NCBI GenBank assembly: GCA_003559575.1
Contig: PWKZ01000147.1
Coordinates: 35,471-99,470, forward strand
Reading direction: 5' to 3'
Source: Bradymonadales bacterium
GTDB lineage: Bacteria > Myxococcota_A > UBA9042 > PWKZ01
DNA: 64,000 bases
A program made the position numbers and the translations under genes. Positions 1 to 64,000 of the stretch are shown here, one piece after another. Positions within the stretch are counted from its first letter, which is position 1. Each line of letters opens with the position of its first letter. The notes beneath the pieces were generated by a model. The model was not told the origin of the DNA. It made no database searches and worked only from the letters and a program-made list of their open reading frames with translations.

Positions 1-1
1 C

Positions 2-607
2 GTCTACCCGCCGGACGAAGAGGGCGATGGCGAACGGAACGACTTGGCGTCGCTCGAGGCGGAGCTGGCCGAGGTTCGCAATCGCTTGGTGCGCAATACC
101 GCTGACTACGACAACTACCGCAAGCGGCTGCGGCGCAATCAGGAAGAGGGATTGCGCTACGCGAACGAGGGGTTGCTGCGAGATCTCCTGCCCATCATCG
201 ACGATCTCTCGCGGGCGGTTACCGTGGCGCCCGAAAAGACGAGTTTCGAGGTGTTGCACGAGGGGGTGACAATGGTCGTCGAGGCGCTCCAAGGGTTGTT
301 GAGGCGCTACGGCGTTGAACCGATCCACGCCGACGAAGGGGTGCTTTTCGACCCGGCGGTTCACGACGCGATGCAGCGTGTGGAGACCGCGGAGATGCCG
401 TCCGGCTGTGTTGTTCGGGAGCTTCAGACCGGCTATCTCTATCATCAGCGGCTGTTGCGACCGGCGCGTGTGACGGTCGCGGCGCCCGATTCCAGCGGCA
501 AGGCGTTTGACGCCGATTATGACGAATCCGACGACGAAGCTGAGGTCGATATCATTGAGAGCGAAGATACAATCCCGGAGGTGGAGTGTCTGGATGAGAA
601 CGGCTGA
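2..607 (+). CDS. grpE: Nucleotide exchange factor GrpE (5' end outside window)
   Basis: Reading frame is open from base 2, so the ORF track's start at 44 is probably internal. Translation LAEVRNRLVRNTADYDNYRKRLRRNQEEG...LLPIIDDL...GVEPIHADEGVLFDPAVHDAM matches the GrpE coiled-coil and beta-domain pattern. Acidic C-terminal tail. Stop TGA at 605-607. Confidence 0.8.
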   Translation, partial: VYPPDEEGDGERNDLASLEAELAEVRNRLVRNTADYDNYRKRLRRNQEEGLRYANEGLLRDLLPIIDDLSRAVTVAPEKTSFEVLHEGVTMVVEALQGLLRRYGVEPIHADEGVLFDPAVHDAMQRVETAEMPSGCVVRELQTGYLYHQRLLRPARVTVAAPDSSGKAFDADYDESDDEAEVDIIESEDTIPEVECLDENG

Positions 608-608
608 C

Positions 609-1451
609 ATGAGCGGATTGGCCCGGTGCGTGCTCGTGGCGCTCATGGTGGCGACAATCGGCTGTGCCCGCAAGCCGCAGATGCGTGGCGAGGGGGTCGA
701 AGTCCAGGCCGCGCAGACCTATTTGGATGGTCTGGTGGCGCTCCAGTCGGGGGACTACAGCGAGGCGCTGCGCCATTTTCAGACCGTGGCCACCAGCCCA
801 CGCTATCTCAGGTTCACCTCGTTGGCGGCGCTGCGCGCGGCGGACACCCTCTTTTATCAGGGCTTCTATCCGCAAGCGATCGACGCCTATCGCGGTTTTT
901 TAAAGCAGTTCGCCGGCAACCCCAACGTCCCGTACGCCGAGGCCCGAATTGTGCTGGCCCATTACCGCCGTATTCCGGGCGATTGGTTTTTCATGCCGCC
1001 GGCCTACGAGCGTGAGCTGACCTCTGTTCGGAGCGCCTACGAGGCGGCCGAGCGGTTCTTGGCCCGCTATCCGCGCCATCGTTTTGCCCCTCAGGTGCGC
1101 GAGGTGCGAGATTTCTGCGCTGACCGCCTCTTCGGGCACGAGATGTACGCCGCGCGATTCTACGAAAAACGCAAGAAGCCGCGTGGGGTGGCGCTCCGAC
1201 TCGAAGCCGCCATGCAACGATTTCCCAAGCGCGCCAAGACGGAAGAGAACCTTTTCCGTCTGGCGCGCGCGTACAGTCGCTCAGAGGACCGCGAGGGTCT
1301 CGAGAGCGCCCTTGACCGCTATCTGGCGGTTGTGCCGGATGGCCGGAGGCGCCAACGGATCGAAAACTGGCTAGCGGAGCTGCCGGCCGTCGAGAAGCAG
1401 GAGCAGGAATCGGTGATTGAGGGGCTTGACTGGCAGGGCATCGCGGAGTAG
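609..1451 (+). CDS. TPR-repeat outer-membrane lipoprotein, BamD/YfiO-like
   Basis: ATG at 609 (alternative at 594) immediately after the grpE stop. N-terminus MSGLARCVLVALMVATIGC is a signal peptide with lipobox-like IGC. Downstream TPR-like helices (YLDGLVALQSGDYSEALRHFQTV..., YPRHRFAPQV). Resemblance to BamD is by architecture only. Confidence 0.5.
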   Translation: MSGLARCVLVALMVATIGCARKPQMRGEGVEVQAAQTYLDGLVALQSGDYSEALRHFQTVATSPRYLRFTSLAALRAADTLFYQGFYPQAIDAYRGFLKQFAGNPNVPYAEARIVLAHYRRIPGDWFFMPPAYERELTSVRSAYEAAERFLARYPRHRFAPQVREVRDFCADRLFGHEMYAARFYEKRKKPRGVALRLEAAMQRFPKRAKTEENLFRLARAYSRSEDREGLESALDRYLAVVPDGRRRQRIENWLAELPAVEKQEQESVIEGLDWQGIAE

Positions 1452-1572
1452 ATAGGCGCGCGCAGGGTCGACGCGGAATGCCGGTCGGCCGGCTTGACCA
1501 AACTCCGGGGCAGCTGATGCCCTGGATCGCACCACACATGAGTTGTCGTGCGTCATTACGGGAGCAATCACG

Positions 1573-1896
1573 ATGCCTAAGCGCACACCAAAGCAGATAG
1601 TTCAGCAACAATTTGGCGGCCGCGAGCAGCTCGTCTCGGCCCTTCTGCCGTTGCTCGAAGACGACAGCGCTGATGTCCAGCGACGGCTCAGGGGAGCCAC
1701 TAACGAGAAATTGCTTGCGCTGCATCGTGCCGCCAGTGAAGTGCGGACACGCTTCCAGAGCAAGCAAAATCTCGTCGCCGAGATCGCGAAAAAGAAATTC
1801 GCCGAACGTGGGCAGCCCGAGAAACTCTTTATCGAGAAGATCTCGAAGCTCTCCGTCAAGCGCCTGCTGGATCTCCATCGGCAGGTGAGCGCGTAG
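1573..1896 (+). CDS. Small hypothetical protein (107 aa, lysine-rich helical)
   Basis: ATG at 1573 preceded by GGAG. Codon-like GC3 bias. No recognisable motif. Sits between the BamD-like gene and the rpoH-like gene. Confidence 0.4.
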   Translation: MPKRTPKQIVQQQFGGREQLVSALLPLLEDDSADVQRRLRGATNEKLLALHRAASEVRTRFQSKQNLVAEIAKKKFAERGQPEKLFIEKISKLSVKRLLDLHRQVSA

Positions 1897-1978
1897 GGAC
1901 TCTCCCCTCCGCGATGGAGAGGCGATCGCGCGGGCGCGCTTCGTCCGGCCGCTACGGCGGAAGCGCTAAAAGGCGCGC

Positions 1979-2821
1979 ATGAGCAAGCAGAAAGACACAT
2001 CGACGCTGCCCGTCCCACGCTCCTCGTTTGATCAATACCTCGAAGAGATCAATCGCTTCGAGCTTCTCACTCGCGAGGAGGAGGAGCGTCTGGCGCGGAC
2101 CTATCGCGACCACGGCGATCTCAAGGCCGCGCAGCGGCTCGTGACGGCCAACCTGCGTTTCGTAGTCAAGATGGCTTACGAGTATCGTCGCTACGACATC
2201 AAGCTCTCCGATTTGATCCAGGAGGGCAACATCGGGCTGATGCGCGCGGTCTCGAAGTTTGATCCCGATCGGGGCTATCGCCTGATCTCATACGCGGTGT
2301 GGTGGATCCGGGCGTACATGCAGGACTACATCATCCGCAACTGGAGCGTGGTGAAGATGCGCTCCGGAGGGCGTGGCCGCAGCCTCTTCTTTCGCGCTCA
2401 GCCATCTCAAGAGGAGAAACTGCTGCTGCCCGGGGCGTCGAAGCCGACGGAGGAGCCCGCCGCGAAGCCCGAGGTGCGGCGCGCGTTGCGTGACTTCTCG
2501 CTCGATGCGATGCAAGACGAGGACGGCAAGCGCAGCTTCCTAGACGCGATCCCTTCGCCGTCTCCCGCGCCCGACGAGGCGATGGGGCAGACCGAGGATC
2601 GGACGCTGGTGACCGAGACCTTGCGAGAAATGGACGGCTCCTTCAACCCCAAGGAGCGCTATATTTTGGCTCACCGGATGCTCGCCGACGAACCCGAGAC
2701 GCTGCAAGAGATAGGAGAGCGGTTCAGTATCTCCCGCGAGCGGGTGCGGCAAATCGAACAAGCCCTCAAGTCCAAAATTGAAAAGGGTCTGCGTCGCCAC
2801 GAGACTTTCGCCGGGCGCTAG
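1979..2821 (+). CDS. rpoH: RNA polymerase sigma-70 family factor, sigma-32 (RpoH)-like
   Basis: Region 2 (RLVTANLRFVVKMAYEYRRY, NIGLMRAVSKFDPDRGYRLISYAVWWIRAYM) and region 4 (ETLQEIGERFSISRERVRQIEQALKSKI) of sigma-70 family. GRGRSLFFRAQ resembles the RpoH box QRKLFFNLR. Confidence 0.65.
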   Translation: MSKQKDTSTLPVPRSSFDQYLEEINRFELLTREEEERLARTYRDHGDLKAAQRLVTANLRFVVKMAYEYRRYDIKLSDLIQEGNIGLMRAVSKFDPDRGYRLISYAVWWIRAYMQDYIIRNWSVVKMRSGGRGRSLFFRAQPSQEEKLLLPGASKPTEEPAAKPEVRRALRDFSLDAMQDEDGKRSFLDAIPSPSPAPDEAMGQTEDRTLVTETLREMDGSFNPKERYILAHRMLADEPETLQEIGERFSISRERVRQIEQALKSKIEKGLRRHETFAGR

Positions 2822-2960
2822 TGTCTAGATTCCGGCGTGTACGGCGGGAGTATTGGGTGGGAATATTGGTCGGCGTCTTTGTGTTGATGCTCGTCGGGGA
2901 GAAACCGCGGGTGGCGCTTGCGCCGTTTTGGGGTGCAGGCCTTCGCTGAAAGGAGACCAT

Positions 2961-3953
2961 ATGGAGACCGGAGTCAAGGCGATTACGGAGATGGTCCGGC
3001 GCGAGAGCGCGTTCGTCGACCGAGTCCGGGAAGAGGTCGACAAAGTAATCGTTGGCCAGCAGGTGATGGTGGAGCGGCTGCTCATTGGGTTGCTCACCGG
3101 TGGGCATATTTTGCTCGAGGGGGTGCCGGGGCTGGCCAAAACCCTCACTGTCCGCACTGTCGCGGAGACCATGAACTCGCGCTTTCAGCGCATTCAGTTC
3201 ACGCCCGACCTGCTGCCGGCCGATCTCATCGGCACCATGATCTACAACCAGCACGACTCTTCGTTCTCGACCCGCAAGGGCCCGATCTTCGCCAACCTGG
3301 TGTTGGCCGACGAGATCAACCGCGCGCCGGCCAAGGTGCAAAGCGCGCTGCTCGAGGCCATGCAGGAGAAGCAGGTGACCATCGGCGAGAACACTCACAT
3401 TTTGGAGGAGCCGTTCCTGGTCATGGCGACCCAGAACCCGATCGAGCAAGAGGGCACCTACCCTCTGCCCGAAGCACAAGTGGATCGCTTCATGTTGAAA
3501 GTGCACGTGGGCTACCCCGGGCGCGAAGAGGAGCTAATCATCATGGAGCGCGCGACCGGGATAGAAAAGCTGCAGGCGGTCCGTCCGGTGATGACCTCGG
3601 CCGAGCTCTTGGCGGCGCGCGCGACGCTGCCGCACATAATTCTGGACGATAAGATCAAGCGCTATATCGTCGATCTCGTGTTCGCGACGCGAGAGCCGCA
3701 AGCCTACGGCCTGTCGCGCCTCGAGGGGCTCATCGGCTGGGGAGCCTCGCCACGCGCCAGCATCTACTTGAACCTGGCGGCGCGCGCCCACGCCTTCCTG
3801 CGGCACCACGGCTATGTGGACCCCGAAGACATCAAGAGTGTGGCCCTCGATGTGTTGCGCCACCGCGTGATCCCGACCTATGAGGCGGAAGCCGAGGAGT
3901 TGACCTCCGAGGATCTCGTCCAGCAAATCTTGGACAAGGTCGAGGTGCCGTGA
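2961..3953 (+). CDS. MoxR-family AAA+ ATPase (BatI-like)
   Basis: ATG at 2961 with AAAGGAGACC upstream. Walker A GVPGLAKT, Walker B LVLADEINRA, and sensor/arginine-finger region typical of MoxR (QNPIEQEGTYPLPEAQVDRF). Confidence 0.85.
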   Translation: METGVKAITEMVRRESAFVDRVREEVDKVIVGQQVMVERLLIGLLTGGHILLEGVPGLAKTLTVRTVAETMNSRFQRIQFTPDLLPADLIGTMIYNQHDSSFSTRKGPIFANLVLADEINRAPAKVQSALLEAMQEKQVTIGENTHILEEPFLVMATQNPIEQEGTYPLPEAQVDRFMLKVHVGYPGREEELIIMERATGIEKLQAVRPVMTSAELLAARATLPHIILDDKIKRYIVDLVFATREPQAYGLSRLEGLIGWGASPRASIYLNLAARAHAFLRHHGYVDPEDIKSVALDVLRHRVIPTYEAEAEELTSEDLVQQILDKVEVP

Positions 3954-5005
3954 TGCGGTCATCGCCTACCCCCACAAAGTGGGCGCCGAATCAAACGGCG
4001 GCGCCACGACGGACGGCACGCGAAGAGGTCGCTTTGCGACCGGTGAGCCGCGAGGTGCTACGGCGGATCCGCAAGATCGAGATCATCACGAACCGGCTCG
4101 TCAGCGATCAACTCGCCGGGCAGTACCAGAGTGTTTTCAAGGGGCGTGGGATGAGCTTCGACGAGGTGCGCCCTTATCAACCGGGGGATGAGATCCGCCA
4201 GATTGACTGGAACGTCTCGGCGCGCACCGGGGACATCTATGTCAAGCAGTTCGTCGAGGAGCGGGAGTTGACCATCCTGCTGGTGGTGGACGCCAGCGCC
4301 TCGCAGAGTTTCGGCACCCGTGAACAGACCAAGATCTCCGACGCCGCCTGGCTTTCGGCCCTTCTCGGGTTCTCGGCCATTCGCAACAATGACCGGGTGG
4401 GGCTAATCGCCTTCGTGGAGCAGGCCGAGGACACGCCGGAAGACGAGGCGCTGCTTTTCATTCCCCCCAAAAAAGGGCGTTCGCACTGCTTGCGGTTGGT
4501 GCGCGATGTGATGGCGGTCGAAGATTGGGCCGAGGCGCGGATAGCGGAGCGCCGTGAGCGCGCGAGGCCCGATGTGCAGACCCGCCTCGAGACCGCCCTT
4601 GGGTACTTGAACCGCGTCACCAGGCGGCGGGTGGTGGCGTTCTTGATCTCCGACTTCCGCGCCCACGGGTTCACCCAGGCGCTTGGGGTGACCTCCCAGC
4701 GTCACGACTTGATCCCCATCGTGACGAGCGATCCCGGAGAAGAGACACTCATCGGCGCCGGCCTGACCTTTTTCGAAGATCCCGAGACCGGCGAGCTTTT
4801 CCCGGGCTGGGTCGGCGGGCGCGCGCGGCGGCGTTTCGCCGCCGCTGAGGCGCGGCGACGCGCGGAGCTACAACAGACCTTCGCGCGCTACGGGATGGCG
4901 CCGATTGTCTTGCCGACGGGAGTGACGGAGGATCTGGAGAGCCGCGCTTCCCGTTACACGAAGGCGATTATCAACTATTTCCGCCTCCGGGCCAAACGGC
5001 AATGA
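3950..5005 (+). CDS. DUF58 family protein (MoxR partner, VWA-like fold)
   Basis: Start overlaps the moxR stop (ATGA). Motif DWNVSARTGDIYVKQFVEERELTILLVVDASASQSFG is characteristic of DUF58 proteins that follow MoxR ATPases. Confidence 0.8.
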   Translation: MMRSSPTPTKWAPNQTAAPRRTAREEVALRPVSREVLRRIRKIEIITNRLVSDQLAGQYQSVFKGRGMSFDEVRPYQPGDEIRQIDWNVSARTGDIYVKQFVEERELTILLVVDASASQSFGTREQTKISDAAWLSALLGFSAIRNNDRVGLIAFVEQAEDTPEDEALLFIPPKKGRSHCLRLVRDVMAVEDWAEARIAERRERARPDVQTRLETALGYLNRVTRRRVVAFLISDFRAHGFTQALGVTSQRHDLIPIVTSDPGEETLIGAGLTFFEDPETGELFPGWVGGRARRRFAAAEARRRAELQQTFARYGMAPIVLPTGVTEDLESRASRYTKAIINYFRLRAKRQ

Positions 5006-5027
5006 GCCCGTAAAAACGAGGGAGACC

Positions 5028-6614
5028 GTGGTCAGGCCATCTCGTCACAACGTCTGCTGCTTATGGGTGACGGCGCTCCTGCTGCTTCAAGCCGGCACCG
5101 GAGCGGGGCCGCTTTGGGCCTCCGACGTGTCCGACGCTCCCGAACGGCCGCAAGCAACGCTCCCCCGCGAGGAGTCGCCGCCGCGCTTCGAGCTCAACGT
5201 GGCGCCCGAGCAGATCGAGCTTGGCGCCGAGGTCCTCTATCGCGTGGTGTTCACGGCCCCCGAGGACTATCGTTTCTACTTCCCCTCGCCGCCGGCGCTT
5301 CAGCCGTTCGTGCTCGTCCCGGGCAGCCTGGTCACCCGCCGCGAGCCCGGAGAAGGCCCCGACCTGGGCCTCGTGAACACCGTAGTCGAGCTACGCCTCA
5401 GGAGCTACCGTCTCGGGGTGCGGTGGATCCCGGCCGTCGAGGTGGCCTTTTTGGGGCCCGAGGGGGAGACCGGCGTGGTGGATTTGCCGCGCCGGCGGGT
5501 CGAGGTAGTGGCCCGGGTGGCGGTGGACGATTTGCCGGCGCTGGCGAACCCGCCGCCGCCGCGCTCGGTCATCGCCACCAACTGGACGCTCGTCTGGGGG
5601 GCCGTCATCCTTGGCAGCGTGCTTGGCGCCGTGGTCCTGACTGTTCTGGCGCTATGGCTGTTTGGCGGCCGTCTGATGCGCCCGCCACCGCCGCCGCCGC
5701 CGCGCCCGCCCCACGAGACGGCGCTGATCAAGCTGGCCCAAATCGAGCGTGAGCGGCTGCCGGAGAGCGGCGCCTTGATGGACTACTATGTGCGGGTCAG
5801 CGAGGCGGTGCGTGAGTATCTCGGAGCGCGCTACCGCGTCGACGGCCTGATGATGACCACAGGCGAATTACTCCGGTCGCTCGAATCGGCCGATCTCAGA
5901 GGGGTCCCGCATAGCCGGGTGCGCGCTTTCTTGGAAGAGTGCGATCTGGTCAAGTTCGCCAACTTCGCACCGTCCCCCGAGGAGATCGAGTGGCTGCTCG
6001 CCACCGCCTATGGGTTGGTGCGCGACACGATGCAGGTCGTCACTCCCGAAGAGCAGGAGGCCGCGCGCCCGCAGGCGGCCGATCATCCCGCCCGCCCATC
6101 GGCGCGGGCCTTCGCGTGGTCGCTCGATCTGGCCTCGTTCGCATTGCCGGCCGGCGGCCTCCTGGTGCTCGGGCGGCTCATCGAGGCCGAATCGGTGTTT
6201 GTGGCCGCCGCCGTTCTGTTGGTGCTGCTTGGGCTGTTGCTGCGCGATTTGCCGTCGGCGGGGAGCCTCGGCAAGGCCATCACCGGCCTGCGCCTGGCCG
6301 GTTATCGGCCACCGGCCCAGGATCCCAAGACCCGGCGGCTGGTCCCCCAGGAGGGGAGGCTCCCCGGCGGCGGCGCCCGCGTCCGGCGTAACCTGGCACA
6401 GCTGGTCCCGTTCGTGGGTCAGGCGGTGGAGTTCGTGGTTTTGGCCCATGACCCCGACAGCCGACGACTGGGGGATCGCCTCGCCGGAACGGCGGTGCTG
6501 GATATTCGAGCGGTGGAGCGCAAGCGGGGGGGTGAGGTCGGCTTGTTGCTCGGCGCGATGGTGACGACTTTGTTGGCGTTGGCGGCGTTGGTAATGCCGC
6601 TCGTAGCGCTTTAG
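5028..6614 (+). CDS. Membrane protein: periplasmic domain + TM + poly-Pro linker + DUF4381-like region (KFANF) fused to C-terminal RDD-like domain
   Basis: Signal sequence LLLLQAGTGA; TM helix WTLVWGAVILGSVLGAVVLTVLALWLF followed by RPPPPPPPRPP. C-terminal hydrophobic segments with GKAITGLRLAG, resembling the RDD-family GKRxxGLRV motif. Located where DUF4381 sits in Bacteroides bat operons. Confidence 0.5.
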   Translation: MVRPSRHNVCCLWVTALLLLQAGTGAGPLWASDVSDAPERPQATLPREESPPRFELNVAPEQIELGAEVLYRVVFTAPEDYRFYFPSPPALQPFVLVPGSLVTRREPGEGPDLGLVNTVVELRLRSYRLGVRWIPAVEVAFLGPEGETGVVDLPRRRVEVVARVAVDDLPALANPPPPRSVIATNWTLVWGAVILGSVLGAVVLTVLALWLFGGRLMRPPPPPPPRPPHETALIKLAQIERERLPESGALMDYYVRVSEAVREYLGARYRVDGLMMTTGELLRSLESADLRGVPHSRVRAFLEECDLVKFANFAPSPEEIEWLLATAYGLVRDTMQVVTPEEQEAARPQAADHPARPSARAFAWSLDLASFALPAGGLLVLGRLIEAESVFVAAAVLLVLLGLLLRDLPSAGSLGKAITGLRLAGYRPPAQDPKTRRLVPQEGRLPGGGARVRRNLAQLVPFVGQAVEFVVLAHDPDSRRLGDRLAGTAVLDIRAVERKRGGEVGLLLGAMVTTLLALAALVMPLVAL

Positions 6615-6634
6615 GGGCGAAGGAGGCGAGGCGG

Positions 6635-7765
6635 ATGAGCTTCGCGAATCTGGAATTTTTGATTGTCGGCAGTGTCGCGACGCTTTTGGCCGCTTGGTAT
6701 GTCCTGCGGCGGCCGACCGCCGGCCTACGGGTGTCGGATGGATCCGCGGTTCGTCACGTCGCGCGCGCCGGCCGCGCGCGTTTCTGGCGTTTGCCGGATC
6801 TGTTGAGGCTGGCGGCGCTCGCGCTCCTCGTGGTCGCGCTGGCCCGTCCCCAGAGCGACTCGCTGACGGAGCTCACCGGCGAGGGCGCCGACATCATGAT
6901 CGCGCTCGACATGTCAGGTTCGATGAACGCCGTCGACATGAGCATGGAGGAGTTGGCTCTGTTGCAGGCGCGCGGGCAGGACCCGATGAATCGCTTTGAG
7001 GTGGCGCGCGATATCTTGAAGCAATTCATCGCCGGCCGCCGGGGGGATCGGATAGGCCTCATCATCTTCGGGCCGGAAGTGTATTTGAAGTTTCCGCTGA
7101 CACTGGACTACCGAATGATTGTGGCGCAGCTCGACTCGCTTGTGCTCGACAATGGGATTCGCACTTCCGATGGGGAGTGCACCAACCAATGCACCATCAG
7201 CGGCGCGGGGACGGCGCTCGGCGATGCCCTGGCGCGCGCCTATCGGCGGCTCAGGCACTCCGAGGCGGCGACCCGCGCGATTGTGCTCATCACGGACGGC
7301 GAGCGCGAGGGCGGTAAGCTCTGCCCGCGCATGGTCGCGACCTACATGGCCGACCAAGCGGATCAGGAGCAGATGCGGGTCTACACATTCCTGGTGGGGT
7401 CCCCCACCGCCATGACCACCCTCGTACCGCGCTACATCCGCCAAGTCGACCGGAGGCGCGGGGGGTATGATCTGGTGGTGGCCCGCGACGAGCGTGGGCG
7501 AGTGATCTATGAGCGCTCGCCGGAGCCGTTTGCCACCGATCCGCAGCTCATGCAAGAGATCGCGCGCCTGACCGGCGGGGAGTACTTCGAGGCCTTTGAT
7601 GAGCGCCAGTTTCGCGAGCAGTTCGAGGTGCTCGCCGGGACCGAGTTTCGCACCACCACTCGGACCCGTAAGCGGGATTTGTTCTTGCCGTGGCTGCTGG
7701 TGGGGCTTGGAGTGCTACTGCTCGAGTGGTGGCTGCGGGTCGGGCCGCTTCGAAAATTTCCGTGA
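6635..7765 (+). CDS. batA: BatA-like von Willebrand factor A domain membrane protein
   Basis: N-terminal TM pair, then VWA/MIDAS motif IMIALDMSGSM ... RIGLIIFG ... LITDGE. Same operon order as known bat clusters. Confidence 0.8.
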   Translation: MSFANLEFLIVGSVATLLAAWYVLRRPTAGLRVSDGSAVRHVARAGRARFWRLPDLLRLAALALLVVALARPQSDSLTELTGEGADIMIALDMSGSMNAVDMSMEELALLQARGQDPMNRFEVARDILKQFIAGRRGDRIGLIIFGPEVYLKFPLTLDYRMIVAQLDSLVLDNGIRTSDGECTNQCTISGAGTALGDALARAYRRLRHSEAATRAIVLITDGEREGGKLCPRMVATYMADQADQEQMRVYTFLVGSPTAMTTLVPRYIRQVDRRRGGYDLVVARDERGRVIYERSPEPFATDPQLMQEIARLTGGEYFEAFDERQFREQFEVLAGTEFRTTTRTRKRDLFLPWLLVGLGVLLLEWWLRVGPLRKFP

Positions 7766-7782
7766 GGGCGGGATGAAGGACG

Positions 7783-10700
7783 ATGAACTGGTCTGAACTC
7801 ACTTGGCAAAATGGTCACTTGTGGTGGGTCGTGCCTGTCGGGGTGGGGGTCGTCGCGCTCGGCTTCCTGCTCGTTTTTCTCTGGCGACAGAGGATGCTCG
7901 AACGGATCGCCGACCCGGCCCTCCGCGAACGTTTGGTGGAGACCTTGAGCCGCCCCCGGCAGGTGCTCAAGGCGGTCATCATGACCGTCGCCGTGGCGTT
8001 GCTGCTGCTCGCGGCGCTCCGGCCCCAGTACGGGGTGCGCGAGACCGAGGTGAGAAACGTCGGGATCGACATCGCCGTGTTGCTCGACGCCAGCCAGAGT
8101 ATGCTGGTGCGGGATGTGGTGCCCGACAGGTTCGTGGCCGCCCGGCAGGAGATAAGCCGGGTGCTCGAGGGCTTGAGTGGTGGCCGGGTGGCGCTCATTC
8201 CATTTTATTTCATCCCCTTCGTGCAGTCTCCGCTCACCTCCGACTTTGACGCGTTGCAGGTCTACTTGCGTGATCTGAGGCTCGATGACATCGCCGAACC
8301 CGAGATGCGCGGGACAAGTATCGGCCGCGCGCTGATGGCCGCCGTAGGGTTGTTGGCCCAGGATCGGGAGTTGCTCTCCGAGGCCGGGGCGGGCGTCGTC
8401 CCGGATTTGGACGAGGACCACGACGTGAGCGCGATGGACGGCAGCCGCTACAAGGCGATTCTGCTATTCACCGACGGCGAGGAGCACGAGGATCTCCCCG
8501 AGGAAATCTACACGGTGGCGGAGTCCGCCGGTATCCGGATCTTCTCCGTCGGGGTCGGGACACGGGCCGGTCACGCGGTGCCCATCGTGCAAGAGGACGG
8601 CGAGGTGACCGGAGTGCTCAAAGGCGAGGATGGCCACCCAATCTTCTCGGCGCTCAACGAGGAGCTGCTGGGCGGGCTGGCCGAGCGCACCGGCGGCGCC
8701 TATTTCAACTTCTCGGGCCGCTCGGTGGCCGACGAGCTTTTGGCCGAGATCGAGAAGCTCGAAAAGAAGGAGTTCGAAGCTCAGACCCGCGATCTTGGAG
8801 AGGATCGCTACCAATTCCTGTTGCTTCCGGCGCTGATACTGCTGATGGTCGAGGGGCTCATGTCTGATCGCTTGCGGCGCAGGAGAGCCACCGATGACAA
8901 GCGGCGGCAGGGAAAGCGCGGGAGACGCCGCCTTGGCGCGCTGGTTATGGCGCTGGTGCTGCTTGCCGGTCCCCAGGCCGTCGCCTGGGATCTCTTCAAG
9001 ACCCGGCAGAGCGACGTCGAGGCCGGGAACGCTCTGCTTCGGTCCGGGAGCCCACGCGAGGCGCTCGAGGCTTATGAGCGGGCGCGGGAGGTCTTGCCCG
9101 AACAGGCCGAGTTGCACTACGCCATTGGGGTCGCGCGGCACGAACTCGGAGAATATGACATGGCGGTGCGGGCACTTGAGCGGGCGCTCGAGCGGCTCCC
9201 GGATCTCGGTGTCGCCGAGGAGACGCGCGAGCTAAGGTTCGCCGTGCTGTTTGCCCTCGGGACGACCTATGCCGCATGGGGCGAACGAGCCGAGGCGCGG
9301 GCTCTAGGGCGGGCTGCCCCCGAAGAAGAGGAGGGACCGGAGCCGCGGCAGGACGCCCGGACCAAGGCCATCGAGCGGTTCGAGCGAGCGGTTCATTTCC
9401 TCGAGCGCGCCCTGAGATTCGAGCCGGGTCACGAGGGGGCGCTCCTCAACCTCGAGCTTGCCCTGCTGCGGGTGGATCCGCCATGTCATCTTCGCAACGA
9501 TGAATACGCCCCCAACGACACGTTCGACTCCGCGGCGGCGCTCGAGGTGGAAGATCTGCAAGAGGAGCAAATGTTTCCGCTCGTGCTGTGTCCCGGGGAG
9601 GACGACTGGTTCACGTTCGAGACCGAGCCCGGGGACCGGATTTTCGCCTCCGTCAAGACCGATAACCGCGCCGCCGAGCTCCGCGTCGCGCTCTATGCGC
9701 CGGACGGCGTCAGGGTGCGCCCTCCTGCCGGCAGTGAGAGAACGATCTCGGAGCTGAGCTATCAGGAGGGGGCGCTCGCGGGGCCGGTGAGGCTGCACGT
9801 CTTTGATCCGACCGAGGAGGAGAGCGACTATCGCTTGAAACTCCGAGTCCTGCCGGCCTGCGAGCGGCTGGACGATTCGTTCGAGCCCAACGACAGCTTC
9901 GAGGAGGCGCGGCTGGTGACCGACGAAGATCGGGAGAGGCTCGCGGCGCTCAGGTTGTGCCCCGGGAACGACGACTGGTTCAAGATCGATGTGCCCGACG
10001 AGTGGAGCTTGATGGTCATCGGTGAGTTCGACATCAAGCAGGGCCTCCCCGAGCTTGCGATCTTCGACGAGCAGCAAAATGAACTCATGCGGCGCTCGTT
10101 TTCGAGTGAGGAAGCGCAGGTTGATGACAGCGCGCCTTTGATGTTGAGCTTGCTCGAACCTCCTCCCGGTCGCTACCGCTTGAAGGTGACCGGCACCCTG
10201 GACGTCGAGGCGGCCTATGGGTTGACTCTCCAGGTGGTCCCCCCTTGTCCGGAGGGGGACGATCACATGGAGCCCAACGACGAGTTCGGGGAGGCCAAGC
10301 CGTTTCCCGAGGGGGAGCCGATGTTGCTCCGCCGGTGCCCCGACAACGACGACTGGTTCGAGGTGATGGCGAGCGGCGACGAGCGACGCGTGGTGACCGC
10401 CCTGTTCGATCACGAGAGCGGCGATTTGGCGCTCGAGCTCTACGATTCCAAGCAGCAACTCGTGGGCGAGAGCGATCAGAGCAGCGCTCAAATGGGCGGT
10501 GAGGCGCTCGTGTTACCCGAGGTGCCCGAGGAGGATGAGGTGCCGTATTATGTGCGAGTCACCTCGCACGTGAACGAGAGCAACTTCTATCTGCTCGAAT
10601 TGCGCGCTCCGGACGCCGATCCGGACGCGCCTGATGACGAGCGGGACGAACAAGACGAACAGGACGAGCGGGACGAACAGGACCGGCAAGACGAACGGGA

Positions 10701-10875
10701 CGAGCGGGACGAACAGGACCGGCAGGACGAACGGGACGAGCGGGACGAACAGGACGAGTTGGATGCGATGCGAGAGGAGATGGAGAAGCTCGATCGCAAC
10801 CCACGGAATCTCGAAGCGGAGCGGGCGCGACGCACCTCGCCGCTTGGCAATGCACGCCCGACAAAGCCGTGGTAG
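7783..10875 (+). CDS. batB: BatB-like VWA protein fused to TPR (BatC-like) region, three PPC-like beta-sandwich domains and an acidic (DERDEQ)n repeat tail
   Basis: N-terminal TMs and VWA MIDAS (IAVLLDASQSM, LFTDGEEHED). TPR helices around aa 400-500. Three ~110-aa repeats each starting (Y/F/M)xPND(S/T/E)F and containing CPGxDDWF, as in pre-peptidase C-terminal (PPC) domains. C-terminal DERDEQDEQDERDEQDRQDER... repeats. Confidence 0.75.
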   Translation: MNWSELTWQNGHLWWVVPVGVGVVALGFLLVFLWRQRMLERIADPALRERLVETLSRPRQVLKAVIMTVAVALLLLAALRPQYGVRETEVRNVGIDIAVLLDASQSMLVRDVVPDRFVAARQEISRVLEGLSGGRVALIPFYFIPFVQSPLTSDFDALQVYLRDLRLDDIAEPEMRGTSIGRALMAAVGLLAQDRELLSEAGAGVVPDLDEDHDVSAMDGSRYKAILLFTDGEEHEDLPEEIYTVAESAGIRIFSVGVGTRAGHAVPIVQEDGEVTGVLKGEDGHPIFSALNEELLGGLAERTGGAYFNFSGRSVADELLAEIEKLEKKEFEAQTRDLGEDRYQFLLLPALILLMVEGLMSDRLRRRRATDDKRRQGKRGRRRLGALVMALVLLAGPQAVAWDLFKTRQSDVEAGNALLRSGSPREALEAYERAREVLPEQAELHYAIGVARHELGEYDMAVRALERALERLPDLGVAEETRELRFAVLFALGTTYAAWGERAEARALGRAAPEEEEGPEPRQDARTKAIERFERAVHFLERALRFEPGHEGALLNLELALLRVDPPCHLRNDEYAPNDTFDSAAALEVEDLQEEQMFPLVLCPGEDDWFTFETEPGDRIFASVKTDNRAAELRVALYAPDGVRVRPPAGSERTISELSYQEGALAGPVRLHVFDPTEEESDYRLKLRVLPACERLDDSFEPNDSFEEARLVTDEDRERLAALRLCPGNDDWFKIDVPDEWSLMVIGEFDIKQGLPELAIFDEQQNELMRRSFSSEEAQVDDSAPLMLSLLEPPPGRYRLKVTGTLDVEAAYGLTLQVVPPCPEGDDHMEPNDEFGEAKPFPEGEPMLLRRCPDNDDWFEVMASGDERRVVTALFDHESGDLALELYDSKQQLVGESDQSSAQMGGEALVLPEVPEEDEVPYYVRVTSHVNESNFYLLELRAPDADPDAPDDERDEQDEQDERDEQDRQDERDERDEQDRQDERDERDEQDELDAMREEMEKLDRNPRNLEAERARRTSPLGNARPTKPW
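10636..10758 (+). repeat. Tandem ~36-bp (GACGAGCGGGACGAACAGGACCGGCAGGACGAACGG-like) coding repeat, about 3.5 units
   Basis: Direct tandem repetition visible in the sequence. It encodes the acidic DERDEQDRQDER tail of the BatB-like protein and also generates spurious minus-strand ORFs (10513..10881, 10559..10891). Confidence 0.8.
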
Positions 10876-10917
10876 AAGCACCGGAGGGCAAGAGCGACGG
10901 GGAAGGCTAAGCAGGAG

Positions 10918-12699
10918 TTGATGAGAGGGCGGGTTGCCATAGCAGTCGGAGTCGTTGTGCTGTCGGTCTTCGTGGCCCGGTCGGCGCCGGCACAGGAGGT
11001 CGAGCTGTCGGTCGACCGGCGGGTGCTCTCCATGGACGAGGACCTACAGGTCGAGGTGCGCGCCACGGGCGCCTTCGATGAGCTGGTGCAGCCGGAGACC
11101 CCGGGCTTTGAGGTGGGAGGCACCTCGCGCTCCTCCGAGATCTCGATGGGGCCTTCCGGCACCGTCCAGTCGCATGTCCTCCGTTTGACTCTGGTCCCGA
11201 CCTCCCCCGGCCGCCATCGCCTGGGCCCGGCGAGTGTTCGCAGTGGAGGCCGGGAGGTGGCGCGCTCCGAGCCCGTCTTCGTGACCGTCAAGGACGTACC
11301 GCAGGTGACGGTGTCGCCGGAGCAGGCCGGCGAGCTTGAATCGCGGGCCGGCGAGCGCTATTTCCTGGTGCCGGTGTTTCCTGAGCGCCCGCTCTATGTG
11401 GGTGAACCGTTCGTGCTCAGTTACAAGCTTTATACGCGCGCCGACTCGCCGGTGACGAATGCCTCCTGGCGCGAGGTGCCGGAGCTTGCCGCCTTTTCGG
11501 TTGAGAACCTGCTCCGCTCGCAACGGCGGCGCTCACAGCGGCGCACCATCGGGCGTTATACCTATAACGTCTCCTTGCAGCTCCAGTATCTAGCGGTGCC
11601 GCTCTCGGCCGAGTCGGGCAGGGTGGAGGGAGCGGTTTTGGACGTTGTCGCCGGCGATTTTTTTCAGCGCCGGCGCTACACAGTGCGGGCGCCTTCGTTC
11701 GAACTGGACATAAGGCCGCTGCCGGCCGAGGGTCGACCACCAGAGTTTCAATCAGGCAACATCGGCCGCTTTGAACTCGAGACCGACTTGCACCCGACGA
11801 CGGTCGGCGCCGGGGAACGCGCGGTGTTGACTCTGCGAGTCACCGGCCGGGGCGCGTTGGAGAGCGTGCGGCCGCCCCGATTGCCGGAGGCGCTCGGCGC
11901 CGAGCTTCTGCCCACCGGCGATGGCGATCGGATTGAGAGGAGCGCGGCGGGGGTCGAGGGGACCCGCGTCTTCCGCTATGTTCTCGTGCCGCATGAGCCG
12001 GGCAAGCTCACGATCCCGCCAATCCGTCTGGCTTACTTCGACCCCGAGCGAGCGCGCTATCGCGTGGTGACGAGCGCGCCGATGGATCTCGAGGTCACCG
12101 GGGAGGCACCGCCGACGCGCGCGGCGGCCCTCACGGCCGAAGTCGACGAGGAGTCATTCCTTCTCGGGCTCAGGGACATTCGCGCCGAGAGCGATCTCAC
12201 CTCGCGCCGTCCTCCGGTGCGGCCCCACCGCGCGTGGTGGTTCTGGACGCTTCTGGCAGTCCCGGCGGCGCTCCTCCTGGCGGTGGAATTCGTCGTTTGG
12301 TTGAAGCGATACAAGGCGCGCACGGAGCCCCGGCGCCGGATGCGTCGCGCCGCGGCCGTTTTCCGGCGCGCCCTCAAGGCGGCGCGACGAAAGCTCCGCG
12401 CCGGCGACTCGCGCGCTTTCTTTGAGATCATCGGGACAGCGCTCAGGGAGTTTTGTTACAACCGCTTCGGACTCTCGGTGCGAGGACTGACGCACGGCCA
12501 GCTCCGTCGCCGGTTGGTCGAACTCGGCGCCGATCCGGAGTTCGCCGAGGCGGTGGTGGCGGAGCTCGAGAACACCGACTTCGCGCGCTATGCGCCCGTG
12601 AACATGCGCGATGACGAGATGCGCGGCTCCCTGGAGCGCTCGTGGCGGCTGGTGGCGTCGCTCAACCGGTTGCCGAGGAGGGCCGACGGCGATGAATAG
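10918..12699 (+). CDS. batD: BatD-like protein
   Basis: Signal peptide MMRGRVAIAVGVVVLSVFVARSAPAQ, large periplasmic region, C-terminal TM (WWFWTLLAVPAALLLAVEFVVWL) then basic cytoplasmic tail: the BatD architecture. Lies in the operon position of BatD. Confidence 0.65.
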   Translation: MMRGRVAIAVGVVVLSVFVARSAPAQEVELSVDRRVLSMDEDLQVEVRATGAFDELVQPETPGFEVGGTSRSSEISMGPSGTVQSHVLRLTLVPTSPGRHRLGPASVRSGGREVARSEPVFVTVKDVPQVTVSPEQAGELESRAGERYFLVPVFPERPLYVGEPFVLSYKLYTRADSPVTNASWREVPELAAFSVENLLRSQRRRSQRRTIGRYTYNVSLQLQYLAVPLSAESGRVEGAVLDVVAGDFFQRRRYTVRAPSFELDIRPLPAEGRPPEFQSGNIGRFELETDLHPTTVGAGERAVLTLRVTGRGALESVRPPRLPEALGAELLPTGDGDRIERSAAGVEGTRVFRYVLVPHEPGKLTIPPIRLAYFDPERARYRVVTSAPMDLEVTGEAPPTRAAALTAEVDEESFLLGLRDIRAESDLTSRRPPVRPHRAWWFWTLLAVPAALLLAVEFVVWLKRYKARTEPRRRMRRAAAVFRRALKAARRKLRAGDSRAFFEIIGTALREFCYNRFGLSVRGLTHGQLRRRLVELGADPEFAEAVVAELENTDFARYAPVNMRDDEMRGSLERSWRLVASLNRLPRRADGDE

Positions 12700-13504
12700 C
12701 CCCAAGAGAACTCTGCGCGTGACGTCCGGTGTCCTGTCTCTGCTTCTGCTCGTGCTGAGCGCGCTCCCGGCGGGGGCGGCCACCCTGCAAGAGCAGTTCA
12801 ATCGCGCCAACCAGCACTACTGGGATGGTGAGTACGAGGCCGCGCAGGAGCTCTACCAAGATCTGGCGGAGCGCTATCGGATCGAGAACCCCGAGCTGTA
12901 CCACAACCTCGCCAACAGTTACGCAAAGACCGGACAGCTCGGCGTGGCGGTGCTGTATTACAACCGCGCTCTGGCGGCGTCGCCCGGTCCCGAGACCAGA
13001 GTGGCGGCCACGGCCAACCTGGAGCGCACCCGCGCCGCTCTTGCCGCCGCCCACCAGAAGCACATCAGGCCACAGCGGGCGTTGTTCGCCGAGGGCCACG
13101 GGGTCTTCTACGCGCTCTTTCAGTTGCTCTCCGAGCCCACTCTCGCGGTGATCTTCCTGGCGCTCTTTTTCTCTCTGGTGGCGGTGCTGCTGCTGCGCCA
13201 CCTGCCTGCCTACGGTCTCAAGCGCGCCACCAAGCCGCTCGCCCTGACCTTGCTATTCCTTCTGCTCATCACCGGAGGGTGGCTGGCCGGCAACATCGCC
13301 ACTACCGAGAGCGTGCGGTCGGGGATCGTCCTCGTGGCGGACACCCCGCTCCGGGCCACGCGATTGCCCCACTCACCGCGCGTAACCTTGCCCGAGGGGC
13401 TGGAGGTGGCCATCTCGGGCGAGCCGGACGACGGCTTGTTGCGAGTGCGCCTCGCCGGCGGTCGCGAGGGGTTCGTCCCCGCGGAGAACATCGGTGAGAT
13501 CTAA
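12692..13504 (+). CDS. BatE-like TPR + SH3b-like domain protein
   Basis: ATG at 12692 overlaps the batD stop. Signal peptide and TPR (NPELYHNLANSYAKTGQLGVAVLYYNRALAASPG); central TM segments; C-terminal SH3b-like GLLRVRLAGGREGFVPAENI. Confidence 0.6.
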   Translation: MNSPKRTLRVTSGVLSLLLLVLSALPAGAATLQEQFNRANQHYWDGEYEAAQELYQDLAERYRIENPELYHNLANSYAKTGQLGVAVLYYNRALAASPGPETRVAATANLERTRAALAAAHQKHIRPQRALFAEGHGVFYALFQLLSEPTLAVIFLALFFSLVAVLLLRHLPAYGLKRATKPLALTLLFLLLITGGWLAGNIATTESVRSGIVLVADTPLRATRLPHSPRVTLPEGLEVAISGEPDDGLLRVRLAGGREGFVPAENIGEI

Positions 13505-13560
13505 CTCGTGGGATCCGCGGGCATTGAAGGTCGAGACGCGGAGCGCCGGAACAAGGTCCG

Positions 13561-14469
13561 CTAGGGGGTGAGTGGGACGGAGTCCAGCGTGGGGTGGCGA
13601 AACGAGTAACCAAAGTCGGTGGCGCGTTGAGGCACGACCCGGCGGCTCGCCAAAAGCTCGCCGGCGAAGCCCCCAAGCGCCAGCCGCAATGCCGGCGCGG
13701 GGGTTGGGAGAACAGAAGGGCGCCCTAGCGCCCGCCCTAGCCTGCGGGCAAACTCGCCCTGGCGCACGGAGTTCGGGGCGACCACGTTCATGGGGCCGCT
13801 TAGCTCCGGCGCCTCGAGCGCCAGCGCAATCATGCCCACCACGTCGTCGCGATGGATCCAGGACCACCACTGCCGCCCGCCTCCCAACGGTCCTCCCAGC
13901 CCATAACGGAACAAGGGGAGCATGGCCGCCAACGCGCCGCCTTTGGGGTGCAGGACAATCCCCGTGCGCAAAAGGGTCACGCGGACTCCAAGCGCCTCCA
14001 TCGAGGTGGCGGCGGCCTCCCACTCGCGACAGACCTCCGCAAGGAAAGAGTCGTCGGGGGGCGAAGTTTCGTCGAGCAGCTCGTCACCGCGCGATCCGTA
14101 GTAGCCGGTGGCGCTACCGGAGACGAGCACGCTCGGCCTCTCGCTCGCCGGGAGCTCGGCCACAGCCGTCACCAAGCTCTTGGTCCCGACTATCCGACTC
14201 TCCTTGATGCCGCGCCGTTTGGCCGAAGTCCAGCGCCCACGGACGGTCTCTCCGGCCAGGTTGACTATCCCCTCGCACCCGAGCAACGCTTGGCGAGGCG
14301 GCGGTGCGGCGCAGTCGCGCCACGAGTATACGTCGTCGACCCCCGGGAGCTGAGCGCGGGTCTTGCCCGCGTCGCGGCTCAATACGACCACCGAGTGCCC
14401 TCCGGCACACAGTTGCTCCACCAGCGCTCGACCGATGAAACCACTACCGCCCGTCACCATCACACGCAT
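13561..14469 (-). CDS. NAD-dependent epimerase/dehydratase family protein (TIGR01777/YfcH-like, DUF1731 C-terminus)
   Basis: N-terminal Rossmann MRVMVTGGSGFIGRALVEQL. C-terminal region (RRLGRALGRPSVLPTPAPALRLALGGFAGELLASRRVVPQRATDFGYSFRHP) matches the DUF1731 pattern of YfcH-type SDRs. Confidence 0.75.
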   Translation of the reverse strand: MRVMVTGGSGFIGRALVEQLCAGGHSVVVLSRDAGKTRAQLPGVDDVYSWRDCAAPPPRQALLGCEGIVNLAGETVRGRWTSAKRRGIKESRIVGTKSLVTAVAELPASERPSVLVSGSATGYYGSRGDELLDETSPPDDSFLAEVCREWEAAATSMEALGVRVTLLRTGIVLHPKGGALAAMLPLFRYGLGGPLGGGRQWWSWIHRDDVVGMIALALEAPELSGPMNVVAPNSVRQGEFARRLGRALGRPSVLPTPAPALRLALGGFAGELLASRRVVPQRATDFGYSFRHPTLDSVPLTP

Positions 14470-14569
14470 GCGTTACCTCCCGAGAAGAGCGGCCGCGTTC
14501 GGCACCCTGTCGACTGTCGCCGAGCGTGACCATACAGAGCATCTTGACCACCACGCTAGCACTTTTCCC

Positions 14570-15976
14570 CTAGAGTTTCAGGAAACGACCCATCTTCATC
14601 CCGAGCTTCATCATCCCGCGGCGTGTCAGGAGGTGCCGCGCGACATAGCCCAGGCGGCGAGGGTGGCCGTAAAATGCCGCCAGCGCTCCGAGCTGAATCG
14701 CGCGCAGTGTGCCCGCTCCGATGAGACTCGCTCGATCACTGAAGTTGCGCGCGTTGTAATAGTCGATGCCGGTGTTGGCGTCGTTGCAGAGGGCGAAGCG
14801 GTTGTCGGCGCTCATTTGAGTGGCGATGTGTGTTCCGGGGAGGACGGACGTCAGGGAGAACGTCGCCTCCGTCAGATCCAGCCGCGTGGCGAGCTTGACG
14901 GTCGCCAACATCTCTCTGAGATCCTCGGTCGGTGAGCCGAGCATGAAAAACCCCAGCGCATGGGCGCCGCGATGTCGCAGGTGCGCGAGCAGCGACTCGA
15001 GCCGGTCCAGATCGACTCGTTTGTGGAGCACTTCCTCCCGAATTCGACGGCTCCCGGCCTCGATCCCCAGATGGATGCTTCGCATTCCGCTCGCGACCAT
15101 TGCGTCGACGAGCTCATGGTCGAGGCAATCGACACGCGAGTTGCAGCCCCATAGAATCGGCCGCCGCATTTGCAGCAGCGCTTCGCATAGCTCCAAGAGC
15201 CAGCGCCGCCGCGTCGTCAGGGTGTCGTCGTGAAAGAAAATCCCGCGGACACCGTAGCGCTGTTGGAGAGCTTCCACCTCGGCGACGATGCTCGCGGGGC
15301 TGCGGCGTCTTGGGCCGCGCCCGAAGAGCGAGTCCAGTGTCGGTTGGCAGTAGGCACATTGTTCGGCGCAGCCACGGGACGCGACTATATTGGTCCCCAC
15401 GGTGGCGACGTCCAGGGTGTCCAAATAAGGCCAGCGGTGGAGGTAGCGCTCCATTGGGAGGAGATCCCAGGCGGGGAATGGGAGCGCGTCGAGGTCCGGC
15501 GGCCGGTACGGCGCGCACGATCTCTTCGGGGGGCCGCCGGCGCTCTCGCGCCACACGACGTTCGGCACGTCCCCAAAGGGCGCGCGCGCGATGGCGCGGT
15601 CGACCACGTCGGCGATGATGGGCTCGCCCTCCCCAAGGACTATGGCGTCGAAGGCGGGCAGCAGTGTTTCGGCGGCCACCGTGGCGTGGGGGCCTCCGGC
15701 CACCACCGAGGCGCCGCCCTCGCGCGCCGCTTCCGCCACCCGTGACGCGACTAACGGCATCAGCGAGTCCACATAGACTCCGACGACATCGCCGCGGGCG
15801 GCCCGTACGGCTTGAAGCAGCTTCTTTTCACCGCCGAGGAAGGTGCCGTCCACGATCCGGATGTCGAGCGCGGGCCGCGCCTTGCGCAGCGCCGCGGCGA
15901 GGTAGGCGACGCCGAGCGGCGGATCGCCGGTGCGATAGGTTGAGCGGGGGAAAACCAATACGACTCGATGGGCCAT
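14570..15976 (-). CDS. B12-binding domain radical SAM enzyme (class B rSAM)
   Basis: Start MAHRVVLVFP (ATG on minus strand at 15974-15976). The ORF track's 724-aa call includes about 256 codons of non-coding-looking leader. Cobalamin-binding-type N-terminal domain, then CxxxCxxC cluster motif ASRGCAEQCAYC and a TIM-barrel-like core. Confidence 0.8.
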   Translation of the reverse strand: MAHRVVLVFPRSTYRTGDPPLGVAYLAAALRKARPALDIRIVDGTFLGGEKKLLQAVRAARGDVVGVYVDSLMPLVASRVAEAAREGGASVVAGGPHATVAAETLLPAFDAIVLGEGEPIIADVVDRAIARAPFGDVPNVVWRESAGGPPKRSCAPYRPPDLDALPFPAWDLLPMERYLHRWPYLDTLDVATVGTNIVASRGCAEQCAYCQPTLDSLFGRGPRRRSPASIVAEVEALQQRYGVRGIFFHDDTLTTRRRWLLELCEALLQMRRPILWGCNSRVDCLDHELVDAMVASGMRSIHLGIEAGSRRIREEVLHKRVDLDRLESLLAHLRHRGAHALGFFMLGSPTEDLREMLATVKLATRLDLTEATFSLTSVLPGTHIATQMSADNRFALCNDANTGIDYYNARNFSDRASLIGAGTLRAIQLGALAAFYGHPRRLGYVARHLLTRRGMMKLGMKMGRFLKL

Positions 15977-16086
15977 TGAGCCTCTCTGGACGGCGGCCTT
16001 AAGGGGGTACCGCGACCCCGACGTGCGCGCCTGAGCGCGAAGGTAGCAAACGGGCCAAGTGCGCACAATGCCTTGATCATATAATC

Positions 16087-16237
16087 CATAATCGTCGGTT
16101 CGTTCTGAGGAGACCCGCCAAGTGGAGGCGCGTGCATGTGCACGGAAACAAGCCGTTCTCAGGCGCAGTCCAACGCAGAGCCTACGTCGAGCACTAATTA
16201 TTCTGCAGGTGACGCCGCAGATGGGCCGACGATTATG
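16087..16237. repeat. Copy 1 of a ~150-175 nt repeated intergenic element with perfect 12-bp terminal inverted repeats (CATAATCGTCGG...CCGACGATTATG); candidate structured sRNA or MITE
   Basis: Second copy at 61178..61352 in the same orientation. Shared blocks: TTCGTTCTGAGGA, GTGGAGGCGCGTGCATGTGCA(C/A)GGAAACAAG, CTACGTCGAGCACTAATT, GCAGGTGACGCCGCAGATG. The central block is variable. Contains the hairpin CGTGC-ATGT-GCACG. Lies in the divergent promoter region of the two radical SAM genes. Confidence 0.6.
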
Positions 16238-16373
16238 ACCTTGAGCCGCTGGGCGGGGGGGTGGTAGGGTGAAAACGGGTGGTTGCCCCTGGTGTGGTGC
16301 GTTTCGGGCTCGAGCCGCTCTCGTGCCGGGGGAGCGCTTTTTTGCGAGCTTTCCCGGTGGTGGAAGCGCCGTT

Positions 16374-17861
16374 ATGGCTCCAGTCAAAGGCTCCGGTCTT
16401 CGAGTCCTCTTTGTCAACGGACTGCTGGGCGGTGATTTTAGTGCGCTGGACATCGGCGTCACCGTGCTCGCCTCATGGCTGAACCAGAAAACCCGCCATC
16501 GGGCGGCCATCGCCGATCTCGTCTTCCATTCCAGGCATTGGCAGCGGCATCTGCATCGCGAGATTGAACGCAAGCGACCCGACGTGATCGCGCTCTCGTG
16601 CAACACGATGTACATGAAGTACGTCCGGCGTATCGTCGCCGAGGTGCGGCGACGGCATACGCTCCCGATCGTTTTGGGGGGGCACCACGCGAGCATCGAG
16701 CCGGCCGAGGTTTTTGCGCTCCCCGGTGTCGACGCGGTCGTCATCGGCGACGGAGAGCTGCCGCTCCAAGGCTACCTGGATCGGTTGAGTGAAGGCGGCA
16801 ACTTCGAGGGCGTCCCCGGGCTGTGGGTCCGTGAGCGCGGCCCCCTTGGGCGCGAGGTGCGCAATGAAGGCGGCGCCTTCCTCGAGGACATCGATCAGCT
16901 CCCCTATCTCGAGTGGGATCTCTGGGACGACCTCGATCGCTATTTTTATTTTTTGGGGATGATTTACGCGCAGGGCAGCCGCGGGTGCCCCTACCGCTGC
17001 ACGTTCTGCGACGCTCAGGGCTACGCGCGGGCGCTGCGGGGCACCGGCAGCTACTTCCGTCTGCGCGATCCCGAGGCGTTCGTCGCCGAACTCGAGCATT
17101 ACTATCACCGCTATCACCATAGGGGCGCCCGGCTGTTCCAGCTCTTCGATCCCGTCTTCACGATGGACGACGACTGGCTCACTCGTTTCTCCGCCGAGTA
17201 CCGCCGGCGCGGGCTCCATGAGCGGATGCGCTACTCGGCCTTCTCGCGGATCGACCATCTCTCCGAGGAGAAAGTCGCGCTGCTTGCCCGCTCCGGTTGC
17301 GCGCTATTGCGGGTCGGTATCGAGGCGGGCGACGATCACATTCGCATGGAGGTCTACAAAAAGAAGATCGGCAGCGCGACGATTCGGCGGATCTTTGCCG
17401 CTGCCAAACGTCAGGGGCTGGACTTCACAGCGTTTTTTATTTTCGGAGGGCCACAGGAGACGCACACGTCATTCTTCAAGACCACGCGGCTGGCGTGGGA
17501 GCTGGACGCCGCGCGCTCGGGGTTCTTCGTCTACAAGCCGTTCACCGCCGAAGGGCGCGCCCAGATCGAGGCCGCCGGCGGCGGTATCGACTCGGTGCGC
17601 TACGCGGCCGCCGACAATATCGCCTGGGGTGGCGCGACCTCTGGGAAAGGCTGGGGGCCCCGGTCTCTCGAAGCCTGGCAGCTCGCGGCCTACGGGCTGA
17701 CTTTTGGGCGCCGGTGGGTGCGCATGATTCGCCGCCGTGGGCTGCCCGCGTACACGACGGCGCTGGCGCGTTACATGGCGCGCGGCCTCCGGCTGGGCTT
17801 GGACTGGCGCTATATGGCCATGTACTTCCACATCTACGAGGGCGACAACGTCGATCAGTGA
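16374..17861 (+). CDS. B12-binding domain radical SAM enzyme (class B rSAM), paralogue of 14570..15976
   Basis: ATG at 16374 with GGTGGAAG upstream; MAPVKGSGLRVLFVNG begins the B12-binding domain; CxxxCxxC motif GSRGCPYRCTFCD. The ORF track's N-terminal extension from 16269 is probably not translated. Confidence 0.8.
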   Translation: MAPVKGSGLRVLFVNGLLGGDFSALDIGVTVLASWLNQKTRHRAAIADLVFHSRHWQRHLHREIERKRPDVIALSCNTMYMKYVRRIVAEVRRRHTLPIVLGGHHASIEPAEVFALPGVDAVVIGDGELPLQGYLDRLSEGGNFEGVPGLWVRERGPLGREVRNEGGAFLEDIDQLPYLEWDLWDDLDRYFYFLGMIYAQGSRGCPYRCTFCDAQGYARALRGTGSYFRLRDPEAFVAELEHYYHRYHHRGARLFQLFDPVFTMDDDWLTRFSAEYRRRGLHERMRYSAFSRIDHLSEEKVALLARSGCALLRVGIEAGDDHIRMEVYKKKIGSATIRRIFAAAKRQGLDFTAFFIFGGPQETHTSFFKTTRLAWELDAARSGFFVYKPFTAEGRAQIEAAGGGIDSVRYAAADNIAWGGATSGKGWGPRSLEAWQLAAYGLTFGRRWVRMIRRRGLPAYTTALARYMARGLRLGLDWRYMAMYFHIYEGDNVDQ

Positions 17862-17910
17862 ACCCCTGCGCCCCCCACCCCCCCACCTGCACCGGCATTC
17901 GGCTGCTCAT

Positions 17911-19692
17911 TCAGCGTGGTGAGAGGCGGTAGACTCCCATCGTGACTGTGTCTGCCGGGACCAAAAAGCGTCCGTCAGGGCGGCTCTCGACGGTCGTCGC
18001 GGCGATCGGGGTGGCTTTGAAGCGGCTCAGCACATCACGACACAGATCTCGCTCGACCACCTCGGGAGGCGGCTCTCGATCGAACCGATAGCAGGAGGCG
18101 CCGCGGTAGAAGAGCGTAATCTTGTCATCCGGGAGCGCCTGGAGGGCGAGTAATTCGCTTGCCGGCATAGGCGCGACGATGAGCCCGGCGGCTTCAAACA
18201 GGTTGGTCGGTGGCGCGGTGATGATGCGCCCCTGCCCGGCGGGGGAGTCGAGGTGAGCGAGGAGAATGGGGAGGCCTGGCGGATCTTCGGCGAGCCGCCG
18301 GGCGGCGTGTCTGGACTGCTCCCATGCCACCTGCGGATCGCGCCGCCACTCGAGCGAATCGAACGCCAGGAGCGGTTGTGCGGCCAGGACGAGGACGAAC
18401 AAGACCGTCACCGCTTGACGCGGGCGACCGGGCGCCACCGCGCGCCTCACCCCCTCGAGCGCGACACCGGTGAGCAAGAGCAGTGGCAGCAGCATGTTGG
18501 CTTGCAGTCGAAACGCCTCCGTCGTCGAGTTGTGGTATGGCAGCCAGATGAGCGCGCCGATTAAAAACCACGCCGGCAGGAGAGCCGACTCGCGGGGACG
18601 CGTCACCAGCAGCGCGACGAAACCTAACGCCGCCGACGCCGGGACGAGCGGCAAAAGAAGTTTGGGATCCCAGAGGAGGCAGGACGAGGCGCTCGTGAGC
18701 GCGCTCAGCGCCTCCATGAAGTGATCTCCCTTGGGCGCCATCGCCTGGGTCGTGAGGCTTTGCCAGATAGTCACGATTCGCGGCAGAAGGGCCGCGCCGC
18801 CGGCCACGACGAACAGCCCAGTGGCGCCCCAGGGCAGCGGCCGGCGTGTGCGGCGGCCCACTAGAGCCAGAGTCATCGGCAGGAGCAGAAGCAGCGGTAG
18901 CGTCTCGGCGCGGATGTTCATGGCCGGCACGGTGGCGACCGTAGCGAGCGCGAGATCGAGCACCCGCCCGTACTGAACGAACCGGATCGCGCTGAACAGG
19001 GCGAGGCTCAATAGGACACAGAAGAGCACATAGGGGCTCTCGCTGCCCGCCACTCGAGCAAGCCAGGGGGAAAACGCCACCGCCGAGGCGGCAAACAGCG
19101 CCGCGCCGGCGCGCTCCGTCAGGGCCCAGATGAGCGCGAAGGCCAGCGGCACCAGCAGCGCGCCCAGAAGCGCGTTGATGAAGAGGACGGTGGTTGGGCG
19201 TGGCAGAGGGCGGCTCATGATCCAAAAAAAGACCCGCGCCGCCTCTCCTTGAAGGCGAAAGTAGCCTGTGTACATGTGGCCGTCCAAGTATGCCGCGATC
19301 TCGTGTGGCCCGTGATCGTTCTCCTTGATGGGGGCGTGAGGGACGACAACGCCTCGGAGCAGCGCGGCCAGAAAAAGGAGCAGCGCCAGCGCAAGTTTGA
19401 CCCGGGGAGAGAGGGCGGCGGCGCCCCTCTCGCGACTTACCATCTTGGCCGACAGGAGCACCAGCAGGAGCGCGAAGATGGCCCCGAGGGCGATTCGCAG
19501 CCCATCGTTGGGCTTCTCCGAGCCGGCCTCGATTCCGTCGGGGGGCCCGGCTTCGCCCACTGCCGCAACCGGCTCAGCGATGGCCGGCGGAGCGATCAAA
19601 GTGGTGAGTGTCAGCACCGCGAGCGTGAGCGCGACAGCCAGCCGGGCCACTCCCATGCCGCCTCCTGGTGGTGGTGCGCGAGTCGTCGTCAT
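17911..19692 (-). CDS. Polytopic membrane glycosyltransferase, GT-C fold (ArnT/PMT family-like)
   Basis: More than 10 predicted TM helices over the N-terminal two-thirds and a C-terminal soluble domain. Likely start MTTTRAPPPGGGMGVARLAVALTL (ATG minus strand at 19692); the ORF extends to 19851. The family assignment is by architecture and is tentative. Confidence 0.55.
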   Translation of the reverse strand: MTTTRAPPPGGGMGVARLAVALTLAVLTLTTLIAPPAIAEPVAAVGEAGPPDGIEAGSEKPNDGLRIALGAIFALLLVLLSAKMVSRERGAAALSPRVKLALALLLFLAALLRGVVVPHAPIKENDHGPHEIAAYLDGHMYTGYFRLQGEAARVFFWIMSRPLPRPTTVLFINALLGALLVPLAFALIWALTERAGAALFAASAVAFSPWLARVAGSESPYVLFCVLLSLALFSAIRFVQYGRVLDLALATVATVPAMNIRAETLPLLLLLPMTLALVGRRTRRPLPWGATGLFVVAGGAALLPRIVTIWQSLTTQAMAPKGDHFMEALSALTSASSCLLWDPKLLLPLVPASAALGFVALLVTRPRESALLPAWFLIGALIWLPYHNSTTEAFRLQANMLLPLLLLTGVALEGVRRAVAPGRPRQAVTVLFVLVLAAQPLLAFDSLEWRRDPQVAWEQSRHAARRLAEDPPGLPILLAHLDSPAGQGRIITAPPTNLFEAAGLIVAPMPASELLALQALPDDKITLFYRGASCYRFDREPPPEVVERDLCRDVLSRFKATPIAATTVESRPDGRFLVPADTVTMGVYRLSPR

Positions 19693-19980
19693 CGTGGAAG
19701 GGGCCCGCGGCAGAAAACTCGCGCGGACCTCCCCCGCCCAATCCTCGCCGATTTGAGGCGTAAGGTCCACGACGACCAGCAAAGAATTGGCAGCGGGCTC
19801 GCTTCTGCCCTCCGGTAGATGCGCTTTCATTCCGCGTACATGCAACTGCACCGAGATCCTCGGTGGTCGGTTTGAGAGGGCAAAAAGAGAGGTTTATTCG
19901 GGTTGCGAATCGTTCGACCTTCGTGGTAACAAAAAGGACCGCGTTGGGGAGGTCCTGGCAAGGTCTCGGCATCACTATGG

Positions 19981-21384
19981 GTGGAAGCTGTCATGCGCGC
20001 TACGTTTGATGATCAATGGGAAGAGGCGCTCGCCCTGGTTCGCAACAAAATCTCTAACGACCTGCAATATGGCCACTGGATCACCCCCCTCGAGATCTGC
20101 TCGCGAAGCAACGGCACCATCGAGCTTGGAGTCTCCGACGCGCTGTTCGCCGAGTGGTTTGAGAGCGAAGGCTACGCCAAGATCTTGCGCGAGAGTTTGC
20201 ACGAGGTGACGGGCTTGGACTTTGCGTTTGACTACAAAGTGCTCGGCGCGAACGGCGAGACTCACGAGGATTCCAACGAGGGCCAGCTCGAGTTCGAGCT
20301 GGCGCCGACAGGCTCATCCAAGCAGTCCCCGCGCCCATCTCTCGCCTCTCCCGGATCGGGAGTCAGCTTCATCGAAGATTACCGCTTCGAGAGCTTCGTC
20401 AAGGGAGACAGCAACAAGCTGGCTTATGCCGCCAGCGCCGCGGTGGCCGATAAACCGGGCAAGACCTACAACCCGCTGTTCGTCTATGGGGGCGCCGGGC
20501 TTGGCAAGACCCACCTGCTGCACGCCATCGGCAATGAGATGATGGCGCGCAACCCGCAAATGCGGGTCTTGTACGTCACGAGCGAGATCTTTTTCAACGA
20601 TCTGGTCGAGTCGATCCGGCGCAATCGGATGCATGTGTTTCGGGAGCGCTACCGGGACGCCTGCGACGCCCTGCTGATCGATGACGTGCAGTTCTTTGCC
20701 CGCAAGGGGCACACCCAGGACGAGTTCTTTCACACCTTCAACGCGCTGCACGCCGCCAACAAGCAGATCGTGTTCACGAGCGACCGCTTCCCCGAGGAGA
20801 TCGAGAACCTCGAGGAGCGCCTGCGGAGCCGCTTTCAGTGGGGGCTGACCACCGACATCAAGCCGCCGGTCATCGAGACCAGGATCGCCATTTTGGCCAA
20901 GAAGGCCGAGCTGCGCGGACTCGACTTGCCCGATGACGTGGCGTTCTTCATTGCCAGCCGAATTCGCTCCAACGTACGTCGCCTCGAAGGGGCGCTGACC
21001 AGCCTTGCGGCTTATACATCGCTGCACAACGTGCCCATCAACAAAGAGGTCGCGAAGAAGGCGCTCAGGGAGTTCCTCCCCGGCGAAGAACGGCCGGTGA
21101 CGGCCGAGCAGATAATCAAGCTGGTGGCGACCCACTACCACATCAAGCCCCAGGACATGAAAGGCCAAGGGCGACAGAGACAGGTGACCCGTCCGCGCCA
21201 GGTGGCCATGTACCTGACGCGCCGGTTTACGACATTGTCGTTCCCCGAGATTGGAGCGCGCTTCGGCAACCGCGATCACACCACTGTCATGAGCGCTGTG
21301 CGGAAGGTGGAGACCCTGATTGATCAGGAGGACATGGAGACCAAGCGCGCCGTTGAGGTCTTGTCCCGCCAGCTCGAGTCCTGA
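19981..21384 (+). CDS. dnaA: Chromosomal replication initiator protein DnaA
   Basis: GTG at 19981 (alternative ATG at 19993). AAA+ Walker A GGAGLGKTHLLHAIGN, Walker B LLIDDVQF, sensor FTSDRFPEEI, and C-terminal DNA-binding helix-turn-helix (RQVAMYLTRRFTTLSFPEIGARFGNRDHTTVMSAVRKV). Confidence 0.9.
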   Translation: MEAVMRATFDDQWEEALALVRNKISNDLQYGHWITPLEICSRSNGTIELGVSDALFAEWFESEGYAKILRESLHEVTGLDFAFDYKVLGANGETHEDSNEGQLEFELAPTGSSKQSPRPSLASPGSGVSFIEDYRFESFVKGDSNKLAYAASAAVADKPGKTYNPLFVYGGAGLGKTHLLHAIGNEMMARNPQMRVLYVTSEIFFNDLVESIRRNRMHVFRERYRDACDALLIDDVQFFARKGHTQDEFFHTFNALHAANKQIVFTSDRFPEEIENLEERLRSRFQWGLTTDIKPPVIETRIAILAKKAELRGLDLPDDVAFFIASRIRSNVRRLEGALTSLAAYTSLHNVPINKEVAKKALREFLPGEERPVTAEQIIKLVATHYHIKPQDMKGQGRQRQVTRPRQVAMYLTRRFTTLSFPEIGARFGNRDHTTVMSAVRKVETLIDQEDMETKRAVEVLSRQLES

Positions 21385-21593
21385 GCCCGGCGAGGCCCGC
21401 ACTTTAATTCTCCAGCACACCTAGAGTTGACTTTTTGGGCCAACTAGGCCAGTGAGTCATACGGCCTCCTGCGGGCGGCGGGAGATTCGGGGTTTTTTTT
21501 GCACGACCAACCCCTCGACGCGCCAAGCGACCCCGCCATTATTCGCGGGGAAGCAGGAGAACCGCATTCATCGCGCAACTTTGGAGATAGACT

Positions 21594-21743
21594 GTGAAGC
21601 GCACATATCAACCCAGCAATTTGAAACGACGCAGGACCCATGGCTTTCGCGAGCGGATGAGCACTCGCGGGGGGCGGGCGGTATTAAACGCTCGGCGCCG
21701 CAAGGGACGCAAACAGTTGGCCGTGGGGACGCCCAAGAAGTAG
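21594..21743 (+). CDS. rpmH: 50S ribosomal protein L34
   Basis: Not in the ORF track (49 aa). GTG start; translation [44 protein letters not shown] matches the L34 consensus (MKRTFQPSxLKRxRxHGFRxRM...GRxVLxxRRxKGR). Confidence 0.85.
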
Positions 21744-21746
21744 GTT

Positions 21747-22112
21747 TTGGGGCCCAAAACGGTGACTGATTTCGGATATCCACCGGCGCTTCGTTTGCGC
21801 AAACGGGGCCATTTCCTCAGAACCATGAAGTTCGGGCGGAGGTTTTTTTCGCCGAGCTTTATTCTGTACGCCAATCCGAACTCTGGTCCTCACACCCGGT
21901 TGGGTATCACGGTGACCAGAAAGATCGGCAACGCTGTAACGCGCAACCGCTTCAAACGGCTCGTGCGTGAGGCTTTTCGGCTACACCCGGAGTGGTTCGA
22001 CAGGCCGGTTGATCTGTTGGTGATAGTCAAGCGGGGGCGCTCCCCGGAAGGGCTGGGGCAAGTGGTGCGCGAGCTGCAAGAGGTGCTGGGGCGCTGCTTG
22101 GCTGAACGGTGA
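21747..22112 (+). CDS. rnpA: Ribonuclease P protein component
   Basis: Immediately follows rpmH; basic protein with the RNR-like motif region KIGNAVTRNRFKRLVREAFR; canonical rpmH-rnpA linkage. True start may be slightly downstream. Confidence 0.8.
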   Translation: MGPKTVTDFGYPPALRLRKRGHFLRTMKFGRRFFSPSFILYANPNSGPHTRLGITVTRKIGNAVTRNRFKRLVREAFRLHPEWFDRPVDLLVIVKRGRSPEGLGQVVRELQEVLGRCLAER

Positions 22113-22118
22113 AGTGAT

Positions 22119-22409
22119 ATGCAGTCCGAGTCGCGGGCAGAAAAGTTGTTGGGTGCTCTAGTGGTTTGGCCCCGGTGGCTCACGATCGCGCTCCCGGTCC
22201 TTTTGGTGCTGTTGTATCAGCGTTTGCTGCGCCCGCTACTGCCGGGAGCTTGCCGGTTTTATCCTACGTGTAGTGACTACGCCATCCTCGCCTTGCGCCG
22301 CCACGGCCTCTTGAGAGGCGGGGCGCTCGCAGTTTGGCGCTTGTTGCGCTGCCACCCCTTTCACCCTGGCGGTGTCGATCCAGTGCCGACAGCCGGAGAT
22401 AGACGATGA
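22119..22409 (+). CDS. yidD: Membrane protein insertion efficiency factor YidD
   Basis: Motif [28 protein letters not shown] is the YidD signature (CRFxPTCSxY); canonical position between rnpA and yidC. Confidence 0.8.
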
Positions 22410-24652
22410 CCAGACGGCTGCCGTTGTTCGTTATGCTTGCGGCGGGATTTGCTTTCCTGGTGCTCTTTGCGATCAATGAGTCTTCTCGCCCTGACGAATC
22501 CGACGGCGACCAAGCCCAAGGTGAACGACCGGGGACCATGTCCCCCGGAGAGCGCGACTCCGAGGCCCCTCGCGAAGCCCAAGGCGGCGCCTCCGGGACC
22601 TCCTCACAGCGCCACGCGCTGGAGGAGACCTGGAAGGTCAAGAACCGGATCGACGATGATGACGGCTATCTGGGGGTGCTCTCCAGCATTGGAGCGACCT
22701 TCTCGAGCGTCCAGATGCTCAAGGAGCAATACCGCCAGGCGGCCAACGAGGAGCGGCTGAATCCGCTGCCGGAGGTGTTGCGCGGTCGGATCCCCGAGCG
22801 CTTTTACGAGAACTCGCTGTTGGAGCTCGTCTGGGCGTGGGATCCGGAGAGCTACCCGTTTCGTATTCGTTTTGATGCGCTCCAACACAACGGCGAGGTG
22901 CGCCGCGTCCTGCGAGGGCCGGCCGAGGATGGGCAGATCGATCCCACCGACCGCTCTGTCTTCCGCATCGCCGAGTCGGAGGTTCAATTCACCACCACCT
23001 ACCCCGAAGTGCAGCGGGGCGATCAAATCGAACTGACGGTCACCGGCCGGAGCGGCGAGCCAAGCCTCCACACCATCGAAGAGGTGCGCAAGCGGCGGCT
23101 GGTCGTCTCCCCGAGGTTGCCGGAGCTTGCCGACGATGAGGTGGTGAGTTACCGGGTGCTGGCCGAGGGCCCTTTTCAGACCATCTATCACCGCGACGCA
23201 AGGTACACCCTGGTCTCCCGGGACGAGCAGCGCCTCGTGTTCGTGTGGCCGAACCCCGAGAGCGACACGAGTGACCTGTTCATCGAGCGCGAGCTGCGCC
23301 TGACCGGGCCCTACGACCACGAGCTGGATATCGTGCTTCACAACTTCGGCGACCAGGAGGTGACGGGACGCATCACCATGCTGGTGCGTGGGTTTCAACC
23401 ACCGGTGCGCTCGGGCGGGATCTTTTCGGGGCCGCCACCCGATCAGCGCTCGGCCATGTGTCACGCGGGGGGCAAGGCTCACCGCGCTTCACTCGCGGAC
23501 TTGCTCGCCAAGCCGCGGGATCCCGACTGGAGCCCTTCCGGCGACGTCTCCTGGGTAGGGATCGAGAGCCGCTACTTCTTGCTGGCGGCCGTGCCGCTCA
23601 ATTTGAGTAACAGCCAATGCTTCATGCAGGCGTTTCGGAGCGAACCCCCGGAGGGGGTCGCCACGGCGGGGGTCGGGCGGACCAAGAGTTGGGTCATTCC
23701 GCCGGCCAAGACCACCTGCCTGCCCTCCTGGATGCCGCGCCGTCCCGGCTTCGAGCACTGTGAGACCATGCTGGCGCGGTTGGGTCTCGAGGGCGACACC
23801 ACCAACCGCGTCATCGACGACACCTACGATGAGGTGCGACGGACACTCGACGGCGCCAAGCTCGAGGAGGCGCGCGAGGCGCGCGATGCGCTCATGGGCC
23901 GGCGGGCCACCTTGCATCGTTATCTGCTGTATGCCGGCCCCAAGGATCTGGCCGAACTTCAGGCTCAGGACGCCGGCCTGGAGGACAGCATCGACTTTTG
24001 GGTGGTCGGGATCATCGCCAAACCGATGGTCCACATGCTCAAGATGTTTCACGGCTGGATCCCCAACTGGGGGGTCGCCATTGTCCTGTTGACCCTGCTC
24101 GTCAAAGTGGCGCTGCTTTATTTCACGCACAAGAGCTTCAAGTCGATGCATGCGATGCAGAAGCTCAAGCCCCACATGGACGAGCTGAGGGCCAAGTACA
24201 GCAATGATCGCCAGAAGCTCAACGAAGAGATGATGGCGCTCTACAAGCGGCACAAGGTCAACCCCTTGGGCGGTTGCCTCCCCATGCTGCTTCAAATGCC
24301 GGTGTGGATTGCGCTCTATCGATCAATCTATGCGTCGGTGGAACTTTACCAGGCGCCGTTGTTCGGCTGGATTCAGGACATGTCGGCGCCCGATCCCTAT
24401 TACGTGCTCCCGCTCGTCATGGGGCTCTCGATGTTTTTGCAGCAACGGCTGATGCCGCCGGCGATGGACGCGCAGCAGGCGCGAATCATGATGTACATGA
24501 TGCCCATCATGTTCACCGTTTTCATGCTCTTTTTGCCCGCCGGCCTGGTGCTCTATATTTTCGTCAACACTCTGCTCGGGATGGCTCAACAGTATTATAT
24601 CAAGCGCAAGGGTGCGACCGAGCCGGCCGCAGCAGGAGCGGCGCGAGGGTGA
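22406..24652 (+). CDS. yidC: Membrane protein insertase YidC
   Basis: Overlaps the yidD stop. N-terminal TM, large periplasmic domain, and the conserved C-terminal five-TM core ([28 protein letters not shown]...[14 protein letters not shown]...[20 protein letters not shown]...[21 protein letters not shown]). Confidence 0.85.
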
Positions 24653-24701
24653 TCTCGAGGGGTCGGATGCCGCAGACGCGGCATCTTGAGATCCCCATCA
24701 G

Positions 24702-25460
24702 GTGAACGGTTGCGAGAGTCAACCGGTGGATAAGGGGGATGCAGTGAGCTTCCATCCTACATTTTATGGCCGCAATCTCGATCAAGCGCTGTGGGAGGCG
24801 GCGTCCAAGCTCAATCAGGAGCCGGGCAGCCTCGAGTATCGTGCCACCACAGTAGATGAAGGCTTTGTCATGGTCGAGGTGTTGAACGCGCCGATGATCG
24901 AGGTGGCCCCGGTGATGCCGGTGTTTGCGCCGCAGGGCGGCGAAGCCGCCAAAAAGGCGGCGCCGAAGCGTCGTCCTGCCGGGGAGGTGCCCAAGGTGTC
25001 CGCGGAGCTACCCTATCTCCAAGTTGTCCGGGAGGTGTTGCGCGAGATCCTGGGCCGCCTCGGCTTGGAGGGCTCGTTCGAGGTCACCGAGCGCGACGGC
25101 GATGTGCATGTGCAGCTCGATGAAGCACATGCCGAGGTGCTGCTGGGACAGGATGGCCGGCTGCTCGATTCACTCCGCCACCTCGTCAACCGCATGGTCC
25201 ATCAGCAGAGGCAAGGCGGCGCGGCGATCTTGATGGATGTCCAGGGTCGGCTGGCGGCGCGGGAGACCGCGCTTCACGCCATGGCGCAGAGAGTCGCCGA
25301 TTTTGCGGTGGCGCTCGGTGGTGCCGTGGCCGTCGACACCCTGCCGTCGTCTGACCGCCGCCTCATCCACGGGGCGCTGGCCAACAGACACGATGTCCGC
25401 ACCGAGTCGGTCGGCTCGGGCGCTTACCGCCGCTTCGTCATCCGCTCCGCCGGCCACTAG
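24702..25460 (+). CDS. jag: Jag/KhpB-like RNA-binding protein (Jag_N, KH, R3H)
   Basis: Canonical position after yidC. KH-like segment (PYLQVVREVLREILGRLGLEG) and C-terminal R3H-like (VDTLPSSDRRLIHGALANRHDVRTESVGSGAYRRFVI). Start may be the GTG near 24744. Confidence 0.7.
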   Translation: MNGCESQPVDKGDAVSFHPTFYGRNLDQALWEAASKLNQEPGSLEYRATTVDEGFVMVEVLNAPMIEVAPVMPVFAPQGGEAAKKAAPKRRPAGEVPKVSAELPYLQVVREVLREILGRLGLEGSFEVTERDGDVHVQLDEAHAEVLLGQDGRLLDSLRHLVNRMVHQQRQGGAAILMDVQGRLAARETALHAMAQRVADFAVALGGAVAVDTLPSSDRRLIHGALANRHDVRTESVGSGAYRRFVIRSAGH

Positions 25461-26653
25461 CGGAACCAGGGGCTCGGATCGATTGGCTCGCCGTCGTGAC
25501 GGAGCTCGAAGTAGAGCCCGGGGCGGGGTTGCCCCGGGCCTCCGACGAAACCGATTCGGTCGCGAGTCGCCACCACGTCTCCCTCTTCGACATTCAAGAG
25601 CGCGAGTCGCGCGTAGAGGGTGTAGTAGCCGCGCGCGTGGTCGATTATGACGGTGCGGCCGTATCCCGACAGCCAGTCCGCATAGACCACCTTGCCCGTG
25701 TAAACGGCGCGCACCGCGGCTCGGGGGTTGGCTTCATCCGGGAGCCGGGTGGGCTCGATGGCCAGGCCGCGGTGGAGCACTCGGGTCTTGAAGCGGGGGT
25801 GGGTTCGGTAGCCGTAAGGGATTCGCACCCGGGAGGGGGGGATCGGTGGGGTCAGGCGGCCGCGGTGGGCCTCGAACCACGCCGGCCCCTGCCAGCGCTC
25901 GAGCATCTCCACCCGGCGGGCGATATACCTGCTCCGCCGTCTCAGCTCGTGGTGATAGCGCTCATAGTAGGCGCGCTCGACCTCCACCAGCCGCAGCAAC
26001 TCTTCGTGATCGGCCAGATCCTGTTGGATCTCGGCCTTGGTGGTCGCTATTTCGGTCTCGAGGCGGGCCAGCTCGTCGCGTTTCTTCTGAAGCGCGGTCC
26101 GTGAGAGACGAAAGCGAGCGATGGCGTCGCGATATTCCAGGAGCCGCTCCCGGTCTTGCTCGAGGAGTCGCCCAAGCAGGCGTTCGCGGCGCAAATAGTC
26201 GGTGAAGTCGTCGGCGGCGAACAGGAGCAGCAACCCCTCCATGCGCCCGGCGTGGCGGATGGCCCGGAGGCGGTTGCGAATCCGCACTTGATGCTTGTCG
26301 AGAGCCTCTCGCTCCTCGCGAAACAGCTCCTCGAGTTCTCCCAGGCGCGCCTCGACCTCCTCGCGTTGCTCTTGCACCTGCTCGAGCTCGTACTCTTTCT
26401 TGGTGATGCCGAACGAGAGGCTCTCCAGAGTGTCGATGATCGATTGCCCGGCGTCGAGGAGGCGACTGAGGTCGCGCTGCGGGATACGTGGCCGTGAGCC
26501 GTCGGGCAGCGGCTCGGGGAGCACGCCCTCCAACATCGGTGGGAGCTTCGCGGCCTCATCGCCGGTCGCTCGGGCGGGCGGAGAGGCGGCCGCCAGAAGC
26601 GTGACCAAGGCGCAACCGATGAAGGCGCGAAGAAGCCTCACGTGGCACCTCAC
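25457..26653 (-). CDS. envC: Peptidase M23 family murein hydrolase activator (EnvC-like) with coiled-coil N-terminus
   Basis: Signal peptide, long coiled-coil, and C-terminal LytM/M23 domain (YTGKVVYADWLSGYGRTVIIDHARGYYTLYARL...GFVGGPGQPRPGLYFELRHDGEPIDP). Directly downstream of ftsEX. Confidence 0.75.
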   Translation of the reverse strand: MRCHVRLLRAFIGCALVTLLAAASPPARATGDEAAKLPPMLEGVLPEPLPDGSRPRIPQRDLSRLLDAGQSIIDTLESLSFGITKKEYELEQVQEQREEVEARLGELEELFREEREALDKHQVRIRNRLRAIRHAGRMEGLLLLFAADDFTDYLRRERLLGRLLEQDRERLLEYRDAIARFRLSRTALQKKRDELARLETEIATTKAEIQQDLADHEELLRLVEVERAYYERYHHELRRRSRYIARRVEMLERWQGPAWFEAHRGRLTPPIPPSRVRIPYGYRTHPRFKTRVLHRGLAIEPTRLPDEANPRAAVRAVYTGKVVYADWLSGYGRTVIIDHARGYYTLYARLALLNVEEGDVVATRDRIGFVGGPGQPRPGLYFELRHDGEPIDPSPWFR

Positions 26654-27555
26654 GCGCGCAGGTAGCGGCTGATTGACAGCGCGCTACCGAGGAAGCCGAG
26701 CAGCACTCCCCCCGCGACGAAGAGCAGCAAGGTGTGGGAGGGAAGTAGCTCGAACTCCAGGTTCAGGAGGTGGACTTCGCGCACGAACGAGTTGACCTGA
26801 TTGCGCATCGTGGCCAGGATGGCGAGCGCAACCAGCGAACCGACGAGCCCTTGCAAGATCCCTTCGAGATAGAAGGGGACGCGGATGAATCGGTGGGTGG
26901 CCCCCACCAGTCGCAGGATCTCAATCTCCTGTTGGCGCGCGTAGACCGCCAACTTGATCGTACTAAACGTGAAAAAGACGGCTGCCAGGAGGATTATCAT
27001 TGAGACTATCAGTCCGGCGGTTTGGATGAGATCGATCCCGGCGTGGAGGACGCGTAGCTGATCGGCCCCAAACAGGGCGTCATCGACGGCGTCGACCTCC
27101 GTTATCTGCCGCAGCCACTGATCGACCTCCTCGATGTCGGCGCGTCGCAGTGAGCGCTTCTTGAGCCCGATCTCGATGCTCGCTTGGGCGGGAATACTTT
27201 GCTCGTCGAGTCCTTCGAGCAGCATCGGGCTGAGCAGCGCCATGCTCCGGCGGCGATCCTCGGCGCGGGTGACGACCTCGATCTCCTCGACCTCCGGCTT
27301 GCGGCGCAGCTCGAGGGCCAAAGCGTCGATCTGCTCCGGGGTGATGTCGTCATTCAAATAAACGCTGATGCGGAGATCCTGGGCGACCTCATCCAGAAAG
27401 CGCCCGGCATTCAAGAGCAGGAAGGCGAAGAAGCCCACCAACACCAAACTCACCGCGATGGTGAAGACCGAGACGATGTTCAAAAACAGCGAGTAGCGGA
27501 CGTTCTTGAACGACTCGCGCAAGAAGTAGAGGATTCGATAGAAGAAGAGAGCCAT
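26650..27555 (-). CDS. ftsX: Cell division ABC transporter permease FtsX
   Basis: Four-TM FtsX architecture with a large first periplasmic loop; start overlaps the neighbouring stop; immediately downstream of ftsE. Confidence 0.8.
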   Translation of the reverse strand: MALFFYRILYFLRESFKNVRYSLFLNIVSVFTIAVSLVLVGFFAFLLLNAGRFLDEVAQDLRISVYLNDDITPEQIDALALELRRKPEVEEIEVVTRAEDRRRSMALLSPMLLEGLDEQSIPAQASIEIGLKKRSLRRADIEEVDQWLRQITEVDAVDDALFGADQLRVLHAGIDLIQTAGLIVSMIILLAAVFFTFSTIKLAVYARQQEIEILRLVGATHRFIRVPFYLEGILQGLVGSLVALAILATMRNQVNSFVREVHLLNLEFELLPSHTLLLFVAGGVLLGFLGSALSISRYLRA

Positions 27556-27579
27556 TACCGCCTCTTTCGCCGCCGGAGG

Positions 27580-28257
27580 TCAGGCCGGCAGCCGCTCCTT
27601 CTCGTCGGCGACGAGCGCGCCGCGGTCCAACACCAGCAGGCGTTGACTGTAGCGCTCGATTAATGCCCGGTCGTGCGTCGCCACCAAGACGGTGGTCCCT
27701 TTGCGTTGCACGTCCTGCAGCAAGTTCATGATATCGACCGACAGCTCGGGGTCGAGGTTACCGGTGGGCTCGTCGGCCAGCAAGATGGCCGGTTCGTTGA
27801 CCAGCGCGCGGGCGATGGCGACCCGCTGCTGTTCGCCGCCGGAGAGCACTGGGGGCAGCTCATTGGGATAGTTCTCGAGGTGCAAAAGCTCGAGCATCTG
27901 GTGGACCCGCGCGCGAATCTCGCGGCGCGGCAAGCCGATTATCTCGAGCGCGATGGCGATATTGTCGAACACTGTGCGGTTGGCCAGTAGTTTGAAGTCC
28001 TGGTGGACCACCCCGATATTACGCCGTAAGTAGGGAATGCTGGCCTTGCGCAGGAGTTGGGTGTTACGCCCGGCGACCAATATCCGGCCGTCCGAGACCT
28101 TCTCGCTGCACAGGATCAGGCGGATCAGGGTGGTCTTGCCCGCTCCGCTGGCACCCGAGAGGAACGCGAACTCGCCCTCTTGGAGCTCGAACGTGACGTC
28201 CTGGAGGGCATCGACTCCGTTCGGATAGCGTTTGGAGACGTTGTAGAATTGAATCAT
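27580..28257 (-). CDS. ftsE: Cell division ABC transporter ATP-binding protein FtsE
   Basis: Walker A GASGAGKTT, ABC signature LSGGEQQRVAIARAL, Walker B ILLADEPTGNLD, H-loop ATHD; about 225 aa, typical of FtsE. Confidence 0.85.
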   Translation of the reverse strand: MIQFYNVSKRYPNGVDALQDVTFELQEGEFAFLSGASGAGKTTLIRLILCSEKVSDGRILVAGRNTQLLRKASIPYLRRNIGVVHQDFKLLANRTVFDNIAIALEIIGLPRREIRARVHQMLELLHLENYPNELPPVLSGGEQQRVAIARALVNEPAILLADEPTGNLDPELSVDIMNLLQDVQRKGTTVLVATHDRALIERYSQRLLVLDRGALVADEKERLPA

Positions 28258-28329
28258 GCCTCACCAATCCGGCTCCGCAGCCGCATCGCCTTGGCCAATT
28301 CAATAACACAGTGCCGGGCCCGGCTCAAT

Positions 28330-30540
28330 TTAGTGCCGAAACAAGAGGATCTGATTGGTGGTGGGATCGGCGAGCGCAAACTGGGGGTGGCGCCCTTCGC
28401 GGAGCGTCAGAGCGACGGACGCCGGCTGGTCGGTCATCGAGTGGTGGATGGTCTGGAGGGTCCACCGCGCTCCGGCCCAGCGCAGGTACAGCAGGCCCTT
28501 GTAGTACGCGTCGCCAGAGTCGCCGAAGTAGGCCAGATGGGCGCGGCCGCCGTCGTCCAGCGCGAAGGAGACAGAGTGTCCTTGGCCGCCTTCAAAGCTC
28601 TTTAGTGGCTCAGAGCGGACCCAGACCTGGCCCTTCCAGGCGTGGAGGACGTGGGCGCGAAAATCTTTCATGAAGACCGCCGCCACATGAGGGTTGCCCT
28701 CATGGCAAAAAGCAAGATCGAGGGCGACCACTTCAATGTTCTCCCCCGCCCCCCAATTGATGACGGGCTCCCGAAGCCAGCCACCGTCGTGGGTTTGGCG
28801 GGCATAGACGAGCCCATTGGCTCGTCCCACCGGGCCGTCGGCGAATACGATGGCGGCGCCTCTCTCCGGGTGAGCGGCGAGTTTGCCATAGCGCGCCTGG
28901 CCGGAAGAGATGGCCTCCGAGCGCCAGATCTCGCCGTCGAGACGGCGGAGCTGGAGCTCGAAAGCCTCATGGTCATAGTGGGTGATGAGCGGGTTGCCGT
29001 CGGCGCCGAAGATCAGTGACGCGTACGCGCCTCGCGTTTCGCCGGTGGTCACTGTCTCGACCGCCCAGGTTGGTGCGTTACGAGAGGCGAACATGAGCGC
29101 TGTTTGCGGTCGTGTTTGGAACGCCAGGTGAGGAGCGCCGCCCGGGGCCAGCGCCAGCGCCGGGAAAGCCGCGTCGGTGTCGTCGTAGACGGTCTCCGCC
29201 GTGTCGCCTTGGGGCCCGCTAGAGGCGTAGCCGATCCCTCCCCCACCGGGATCGCCCACGAGCGTGTAGGCCAGGTGCAGCGTGCCATCATCACCCGGCT
29301 TCATCGCCAGGAATCGACCGTCGGCGCCGTCGTCGAGTGTCGTCTGGCGCCAAGTGCAGCATCCCGACTCGCAAGGGTATTGGCCGCGCTCACATTCGTC
29401 GCAGTCGTTGTCGAGCTCGGCAAGGCAGCCGGTGGGGCAGCAGCCGTCGTCGTCGATGCACGCGGTGACGGGCTCAAAGTGGCAGACCACGTCGCAGGTC
29501 TCGGGGCTGCCGGTCATGGTGCCGATGGTACAGGGGTCGCCGTCGTCGCAGTCGGTGGGGCAGTCGCCGTCGCAGGTCTCGCCAGGCTCGATGACACCGT
29601 TGCCGCAGACCGGCTCGCAGTCGGAGTCGGTGTTGGCGTTGCAGCCCGGTGGGCAGCAGCCGTCGTCGTCACGGCAGTAGGTGATCACGTTCTTGAGACA
29701 CTGGGCCGAGCAGTTGTCCGGGCTGCCGATGCGATAGTTGAAGGTGCAGGGGTCGCCGTCGTCGCAGTCGGTGGGACAGTCGCCGTCGCACAGCTCGCCG
29801 GGATCGAGCACGCCGTCGCCGCAGGTGGGCGAGCAGTCGTCGTCGTTGTTGGGGTTACAGCCCGGCGGGCAGCAGCCGTCGCCGAACCAGCATGTCCGAA
29901 TCTCAACGAACAAACACTGGGCGCTGCAGTTGTCGGGACAGCCCACCAAGATGCCGCGAGTGCAGGGGTTGCCGTCGTCGCATTCGGTTGGGCAATCTCC
30001 GTCGCAGACCTCGCCCGGATCGACTATTCCGTCGCCACAGGTGGGCGAGCAGTCGGAGTCGGTCTCCGGGGTACAGCCCGGCGGGCAGCAGCCGTCGCCG
30101 TCGATGCACTCGGTGATCGGGTGGGAGACGCATTTGGCGGTGCAGATCGAGGCGTCCCCCTCGAGCACCACCTCGGTACACAGCAGGCCATCGTCGTGGC
30201 ATTCAGTGGGGCAGTCGCCGTCGCAGGTCTCGCCCCAGTCGATGACTCCGTTGCCGCAGAGCACCCCTTCGCAACCTTCGTCGGTGATCCCGCTGCAGTT
30301 GTCGTCGAGGCCGGTGCCGCAGATCTCTTCCGGCTCGGGGCCGCAGAAGCCACAGGCGTTCAGTTGAGTGTAATCGGTCGCGCACGCCGAGACGACGCAG
30401 ATCTCGCACGGCCCGCAGTCGTCATCGGTGCGACAGCCTTCGAACTCCTCTTCCGGATCGCAGGCCGCGAGGTGCGCCGGAAGAGCCAGAAGCATCGCCC
30501 AAAGAAATATCCGCTTACTCGGAGAGTGACCGGGCCGCAT
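28330..30540 (-). CDS. Secreted (lipo)protein with 4 tandem 'Myxococcus cysteine-rich repeats' plus C-terminal beta-propeller-like domain
   Basis: Start MRPGHSPSKRIFLWAMLLALPAHLAAC (ATG on minus strand at 30540). Four ~72-aa repeats CG(D/N)GV(I/L)(D/E)PGE(V/T/L)CDGDCPT(E/D)C(D/H)DG(D/N)PCT...DGCCPPGC... correspond to TIGR02232-type repeats. The C-terminal ~330 aa show recurring xHLAYxx/AIVFADG beta-strand motifs. Confidence 0.7.
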   Translation of the reverse strand: MRPGHSPSKRIFLWAMLLALPAHLAACDPEEEFEGCRTDDDCGPCEICVVSACATDYTQLNACGFCGPEPEEICGTGLDDNCSGITDEGCEGVLCGNGVIDWGETCDGDCPTECHDDGLLCTEVVLEGDASICTAKCVSHPITECIDGDGCCPPGCTPETDSDCSPTCGDGIVDPGEVCDGDCPTECDDGNPCTRGILVGCPDNCSAQCLFVEIRTCWFGDGCCPPGCNPNNDDDCSPTCGDGVLDPGELCDGDCPTDCDDGDPCTFNYRIGSPDNCSAQCLKNVITYCRDDDGCCPPGCNANTDSDCEPVCGNGVIEPGETCDGDCPTDCDDGDPCTIGTMTGSPETCDVVCHFEPVTACIDDDGCCPTGCLAELDNDCDECERGQYPCESGCCTWRQTTLDDGADGRFLAMKPGDDGTLHLAYTLVGDPGGGGIGYASSGPQGDTAETVYDDTDAAFPALALAPGGAPHLAFQTRPQTALMFASRNAPTWAVETVTTGETRGAYASLIFGADGNPLITHYDHEAFELQLRRLDGEIWRSEAISSGQARYGKLAAHPERGAAIVFADGPVGRANGLVYARQTHDGGWLREPVINWGAGENIEVVALDLAFCHEGNPHVAAVFMKDFRAHVLHAWKGQVWVRSEPLKSFEGGQGHSVSFALDDGGRAHLAYFGDSGDAYYKGLLYLRWAGARWTLQTIHHSMTDQPASVALTLREGRHPQFALADPTTNQILLFRH
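29392..30258 (-). repeat. Four tandem ~216-bp coding repeats (Cys-rich repeat units)
   Basis: Protein-level period of 72-73 aa (CGNGVID at aa 108, CGDGIVD at 181, CGDGVLD at 253, CGNGVIE at 325) is mirrored by DNA-level tandem similarity; the plus-strand 527-aa ORF 29104..30687 is a shadow of this region. Confidence 0.7.
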
Positions 30541-30590
30541 GGTGTTCCTCACGAGAGTGGCAAGAAGGTGCCACCCCAAGTCCTGACAGT

Positions 30591-31984
30591 CTACCGGAGA
30601 GGGCCGCGCGGGACAAAGCGCCCCGTCCCTTGCGTGGCGCTCAAATTGCGATCACGGACCACGAAGCGACCGCGCACCAAGGTGTGAAGAGGCCACCCGC
30701 GCATCACCATCCCTTCATACGGGTTGTAGTCACATCGTGAGGCAAGCGCGCTTGCGGTGACCGTCACCTCGGCCGCCGGGTCGAAGACCACCACGTCGGC
30801 GTCGCTGCCCACGGTCAAGGTGCCTTTGCGCGGCCAAAGGCCGAACAGTTGGGCCGGTCGCTCGCAGAGGATCTCGACCATGCGCTCGAGGCTGAAGCGT
30901 CCCGTGCCGACTCCGGTGGTAAACGTGAGCGGCAGGAGCAACTCAATCCCCGGCATCCCGAACGGGATCTTGCGGTAGTCGCCCTCCCAGAGATCCTTTT
31001 GGGCGCTTGTGAAGCTGCAGGTGTCGGTGGCCAGCACGTCGAGGGTCGAGTCGGCCAACGCCGCCCAGAGTGCTTCCTGATGCGGAGGGGTGCGAACCGG
31101 CGGGCAGGTGGCGAAGCGATGCCCGTCGGGGCGCTTGAACAGCTCGTCGTCGAGCAGCAGGTACTGGGGGCAAGTCTCGGCCCGGACATCCACACCGCGC
31201 GCGCGCGCTTCGGTGAGCAGCTCGGGGCCGCGAGCCACCGCCATATGGAAGATATAGAGCTTGCCCTCGGCGGCCTCGGCCAGGTTGATGGCCCGTGCGA
31301 TGGCCTCACTCTCGGTGAATGGGGCCGGGTCAAGGCGTGGGCATAGCAGCCGGGAGCGTTCGGGTGTTCGGGGTTGGCCGCATATTCGGCTTGCAACAAC
31401 TCGAGGAGATCGTTGCTCTCGGCGTGAACACCCACCATCCCGCCGTGGAGTGTCGCCAACCGCAACGCCTGGAAGATCTCGGCGTCGCCGGCCATGAACC
31501 CTTGGTCGCGGTAGATCATGAACATTTTGAAGGTCGGGTGGCCGGCCGCGATCAAGGCTGGGATTTCCGCCGCCCGATCGGGGTTCCAAGAAGTGATCCC
31601 GGCGTGCAGGCCGTAGTCCACCACCACCTTTGGATCGGCGAGCGCGCGACGCTCGGCCACCGCCTCCTGAATCGGCTGGGTCTTGGCCGGGATGGCGAAG
31701 TCGATGAAGCAAGTGACCCCGCCGAGCGCCGCCGAGCGGCTGCCGCTCGCGAAGTCGTCGGCGCTGACCGTACCGCAGAACGGTAACTCGAAGTGGGTGT
31801 GGACGTCGATCACGCCCGGCAGCACAAGCTTCCCGCTGACATCGATCACTTCACGTGCTTGGGCGTCATTGGTGGAGGGGGCCAGAATGGCGGCCACCTT
31901 CTCGCCTCTGATCCCGAGATCCGCGCGCACCACACCGCCGGAGCTTACAAGCCGGCCGCCTTTGAGGATGATGTCGAAATGCAT
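30591..31984 (-). pseudogene. Dihydropyrimidinase/hydantoinase (cyclic amidohydrolase) disrupted by a 1-nt frameshift in a GGGG run (sequencing error or true pseudogene)
   Basis: N-terminal 223 codons (30815..31984 frame; HxH metal motif DVHTHFELPF) and C-terminal 250 codons (30591..31712 frame; ESEAIARAINLAEAAEGKLYIFHMA...) are both hydantoinase-like. They join at about 31320-31327, plus-strand GGGG. Adding one G would restore a continuous ...HALTRPPFTESEAIARAINLAE... frame. Confidence 0.7.
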
Positions 31985-32003
31985 TTGCCAAAACCTTTAC
32001 CCT

Positions 32004-32876
32004 TCAGGGGAGTTGCTCCACTAGTTCGCCGTAACTCTCAGGCCGTCTGTCACGATAGAACTGCCAGATCCGACGCACCTCTTCAATCTGGTCGAGGTCG
32101 AGATCGGCCACCACGAGCTGATCTTCGTCGCGGCTGCCTTCAACCATGATCTGGCCGCGTGGATCGCAGAAGTAGCTCGTGCCGTAGAACTCGCCGATGT
32201 TCCACGGGGCCTCCACGCCCACGCGGTTGACGGCGCCCACGAAGTAGCCGTTGGCCGCCGCGTGGGCCGTCTGCTCCAGCTTCCAGAGATACTGGGACAA
32301 GCCGGCGACGGTGGCCGACGGGTTGAAGACCACCTCGGCGCCCTTGAGCCCCAGCACCCGCGCACCCTCCGGGAAATGGCGGTCATAGCAGATATAAACG
32401 CCGATTTTGGCAAACGCGGTCTCGAACACCGGGTAGCCGTCGTTGCCCGGCTTGAAGAAATATTTCTCGAAGAACCCGGCCACCTGGGGGATGTGGTGTT
32501 TGCGATAGCGGCCCAAATAGCGCCCGTCGGCGTCAATGACCACCGCCGTGTTGTAGTATACGCCTGGGAGCACACGCTCCATCAGCGGCACAATCATGAC
32601 CATCCCATGACTCTTGGCGAGCGCCTGCATCCGCCGGACCGTCGGCCCTCCCGGGATCTCCTCGGCCAGCTCGCTCCACTTCATGTCCTGGCTTGGACAG
32701 AAGTAGGGCCCATAGAACAATTCCTGTAAGCACAGCACCTGGACCCCGCGGCGGCCCGCTTCGGCGATCAACCCCTCGTGCTTCTCCAGATTCGCCTCGC
32801 GGATGGCGTCGATCGGTTGAGCGGTGTCGATGGCGTTACTGCATTGGATGAGGCCGCCGCGCACAATTCTGGTCAT
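32004..32876 (-). CDS. Carbon-nitrogen hydrolase (nitrilase superfamily): beta-ureidopropionase / N-carbamoyl-amino-acid amidohydrolase-like
   Basis: Start MTRIVRGGLIQ (ATG on minus strand around 32876). Catalytic triad context: E in LQELF, K in YRKHHIP, C in VYICYDRHFPE. Adjacent to the hydantoinase gene, the classic pyrimidine reductive-degradation pair. Confidence 0.75.
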   Translation of the reverse strand: MTRIVRGGLIQCSNAIDTAQPIDAIREANLEKHEGLIAEAGRRGVQVLCLQELFYGPYFCPSQDMKWSELAEEIPGGPTVRRMQALAKSHGMVMIVPLMERVLPGVYYNTAVVIDADGRYLGRYRKHHIPQVAGFFEKYFFKPGNDGYPVFETAFAKIGVYICYDRHFPEGARVLGLKGAEVVFNPSATVAGLSQYLWKLEQTAHAAANGYFVGAVNRVGVEAPWNIGEFYGTSYFCDPRGQIMVEGSRDEDQLVVADLDLDQIEEVRRIWQFYRDRRPESYGELVEQLP

Positions 32877-32895
32877 GGTTGCAAGCTCCTCTGGT

Positions 32896-33921
32896 TCAAT
32901 GGGAAGGGAAAGTCTGAATGAACAGGCGGGCCTTGCATGGACCTCCGCCCACCTGCCCGACCCAGATGTCATAGTCGCCTTCGTGCGCGCGACGGAGGCG
33001 CAGCCGGGGGTCCAATCGTCCGTTGCTGTCGCTGTCGAAATGCCACTGCCGCACCGGATCGTTGACCAAAAGGATGGCGTTGCAAGTGCTCACCACCCGC
33101 AGCTCGAGCGCCCACCCGGCGTGGTTGCCGCGAAAGCTCAAGGTGTAGTTGGGCGCGTGGGTGACAAAACCGTAGCCCGGGACCGAGCTGCATTGGGACA
33201 GATCCAGCTCGCCGCCGGGTTGGACCGGATGCTCCTGCGCCTGCCGCAGCTCGCCTGTTATATAGGACAGCGAGCGGCCTTGCTCCATCCAGTCGGGACA
33301 GTAGCGCTGCTTGTCGCGCTCATCCGGGGTCAGCTCACCGGCCGGGTATGTCTTGATGAACAGGCGCGCGTCGCAGGTCTCGTCTCCCGCGGTCCCCGCC
33401 CAGATGTCGTAGTAACCCTCGGGGGCTTCAAAAACTCGCACTCGCGCCTCGGCGTCCGCTCTTCCGCCACCGTTGTCGAAGCGCCATCGCTGGTCGGCGG
33501 TGTTCACGAGCAGCGTGGTCTCACAATCGCCGGTAATCAGAAACTCCAAGGTCCGGAGATCGTCGTTGTCGCCAAAGCGCATCGTGATGTCCGGCTGGTG
33601 GGCAATATGGCCAAGGCCGGGGACTGTGGCGCAGCGGGTCAGATCGACGTCTCCCCCCGCCTGCAACGGGACCTCTTTGACATTACTGAGCTGGGCGGCT
33701 TTGTAGCTCAGGCGCTCGCCGCTCTCGAGCCAGCTCGGACAGACCGGCGGCTGTGGGGTGACCTCGGGATCCTCCCGCGACTCGTCGCCAAGCACCGGTT
33801 GCGCTGCCAAGAGCAGCAGGACTCCGAGCGCGACAGCAACAGGGCGCGAGCCGGCAAGCCATTGTAAGAGTTGCCTTTTATTTCGCAGGCCGTTTGTGCC
33901 GAAGCGCGCTGAGCAAGACAT
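32896..33921 (-). CDS. Secreted hypothetical protein with internally duplicated ~135-aa Cys-containing domain
   Basis: Signal peptide (VAVALGVLLLLAAQPVLG). Two homologous halves, each CP(S/D)W(L/M)E(S/Q)G..LSY...G(D/E)(V/L)DL(T/S)(R/Q)C..VPG(L/Y)G...L(V/L)VN....W(R/H)FD.....G(Y/D)YDIW(A/V)G....C.ARLFI(K/Q)T(Y/F)P. Confidence 0.5.
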   Translation of the reverse strand: MSCSARFGTNGLRNKRQLLQWLAGSRPVAVALGVLLLLAAQPVLGDESREDPEVTPQPPVCPSWLESGERLSYKAAQLSNVKEVPLQAGGDVDLTRCATVPGLGHIAHQPDITMRFGDNDDLRTLEFLITGDCETTLLVNTADQRWRFDNGGGRADAEARVRVFEAPEGYYDIWAGTAGDETCDARLFIKTYPAGELTPDERDKQRYCPDWMEQGRSLSYITGELRQAQEHPVQPGGELDLSQCSSVPGYGFVTHAPNYTLSFRGNHAGWALELRVVSTCNAILLVNDPVRQWHFDSDSNGRLDPRLRLRRAHEGDYDIWVGQVGGGPCKARLFIQTFPSH

Positions 33922-34185
33922 GAGCGCCCGCTCCCCCTTTCAATCAGCAGTCGACAATTCCCTCTTCATCTCCGGCGGCTTCCCGGCCGCCGAGCGCCCT
34001 CCCATAGCCTAGTGGACCAACGAAGGTCTTGTCGACCCTTTACTTCCTGAAGCGCGGAGCGCCGACACCAGGTTTAGCCAGCTCGGGATGTGGTGCGCTA
34101 TTCAAGATTGTGCTACCAGACCAATAGTTCTCCGGGCGGCTCGATGAGACCGGCGCGCCCATGGATTTGACTCTTGGGGGCAGTG

Positions 34186-35430
34186 ATGCATGACTTTTTG
34201 TTGAACGATGAGCAGCGGGCGTTGAGGGATGAGGTGCGAGAATTCGTGCGGAGTATACCGCGACAGCTCGTGCTTGATATGGACGCCGACCAGGTTGAGT
34301 TCCCGGAAGAGTTTCTGCGCGAGGCGGGGCGGCGGAATCTGATGGGCTGTCGCTATCCTCGCGAGATTGGCGGGCGGGGTCTCGATTGGGCGACCACCGT
34401 GATGGTGATGGAAGAGGTCGGGGTCATCGGCTACATCTTTGCGTGCGTCTTCGGGGTCGGCGCCGAGCTGGTCTGCGATGCGATAGTCCTCCACGGCACT
34501 CCGGAGCAGCAGGCGCGTTACGTCACGCCGTTGCTCAAAGGTGAGCTATTTGCCGCCGAGTGCCTGACCGAGCCGCGCGGTGGGTCGGATTTTTTCGGGA
34601 CCACGACGCGCGCTGAAAATCGCGGCGATCACTTCGTCCTCAATGGACAGAAGCGCTTCATAGTGGGGGGCAGCGCGGCCGACTTTTTCCTGGTCTATGC
34701 GCGCACCGATCCCGACGCGGCGCCGCACGAAGGGATCTCCTGCTTCATCGTCGATCGTACCGAGGGGGTGGAGACCAGCTATCTCTATGGGCTCATGGGG
34801 TGTCGCGGGGGCGGCGCCAGCCGAGTCACCTTCAACGACGTGGTCGTGCCGCGGGAGAATCTCCTCGGGCGGTTGCACGGCGGCGCGGCGGTCTTTGAGA
34901 CGATGATGATCCCCGAGCGCCTCGGGACGGCCGCCATGACCATCGGCGCGGCGTGGCCGGCGCTCGATGTGGCCACCCGCTACACCCGGCGGCGCAAGGC
35001 CTTTGGGCGCACAATCGATCGCTTCCAGGGCGTGTCGTTTCAAATCGCGGAGGCCGCCATGCTGCTCGACGCGGCGCGCTCGAGCGTTTTCACCACCGCG
35101 CTGGCGGTGGACAGGGGCGCGCCCCCGCGTCATGTGCGCCGGCAAATCTCCCAGACCAAGAAATTCGTCACCGAATCCTGCCAAAAGGTGGCTCACAACG
35201 CCATGCAGGTCATGGGTGGGATCGGCTACACCAACATCTATCCCGTCGAGCGCATCGTCCGCGATCTCAGGTTGGCCTCCATCTGGACCGGCACCAACGA
35301 GGTGATGTCGCTCGTGACGGCCTCCGAGTGGTACCGCGAGCATGCCGCGATGCACAGCGCCGGCGTGCTGCGCGATGTGGAGCACGACGCCGCCGAGGCC
35401 GACGCCACGGACGAAAAAATCTTCGAGTAA
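34186..35430 (+). CDS. Acyl-CoA dehydrogenase family protein
   Basis: ACAD N-terminal alpha, middle beta (FIVGGSAADFFLVYART) and C-terminal alpha domains (GGIGYTNIYPVERIVRDLRLASIWTGTNEV). Alternative TTG/GTG starts at 34174/34183. Confidence 0.8.
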   Translation: MHDFLLNDEQRALRDEVREFVRSIPRQLVLDMDADQVEFPEEFLREAGRRNLMGCRYPREIGGRGLDWATTVMVMEEVGVIGYIFACVFGVGAELVCDAIVLHGTPEQQARYVTPLLKGELFAAECLTEPRGGSDFFGTTTRAENRGDHFVLNGQKRFIVGGSAADFFLVYARTDPDAAPHEGISCFIVDRTEGVETSYLYGLMGCRGGGASRVTFNDVVVPRENLLGRLHGGAAVFETMMIPERLGTAAMTIGAAWPALDVATRYTRRRKAFGRTIDRFQGVSFQIAEAAMLLDAARSSVFTTALAVDRGAPPRHVRRQISQTKKFVTESCQKVAHNAMQVMGGIGYTNIYPVERIVRDLRLASIWTGTNEVMSLVTASEWYREHAAMHSAGVLRDVEHDAAEADATDEKIFE

Positions 35431-35445
35431 GTTCGGGAGCTGAGC

Positions 35446-36867
35446 TTGGCGCACCTGTTCGATAAGGCGCTCGGGGGCCGCATCCTGAGACTTGCCGGCC
35501 CCGTTGTCCTCGCCATGCTGAGCCAGACGGCGATAAACCTTCTGGACACCATAATGGTGGGCCGTCTGGATCCAAAGTACAGCACGACCGGCCAGGCGGC
35601 GATCAGCCACAGCCTGATCCTCGTCTGGATGTTCGGTGGCTTCCTGAGCGCGCTGGCGGTGGGTACTCAAGCCATCACGGCGCGTCGTTTCGGCGCCGAT
35701 GACTTCCACAAGAGCGGGCAGGTACTCACCAACTCGCTGTTGCTGGCGGTCGTCGCCGGAGCGCTGTTTTCAGTGCTCGGCTGGTATCTGACACCGCTCA
35801 TTTTTCCGTTTTTCAACCCCAACGCCGACGTCATCCGAGAGGGGATCCCATACAGCCAGGTGCGGATGTTGGGTGTTCTGTCGATGGTCGCCACGGTGAG
35901 TTTCAAGGCGTTTTACGACGGTGTCGGGCGGACCCGGGTGCATATGGGCGCGGCGCTCGTCATGAACGTCCTCAACTTAGTGCTCAATTGGCTCTTGATC
36001 TTCGGCAACCTGGGGCTCCCCAAGCTCAACGTCCTTGGGGCGGGCATCGGCTCGGCCATCTCGAGCTATATCGGGTTGCTGCTGATGTTCGTGTGGACTT
36101 TGCGCGCGGCTGATCGCAAGGGCTACCGCTTCTATCGCCCGAGAAACCTGAACCCCCGCGTCATGTGGGAGATAACCCGTCTCTCGGTCCCCTCGGGGCT
36201 GGCGACCGTCTTCGTCATGAGCGGCTTCGCGCTCTTCTTGAAGATCGTCGCCGACCTGGATGTGCTTGAGTCCGCGCGGATCGCGAGTGACCTCGGCCGC
36301 GTCACAGCGGACGGGGTGGCGCGCCCGGCCATTTACACGGCGGCCACCAAACTCGTGATAGACATCTTGAGCATCTCGTTCATGAGCAGCCTGGCCTTCG
36401 GCACGGCCACCGCGACCCTGGTCAGCCAGAGCCTTGGGGCCAAACGTCCTGAGCTGGCGGCGCGTTTCGGCTGGGAGTCGGTCAAGCTCGGGATGGGAAT
36501 CATGGCGGTGCTTGGCGGGATCTCGCTCCTGTTCCCCGATCTCGTGCTGGCCCTCTTCTCGCGCGACCCGGCGGTCATCGAGGCCGCCCGCGGCCCGCTG
36601 CGCCTGATGGCGGTGAGCAAGTGCCTGATCGCCGCGGGGCTCATTCTGGCGCAGGCGTTGTTCGGCGCGGGCAACACCAAGTTCGTGATGTACGTGGAGC
36701 TTATCCTGCACTTCACTTGCCTCGTGCCGTTGGCCTGGGTGCTGGGAGTGATTCTGGAAGGCGGCCTGTTCGGAGTGTGGCTGGCGGCGTTCATCTATAT
36801 TTTCTTGATGGCCGTACTCATGGCCTGGAAGTTCCACGAAGGCAAGTGGAAGCAAATCAAGCTCTAG
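35446..36867 (+). CDS. MATE family efflux transporter
   Basis: 12 predicted TMs; N-terminal ILRLAGPVVLAMLSQTAINLLDTIMVGRL is typical of the MATE/NorM family; 473 aa. Confidence 0.8.
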   Translation: MAHLFDKALGGRILRLAGPVVLAMLSQTAINLLDTIMVGRLDPKYSTTGQAAISHSLILVWMFGGFLSALAVGTQAITARRFGADDFHKSGQVLTNSLLLAVVAGALFSVLGWYLTPLIFPFFNPNADVIREGIPYSQVRMLGVLSMVATVSFKAFYDGVGRTRVHMGAALVMNVLNLVLNWLLIFGNLGLPKLNVLGAGIGSAISSYIGLLLMFVWTLRAADRKGYRFYRPRNLNPRVMWEITRLSVPSGLATVFVMSGFALFLKIVADLDVLESARIASDLGRVTADGVARPAIYTAATKLVIDILSISFMSSLAFGTATATLVSQSLGAKRPELAARFGWESVKLGMGIMAVLGGISLLFPDLVLALFSRDPAVIEAARGPLRLMAVSKCLIAAGLILAQALFGAGNTKFVMYVELILHFTCLVPLAWVLGVILEGGLFGVWLAAFIYIFLMAVLMAWKFHEGKWKQIKL

Positions 36868-37062
36868 GGCGGAGGCCAACGCAGCCCCTATGGGGAACTA
36901 CCACCTAGTTCGAGCATCCAATTCAAGATGTTGCAGGCAAGACGCACCTCGACTTCTTGTGCGTCCGGCTCGCAACGGCCTTGGTCCCACCGGAACTCAG
37001 AGCCTCTTATGCGGCCAGGGGTCATTCGTGTGATCGAGGTGGCCCAAGGACACGATCAAGGT

Positions 37063-38559
37063 TCAGGCGTGCCCCGCCCGAGCTCTCAACCTGGTCCACG
37101 CGATGAGCGAGCCCGGAAGAAGCAAGAGGAGGCCCCCCGCAAAGGGCGAACCCGTCGTGTGGCATCCTCCCCCGCCTGACGAGGGGCCGGCGGATCCCGG
37201 CGCTCGGTCGGACCACCGCGCGATCTCCGCGCTCGTCGGCACATCGCCGGTCGACGGACCGTCAGGAGGGCCTCCCGAGGGGGGAGCCTGCCCAGCGTCG
37301 TCGTGATTCATGTCCGCGGGCTCGCCCCCGCTCGAGCCCGTGTCGGCGCGCGCAAGCCCCGCATCATGCGCCTTGACGTCGGGATCGGGCGCCACCACAT
37401 CGGGACTGGGGGAGGGATCGGGCGGGAGCGGATCCGGCTCTTCCCCGTCGACTGGACAACCCTCGGTCCCCGCGCCCCGGTTGTCGATGGTCAGATCGAT
37501 CGCCCCGCGATCGTCGGTTGCCCAAGCGTAGAAATCTTCAAAGCGCGCGCCGTAACGCGCGACCTTTGCAATCTGGGTTGTCGTGGGTGGCCGGCCCGTC
37601 GAATAGACGAGGACTAACGCACCCTTCCAATGACACGGATCGGTCGGCGGCACGCGCGCTCCATCGGCAAGGATGATATCGTCGACCGTGAACTCCTCGC
37701 GTCGACCGGAAACTTCCTTCTCCGTCCCGGGCATGACGGGGAAACGGGCCGAGTTACCCATCACATCGGGGCGCACATAGAACAGCGGCCCGACCTCGTC
37801 GGCTCCGCGCAGCCCCATGAGGTATTGATCGAGCGGTCCGTACCTCAACCCTCCGTCATTGTAGAACCGAAACAGACGCTCACCAATCTGTTCGATCTGA
37901 TTACCGAACATCACGCTTTCGGAGGCGAAATAGTATGACCAGTGGAGGGTGTAGGCCGACTCGGGTTGGCCGCTGCACATGCGGCCACCGGGCGAGGACT
38001 CGTCGGTGGGGGGGATGAACGCCCGCAGGAGACACTGCCGCCCATAGCCGTCTCCCCGGTCAAACGAAGAGTGAGCGAGCCAGTAATGGCCAAGCTCATG
38101 CGCCATCACCTGTACCCCCGTCAGCGACATCTCGCTGACCGCGGTGTAAATCCGGTCGGGGTCATCCGGTAAGTCGTCCACCTGCGCCATGTTCACTGCG
38201 TGCTTGAGGCGTCCCGTGCAGAACTCACTCGACAGGTTCGTAGGACCCTTGCCGATTCCTCCTTGATTTTGAAAGACCGTGATCCCCATCGGGATGTTGT
38301 GCAAAAAGCCAAGTGATTTGGTTGCGAAGACAAAGATGACATCATAAAGGTCTCTCTTGGGGTCTGCCTCTAAGATCGCGCACGCCACCTTGGATAGGTA
38401 GCTGTGAGGCCATAGATTGTGGCTGGTGAGGGAGTTGTTGACATCCTCCACGAGGAGGACATCCGTGGAGGTAACCGCCGCCCGGGCGTGTCGCGGAATG
38501 CCGGGCAAATGGCTGCTCGCGATCAATAGAAACGTGACTACCACAAGTTCTTTGCACAT
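37063..38559 (-). CDS. Secreted zinc metalloprotease (HExxH) with Pro/Gly-rich linker and MYXO-CTERM-like C-terminal sorting tail
   Basis: Start MCKELVVVTFLLIAS (signal peptide; ATG on minus strand at 38559). Zinc-binding site MAHELGHYWL. C-terminus GGGGCHTTGSPFAGGLLLLLPGSLIAWTRLRARAG (GC + hydrophobic helix + Arg cluster) resembles the MYXO-CTERM motif. Confidence 0.65.
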   Translation of the reverse strand: MCKELVVVTFLLIASSHLPGIPRHARAAVTSTDVLLVEDVNNSLTSHNLWPHSYLSKVACAILEADPKRDLYDVIFVFATKSLGFLHNIPMGITVFQNQGGIGKGPTNLSSEFCTGRLKHAVNMAQVDDLPDDPDRIYTAVSEMSLTGVQVMAHELGHYWLAHSSFDRGDGYGRQCLLRAFIPPTDESSPGGRMCSGQPESAYTLHWSYYFASESVMFGNQIEQIGERLFRFYNDGGLRYGPLDQYLMGLRGADEVGPLFYVRPDVMGNSARFPVMPGTEKEVSGRREEFTVDDIILADGARVPPTDPCHWKGALVLVYSTGRPPTTTQIAKVARYGARFEDFYAWATDDRGAIDLTIDNRGAGTEGCPVDGEEPDPLPPDPSPSPDVVAPDPDVKAHDAGLARADTGSSGGEPADMNHDDAGQAPPSGGPPDGPSTGDVPTSAEIARWSDRAPGSAGPSSGGGGCHTTGSPFAGGLLLLLPGSLIAWTRLRARAGHA

Positions 38560-38615
38560 CTTGGGCCGGCTCCTCGGATCCGTACGGCATGAAATCTCTT
38601 GAACAGCGCCCGGCA

Positions 38616-39092
38616 CTAACGCCTGGCGGGCATCGTCGCCACCGTCCCGTCAATGCGGGCGTCGAGCGGGGCCTCGGGGTCGTAGTTCCACAGCGCGATG
38701 CGACGCTCGGCCAACTCCTCCTTGAGCTCGCGACAGAAGTGGCGCTCCCACGGCATTTGCAAAAAGAGCTGCCGGATGCGGCGGCGATAGGCGCGGATCT
38801 CCTCGAGCGCCTGCTCGGCGAACAGCGCGGGCGGCCTGTAGCGCTGCATGCGGATCTCGTCGAGGAGGGCCATGCGGTCACGCTGCCACCCTTGGCTCCG
38901 GTCTAACTCGAGCTCTTCATCGGCGTAGTACTCGACTCGAGGGACATTGCGGAGCGTGAATTGGGGCTCGAGCGCCTCCATGCGTTGAGTTAGCTCGGGC
39001 GGATATTCCTCCTCGGACATCGGGCGCACCGGCCACGGTAGCGGGCCGCGCCGGGTCGTGGTCAAATCGAACGCCATCAGCCGGGTCAGCAT
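38616..39092 (-). CDS. Hypothetical protein (start uncertain)
   Basis: Only the C-terminal ~150 codons of the 300-aa track ORF look coding (MLTRLMAFDL...EEEYPPELTQRMEALEPQF...). The N-terminal part is R/P/S-rich low complexity typical of off-frame GC-rich translation. Confidence 0.3.
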   Translation of the reverse strand: MLTRLMAFDLTTTRRGPLPWPVRPMSEEEYPPELTQRMEALEPQFTLRNVPRVEYYADEELELDRSQGWQRDRMALLDEIRMQRYRPPALFAEQALEEIRAYRRRIRQLFLQMPWERHFCRELKEELAERRIALWNYDPEAPLDARIDGTVATMPARR

Positions 39093-39378
39093 ACCGAGCG
39101 CCGCCGACGTGGTGGGAGTCCGGGCGGCTTGCTCGAAGCGGTCACCGATGGCGGCGCGCGTGACCTCCGTCGCTCCGGGGCCGCTCCTGGCTGTCAGGCC
39201 CGCCCAAAACGCGCGCGCGCGACGGTCGCGAGAGCCGAAAGGAGGCCGAAGCGGCAGCTGGGCCGCCGGCGGCGAGGTGGTCGGCACCTCAACACTCTCC
39301 CTTTGCGGTCTCGTGGGCGTCCGCTTCACTACCCCAGTCTCCAATCCTCGAGGCACTCGAGTTACGCTTGGCGCTCCT

Positions 39379-40824
39379 TCACTCCTTGGCCGCAGGGGGC
39401 TCGACAGCGTTCTCGAGGGCCTCGGTGCTCTCGGTGAGAATGGCAAGTACCTCCTTGACCAGCGAAAGCGCCTCGTGCGGCTTGTGTCGTTCGAGCCGCT
39501 TGCGTTTTTCCGCTCCAAGCTGCTCTGAGTCGATCCCGGCGTAGACCTTGAGCCCTTTTTCGACGTCGCGGAGGTAGCTCCGGCATGTCCGCACTTCGTT
39601 CCTGATACTCTCGAGGGGTTCGGCGATGGCGGCCCGGACGTCTTTGGCCGCGCTCTCGAGAGCCGTCGCCGGGGCCGCCTCGAGTTCTTCCTCCCGCGCG
39701 CCGGCGTGCCGCAGTTGGCGGTTCTCTCGCCGCAGCCTCTCGGCTTCGCGCTGGGCGGTGTAGTAGTCTTCGAGCAGTTTCCCGCGCTCCTCGTCCATGC
39801 CGGTGATGCCGGCCCCCAATTGGACCTGTCGCATCTCGTAGTCCTTCTCGTCGATCATCCGACGCAGATCGCCGATATGGTTCTCCTTTTCGACTATCAC
39901 CTCGCGCAGCTCATTGACGCGCTTTTCAAGATCGGCCTGAATGCGGTTGTCCTCGTTATAGCGGTCCTCGATGCTCTGCATCTCCTCGCGGAGTTGCTGA
40001 AGATCGTATTCTTTGAGATCGAGCCCCTTGCGCATCTCTTCGAGTTGGCGCTCTTTGTGGACGACCTGGATCTTCAAGTTGGAGAGCAAGTCGGCGCGCT
40101 CCGACTCCTTGCGGATGAACTCCTCGATCCGGCGCTCGAGCTTTTCGGCTCGCGCCTCGGCCTCCTCGGCCGCCGCGGCGCGCTCCTCAGCCAGCTCACG
40201 GGCCTCCTTGTGCTGCTGTTGCAGGAGCCGCAATTGCTGCTCGAGTTCAGCCCGCGCCGCTTCCAGCCGTTTTGCCTCGTTGGTCTGGTGGCGGAGCCGG
40301 CTCTTGAGTTCGGCCGCGTCGCCCTCGGCGCCGTCGGGGGCGGAGGGCTCGGAGGGGGGCACCATCGCCACCACGTCGGCGACGGCCTCAGGAGTGGCCG
40401 CGGGCTCGGCCACCTGCGCGGGCCGCGAATCGGTGGCTTTTTTGCGCGCGGCTTTGGTCTTGGGTCGCGGCTTGGCCTCCCGGGCCACTGCCTTGGCGGC
40501 AGTGACGCGCGGCTGATCCTCGAAGACGACGGTCACGTCCCCCACCTGGAGCTCCACCCGCGGGCCCTCGAGCGCGCGCGTGGTGACGCGCTCTTCACCA
40601 ATGAACGTGCCGTTGGCGCTCTTGAGGTCGTGCAGCACGAACTGCCCATGCTCGTGGGTGATTTTGGCGTGTTGCCGTGAGATCGAGGGGTTGCGGATCA
40701 CTACCGCGCAGCGAGGATGACGCCCGATTGTGACTTCATCGGCGTCCGGAATGAGCTCGATCTCGCTTTGGCCGCCGTCCGGGTTTGGAAAGAGCAACCG
40801 AGCCAAAGCAATCCTCCAGGTCAA
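39379..40824 (-). CDS. FHA domain protein with long C-terminal coiled-coil
   Basis: N-terminal FHA (VTIGRHPRCAVVIRNPSISRQHAKITHEHGQFVLHDLKSANGTFIGEERV). Ala/Pro-rich linker, then ~270 aa of heptad-rich E/R/L/Q coiled coil. Confidence 0.7.
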   Translation of the reverse strand: MTWRIALARLLFPNPDGGQSEIELIPDADEVTIGRHPRCAVVIRNPSISRQHAKITHEHGQFVLHDLKSANGTFIGEERVTTRALEGPRVELQVGDVTVVFEDQPRVTAAKAVAREAKPRPKTKAARKKATDSRPAQVAEPAATPEAVADVVAMVPPSEPSAPDGAEGDAAELKSRLRHQTNEAKRLEAARAELEQQLRLLQQQHKEARELAEERAAAAEEAEARAEKLERRIEEFIRKESERADLLSNLKIQVVHKERQLEEMRKGLDLKEYDLQQLREEMQSIEDRYNEDNRIQADLEKRVNELREVIVEKENHIGDLRRMIDEKDYEMRQVQLGAGITGMDEERGKLLEDYYTAQREAERLRRENRQLRHAGAREEELEAAPATALESAAKDVRAAIAEPLESIRNEVRTCRSYLRDVEKGLKVYAGIDSEQLGAEKRKRLERHKPHEALSLVKEVLAILTESTEALENAVEPPAAKE

Positions 40825-40879
40825 GAAGTAGATTCTGCGGACGGGACGAGTATAGCCACCACGGCGCCGCGCTGTCCAC

Positions 40880-41689
40880 TTAGGGTGGGCTCGTGTTGAG
40901 GCGCTTCTGGACCTGCTGCATGTCCTCCCAGACGGGTCGCTTGAGTTTGGCGTCGCGCAGTAGCGCCGCCGGGTGGTAGGTGGGCATTATCGGGGTACCG
41001 TGGTAGTCGTGAAAGCGCCCTCGCAGGCTCCCGAGCGGCTTTGTTGTGTTGAGCAGGGCCTGCGTCGCCACCTTGCCAAGGGCGACTATCACCTCGGGCT
41101 TCACCAGCTCAATCTGACGTTGCACAAACGGGACGCAGGCCGCCATCTCAGGTGGCCGGGGGTCGCGGTTTTGCGGTGGCCGGCACTTGACGATGTTGCA
41201 GATGTAGACCTCGTCGCGCGCGAGCCCGATTGCTTTGAGAATGCGGGTCAGCAGCTCCCCCGCGGGCCCGACGAACGGCCGGCCCGAGCGGTCCTCGCGG
41301 TATCCCGGCCCCTCACCTATAACCAACAGCCGCGCCTGTGCCGGACCCTCGCCGAATACGATCTTCGTGCGCTGGTGAGCAAGATCGCAGCGCCGGCAGG
41401 CGCCCAAGATGTGGCGTAATGACTCGAGGTCGGTGGCGGTGGCGGGCTCACCTGCGGGAGATGGAGGGCCGGAGGGGCTGTCCGGTGAGTCGCCGGAGGA
41501 GGGGGGGCGGAGAGGGGCGAGGGTGCGCTTGGCCTGGGGCGTGCGTGGGACGCCCCACGCGCCGGCGCTCTTCTCCCAGTCCAGTAGCGCGCGCGCATCG
41601 GCGACCAGCTCGCCCAGGGAGGCCTTGATCTCGGCGGCAAATTGTTGGCGGAGATCGTCGCCGGCTTGATGATCGCGGGAGGCGGGCAT
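40880..41689 (-). CDS. Uracil-DNA glycosylase, family 4, with ~100-aa N-terminal extension
   Basis: Family-4 UDG motifs: CRRCDLAHQRTKIVFGEGPAQARLLVIGEGPGYREDRSGRPFVGPAG ... NIVKCRPPQNRDP ... HPAALLR. Confidence 0.75.
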   Translation of the reverse strand: MPASRDHQAGDDLRQQFAAEIKASLGELVADARALLDWEKSAGAWGVPRTPQAKRTLAPLRPPSSGDSPDSPSGPPSPAGEPATATDLESLRHILGACRRCDLAHQRTKIVFGEGPAQARLLVIGEGPGYREDRSGRPFVGPAGELLTRILKAIGLARDEVYICNIVKCRPPQNRDPRPPEMAACVPFVQRQIELVKPEVIVALGKVATQALLNTTKPLGSLRGRFHDYHGTPIMPTYHPAALLRDAKLKRPVWEDMQQVQKRLNTSPP

Positions 41690-42957
41690 CAGGTGACCTC
41701 CTCGGGTGTGCGGGTGGCGAGCCGAGGCGCCAGCCGATCAAGCAGGGCGTGCGCCAACTCCGCCTTGTCGACCAGTGGAAATGACTCTTGGGTGCCTGAG
41801 CGGTCCACCAGCACCCCGGAGTTTTTGCGACAGGCGAAGCCGCCGCGCCCTCCCCCTACCAGATTGCCGAACAGGAAGTCGACGTTCTTGGCGGCCCTCT
41901 TGCGGTGCGCGGCGGCGACTACATCCTCGGTCTCGGCGGCAAAGCCGAGGGTCAACGGCCTGGTCTCGAGAGAGCCCACCTCGGCGAGAATGTCCGGGTT
42001 GAGCGCCAGGCGAATCTCTTTGTCGCCCGAGGTCTTGTGGATCTTGGCGGTGGCCCGCGCGGTGGGCCGATAATCGCTCACGGCGGCCACCATCGCCAGC
42101 ATATCGGCCTCGGCCAGACGCGTCATGACCTCGGCGCGCATCTCGATTGCCGTCGTGACGGATACCACCTCGACCCCCCGCGGAGGGTTGAGCGCGGTGG
42201 GTCCACTTATCAGCACCACCCGTGCTCCGCGCAGTTGGGCCGCGGCGGCCAGGGCATAACCCATCAGGCCGGTGGAGTGGTTGCCCACGAAGCGGACCGG
42301 ATCGAACGGCTCGTAGGTCGGGCCGGCGGTGACGAGCACAAACCGGCCGGCGAGATCCTGAGGGGAGAGCAGGCGGCGTGCGTCGTCCATGATCTGGTCG
42401 ATCGGGGCAAGACGTCCGGCGCCGTCGACGCCGCAGGCCAGCTCCCCGCTCTCGGGCGGCACCACATGATAGCGCGCGAGGTTCGTCAGCCGCGCCAGGT
42501 TCTCTTGCACGAGAGGGTTCGACCACATCTCGACGTTCATCGCCGGCGCCAGCAGGACCGGAGTGCGGGAGGCCATCACCAGCGAGGTCAAGAGATTGTC
42601 GGCGAGTCCGCCGGCGATGCGGCCGATGGTGTTGGCTGTCGCTGGCGCGATGATGATGAGGTCGCTCTGGCGGCCGTGGTCCGTGTGTTGGATCCTGGTG
42701 CCGGGCGCGGTCTGCCACATATCGCAGGCCACGGGGCGGGTCGAGAGCACTTCAAAGGTCAAGGGCTGCACCAACCGGGTCGCGGCCTCGGTCATCACCA
42801 CCTGGACCCGAGCGCCTTCGCGGACCAGCGCGCGAGTCAGCTCGGCTGATTTGTAAGCGGCGATGCCGCCACACACGCCGAGGAGCACGCGACGGTCTTC
42901 CAACGGCGCGGCGGTGGCGCCGGGTGATGAGAGCTGTGTGTCGTTCATGGTCCCCAC
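41689..42957 (-). CDS. coaBC: Bifunctional phosphopantothenoylcysteine decarboxylase / phosphopantothenate-cysteine ligase
   Basis: N-terminal flavoprotein domain (VLLGVCGGIAAYKSAELTRAL...PAMNVEMW) and C-terminal CoaB domain (VLVTAGPTYEPFDPVRFVGNHSTGLMGYALA...AAVSDYRP). Confidence 0.85.
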   Translation of the reverse strand: MGTMNDTQLSSPGATAAPLEDRRVLLGVCGGIAAYKSAELTRALVREGARVQVVMTEAATRLVQPLTFEVLSTRPVACDMWQTAPGTRIQHTDHGRQSDLIIIAPATANTIGRIAGGLADNLLTSLVMASRTPVLLAPAMNVEMWSNPLVQENLARLTNLARYHVVPPESGELACGVDGAGRLAPIDQIMDDARRLLSPQDLAGRFVLVTAGPTYEPFDPVRFVGNHSTGLMGYALAAAAQLRGARVVLISGPTALNPPRGVEVVSVTTAIEMRAEVMTRLAEADMLAMVAAVSDYRPTARATAKIHKTSGDKEIRLALNPDILAEVGSLETRPLTLGFAAETEDVVAAAHRKRAAKNVDFLFGNLVGGGRGGFACRKNSGVLVDRSGTQESFPLVDKAELAHALLDRLAPRLATRTPEEVT

Positions 42958-43138
42958 TCTCTTTCAGGGCAGTGTGTCTCCGGAGGCGCGCTCGCTTCGA
43001 CCAAGATTCAGTGTAGCACCGCCGAGGCAGTTACATCCAGGCGGGAGGGGGCCTTTGCCGGATTGAGGACTGCGGAGGTACAATCGCGTCGGCTGTTGAC
43101 GAATTGAGCGCAGCAGACCGCTTCCATGAGGAGACGAC

Positions 43139-45073
43139 ATGATGTTACCACGGCTCGCTCTGTTTCTGGTGCTCACTTGCAACCTCGCTTGCTCGCTTTC
43201 GAGCACGCCGAAGGAGTACCCGGGCGAGCGCCCTGTTCACGCCGCCACATCGGCGACGCCGATGGTGGCGGCGGCGGTCCTCGGGGAGGACCATCCGGGC
43301 GATGGGCAGGCAAACTGCACCCAATGTCATGGGGTCCCTCACGGCGGCACGCGGAGCGACCACTGTGCCGTCTGTCACGGCTTGAACGCCGCTCCCCCTC
43401 GTCCGGTGGACCACGCGGCGGTCGCTTGCGCCGCTTGTCACGCCCACAGTCACGAAGAGGCCGACTTCTTTGGCGACGAACAAAGCTGCGCGGTTTGCCA
43501 TCACTACGCGGCGCCGTCCTCTTGTGGCATCACCAAGAGCTATGACGTGATCGTGGTGGGGGCAGGCGGCGGCGGGCTTGCGGCCGCGGCGCGGCTCGCG
43601 CGTTCCGGCTACAAGGTGCTGCTACTCGAAAAACACAACAAGGTGGGTGGCTACATGACGAACTTCGTCCGCGGTGATTACCGTTTCGAGGTCTCGCTTC
43701 ACGCGATGGGAGGGCTGAACGAGGGGGGTTCGGTTCATGCCATGTTCGAGCGGCTGGGAATCCTCGAGCACGTCCAGATCGTAGCCTCCGATCCGCTTTA
43801 CCGGGTCGTGATGCCGGGGCTGACTTTTGACGTCCCGGCCGATATCGGCGCATACGAGGCGCGGCTCAAGGAGACCTTCCCCGCAGAGGCCGAAGCGCTT
43901 GCGGCCTTCTTCCAACTGACCGACGACGTCGATCACGCCTTGGAGGCCATAGTGGCGATGCTGGCCGGCGACATGGCGCCCATCAACGCACTCGTGGCCG
44001 AGCGGCCGCAAGCGATGGCCACAATCCTGGGTTACATGGACGCCACGCTTGCCGAGGTGATGCGTAACTACTTCGAAGACGAGACACTCATGGCGCTCAT
44101 GACCCAGCTTGCATGCTACGCGGGCGCTGAACCGGAGCGCCTGTCGGCGGCCTTCTTCATGGCGATGTGGAACAGCTATCATCGCACCGGATTCTTCAAC
44201 TTCATCGGCGGATCCCAGGCGGTCTCGGACGCGATGGCGGAGGTGGTTCGGCAGAATGGCGGGGAGGTGCAGCTCGGGAGCTTGGTGGAAGAGATAGTGA
44301 TCGAAGACGGGCGCGCCACCGCCGTGCGCACGGCCGACGGGAGTTGCTACCGGACCCGCTTTGTGGTCTCCAACGCCAACCCAGCCACGACCCTCGAGCT
44401 CATCGGACGCGACAACCTGCCCGAGGAGTGGGTCACCGAGGTCGAGGAGGCACGCGTGGCCTTCTCGATCTTCGTGGTCTACCTTGGGGTCGATCACGAC
44501 TTCGTGCCGGAGATGGATGGCGCCCACGAGATAATCATCCAGGCCCACGCGACGATGGACGCTCCCTACCGCGCCATCGAGGAGTGCGACGTGGACGGGA
44601 CGATGCTGTTGGTGACCAATTATTCGCTCATCGATCCGACCGCCGCGCCCGAGGGCAAGAACCTCATCACGATCACCGGAGGGCTGGACTACGACTGCTT
44701 TGAACAGTGGGGCTGGGCCAACCGCGACGGTTATTTTGACATCCGCGACGAGCTGGCTTGGCGGGTGGTGGCGCGTACCGAGGAGCTGTTGCCCGGGCTG
44801 AGTGGTCATGTGGAGGTGATGGAGGTCGCCTCACCGATCACGATGGAGAAGTTCACCTTGAACCCGCGCGGCACAATCTACGGCTCCGAGCCCTCGCCGG
44901 ATCAGGCCTTGACGGAGCGTCTGGATCCGCAGACGCCAATCCCCAACGTGCTCCTGGCCGGCGCCTGGACTTTCCCCGGTCCGGGGCAGTCGGCGGTCCT
45001 GCAGAGCGGAGAGATCGCCGCCGAAACCATTTTGGAGGTTGATGCAGACATGGCGACCGGAGTCGTCCCGTGA
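43139..45073 (+). CDS. Periplasmic flavocytochrome: N-terminal tetraheme cytochrome c domain fused to phytoene-desaturase (CrtI)/amine-oxidase family FAD oxidoreductase
   Basis: Signal peptide MMLPRLALFLVLTCNLACS; four CxxCH motifs (CTQCH, CAVCH, CAACH, CAVCH) within aa 60-125. Then Rossmann FAD motif DVIVVGAGGGGLAAAARLARSGYKVLLLEKHNKVGGY and CrtI-like body to the C-terminus. Confidence 0.75.
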   Translation: MMLPRLALFLVLTCNLACSLSSTPKEYPGERPVHAATSATPMVAAAVLGEDHPGDGQANCTQCHGVPHGGTRSDHCAVCHGLNAAPPRPVDHAAVACAACHAHSHEEADFFGDEQSCAVCHHYAAPSSCGITKSYDVIVVGAGGGGLAAAARLARSGYKVLLLEKHNKVGGYMTNFVRGDYRFEVSLHAMGGLNEGGSVHAMFERLGILEHVQIVASDPLYRVVMPGLTFDVPADIGAYEARLKETFPAEAEALAAFFQLTDDVDHALEAIVAMLAGDMAPINALVAERPQAMATILGYMDATLAEVMRNYFEDETLMALMTQLACYAGAEPERLSAAFFMAMWNSYHRTGFFNFIGGSQAVSDAMAEVVRQNGGEVQLGSLVEEIVIEDGRATAVRTADGSCYRTRFVVSNANPATTLELIGRDNLPEEWVTEVEEARVAFSIFVVYLGVDHDFVPEMDGAHEIIIQAHATMDAPYRAIEECDVDGTMLLVTNYSLIDPTAAPEGKNLITITGGLDYDCFEQWGWANRDGYFDIRDELAWRVVARTEELLPGLSGHVEVMEVASPITMEKFTLNPRGTIYGSEPSPDQALTERLDPQTPIPNVLLAGAWTFPGPGQSAVLQSGEIAAETILEVDADMATGVVP

Positions 45074-45750
45074 AAAAAAAAGCTACCGAAGTCATCGCAC
45101 GCGCCGAGACCGACGACGGGTTGCTGGAGCTCGTCCGGCGGGCCGACGGCGCCTATCTGATTCTACACGGCGGTCGAGTGTTGATGAACAGTGCCCAGAA
45201 CCGCTCGGAGGTGGTGCTCGGCGAGCTGGCGGCCCGGGCGGTGGCCGACAGGACAGCACCGCGAGTGCTGGTGGGTGGCCTCGGGATGGGCTTGACGCTG
45301 CGCGCGGTCCTGGCGATTCTGCCGCGGCGGGCCGAGGTGCTGGTCGCCGAACTCAACCCGGTGGTGGTCTCCTGGTGCGAGGGGCCCCTCGCACCGCTCA
45401 ACGGAGCGGCGCTCGACGATCCGCGGGTGCGTTTACAGATCGGCTGCGTGGCGGCGGTCCTTGCGGCGGCACGCGCGGCCGGCGGCACGCGACGGTTTGA
45501 CGCGGTGTTGTTCGACCTCTACGAAGGGCCGCGGACCGCCACCCAGGGTGCCGACGACCCCTTGTATGGCCGCGCCGCCATCGGCGCGGCGCGCGGCGCG
45601 CTCTGCTCCGACGGCGTGTTCGCGGTATGGGGCGAGGCCCCGGACGCGCCCTTTGAGGCCCGCCTGAAACGGGCGGGCTTCACAGTCAGCCGCCACCGCC
45701 CCGGCCGCGGTGGTCACCGGCATGTGGTCTATCTCGCGAATCTCGCCTAG
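45070..45750 (+). CDS. Spermidine-synthase-like / class I SAM-dependent methyltransferase-fold protein
   Basis: GTG start overlapping the upstream stop (GTGA). Motif VLVGGLGMGLTLRAVL...VLVAELNPVV... is consistent with the polyamine aminopropyltransferase-like fold. Assignment is tentative. Confidence 0.5.
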   Translation: MKKKATEVIARAETDDGLLELVRRADGAYLILHGGRVLMNSAQNRSEVVLGELAARAVADRTAPRVLVGGLGMGLTLRAVLAILPRRAEVLVAELNPVVVSWCEGPLAPLNGAALDDPRVRLQIGCVAAVLAAARAAGGTRRFDAVLFDLYEGPRTATQGADDPLYGRAAIGAARGALCSDGVFAVWGEAPDAPFEARLKRAGFTVSRHRPGRGGHRHVVYLANLA

Positions 45751-45881
45751 CATCAAGTTGCGCGACCAAAAGCGGTAGTGCGAGACAGGCGCAATCCTGA
45801 GATTATCCCGCCAACCGCGGCGCGCGCTGCGTCTATGACTTCGGTACGCAACACAAGGTTGTGGGGTGAGCCGAGTCGTCC

Positions 45882-47336
45882 TCAGAGGTAGGGCGCGAAG
45901 AGACGGCAGAAGCCGTCTCGGAGCCTCACGGGGACAGAGCGACCGTCGACCTCGGCCTTGCTCAAGAGTCTCGACTCATTCGCCCGGTGGTCGAAATACT
46001 CCGCCATCCGCGCCGCGAGGCCGCGGCCGTATGCCTCGACGTTGAGTTCGAAATTGAGCCGCAGACTCCGCGGGTCCCAGTTGGCCGACCCGAGAAAGAC
46101 CCAGGTCTCGTCGACCACCATCAGCTTCGTATGCTCGAACGGCGGCGGCGACAGATGGATCCTGCATCCCCCCGCCAACACCTGCCAGAGCTGAGCGGTG
46201 CTCGCCCACTGAACGGCCCGCAGGTTGCCGTCAGAGGGGAGGATGACATCCACCTGGACCCCCCTCATCGAGGCCAGGCACAGCTCGCTTATCAATGTCT
46301 GATCCGGCAGGAAATAGGGGGTCATCACCCGCACTGAACGCCGTGCCGCCGACAACGCCCCGAACAATATCCAGCGCAGCTTGTCCGGATTGCCGTCGGG
46401 CCCGTCGACCACCGCGCGCGCCACCACCGGCCCGCTCCCCTCGGCGAGATCGATTGCAAGCCAGTCGGCTCCCTCGAGCCTCTCGCCCGTGGTGAAGGCC
46501 CAATCCTCGATGAAAGCGATCTGCAACTGGGAGACCACCGGCCCCTCGATTCGAAAGTGCACGTCGAGGGTGGGTCTCTTGGGATTTTTCGAGAGCCAGT
46601 GGTCGACGCGGATATTCATCCCCCCTGTGAAAGCGATGCGTCCGTCGACAACCAAGCACTTGCGGTGGTTGCGGAGATTCAAATAGGGCATGCGCCACGG
46701 CAGAAGAGTCGGCAGGAAACGCGCGGCTTCGATCCCGGCGCGGCGCATCAGGGTTATCATCGTGGGAAACGAGTAGCGTGAGCCCACCGAGTCGACGAGC
46801 ACACGAACCGCGACGCCTCTCGCGTGGGCGCTCTTCAGGGCCTCCAGAAATGCGGCGCCGGCCTCATCGTTGTCGAAGATGTAGCTGCAAAGCGTGATCG
46901 AACGTTTGGCGCCGTCGATCATTTCGAGCATGGCGGGATAGGCCTCATCCCCGCCGAACAAAGGATCGACTCGATTGCCGCGGGTCAGCGGATGCCTCGT
47001 GATCTCATCGGCCACCCGAACCAGATCGAAGAGGTGCCGGTCGCTGTCCCCAATCACCTCGTCCAACCCCGGGAAGTTGCTCTCGCGGGGGTCCCGCGGC
47101 GCCCGGAGCGTCGGTCGATGAGCCAAGAGCGCCTCGGCGCGCCGCTCGATGCGATTAATCCCCAGGAAAAGATAGAGCAGCGCCCCGACCACCGGGGCGA
47201 GCCAGATCAAGGCGAACCACCCGGACGCGGAGCGCATATCGCGCTTGAAGAGGATCGCATGCCCCGAAGCCACTAGCGAGATTAGAATAGTCAGTGCTCC
47301 GGCCAGATGCGGCCAGATGACGCTCAGGACTTCCAT
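45882..47336 (-). CDS. cls: Cardiolipin synthase (two HKD motifs, PLD superfamily)
   Basis: Two N-terminal TMs; first PLD/HKD region (HRKCLVVDGRIAFTGGMNI); second HKD (HTKLMVVDETWVFLGSANWDPRSLRLNFELNV). Confidence 0.8.
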   Translation of the reverse strand: MEVLSVIWPHLAGALTILISLVASGHAILFKRDMRSASGWFALIWLAPVVGALLYLFLGINRIERRAEALLAHRPTLRAPRDPRESNFPGLDEVIGDSDRHLFDLVRVADEITRHPLTRGNRVDPLFGGDEAYPAMLEMIDGAKRSITLCSYIFDNDEAGAAFLEALKSAHARGVAVRVLVDSVGSRYSFPTMITLMRRAGIEAARFLPTLLPWRMPYLNLRNHRKCLVVDGRIAFTGGMNIRVDHWLSKNPKRPTLDVHFRIEGPVVSQLQIAFIEDWAFTTGERLEGADWLAIDLAEGSGPVVARAVVDGPDGNPDKLRWILFGALSAARRSVRVMTPYFLPDQTLISELCLASMRGVQVDVILPSDGNLRAVQWASTAQLWQVLAGGCRIHLSPPPFEHTKLMVVDETWVFLGSANWDPRSLRLNFELNVEAYGRGLAARMAEYFDHRANESRLLSKAEVDGRSVPVRLRDGFCRLFAPYL

Positions 47337-47566
47337 GTCTCGTTCCTCGGGGGCCGCACGGAGTACATTTCTTTGAATGACACCGGCGAAGCGGTGAAGC
47401 GACTTGACGCTACGCTACCACGTCCGGCGTGGGCAGCGCGAGTTTGGCGAACTTGCAAAGGGAATATTCTTGAGGCCGCCCGGCCTGCGGATTGGGCCCC
47501 CTCGCGGTCGAGCGAGCGCCGGCAGAGCGGGTAATGAGAGGCAACTAGATGCGGTTGCGCTGCCTG

Positions 47567-48010
47567 TTATTGGAATAGCAACAGAGCGGAGAGCGCGAAG
47601 CCGAGGATGGCGTAGAATTCGGGGAAGACCGCCAACAGCAACACCTGGCCCATCGGCATACGGCCCTGGTTGATGGACTTGATGCCCGCGGCGCAGACCT
47701 GCCCCTGGAACCAACCGGAGAACAGGCACGAGAGCCCGGTGACGAGCCCCGAGGCGAAAACGATCAAGAAGCGCGGCTCGTCCCCCCCAAGCTCCTGCAG
47801 GCAGAGGAAGCCGACCGCAAAGGCGTATAGCCCCTGCGTCCCCGGCAGCACCGAGACCGCGAGCCCCTGGGTCCGCCGTTCGTCAGACATTCCGGTGACG
47901 GCGCTCCCACCGAGGCTCAGCCCGATGGCCGAACCCGCGAGCCCGAGACCGAGCAGACCGATTCCCAAGTACGCCAAAAACTCAGCGACGTTCAGCCCAA
48001 TTTGTTCCAT
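47567..48010 (-). CDS. atpK: V/A-type ATPase proteolipid subunit K (4-TM c-subunit)
   Basis: Two Gly-rich helical hairpins. Conserved carboxylate in the last helix (AVFPEFYAILGF). Helix-2 motif LPGTQGLYAF and helix-3 Gln resemble the Na+-coordinating set of Enterococcus hirae NtpK. Confidence 0.75.
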   Translation of the reverse strand: MEQIGLNVAEFLAYLGIGLLGLGLAGSAIGLSLGGSAVTGMSDERRTQGLAVSVLPGTQGLYAFAVGFLCLQELGGDEPRFLIVFASGLVTGLSCLFSGWFQGQVCAAGIKSINQGRMPMGQVLLLAVFPEFYAILGFALSALLLFQ

Positions 48011-48016
48011 TTGCGC

Positions 48017-49858
48017 CTAGCCTCCCTTTGTAAACCTTGTGAGGGGACGGTACGACTCGCCGCCACCTTCGAAAAACTTGCCGAAGAACTCCAGGAACTG
48101 GAGCCGCGCGGGGTGGACAATGGAGCCGATGACCGCCATCGCGAAGTTGAACGTGTGACCCACGAGTAGAATCAGCAACGCCGCAACATACCCCACCACC
48201 GAACCCGACTCCGTCACGGTCCCGGCGATGATGTTGACCACCTGGGCGATAATCCCGGAGGACAACCCCAAACCAAAGATACGAGCATAAGACATCACGT
48301 CACCGAACAGTGAGGTGACGTTGTAGAGCCCCCAGGCCCCACCGCCAAGCCGCGAGACTACGCTCGGGCTCGGTGAGTTGAACAGCAGGATGGCGCCGAG
48401 CGACACGAGGAACAGCACCGAGGTGCCGGCCATGACCCAGATGGCGATCCCCGGAATCACCAGCAGCCACCCGACGCTCGCGATCGCGCGCTGGTAATTG
48501 CCACGCCTGAGGTTTTGGCTGAGCTGCAGGATCATCCCAAAGCTCAACTGGGCTACACCGAACAGGAGCGCCGCGTAGAAGAAGTTGGCCGGATCCTCAT
48601 TGAGCAGCGAGAGCGGCATGAGGGGCGCCAAGGCCGCGATCTCGTAAAGCTCGATCCCGAACAGGCTGCCGGTCAAGAAGCCCACCGCGACGGTGCACAG
48701 CCCGAGCACTTGAATCAGCCCGAGCGCCTTGCCCATCTCGCCGCCGCCGTCGGGCCCGCTCGCGAAGCGCCGCCGTGCCCAGGTGGCAATGGCAAAGAGG
48801 ATCAACCCGTAGCCGGTGTCGCCGAGACAGAAGCCGAAAAACAGCCCCATGAAGGGCGCAAAGAACAGCGTCGGATCGCCCTCGCGATAGTTGGGAAGCT
48901 GGAACGCCTTGAGCAGCGGCTCGAAGAAGCGCACGAGCGGTCCGTTCTTGAGTTCAATCGGCGGTTGGTCTTCCGGGCCGGGATCGTTGACTATCAGGCC
49001 ACCCCGGGCTTGCAGCACCGCCTCTTGCAGCGCCGCCACCCTGTCAGCGGGGCACCAGCCGGCCACCGTCGAGAGGTGCTCGTCGCCCTTGGCGCTCTCC
49101 CGCGCTTCGCTCAACGCCAACTTGTCGTTGAGCCGTGCCTCTTCGCGGTCGAACACATCGTTCAAGGCCGCGAGGCCCTGGAGTTTGCGCTCGACCTCGG
49201 CGATCGCCCGATCCGCTTCCTTGCGCTCGGCGATGACGGCTGAGAGGCCCTTCGGCGGCGCCTCGACACGCTCGCCGAGTGAATCGAGCGCGCGCCATAA
49301 CTCGTCCTGGTCGGCCCCGTTGCCCTCGTCGCGCTCGGAGTCGAGCCTGGCGGCCACCACTCCGGCACCCTGTTGCTCGCTCTCAAAGCGTGCCAGGAAG
49401 ACTCCCGGCGGCGGGGCGATCTCGACCAAATCTTTTTCTCGCTCGGGCCGCACTCGCCAAGCCTGCAATTTTACGCCGGCCTCGGCCAGGTGCTCCAGGT
49501 CGGCGCGCACCTTATCACCCCAGGGGTGCGCCGCCGCTTCTTCTTTGGCGAGAGTCGCGGCCTGCGAGAGCAGCTCCCCGCGGCGCGCAAGCGTGCCCTC
49601 GATGTCGGCCAGGAGCGCGGCGTCGTCGCGTGGCGGGGTGTCCGGCGGAGCCGTCCCCGCGATGTTGGCGAAACGCTTGAGAGCGCTCTTTTGCCGGCGC
49701 AACACGGACAAGCGGTTGGTGATCTCGGCCGGCGCTTCGATCTCGCCGGCGAGTGGTGTGAGATGCAGCGCACCAAGCTCCTGTAAGCGCTGCAAGAGAG
49801 TCTCTTGTGCATCGGCCGGCGCGACGATGGCCAGCCGCTTCATCGGAACGATGGCCAC
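48017..49858 (-). CDS. atpI: V/A-type ATPase subunit I (a-subunit)
   Basis: ~300-aa N-terminal cytoplasmic coiled-coil domain, then 7-8 TMs; 613 aa; located between atpD and atpK. Confidence 0.8.
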   Translation of the reverse strand: MAIVPMKRLAIVAPADAQETLLQRLQELGALHLTPLAGEIEAPAEITNRLSVLRRQKSALKRFANIAGTAPPDTPPRDDAALLADIEGTLARRGELLSQAATLAKEEAAAHPWGDKVRADLEHLAEAGVKLQAWRVRPEREKDLVEIAPPPGVFLARFESEQQGAGVVAARLDSERDEGNGADQDELWRALDSLGERVEAPPKGLSAVIAERKEADRAIAEVERKLQGLAALNDVFDREEARLNDKLALSEARESAKGDEHLSTVAGWCPADRVAALQEAVLQARGGLIVNDPGPEDQPPIELKNGPLVRFFEPLLKAFQLPNYREGDPTLFFAPFMGLFFGFCLGDTGYGLILFAIATWARRRFASGPDGGGEMGKALGLIQVLGLCTVAVGFLTGSLFGIELYEIAALAPLMPLSLLNEDPANFFYAALLFGVAQLSFGMILQLSQNLRRGNYQRAIASVGWLLVIPGIAIWVMAGTSVLFLVSLGAILLFNSPSPSVVSRLGGGAWGLYNVTSLFGDVMSYARIFGLGLSSGIIAQVVNIIAGTVTESGSVVGYVAALLILLVGHTFNFAMAVIGSIVHPARLQFLEFFGKFFEGGGESYRPLTRFTKGG

Positions 49859-49859
49859 A

Positions 49860-50516
49860 CTATCCTCCGGTGCTCGGTGTCGCGGATTGTTGGCTCGCCT
49901 GAGCCTCGGCCTCGGCCGCGCGAGTAAGCTTTGATTTGGCTGCTTTGGCCCGGCAAACCGCCGCGGTCTGCTGATCGCCCAGGTAGACCTTGATGCGCCG
50001 GATATTCTCGCGGCACTCGGGGATCAGGACCTTCTCGTAGAGGTTGATCCGCTGGGTCGTCTTGGTGAGTTGAATCTGGAGCGCCTCGCGCTGCTGTTCG
50101 AGCAACTCGAGCTCGGCCCGCGCGCTCTCGACCTGCCGCCACAACTCAATCGCGGTGTCCAGAAACGGGCTGGTGCCGAGGAGTGCATAGGGGACGGTCT
50201 CGAATCGCACCTCTTGAAACACCGGGACCCTGACCCCGGCCACGTTTCCATCGCGCGCCACGACCTCATCCACCATCACCAACTCGCGCGCGAGATCGGC
50301 CGTCCCGGCCAGCAACTGGGCATAGCCGGCCGCTCCCTCGAGGGTGCGATCCAGCTCGGCCTTGCGCTCGCGCATTCGCGCTTCCACCCGGCGCACCTCT
50401 GCCTGGAGTTGCTGCTTGCGCAGCTCCAACGTCGGCAAAAACTCCTCGTAGAGTTTCAGCGCCAGGTTTTGCTCGCGCAGGGTGTTCTTGTTGAGCTTGA
50501 TCTTGGTGGACGACAC
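49860..50516 (-). CDS. atpD: V/A-type ATPase subunit D (central stalk)
   Basis: MSSTKIKLNKNTLREQNLALKLYEEFLPTLELRKQQLQ is the conserved V-type D N-terminus; ~218 aa coiled-coil protein directly after atpB. Confidence 0.8.
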   Translation of the reverse strand: MSSTKIKLNKNTLREQNLALKLYEEFLPTLELRKQQLQAEVRRVEARMRERKAELDRTLEGAAGYAQLLAGTADLARELVMVDEVVARDGNVAGVRVPVFQEVRFETVPYALLGTSPFLDTAIELWRQVESARAELELLEQQREALQIQLTKTTQRINLYEKVLIPECRENIRRIKVYLGDQQTAAVCRAKAAKSKLTRAAEAEAQASQQSATPSTGG

Positions 50517-50519
50517 CGC

Positions 50520-51827
50520 TTACTCCGCCTTGGGCCAGTACTTCTCCAAAAGAGCCTTCTTGATGCCGACCTCTTCGGGCTCGAAACACTCGGCCATTGT
50601 CTTCCAACCGTTGTCGAGCGCCTTCTCGAGGGTCACATCCACCCGCAGGTCCATGAACCGGTCGACGAACAGATCGGCGTACTTCAAGTACTTCTCGTCC
50701 TGTTCGGTGACCTCGAAGCCCATGGCGAGCTTCTTCTTGGTCTCCTGGGCGCGGGCATACAGCCGGATCATGGAGTTCATCACCGCGCCGTGGTCTTCGC
50801 GGGTGACGCTGTCGATGACGAGCTGCTTCAACCGCGAGAGACTGCCGAACGGGTTGATCATGCCGGTGTCGAGATAGTACTGGCCCTCGGTGATGTAGCC
50901 CGTGTTGTCCGGCACCGGGTGGGTGACGTCGCCGCCCGGCATGGTGGTCACCGCCAGCACGGTGATCGATCCGGCGCCCTTGAAGTCGACCGCTTTCTCG
51001 TAGCGCGCCGCCAGATCGGAGTACAGGGAACCCGGGTAACCCAGGTTCGACGGCACTTGCTCCATGGCGACGTTGATCTCCTTGAGCGCGTCGGCGAAGG
51101 CGGTCATGTCGGTGAGTAGCACCAGCACCCGCTTGCCTTGGACGCCGAACTGCTCGGCCACCGCCAGCGCCAGATCAGGCACCAGCAAGCGCTCGACCAC
51201 CGGGTCGGCCGCAGTGTGGACGAACATCACTGTCCGGTCCATCACGCCGCCCTCTTCGAAGGTCTGGCGGAAGAAGATGTACTCGTCGAACTTCAGCCCG
51301 ATGCCGCCAAGCACGATGACGTCGGCCTGGGCCTGCAGCCCGACCCGCGCCAGCAGCTCGTTGTAGGGCTCGCCGGCCTGGGAAAAGATGGGGAGCTTCT
51401 GGCTCTCCACAAGCGGGTTGAAGACGTCGATCATCGGGATGCGAGTCTCGATGAAGTTGTGCGGCACGATCCGTTTCACCGGGTTGACCGATGGCCCGGC
51501 GATGTCCACTTGGCCGCTTTCGTCCATCGGCGGCTTGCCGTCCATCGGCACGCCGGAGCCGTTGAAGATGCGTCCCAAGAGCGCATCGGAGTGATGCACG
51601 GTCATCGGGTGGCCCAGGAAGCGCACCTTGGCCCCGTTGGACAGCCCCTTGGCGCCCGCGAAGACCTGCAGCGAGACCCGGTCGCCATCCATTCGGATGA
51701 CCTGCGCGAGTGAGGTCTCGCCGTTGTGGTTGGTCACCTGGGCCAGCTCGTTGAAGCTCACATCCTTGGCGTCAAGCTCGGCGATATCTCCGATAATGTT
51801 GGTGATCCGATTATACGCCTTGATCAT
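50520..51827 (-). CDS. atpB: V/A-type ATPase subunit B
   Basis: Start [18 protein letters not shown] (ATG on minus strand at 51825-51827, overlapping the atpA stop as ATGA). The track ORF extends 149 codons upstream through an R/P-rich frame. Non-catalytic nucleotide-binding fold typical of V-type B. Confidence 0.85.
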
Positions 51828-53599
51828 GGGGCGACCCCCTCCGCCAGCAGATTCTCGATCTTGGTCTCGTACTGGGTGTAATCGGCGGAGTCCTCCGCGC
51901 AGTAGTTCTTCTGGTAGAAGGCATCTTGCAGTTTCGCGAAGAAGCGCCGCGCCTCGGGTTTGTCGGGGAAGGAGAATTTGGTCCTCAATGCGCGGACGAG
52001 CAGCTTGAAGTCGCGTAGTTGCCGTTTCATGGAGCAAGCCTGGTCGACGGCGTCGAACGCGTTCTGCTGCAAGTAGACCGCATCGAGCATGTCGCTTCGC
52101 AGGTAATCCAGGAGGTCGGCCTGGCTCACCCCCTCCTCGCCGACGACGGTCATCATGCGACCGACCTGGGAGCCACGGCGGAGCAGATCTTGGCACTCGA
52201 CCACCATCGGCACCCACTCGGGGTCGAGTTCGGCGTTGAGGCTCTTTTCCATCTGCTTCAGGTACAAGGACCACGAGTCGATGGGATCGATCGCGGGATA
52301 GCGTCGCTCGTCGGAGCGCTTGCGCGACAGGCCGTGGAACGCCGAGACGACTTTCAAGGTCCCCTGCGTGACCGGCTCCTCGAAGTTACCGCCGGCCGGC
52401 GAGACGGTCCCTATCAGAGTGACCGAGCCGGTCTCGTCGTTGGCGAGCCTGACCTGCCCACCGCGCTCATAGAAGCCGGCGATGCGGCTCTCGAGGTAGG
52501 CCGGGAAAGCCTCCTCGCCCGGGATCTCCTCGAGGCGGCCCGACATCTCGCGCATCGCCTGCGCCCAGCGAGAAGTGGAGTCGGCCAGAAGCAGAACGTT
52601 ACGGCCCATTTGCCGATAGTACTCGGCCAGGGTAACGCCGGTGTATACCGACGCGTCACGAGCCGCCACCGGCATCGAGGAGGTGTTGCAGATGATTATC
52701 GTGCGGTCCATCAGCGAACCGCCGGTCTTCGGGTCCTCGAGCTCCGGGAAGGTGATGATGGTCTCGACCACCTCGCCGGCGCGCTCTCCGCAGGCCACGA
52801 CGATCACGATGTCCACTTGCGCGTACTTCGCCAAAATGTGCTGCAGTACCGTCTTGCCGGCGCCGAACGGACCTGGAACGCACGCCACACCGCCACGCCC
52901 CACAGGGAAGAAGGTGTCGATGATGCGGCACTGGGTGACCATCATCTCCTGCGGATAGAGCCGCTCGGCGTAAGCCCTGATAGGCTTCTTGACCGGCCAG
53001 GTCTGGAGCATGGAGATGGGGATCTCGCGCCCGTTGCCATCTTCGAGCACCGCCACCGTGTCGCGGATGGTGTACTCGCCCTCCTCGACTATCGACTTGA
53101 CCGTGGCGGCTCCGAGCATATTGAGCGGCGCCATGATCTGGTGCGGGTAGTGCAGCTCCTGCACCCACCCGAGCCATGAGCCGGCCTGAACTCTGTCGCC
53201 CGGCTTGGCGGTGGGGTTAAAGAGCCAGCGCTTCTCCTGGTCGACAGCCGGCGGGTACTGGCCGCGCTTGAGGAAGAAGCCCTGTCGATTGTCGAGATGC
53301 TCGAGCGGGTTTTGTAGGCCGTCGTAGGTCATCCCGAGGAGGCCCGGCGCAAGCTCCACCGACAACAGTTCTCCTGAGAACTCCACGTCTTGACCGACGC
53401 GGACCCCTCGAGTGTCCTCAAAGACCTGGAGACTTGCTTGCCGGCCGCGGATCTTGATCACCTCGGCCTTGAGCCGCTCGTCGCCACAGTTCACAAAGGC
53501 GACTTCGTTTTGGATGAGCGACCCCTCGGAGACGTCCACGGAAACCATGTTCCCGTTGACGCCAGTAATTTTACCCCGGGTCGCGGGCGCCTGATTCAC
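51824..53599 (-). CDS. atpA: V/A-type ATPase catalytic subunit A
   Basis: Probable GTG start (..[22 protein letters not shown]) preceded by GGAGGT and overlapping the upstream stop. Walker A GPFGAGKT. Non-homologous insert region typical of A subunits. The track ORF extends to 53650. Confidence 0.85.
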
Positions 53600-54393
53600 G
53601 CGGATACCTCCAGCAATTCGTGCACGTTGACGGTTTCGGGGAGATCCCAACGGTCGAGCACCAGGCTGCCGGCCACGAGGGCCAACAAGGCGTCGCTGCC
53701 GAAGGGGTCACCCCCACTGAAATATTCGATGGCTTCAAGCTGCGCCGTATCGAGTAGGCGTTCCCGCTCCATCGGGTTGGCCTCTTCGGTGACGCGACTC
53801 AGAAGGCTGTCATGGATGGCTCCACCCAAGGGCTCCTCGGATTGCACCAGATCGGTGGTCTCCCAGCCAAGTCGGCCCGCTCGTTGACGAGCCAGGGCGT
53901 TCTTTAGCGGCGCCTCCCAGGCGGCAAAAGCCTCGAGAAACGCCGAGCCCTGCTCGTGGGCGAGAGCACTCAAGTACTCGAAATATGCCTTCCAGATGAG
54001 GTTGGGCCTGTAGTCGGGGCCACCGGCGCGCTCACCGCCGGAACCCCCGCGGCCGCTCGCGCCCAGGCCCTGGGAGTCGTCGCCGGAGACCACTCCTTCG
54101 AGGAAAGGTAACGCGGCCACTGCCGGCGAGGTCGTGCGGGCCCCGTCCTTGATGAGCGCGGCGATCTCTTCTCGCGAGAGCGCCCCGCGGGAGTCGAAGA
54201 GGCTCTCGCGCCCGGTCAGGATCGCCTCGATGTTGGCCACGTCGATGCGCGCCAACAGAGCGTCCACCAGCAAGCGGTCCCTGCCCTCGGCCTCGTTGCG
54301 GACCGCCTTGATCACGTCCCCAAGCGGCACGGCCGGCTTGGCGGGCGCCGTCGGTGGGGTCGGCAACTCTGTCATGAGCCGAAAATACTTCAA
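53596..54393 (-). CDS. Conserved hypothetical protein of E-X-A-B-D-I-K type V-ATPase operons (possible peripheral/C-subunit analogue)
   Basis: 265-aa acidic protein occupying the 'X' position between atpE and atpA, as in chlamydial and spirochaetal V-ATPase operons; no diagnostic motif recognised. Confidence 0.4.
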   Translation of the reverse strand: MKYFRLMTELPTPPTAPAKPAVPLGDVIKAVRNEAEGRDRLLVDALLARIDVANIEAILTGRESLFDSRGALSREEIAALIKDGARTTSPAVAALPFLEGVVSGDDSQGLGASGRGGSGGERAGGPDYRPNLIWKAYFEYLSALAHEQGSAFLEAFAAWEAPLKNALARQRAGRLGWETTDLVQSEEPLGGAIHDSLLSRVTEEANPMERERLLDTAQLEAIEYFSGGDPFGSDALLALVAGSLVLDRWDLPETVNVHELLEVSA

Positions 54394-54406
54394 CCTGCTC
54401 CCCGTC

Positions 54407-55027
54407 TCAGGACTTGTAAAACGCCTCGCGGAAACGAGGCGAGAGGAACTTCACGAGGATCTCGCGGAACCCGTCCTCGCTGAGGTCGAAGGAGAAGCCT
54501 CCCTCCTCGGGTCCAACGCGGAAGCCGAACGAGAGGGAGTCGTCGAACCGCACCTCAACACCCTTGGCGCCTCGCTCCATCAATTTGTTGAGGAAGGCGC
54601 CCGACAACTCCTCACGGCGATTCTCGGGGAGCGTCACCACCAAATCGCTTGCGCTCATCCCGGAGGCCACGAACCCCTTCACCATCTCGAGGATGGCCGT
54701 CTCGAGGAAGGTCGGACGGCCCGTCACGGTCCGTACCGCCTCGTTGACTTCCGGCACGAGGAAGCTGTTCTCGATGCTCTCGCGGAACGCCGTCAGCCCA
54801 ACCCGCGCGGCCTGCTTCATCTCGGCCTTCATGGCCGCCAGGGTCTTTTGCTTTTCAGCCTTGGCCTGCTCTTTGAGCGCTTCCGCTTGAGCACGAGCTT
54901 CGGCCACGATGCCCTCCGCGCGTGTTTTGGCCTCTTGGAGGAGTTGCTCGGCGGCCTCTTGACCGGCCTTGACGCCTCTCGTCTTTAGCTCTTCGACCAC
55001 CTGATCCAAGCCGTACTGTTGCATCAT
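54407..55027 (-). CDS. atpE: V/A-type ATPase subunit E (peripheral stalk)
   Basis: N-terminal long A/E/K-rich helix (LLQEAKTRAEGIVAEARAQAEALKEQAKAEKQKTLAAMKAEMKQAA), then globular C-terminal domain. Start chosen at MMQQYG; the ORF extends to 55078. Confidence 0.6.
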   Translation of the reverse strand: MMQQYGLDQVVEELKTRGVKAGQEAAEQLLQEAKTRAEGIVAEARAQAEALKEQAKAEKQKTLAAMKAEMKQAARVGLTAFRESIENSFLVPEVNEAVRTVTGRPTFLETAILEMVKGFVASGMSASDLVVTLPENRREELSGAFLNKLMERGAKGVEVRFDDSLSFGFRVGPEEGGFSFDLSEDGFREILVKFLSPRFREAFYKS

Positions 55028-55256
55028 GTTCACCTTCAGGTCCAAGCTCGCGGTCACCGCCGAACGCAGTCGCCTCATAACGCGCCAAACCTCGGGCGCG
55101 GCCCCTCAATAGGGTGAGCGTCCGCTCCGAGAAGGGGCGACCATAACCGAACCTTTTTGCTCAGGCAAGCCCTTTTGACAGTTTTTATGTCGATTTTTAT
55201 GCGGCGCGTCATTAGACGACTGGGAGTTGGTGTCGTGAAGCGGATCTTAGAACCCG

Positions 55257-57635
55257 TCAGAGGGTCGTCGAGAACCGACCGACCGAAAATGAGGGGCCGA
55301 AGAGAAAGGCCCATGGGCTCTCGCCATCCCCCCTGCGAGTGGGGGAGTACTCGGCCCAGGCGTGAATGTTGAACGAGGTCTGGAGGACGGTGTCCGGGTT
55401 CAACACCGGGATACTGAAGCCAATCCCGCCAATGAACGACAGGTGCGCGGTTTCACTCAAGTCGGTGCCCAGAATCCCAAGCTCCAGGCCGATTGGAAAC
55501 TCGTTGCCCTCACGATAAAGGAGCGCGAGGCGGCTCGTCGCGCCGGCCGAGAGCGGTATCGAGCCTCGGCCACCGCTTCGACCGAAGCGAAACAGGCCGG
55601 TGGGCAGCGCGGTGCCGGCGCTGATCCTGACGGGCCGATCGCCCAGCACGATGCGATAGCGGGCTTCCGGGCCGATGCTATGACGCGGTGAGAGATCGTA
55701 GTGTCCCCCCGAGTACTCGTGCCCCACCGCCACCAGCAGTCGCGAGAACTCCCGTTGATCGCCGGCGCTCAGAGCGACCCGGACGGTTCCCTCGCCGTGG
55801 CTCACAAGCAGCAGCTCCTCCTTACCGCCGGTGGTGATGCGAATCTGCTGCTCCCCGGCCTCCGGTGGGATGGCGCTCCGATCGATGGTCACGCTGCAGC
55901 TGTCCCGATCACGGTAGGGGACGTTCGTGATCCGTCCGGGAGGCACCGTGAACTCCTCTGCTCGCCGACGGCACATGACCTCTACGACGCGCGGCTCGGA
56001 TTCGCTGACGAGCGGTACCGGGACGTTCATGGCGCGCAGCCGGAAGCGCCCCTCCGTGTCGATTCGAGCCAACACCTCGGGCCTTCCCAGCGCGTTTTCG
56101 AGCGCTTGCGGACGATACGCGAGCCGCAGCGGGATACTGCCGAACATGGCGTCGGTGCCATGCACGAACACATCCGGTCCTTCGCGCCGGACGCGATATA
56201 ACCCTCGCCGGCTCTCGACCCGAATATCCTCCCCCCAACGGTCCTCCTCGAACGCCAACACCACGCGCGCCTCGCGGTTGGTGGGGATGAAATCCACCAG
56301 CCCCTGATTGGGGATCTCGAGCCCGGCTATCACCGGCAGGTAGCCTTCCTCCACCGGGATTGAGAAGGCGCCGAGGCTGGTGCGCTGCAGATCGCGCCGC
56401 ACGAGCGTCAACTCGAGTTTTCGCAAGCCGGCCGGCACCTTCTCGAAGATCACCTCGAACACCCGCCAGGCCCGATCAGCGCTGCTCACTTCGCCGCGCA
56501 CCCACGCATAGGTCGGTGGCCGGGTCTCGATCAGGAGCTCGCGCGGCTCGGTGGCGAAACAGTCGCGTGCGACCACAATCAAATAACGGTGGTTGGCGAT
56601 TCCCGCCAACAGCGGTACTCCGGCGAGCGGCTGCATCGCGCAGCGCACCAGAGGGATTTCTATTTGCTCACGTGTTTGGCTGCGCCCATCGATGACGCGC
56701 TCGGCACCAGGGACGAGATCGATGAGCATTGTCACCGCCAGGGCGGACGGATCGATCCCGAAAATCTCCACCCCGTCGTCCACCAACACACAGCTTGCTC
56801 TCCGGCAACGCACGTCTTTGACTGCCTCCGGGAGCACCAGTGGTACGGTGGTGCGCTCGGCGGCGACATTGAGCTGGCGGGTCGCCACGAGGGGGTGGAG
56901 AAATGAGAGTACGACCTCGGGGATGAATAACCCCTCGCGCCCTATCGCGTGCCCGGCGGCGTCTCGGAGCATCGGCAGCGGCGCGCCCACCTCGAGCGCC
57001 ACCGCGGAGGGCCACAGCATTAGCTCGGCGCGCCCGCCCCGCGCCTTGGTCCGCATGAACTCGCGATCCACCGGCAGCGCGCAGCTCCGCTCCCCCAAAC
57101 AGGGCGCCACGCCCTGGACTCGCCCATCCAGGATCGCCACGAGCGCCAGTTCGGCCAGGTCGTCGCCGCGCACCTCGGCCACCCGCGCCTCGGCCTGCAA
57201 AACGGCGCTCACCGAGCGCTCTCGCCACGGCTCGGGCGCACCCACATACAGCCGCAGCATTTCAGGGGTGTCACAGCTCTCCCGTGTGTCGGCGAGCGCA
57301 ATCTCCAGCCAGGAGGCAGCCCACTCGGCGGGAGAGAGGACCCCGTCCTCCAGCATCGTCGGCTTATCCTCCGGCGCACTCCGCAGACCACAGAGCACAC
57401 CGTCAAACATGACGCGGGAGGGTCGTCCGGCGATTACCACCGCCGGGATGTGCCCCTCCGGCGCCTCGCGCGCCAGTGCGAGCGCCGGCAGCGTGATCGT
57501 GCCGTCTGCGGCGTCCTCCGGCGGCGCAGCCGAAACGCGCAGCGAGGACACCAAGAGGAGCAGGAACGTCAGCCTCGAAAAACCGTGGGGTCGCCCCCAC
57601 CGACAGTGTCGACCTGCAATCACGAGCGCCTCCAC
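55257..57635 (-). CDS. Large secreted hypothetical protein (792 aa)
   Basis: Signal peptide (LTFLLLLVSSLRVSAAPP); no recognised domains. The C-terminal ~150 aa have alternating beta-strand-like pattern. The opposite-strand 375-aa ORF (56593..57720) is Ser/Arg-rich and treated as a shadow. Confidence 0.5.
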   Translation of the reverse strand: MEALVIAGRHCRWGRPHGFSRLTFLLLLVSSLRVSAAPPEDAADGTITLPALALAREAPEGHIPAVVIAGRPSRVMFDGVLCGLRSAPEDKPTMLEDGVLSPAEWAASWLEIALADTRESCDTPEMLRLYVGAPEPWRERSVSAVLQAEARVAEVRGDDLAELALVAILDGRVQGVAPCLGERSCALPVDREFMRTKARGGRAELMLWPSAVALEVGAPLPMLRDAAGHAIGREGLFIPEVVLSFLHPLVATRQLNVAAERTTVPLVLPEAVKDVRCRRASCVLVDDGVEIFGIDPSALAVTMLIDLVPGAERVIDGRSQTREQIEIPLVRCAMQPLAGVPLLAGIANHRYLIVVARDCFATEPRELLIETRPPTYAWVRGEVSSADRAWRVFEVIFEKVPAGLRKLELTLVRRDLQRTSLGAFSIPVEEGYLPVIAGLEIPNQGLVDFIPTNREARVVLAFEEDRWGEDIRVESRRGLYRVRREGPDVFVHGTDAMFGSIPLRLAYRPQALENALGRPEVLARIDTEGRFRLRAMNVPVPLVSESEPRVVEVMCRRRAEEFTVPPGRITNVPYRDRDSCSVTIDRSAIPPEAGEQQIRITTGGKEELLLVSHGEGTVRVALSAGDQREFSRLLVAVGHEYSGGHYDLSPRHSIGPEARYRIVLGDRPVRISAGTALPTGLFRFGRSGGRGSIPLSAGATSRLALLYREGNEFPIGLELGILGTDLSETAHLSFIGGIGFSIPVLNPDTVLQTSFNIHAWAEYSPTRRGDGESPWAFLFGPSFSVGRFSTTL

Positions 57636-57866
57636 GGGGCCGGTTTCTATCCGGCCCGCCCGTTCTTGGGATCAACTTCTATCTCGCGCGCCGGGCGCTG
57701 GCAAGATCACACTAGATTAACTACAATGCCGCTGAGAGGCGAGAGCACGGGCAGAATTACACCCTGACTCCTCGGCTGCCGCCGGTCGGCATCGAAAGCG
57801 GTGGGCCTCGCCCGCGACATGGCAAGAAGAGACGGCGTTTCGGACGCGAGAAGAATGAGAGACGAG

Positions 57867-58379
57867 ATGAAACGACACATTTTGATGCTCGCCGTGGTCG
57901 CCGCCATGCTGTTGTCCGCCACCGTAGTTTCCGCCGGTGAGCTCGCGAGGCCGGGGCGCTTCGGCCTCGGGGGCGCCATGGGCTGGCCGGGAATCGGTTT
58001 GTCCACCAACACCTTCGTGAGCCAGGGGGTCTCCATCCAGGCGGCCGCCTACGGCTTCTGGTCCTTCAACGGATTTGCCGTCGATGTCGATTGCCTTTTC
58101 TGGTTGCATACCATAGTGAGGCACAGAGCGTTCGACTTCACTTGGTACGCCGGTCCCGGGGCAGCCTTCGCCTACTGGGGCGGCGTCGGCCTGGGGCGTT
58201 ATGGCGGAACCCGCGGGGGTATGCTGGGGGGCGCCATCAAGGGCTCCGCCGGGTTGGCGTTACAGTTCAAGGACGCCCCGGTGGATCTCACCTGGCAGCT
58301 CTCTCCGGGGGTCTTCGTGAGCCAATATGGGGCCGGCTTGTGGCTGACGAGTATGCTGGCCTCGCGCTTCTACTTCTGA
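57867..58379 (+). CDS. Small outer-membrane beta-barrel protein
   Basis: Start MKRHILMLAVVAAMLLSATVVSAG (signal peptide). Alternating Gly/aromatic amphipathic strands. C-terminal ...SRFYF with terminal Phe, typical of OMP beta-barrel insertion signal. Confidence 0.55.
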   Translation: MKRHILMLAVVAAMLLSATVVSAGELARPGRFGLGGAMGWPGIGLSTNTFVSQGVSIQAAAYGFWSFNGFAVDVDCLFWLHTIVRHRAFDFTWYAGPGAAFAYWGGVGLGRYGGTRGGMLGGAIKGSAGLALQFKDAPVDLTWQLSPGVFVSQYGAGLWLTSMLASRFYF

Positions 58380-58421
58380 GCCCGAGGAGGGCGGCATAGA
58401 GATAAGAGGGGCGCGTTTCGG

Positions 58422-61148
58422 ATGGGGGACGAGATGGAGGAGCGGGGCCTCCCGCCCGGCGTGACGGTAGTCGAGTTCATCAACACTCCCGCGCCCGACT
58501 CTCAGAGCGCCCCCCTGGTAGCCTCGCTCGCCTCGTTGGGCGCGCTCGAGCGCAACGTCATCGTCCTTTGCGGCGCGCCCGCAAATCCGGAGGGGTCCCA
58601 TTTTGTCGCCGGGGATGAGCGTCTCCTTTTCCCCGGCCCTGTGTTGTTCTCAGGTCTCCCGCCGCGGGGGTTTCTGGGGCGGCTGGAGCGCGCCGGGGCG
58701 ACACCGGCTGCCTGGGGCGAGTTTGCGCCCCCCGGAGCGACTACACTCCAAACACTCGACCAGGTGCTCGCCTGGTGGGCTCCCCTGTCTCACGGTGTTC
58801 CCGGCGCCGACCGGCATCCGATCCAATCACGCGCACCGGCGCCACCCCTGGTCATCGCCGCCACCGGGAGAGCGCAGGCCGCAGCGGCGGTGCCTCTCGC
58901 GCTTCGTCGAATCGCGGCGCTCGGCGCCGCCGGCTATGCGATCCGGTCGACCCCGCTCCGGCTGAGCTTGATGGGCGCCACCAGCGCCACGGGGCTCATG
59001 GATCTGGCCCGCCGGCTTGCGTGCGAGGGGCCGGTCGAGCTTGTCTTTGATGCCGACCTCGATCTCCTGGTCGAATCCGGCCCGACTCTGCTGAGCGCCA
59101 TCGAGTTTCTCGCCGCCGCCGGCCACCGCCTTGAACTTGGCCGGCTCTTTCATCGCCCTCTCACCGTCTCCCCCGCGAGCCACCGACCGGGCGTCGCCGG
59201 CGACGCTCAAGCGCACGTCTTATTGGCGGCGCTCAGGCTCGTCTCCGCCCTCGCCGAAGAGTACAGCGAGACCTTTGGCTGGCGTGCCCACGGACAACTT
59301 TGGCCCGATGCGACTCACGGGCCCAAGGAGCGCGACGAGGCCGATCTCGCCCTGGCGCTCCTGCGGCTCATGGGGATGGAGTCCTTGTCGTCCATGGGCG
59401 GCCCTCAAACGGCGACCGAAGGGGAGACTGTCTCATACCGTGTCGCGGCCGAGCGTTTCGAGGCGCGAGGCTACGAGCCCGGCCAGGAGCGGGCGCGGCA
59501 CACTCCGCCCACCGATCCCAGGATCGCCCGGGAGGTTAGCGACCCCGTTCATCCCAGCGCCGATTGGCTGGGTTTCATCGCCGACGTCAAACCCGTCTGC
59601 CGCCTGGAGGCCTTGCCGCCGGAGCGCGCCGAGGCGCTGGCGACGCAAATCACCACTCGATGGCCGGAGGCGTTCGTCACCAGGGGCCGGGTGAGTGCCC
59701 ATCTGGTCGATCTGGTCGTCGCCCGCCAACCGGAGTTGGCCGAACAGCTCGCCACGATGAAGCCGATGCGCGGGACCGGTGTCGCGGTCGACGAGCGCGC
59801 GCGCATCGAACGAACCGGGCGGTTGCTGGGCTATCCGCCATGCTGTGCGGCGCGGTTCGCCGCCAACGCAGCGGGAGGGCGCGAGACCGACAACGAGTGG
59901 TTGCACCTCGAGAACCGGGTGTGGGAGCCGGGCTCGGTCCCTCTCGCGCTAAGGCCTCTTGTTGGGCCGCTCTCCTTCGTGCCCTGCTCAGCGTGTTGCC
60001 CGCGCGCGCTCGAGCAGGCGGCGACACTCGCAGCGAAAGGGATTCCCACCGTCGCGCCGGACGCGGCTTGGCCGCTGCTGATCATGCTCGACCGGCCGGG
60101 CTGGTTCGCGCAGCTCGAACCACTCTCGCCGGTGGGGGAGCGATTTCACTTCCGTGTGGCGCGGGTGCAAGGGGATGATCAGCGGCTCGCGAAGTTGGCC
60201 GAGGCCGACCGGCTGGAGGTTCTGCCCGGGCGGATCCGCGGACTGCGGGGGGCCGAAGTGGTGGCCGGTTTCACGCTCGAGGCTTTCTTGTGGTGGCATC
60301 AGCGACCGTTCCACGTCGCCTTTTGGCGGCATGTGCTCTGGGCCCGCGCGTGCCGCCCGGCCAAACGAACGCTCGAGGAGGCCGCGCCGGTCGAGCGGAC
60401 CGCGCCGCGGGTGCGACCCCGTATCCTGCCGCTGGACCAAGCGCTCGGGCTACTCCACTCCGGCATCAACACCGGCGCGCTGAGCTGCGCGCGGGTGGCG
60501 CCGACGGCCGACGGCAAGCTTCTGTTGATCGATCTCGCCCTCGCCGGATCACCGGCGGGGTCGTTTTGCTGGTTGCCGCGGGGCGCGCGTCGAGGGGAGC
60601 CGCGGCTTTTCGGTGACGCGTTGATTCCGTCCGGCCCCAAGGCAGCCTGTCTCCAGCGCGACGAGACCTCGCGCCTCGCCGGTCTTCTGGCGGCAGAGCT
60701 TGGCCCGTTGTGGCGTCGTAGCCTGGGTCGGCGCCTCGAGCGCAGCAACCGCGAGCTTGTCTCCGTCGCACCGCGCGAGGGGCTCGGCTCGCTGCTGCGC
60801 GACCGACTGGTGCAAGGGATGCGGTGTTGGGGGCGCTATGTTCTCGAGCTGTTCGAGGAGTGGCTCGGACCCGACGGACTGCCCCGCGTTCGTTTCGTGC
60901 TGGCCGGCAACCGCCATCGAATCGAGCTGCGTTTCGGTCCCCACCGCGAGGCGCCGGCAAGTCGGACGCTGTTGACCACTACACTCGGAGCGCTGTGGCT
61001 GGCACACGACGAAAGACCGCAAGAGCTTCTCGCGCGAGGAGCCGAGCGCCCTGAGCTGGCCGTGGCGTTCGAGTTGGCCAGAGCGGTACCACGCACCGCG
61101 CGCTTTGAGCATTCAGTTGTCGGCCAAAAGCGGCCGACAATCAGCTAA
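58422..61148 (+). CDS. Large orphan protein (908 aa) with paired-cysteine motifs
   Basis: Long uninterrupted ORF with GC3-rich codon usage. Contains GYPPCCAARF and VPCSACCP (two vicinal Cys pairs ~70 aa apart). No recognised catalytic motif. Confidence 0.5.
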   Translation: MGDEMEERGLPPGVTVVEFINTPAPDSQSAPLVASLASLGALERNVIVLCGAPANPEGSHFVAGDERLLFPGPVLFSGLPPRGFLGRLERAGATPAAWGEFAPPGATTLQTLDQVLAWWAPLSHGVPGADRHPIQSRAPAPPLVIAATGRAQAAAAVPLALRRIAALGAAGYAIRSTPLRLSLMGATSATGLMDLARRLACEGPVELVFDADLDLLVESGPTLLSAIEFLAAAGHRLELGRLFHRPLTVSPASHRPGVAGDAQAHVLLAALRLVSALAEEYSETFGWRAHGQLWPDATHGPKERDEADLALALLRLMGMESLSSMGGPQTATEGETVSYRVAAERFEARGYEPGQERARHTPPTDPRIAREVSDPVHPSADWLGFIADVKPVCRLEALPPERAEALATQITTRWPEAFVTRGRVSAHLVDLVVARQPELAEQLATMKPMRGTGVAVDERARIERTGRLLGYPPCCAARFAANAAGGRETDNEWLHLENRVWEPGSVPLALRPLVGPLSFVPCSACCPRALEQAATLAAKGIPTVAPDAAWPLLIMLDRPGWFAQLEPLSPVGERFHFRVARVQGDDQRLAKLAEADRLEVLPGRIRGLRGAEVVAGFTLEAFLWWHQRPFHVAFWRHVLWARACRPAKRTLEEAAPVERTAPRVRPRILPLDQALGLLHSGINTGALSCARVAPTADGKLLLIDLALAGSPAGSFCWLPRGARRGEPRLFGDALIPSGPKAACLQRDETSRLAGLLAAELGPLWRRSLGRRLERSNRELVSVAPREGLGSLLRDRLVQGMRCWGRYVLELFEEWLGPDGLPRVRFVLAGNRHRIELRFGPHREAPASRTLLTTTLGALWLAHDERPQELLARGAERPELAVAFELARAVPRTARFEHSVVGQKRPTIS

Positions 61149-61177
61149 GGGACTCGAATCACCGGCAGCGCCTGCTG

Positions 61178-61352
61178 CCATAATCGTCGGTTCGTTCTGA
61201 GGAACGAGCGTGTGGAGGCGCGTGCATGTGCAAGGAAACAAGACGAATTAGGCGGAGGCGTAGCAGCGCTACGTCGAGCACTAATTCGGTGCAGGTGACG
61301 CCGCAGATGTGCGCGGATCCGCGCGCGAATCCCAGGATGGGCCGACGATTAT
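61178..61352. repeat. Copy 2 of the terminal-inverted-repeat element (see 16087..16237), here upstream of glgB
   Basis: Same 12-bp TIRs (CATAATCGTCGG / CCGACGATTATG) and shared internal blocks. Relative to copy 1 it carries a 29-nt insertion containing the palindrome GCGCGGATCCGCGC and a divergent central segment. Confidence 0.6.
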
Positions 61353-61444
61353 GGACGTTGACAATGTTGGCGTGGGGCTTGTAGACCGAGAACTACTTGG
61401 GATCGAGTCGCCGAATCCCGTTCGTGGAGGGGCCGGGGGTGCGG

Positions 61445-63630
<2,186 letters not shown>

Positions 63631-63631
<1 letters not shown>

Positions 63632-64000
63632 TGTTTCGGGGGCTTGATCGGCACGTCGCGCCAAGCGAGGAAGAGCACGTCCCTGCGAGCGGGGGCGGCA
63701 ATCTTCTCGCGGAGGCGACGTATGGGTTCCGCAACCGCTGGCTCCAGACAGCCGGCCGCCGAATCACCCTGCTGCTGTGCTTGGTGGGGCTCGTCGTGGG
63801 AGGCTTTTTTACCCAGTACAGTCGCCTCGACATCAAGTACGAGCGCGCCCTTGGGGGGGCCATGGGGAGCGCCGAGACGTTTTATTTGCCCCCCAACCCG
63901 GTGCTGCGCGTGTTGAGCTTGGGCCGCGACCCGTTCCTCGCCGACATCATGTTCATTCGCGCCTACATGTATTTTTTGAGCCACCTGTTCACCGACAGGA
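63631..64000 (+). CDS. 3'-truncated ORF, probable membrane protein (not in supplied ORF track)
   Basis: ATG overlapping the glgB stop (TGATG). Frame stays open to the window end with strong GC3 bias. Hydrophobic segment ITLLLCLVGLVVGGFF. The listed 63644..63916 ORF is in another frame and looks like a shadow. Confidence 0.4.

Follow-up and report, generated by a model that had tools for sequence, protein, structure and literature searches.

The Pfam domain DUF483 (PF04467) is widespread in bacteria, archaea, and phages; no function has been described for it in the literature, and we found no solved structure. Radical SAM modules and fusions are among the settings in which it has been noted (PMC11437467). 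Gene clusters combining Group VI nitrogenase-like genes (NflHDK) with radical SAM genes have likewise been reported (Meheust et al. 2020, bioRxiv 10.1101/765248; Chem Rev 2026, PMC13474568), and fusion proteins of ~930 aa from Myxococcota and Elusimicrobia (P0002 to P0150), of which DUF483 can now be placed as the conserved heart, often lie within such still uncharacterized clusters. The profile of this radical-SAM-like fusion family aligns to the radical SAM core of OxsB (PDB code 5UL2; E = 1.3e-6), which acts in oxetanocin A biosynthesis as a cobalamin-dependent radical SAM enzyme, and the alignment covers both the cluster motif and a GxExxS..L.R..KG motif. OxsB itself is devoid of a DUF483 domain. 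Here we describe a 908-aa protein encoded in the window, i.e., the whole 64-kb stretch of DNA that was analyzed, as a divergent member of the family in which the radical-SAM-like domain has degenerated while the DUF483 core is, at the sequence level, preserved (Table 1). The likeness to OxsB is a feature of the relatives: the window protein has no sequence match in PDB and lacks the cluster cysteines.

The earlier note on this DNA had presented the 908-aa protein as an orphan without assignment, and neither description held. A word-indexed homology search, in which the protein matched only itself, was misleading in comparison with an exhaustive HMMER scan, which recovered 186 relatives at an E value of ≤1e-3, 124 of them at ≤1e-10; the locus search for relatives was run with a trimmed alignment of eight core sequences as the query. 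Most relatives are ~930 aa long and come from Myxococcota, with some from Elusimicrobia MAGs, the closest being P0002 (38% identity; E = 2.7e-92 in HMMER). Pfam places a DUF483 match, above the gathering threshold, over both cysteine motifs of the protein. Searches of NCBIfam, PHROGs, PADLOC, and PDB sequences gave no match for this protein or for either of the two neighboring gene products discussed below, a small predicted outer-membrane protein (OMP) and a 792-aa protein, and the latter had none in Pfam either.

The usual domain order in the family runs from an N-terminal alpha/beta subdomain through an OxsB-like (cobalamin-type) radical-SAM-like domain, which carries an invariant Cys triad, and a linker to a core of ~270 residues and a small C-terminal alpha/beta domain; the core consists of Pfam DUF483 with four invariant cysteines and a beta-rich subdomain. 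In this fusion family, the Pfam domain corresponds to only the helical first third of the core. The window protein is collinear with its ~930-aa relatives in the N-domain and the core, with core E values down to 1e-92, and a second, weaker collinear stretch pairs its residues ~155 to 323 with residues ~220 to 390 of the relatives. It thus shares with the fusion proteins their domain order and core, as well as a C-terminal extension seen in P0002, but differs from them in lacking the Cys triad, most N-domain motifs, and adjoining Nfl or radical SAM genes.

Table 1. Positions in the window of the 908-aa gene, its regions and motifs, and the two genes next to it
Feature	Residues (aa)	Position (nt)	Strand	Remarks
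Divergent 792-aa ORF (called as 788-aa)		55257..57635	-	Signal-peptide-like N terminus
170-aa predicted small OMP		57867..58379	+	Signal-peptide-like N terminus; C-terminal Phe
908-aa gene		58422..61148	+	Uninterrupted 908-codon ORF; divergent member, without the radical SAM cluster, of the radical-SAM-like/DUF483 fusion family
N-terminal alpha/beta subdomain	1-92	58422..58697	+	Position of the relatives' flavodoxin/B12-binding-like subdomain
Pro/Ala-rich low-confidence segment	93-148	58698..58865	+	Replaces the relatives' Cys-triad stretch (ECxY ... GCxFC)
Degenerate radical-SAM-like (putative partial TIM barrel) domain	~150-330	58869..59411	+	
Conserved family core	~380-650	59559..60371	+	DUF483 helical part with four Cys, plus beta-rich subdomain
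Pfam DUF483 (PF04467) match	445-532	59754..60017	+	E = 6.8e-6; 26.5 bits (cutoff, 25)
GYPPCC motif	470-475	59829..59846	+	C474 and C475 invariant
PCSACC motif	521-526	59982..59999	+	Conserved pattern PCSxxC; C522 and C526 invariant
C-terminal region	665-908	60414..61148	+	Family-wide alpha/beta domain (~670-760) plus extension

The gene itself bears out the earlier description of a long, coding-like ORF with a GC3 bias. Its GC content at the three codon positions (0.75/0.55/0.79) resembles that of the glgB and V-ATPase genes nearby. From start to end of the gene, GC3 is of coding type, with values of 0.69 to 0.85. Two other strain-level assemblies carry the gene at equal length and without indels, the variants among the three amounting in total to five synonymous and two conservative nonsynonymous changes. 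The first 380 codons contain no in-frame stop, against ~4 expected and 4 to 10 in the other frames (P ~ 0.02); together with the seven substitutions, this absence of stops provides evidence, albeit thin, of purifying selection. A frameshift or alternative frame hiding the Cys triad was ruled out, as GCxFC occurs in no other frame and GC3 is uniform, and an internal start yielding a core-only protein was unsupported, the internal Met codons having no preceding Shine-Dalgarno-like sequence. Neither a signal peptide nor a transmembrane segment was found in the sequence of the protein.

The core is the best-scoring stretch in nearly all relatives. When nine relatives were scanned for DUF483, seven matched at an E value of ≤1e-3, four of these hits being above the 25-bit cutoff, and all eight members of A4 matched the domain. 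Over 36 conserved core columns, the window copy keeps 83%, compared with a median of 93% for the relatives; the near-invariant positions comprise G466, L469, G470, Y471, P472, C474, C475, and R499, followed by P512, P521, C522, C526, P551, A621, W624, and W635, and the beta-rich subdomain ends in an AFxWWH...FW motif. A single-sequence AF2 model of the 908-aa protein was useless (pLDDT 38), whereas AF2 supplied with the family alignment modeled residues 380 to 650 with a pLDDT of >90.

Both vicinal-cysteine motifs remarked on in the earlier note are present, and their conservation is far beyond chance, with GYPxCC found in nearly every relative. The second Cys-Cys pair does not stand as such, however, because C525, which completes it, is not conserved among the relatives. 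Nor are the two sites ~70 residues apart, as had been stated: the motif starts are separated by 51 residues and C475 from C522 by 47. C474, C475, C522, and C526 occur all together in 134 of the 144 aligned relatives, and the GYPxCC plus PCSxxC signature is common to the window protein and to archaeal (Methanobacteria and Bathyarchaeia) and bacterial DUF483 members. Because these four cysteines are invariant and the domain is constantly associated with Fe-S enzymes, they most likely bind a metal center (Zn or an Fe-S cluster). The suggestion of a metal or redox center made from the paired cysteines remains plausible, and it is strengthened both by the essentially invariant state of the four residues in more than 140 representatives and by the recurrence of DUF483 fused to or adjoining Fe-S radical SAM enzymes. 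C474, C475, C522, and C526 are the residues that the window copy singles out.

The N-domain presents the opposite picture. Among the 100 representatives that have this domain, 96 possess the Cys triad (ECxY ... GCxFC, with the spacing CX5CX2C in about half), and all three cysteines are missing from just one full-length representative, the window protein; the other three triad-less representatives have N-terminal regions of about half the customary length (155 to 158 residues versus ~300 to 460). At the triad columns it shows gaps or residues other than Cys (IQSRA in A1; R150 and A153 in A2), and the segment where the triad should be (aa 93 to 148) has a pLDDT of <50 in the model built with the family alignment. 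Over 88 conserved N-domain columns, the window copy keeps 27%, against a minimum of 76% and a median of 94% in the relatives, and the motifs GxExFs..L.R.NKG, GGLS..TPWT, GKLLTSRLRL, and DTARRN.Y..E.PWRF are substituted or deleted. Both its N terminus and its linker are shorter than those of the relatives, with ~100 linker residues deleted. The relatives match the radical SAM superfamily (PF04055) weakly; in the window protein, Pfam yields no PF04055 match, and there is no three-Cys [4Fe-4S] motif (CX3CX2C or a variant). Thus, the radical-SAM-like domain is degenerate, having lost the triad and most of the family-specific motifs; the ORF is kept, as apparently is the beta/alpha pattern at the level of the fold. 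Since the triad is lost, the window protein should neither bind a radical SAM [4Fe-4S] cluster nor perform radical SAM chemistry, and on its sequence it classifies as radical-SAM-inactive. Pseudoenzymes are catalytically dead paralogues kept for binding or scaffolding, and the window protein is like them in that the ORF and apparently the fold persist, the catalytic ligands are lost, and a second domain is well conserved. As for the N-terminal subdomain, its B12-binding likeness is one of position and fold analogy only, since PF02310 matched neither the window protein nor any of the nine scanned relatives.

Such losses could also mark the 908-aa gene as a decaying relic of a radical SAM-DUF483 enzyme whose pathway has disappeared, the frame being open by chance or because inactivation was recent. 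The extent of the N-domain and linker losses is what this account would lead one to expect, as are the lack of adjoining nitrogenase-like or radical SAM partner genes and the rarity of the lineage, which forms one 90% cluster with three members; moreover, long open frames arise fairly easily at 70% GC, other frames here reaching 386 aa. Against decay, the 908-codon frame is intact in all three assemblies with the substitution pattern given above, GC3 remains high from one end of the gene to the other, the N-terminal 380 codons are free of stops, and the core retains most of its conserved positions, all four cysteines included. We therefore regard a relic as improbable. The four-Cys core has been kept after the radical SAM domain lost its ligands, from which we argue for an independent role of the core.

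Gene neighborhoods of the relatives speak for a core that is able to operate as an independent unit next to radical SAM enzymes. At 7 of 20 genomic loci (L009, L013, L014, L015, L019, L021, and L022), the family gene adjoins nitrogenase-like genes of the NifH/D/K (NflH/D/K-like) type, and at several more it adjoins other radical SAM genes. L015 carries a split version, a stand-alone core (P0006) lies 5 nt downstream of a B12-binding/Radical_SAM gene, and DUF483-only genes have a radical SAM gene within 5 kb at 18 of 60 loci. No radical SAM partner gene adjoins the 908-aa gene, and tblastn matched NflH/D/K-like genes nowhere within the window. We propose that the window protein works through its DUF483 core as a noncatalytic partner of radical SAM enzymes encoded elsewhere, in which capacity it would bind a substrate or cofactor or serve as a scaffold; this would mirror those genomes that encode the core as a polypeptide by itself, beside a B12-radical SAM gene. 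Both the partner or scaffold role and the metal site of the core are inferences. As an explanation taken as a whole, we hold it to be probable, by a modest measure, that this is a cytoplasmic, divergent member of an uncharacterized, mainly myxococcotal family, inactive as a radical SAM enzyme and acting as a partner via a putative metal-binding core.

A broader and more tentative extension is that the DUF483 core in general may be a self-contained metal-binding (possibly Fe-S) module assisting radical SAM enzymes in trans, where it might, for instance, hold a substrate or cofactor intermediate or pass it on; in many relatives it would do so within the Group VI nitrogenase-like/radical SAM pathways. 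Although we think it doubtful as yet, were it true the window protein would be a natural "separation-of-function" variant, with a dead cis radical SAM domain and a functional core, and would offer a handle on the first function for DUF483. The core could instead be an enzyme in its own right, with a catalytic metal or cysteine center, such that the window protein would be a fully active enzyme, the radical SAM domain in cis was never needed, and the N-domain is merely structural. This we consider unlikely: neither structure nor sequence comparisons gave a significant match to a characterized enzyme, the similarity to NleE is weak, with the aligned query region not reported, and the almost universal occurrence of the core fused to or beside radical SAM enzymes points to an accessory role. 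In favor of the partner reading, the window contains two canonical B12-radical SAM genes at positions 14570 to 17861, of a type that elsewhere occurs fused to family members (they are 28% identical to P0039 in its extra domain; E = 2e-20); against it, they lie 40 kb from the 908-aa gene, and nothing ties them to that gene.

The immediate surroundings of the 908-aa gene had been interpreted as a three-gene block of OMP, 908-aa, and 792-aa genes. Its physical description is accurate, in that the OMP-like gene and the divergent 792-aa ORF are both present, with the N termini listed in Table 1, and the block sits between glgB and the V-ATPase genes. The OMP gene lies upstream of the 908-aa gene in the same orientation and 43 nt away, with a promoter-like site in front of it (positions 57698 to 57727), and the two are probably cotranscribed. 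This adjacency, along with the lack of functional annotation for all three products, is what speaks for one envelope-associated module in which the Cys-Cys sites would act as a redox or metal center. The block as a unit did not survive the examination of other genomes: no protein homologous to the OMP, to the 792-aa protein, or to GlgB is encoded at any of the 87 loci with relatives of the 908-aa protein (own contigs excluded), and the homologues of the OMP (43 to 73% identity) and of the 792-aa protein (47 to 55% identity) reside, in the genomes examined, in differing and mutually unrelated neighborhoods, without a DUF483 gene and without each other. Co-occurrence was thus seen in no examined genome, which largely refutes an envelope module; it is also made unlikely by the 908-aa protein having no signal peptide or transmembrane segment and by its relatives being cytoplasmic-type radical SAM enzymes, and we judge it highly improbable. 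The explanation of a radical-SAM-inactive partner protein, which we favor with the same modest confidence as above, takes the position of the gene next to its OMP, 792-aa, and glgB neighbors as local happenstance rather than a conserved module. "DUF483 domain protein, degenerate radical-SAM-like N-domain" is a better annotation for the window gene, with the three-gene module dropped. A link to alpha-glucan metabolism was also considered, given that the window gene is upstream of glgB and that at L006/L007 a relative is directly downstream of an alpha-amylase-family gene; it was ruled out, as an alpha-amylase or GlgB homologue occurs at no other locus.

At the other end of the protein, no internal duplication that might have given rise to the C-terminal extension is detectable by sequence. 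In the alignment, this extension (aa ~763 to 908) is common only to the window protein and its closest relative, P0002, and AF2 predicts secondary structure in the C-terminal region with a pLDDT of 60 to 87.

The earlier note described the 908-aa protein as an orphan, and a word-indexed homology search with it recovered only the protein itself. An exhaustive scan with HMMER, covering 1.84 billion cluster representatives, removes that label, having recovered 186 relatives at E ≤ 1e-3, 124 of them at E ≤ 1e-10 and 5 at E ≤ 1e-30. Most are 900 to 1,000 aa long, and the stretch they have in common corresponds to aa ~380 to 650 of the query (the core); the closest, P0002, is 38% identical (E = 2.7e-92). 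When the core alignment was scanned against 185,579 species-representative genomes, 80 loci were obtained. Full-core matches occur at 20 loci, from Myxococcota ("Myxococcales," Polyangiaceae, and "Deltaproteobacteria" MAGs) and Elusimicrobia, and shorter, DUF483-only matches come from Bathyarchaeia, Methanobacteria, Woesearchaeota, Binatia, Parachlamydiales, Bacillota, and other groups.

An alignment of 47 full-length members revealed a conserved N-terminal half that opens with a short alpha/beta subdomain, continues with a segment of invariant cysteines (ECxY ... [C]xRxxGCxFC), and then carries the motifs GxExFSxxELxRxNKG, GGLSxILxTPWT, GKLLTSRLRL, and DTARRNxYxxExPWRF. In two relatives, the Pfam Radical_SAM model gives weak matches to this region (E = 8.5e-4 and 7.9e-3), and the alignment profile recovers the cobalamin-dependent radical SAM enzyme OxsB (PDB code 5UL2; E = 1.3e-6), with which the cluster motif lines up, as does GxExxS..L.R..KG. 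From these matches, we infer that the relatives are divergent radical-SAM-like enzymes joined to a DUF483-containing core. Of the 100 representatives having the N-domain, 96 carry the full triad of N-terminal cysteines, which is arranged as CX5CX2C in about half of them. Stand-alone cores exist too: P0006 is a core-only polypeptide of 444 aa that starts 5 nt downstream of a B12-binding/Radical_SAM gene, and at locus L015 the N-domain and the core are split over a pair of genes. Some relatives carry two DUF483 cores per polypeptide (P0003, 1,923 aa; P0008, 699 aa; P0083, 1,172 aa), and some long ones (P0019, P0039, and P0133) bear extra canonical B12-radical SAM domains.

The window copy is collinear with its relatives in both halves (aa ~155 to 323 with their aa ~220 to 390, and the core with their aa ~540 to 830), and it is the sole full-length representative in which none of the three N-terminal cysteines is present; the other three triad-less representatives have N-terminal regions of about half the usual length (155 to 158 versus ~300 to 460 residues). 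A Pro/Ala-rich segment takes the place of the triad, the lost motif is not encoded in any other reading frame of the gene, and the remaining N-domain motifs are substituted or deleted. Among the 88 N-domain columns at least 80% conserved in the other 46 aligned sequences, the window copy keeps 27%, against at least 76% (median, 94%) in those sequences, whereas in the core its share is 83% of 36 conserved columns (median, 93%). P0002, with which it has a C-terminal extension in common (aa ~763 to 908), retains the triad and 94% of the N-domain positions. An AF2 model built with the family alignment (mean pLDDT, 72.6; pTM, 0.66) reaches a pLDDT of >90 across aa 380 to 650 and still contains the beta/alpha repeats of aa 150 to 330.

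Such losses could also mark the gene as a decaying relic. The frame is, as the earlier note had it, uninterrupted for 908 residues, with the coding-like GC3 also borne out (0.69 to 0.85 throughout); the GC content by codon position (0.75/0.55/0.79) is as in the adjoining glgB and V-ATPase genes. The first 380 codons hold no in-frame stop, against ~4 expected from position-specific composition and 4 to 10 in the other five frames. Two further assemblies (L001 and L002) carry a gene of identical length without indels, differing by five synonymous and two conservative changes (L651I and A874S). The open frame and the retained core, taken with the loss of the triad and the decay of the N-domain, describe a protein that, judging by sequence and model, has lost radical SAM chemistry and is nonetheless still maintained, its conserved part being the DUF483 core. 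The protein is rich in Ala (14.5%), Leu (13.5%), Arg (10.6%), and Pro (8.7%) and has 13 cysteines. Its start is ambiguous between M1 (ATG at 58422) and M5 (ATG at 58434), purine-rich stretches preceding both (window 58422 to 58436); the family alignment begins at about residue 14.

Features of the window and the 908-aa protein, with two cluster loci of relatives
Feature	Location	Strand	Remark
B12-binding radical SAM gene	14570-16744	-	Divergent pair, 40 kb from the 908-aa gene; adjoins dnaA
B12-binding radical SAM gene	16269-17861	+	Divergent pair; dnaA at 19981-21384
Repeated palindromic element	16086-16238		Between the two divergent B12-radical SAM genes
792-aa protein gene	55257-57635	-	
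908-aa gene	58422-61148	+	Open reading frame, 908 residues
Repeated palindromic element	61178-61354		Starts 30 nt past the 908-aa stop, immediately upstream of glgB
Pro/Ala-rich segment	aa 93-148		In place of triad; AlphaFold pLDDT <50
Pfam DUF483 (PF04467)	aa 445-532		Spans both Cys motifs; 26.5 bits (cutoff, 25)
GYPPCC motif	aa 470-475		
PCSACC motif	aa 521-526		
Nitrogenase-like/radical SAM cluster, L013	QMME01000047.1		
Nitrogenase-like/radical SAM cluster, L019	CAZQHM010000040.1		

Of the two vicinal-cysteine motifs to which the earlier note drew attention, whose starts are separated by 51 rather than ~70 residues, GYPxCC is found in nearly all relatives, and C474, C475, C522, and C526 are jointly present in 134 of 144; C525, which completes the second "CC" of the window copy, is not conserved. 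In the model, C474/C475 lie at the N terminus of helix 473-484 and C522/C526 shortly before helix 527-538. Their invariance and the constant association of the domain with Fe-S radical SAM enzymes suggest that the four cysteines coordinate Zn or an Fe-S cluster. A Cys4 site with a vicinal pair has a parallel in the CxxC...CC of arginyl-tRNA-protein transferase, for which binding of Zn or an Fe-S cluster has been reported. The core appears structurally uncharacterized: Foldseek against the PDB (E ≤ 1e-3) and BFVD gave no match, and the core profile recovered no relative among PDB sequences. Near-invariant positions in a 98-sequence alignment are G466, L469, G470, Y471, P472, C474, C475, R499, P512, P521, C522, C526, P551, A621, W624, and W635. 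A less likely reading is that the core is itself catalytic. On the reading we prefer, the window protein would work through its DUF483 core in support of enzymes encoded at other sites, as a partner that is non-catalytic or at least carries out no radical SAM chemistry. As a variant with radical SAM chemistry predicted to be dead and the core intact it is new, and its main value lies in the evidence it gives that the core, retained despite the loss of the ligands, has a role of its own.

Neighbors of the relatives were evaluated by ORF calling, clustering, and Pfam scans. At L013 and L019, the fusion gene is accompanied by a NifH-type protein (Fer4_NifH, 2e-80), two NifD/K-type proteins (Oxidored_nitro), and several canonical and B12-binding radical SAM proteins. 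Searches with tblastn placed nitrogenase-like genes beside the fusion gene at 7 of the 20 full-core loci (within 5 kb at 5) and canonical radical SAM genes no more than 5 kb away at 6. Clusters of this content, which also takes in Ala_racemase_N-type genes, are seen at L009, L014, L015, L021, and L022 as well. This gene content agrees with Elusimicrobia/Myxococcales loci reported as a "novel nitrogenase paralog plus extensive radical SAM suite" and proposed to modify tetrapyrroles (bioRxiv 10.1101/765248); according to a 2026 review (PMC13474568), no member of this group, designated Group VI NFL, has so far been characterized. Group VI nitrogenase-like clusters may include the radical-SAM-like/DUF483 fusion as a recurrent member. 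Both DUF483 and fusions joining it to radical SAM enzymes are already on record: the sole mention we found concerns a Thermus phage radical SAM module, and the same source notes InterPro fusions to methyltransferase or radical SAM domains (PMC11437467). The literature searched yielded no description of the ~930-aa family or its Group VI link. Singletons in unrelated surroundings occur at L004, L006/7, L016, L017, and L027. In the JGI metagenome contigs L006/L007 (5442 to 9913), P0007 starts 15 nt past an alpha-amylase-family gene, resembling the window gene just before glgB; no other locus has this adjacency, which is probably coincidence. A Methanothermobacter MAG (L048, 9135 to 14496) has a stand-alone archaeal DUF483 gene (181 aa) beginning 3 nt after a gene that by eye resembles a RibD C-terminal-type reductase; next comes a 1,307-aa protein, by eye similar to the CobN/Mg-chelatase type.

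The earlier note had instead grouped the 908-aa protein with the adjacent 170-aa predicted OMP and the 792-aa protein, which could be read as an envelope module. Both neighbors have signal-peptide-like N termini, the OMP also ending in RFYF; the sequence of the 908-aa protein has none. A promoter-like site upstream of the OMP gene, which stops 43 nt short of the 908-aa gene, makes co-transcription plausible. OMP homologs (43 to 73% identity) lie beside a TPR or GH172 protein in other genomes, and 792-aa homologs (47 to 55%, full length, in several metagenomes) lie among sensor kinases or beside ResB/CcsA cytochrome c assembly genes. Across the loci examined for these homologs, OMP and 792-aa genes are never found together and DUF483 genes are absent; none of the 87 loci with relatives of the 908-aa protein that were compared, outside its own contigs, encodes an OMP, 792-aa protein, or GlgB homolog. 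The block is thus not conserved but a local juxtaposition, and the window protein is a family member that has lost its radical SAM ligands, conserves the four-cysteine core, and stands without conserved neighbors. The 792-aa protein, matching nothing in Pfam, NCBIfam, PHROGs, PADLOC, or PDB sequences and having homologs in several metagenomes, is a conserved family in its own right.

Neither nitrogenase-like genes nor another DUF483 gene occur in the window. Its two B12-binding radical SAM genes encode canonical motifs (CAEQCAYC and CPYRCTFC), one product being 28% identical to the extra radical SAM domain of P0039 (E = 2e-20); this connection is circumstantial only. Their long ORFs overlap at the 5' ends, so the true starts probably lie further in. 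The palindromic element, probably the "TIR element" of the earlier note, is present in two copies of the same orientation (153 to 177 nt) with a conserved interior and termini CCATAATCGTCGG / CCGACGATTATGG (4 matches versus 0.06 expected). As RNA, it folds to give a long, almost perfect hairpin (-105 kcal/mol; z = -10.7); it matches no Rfam family and looks MITE/REP-like.
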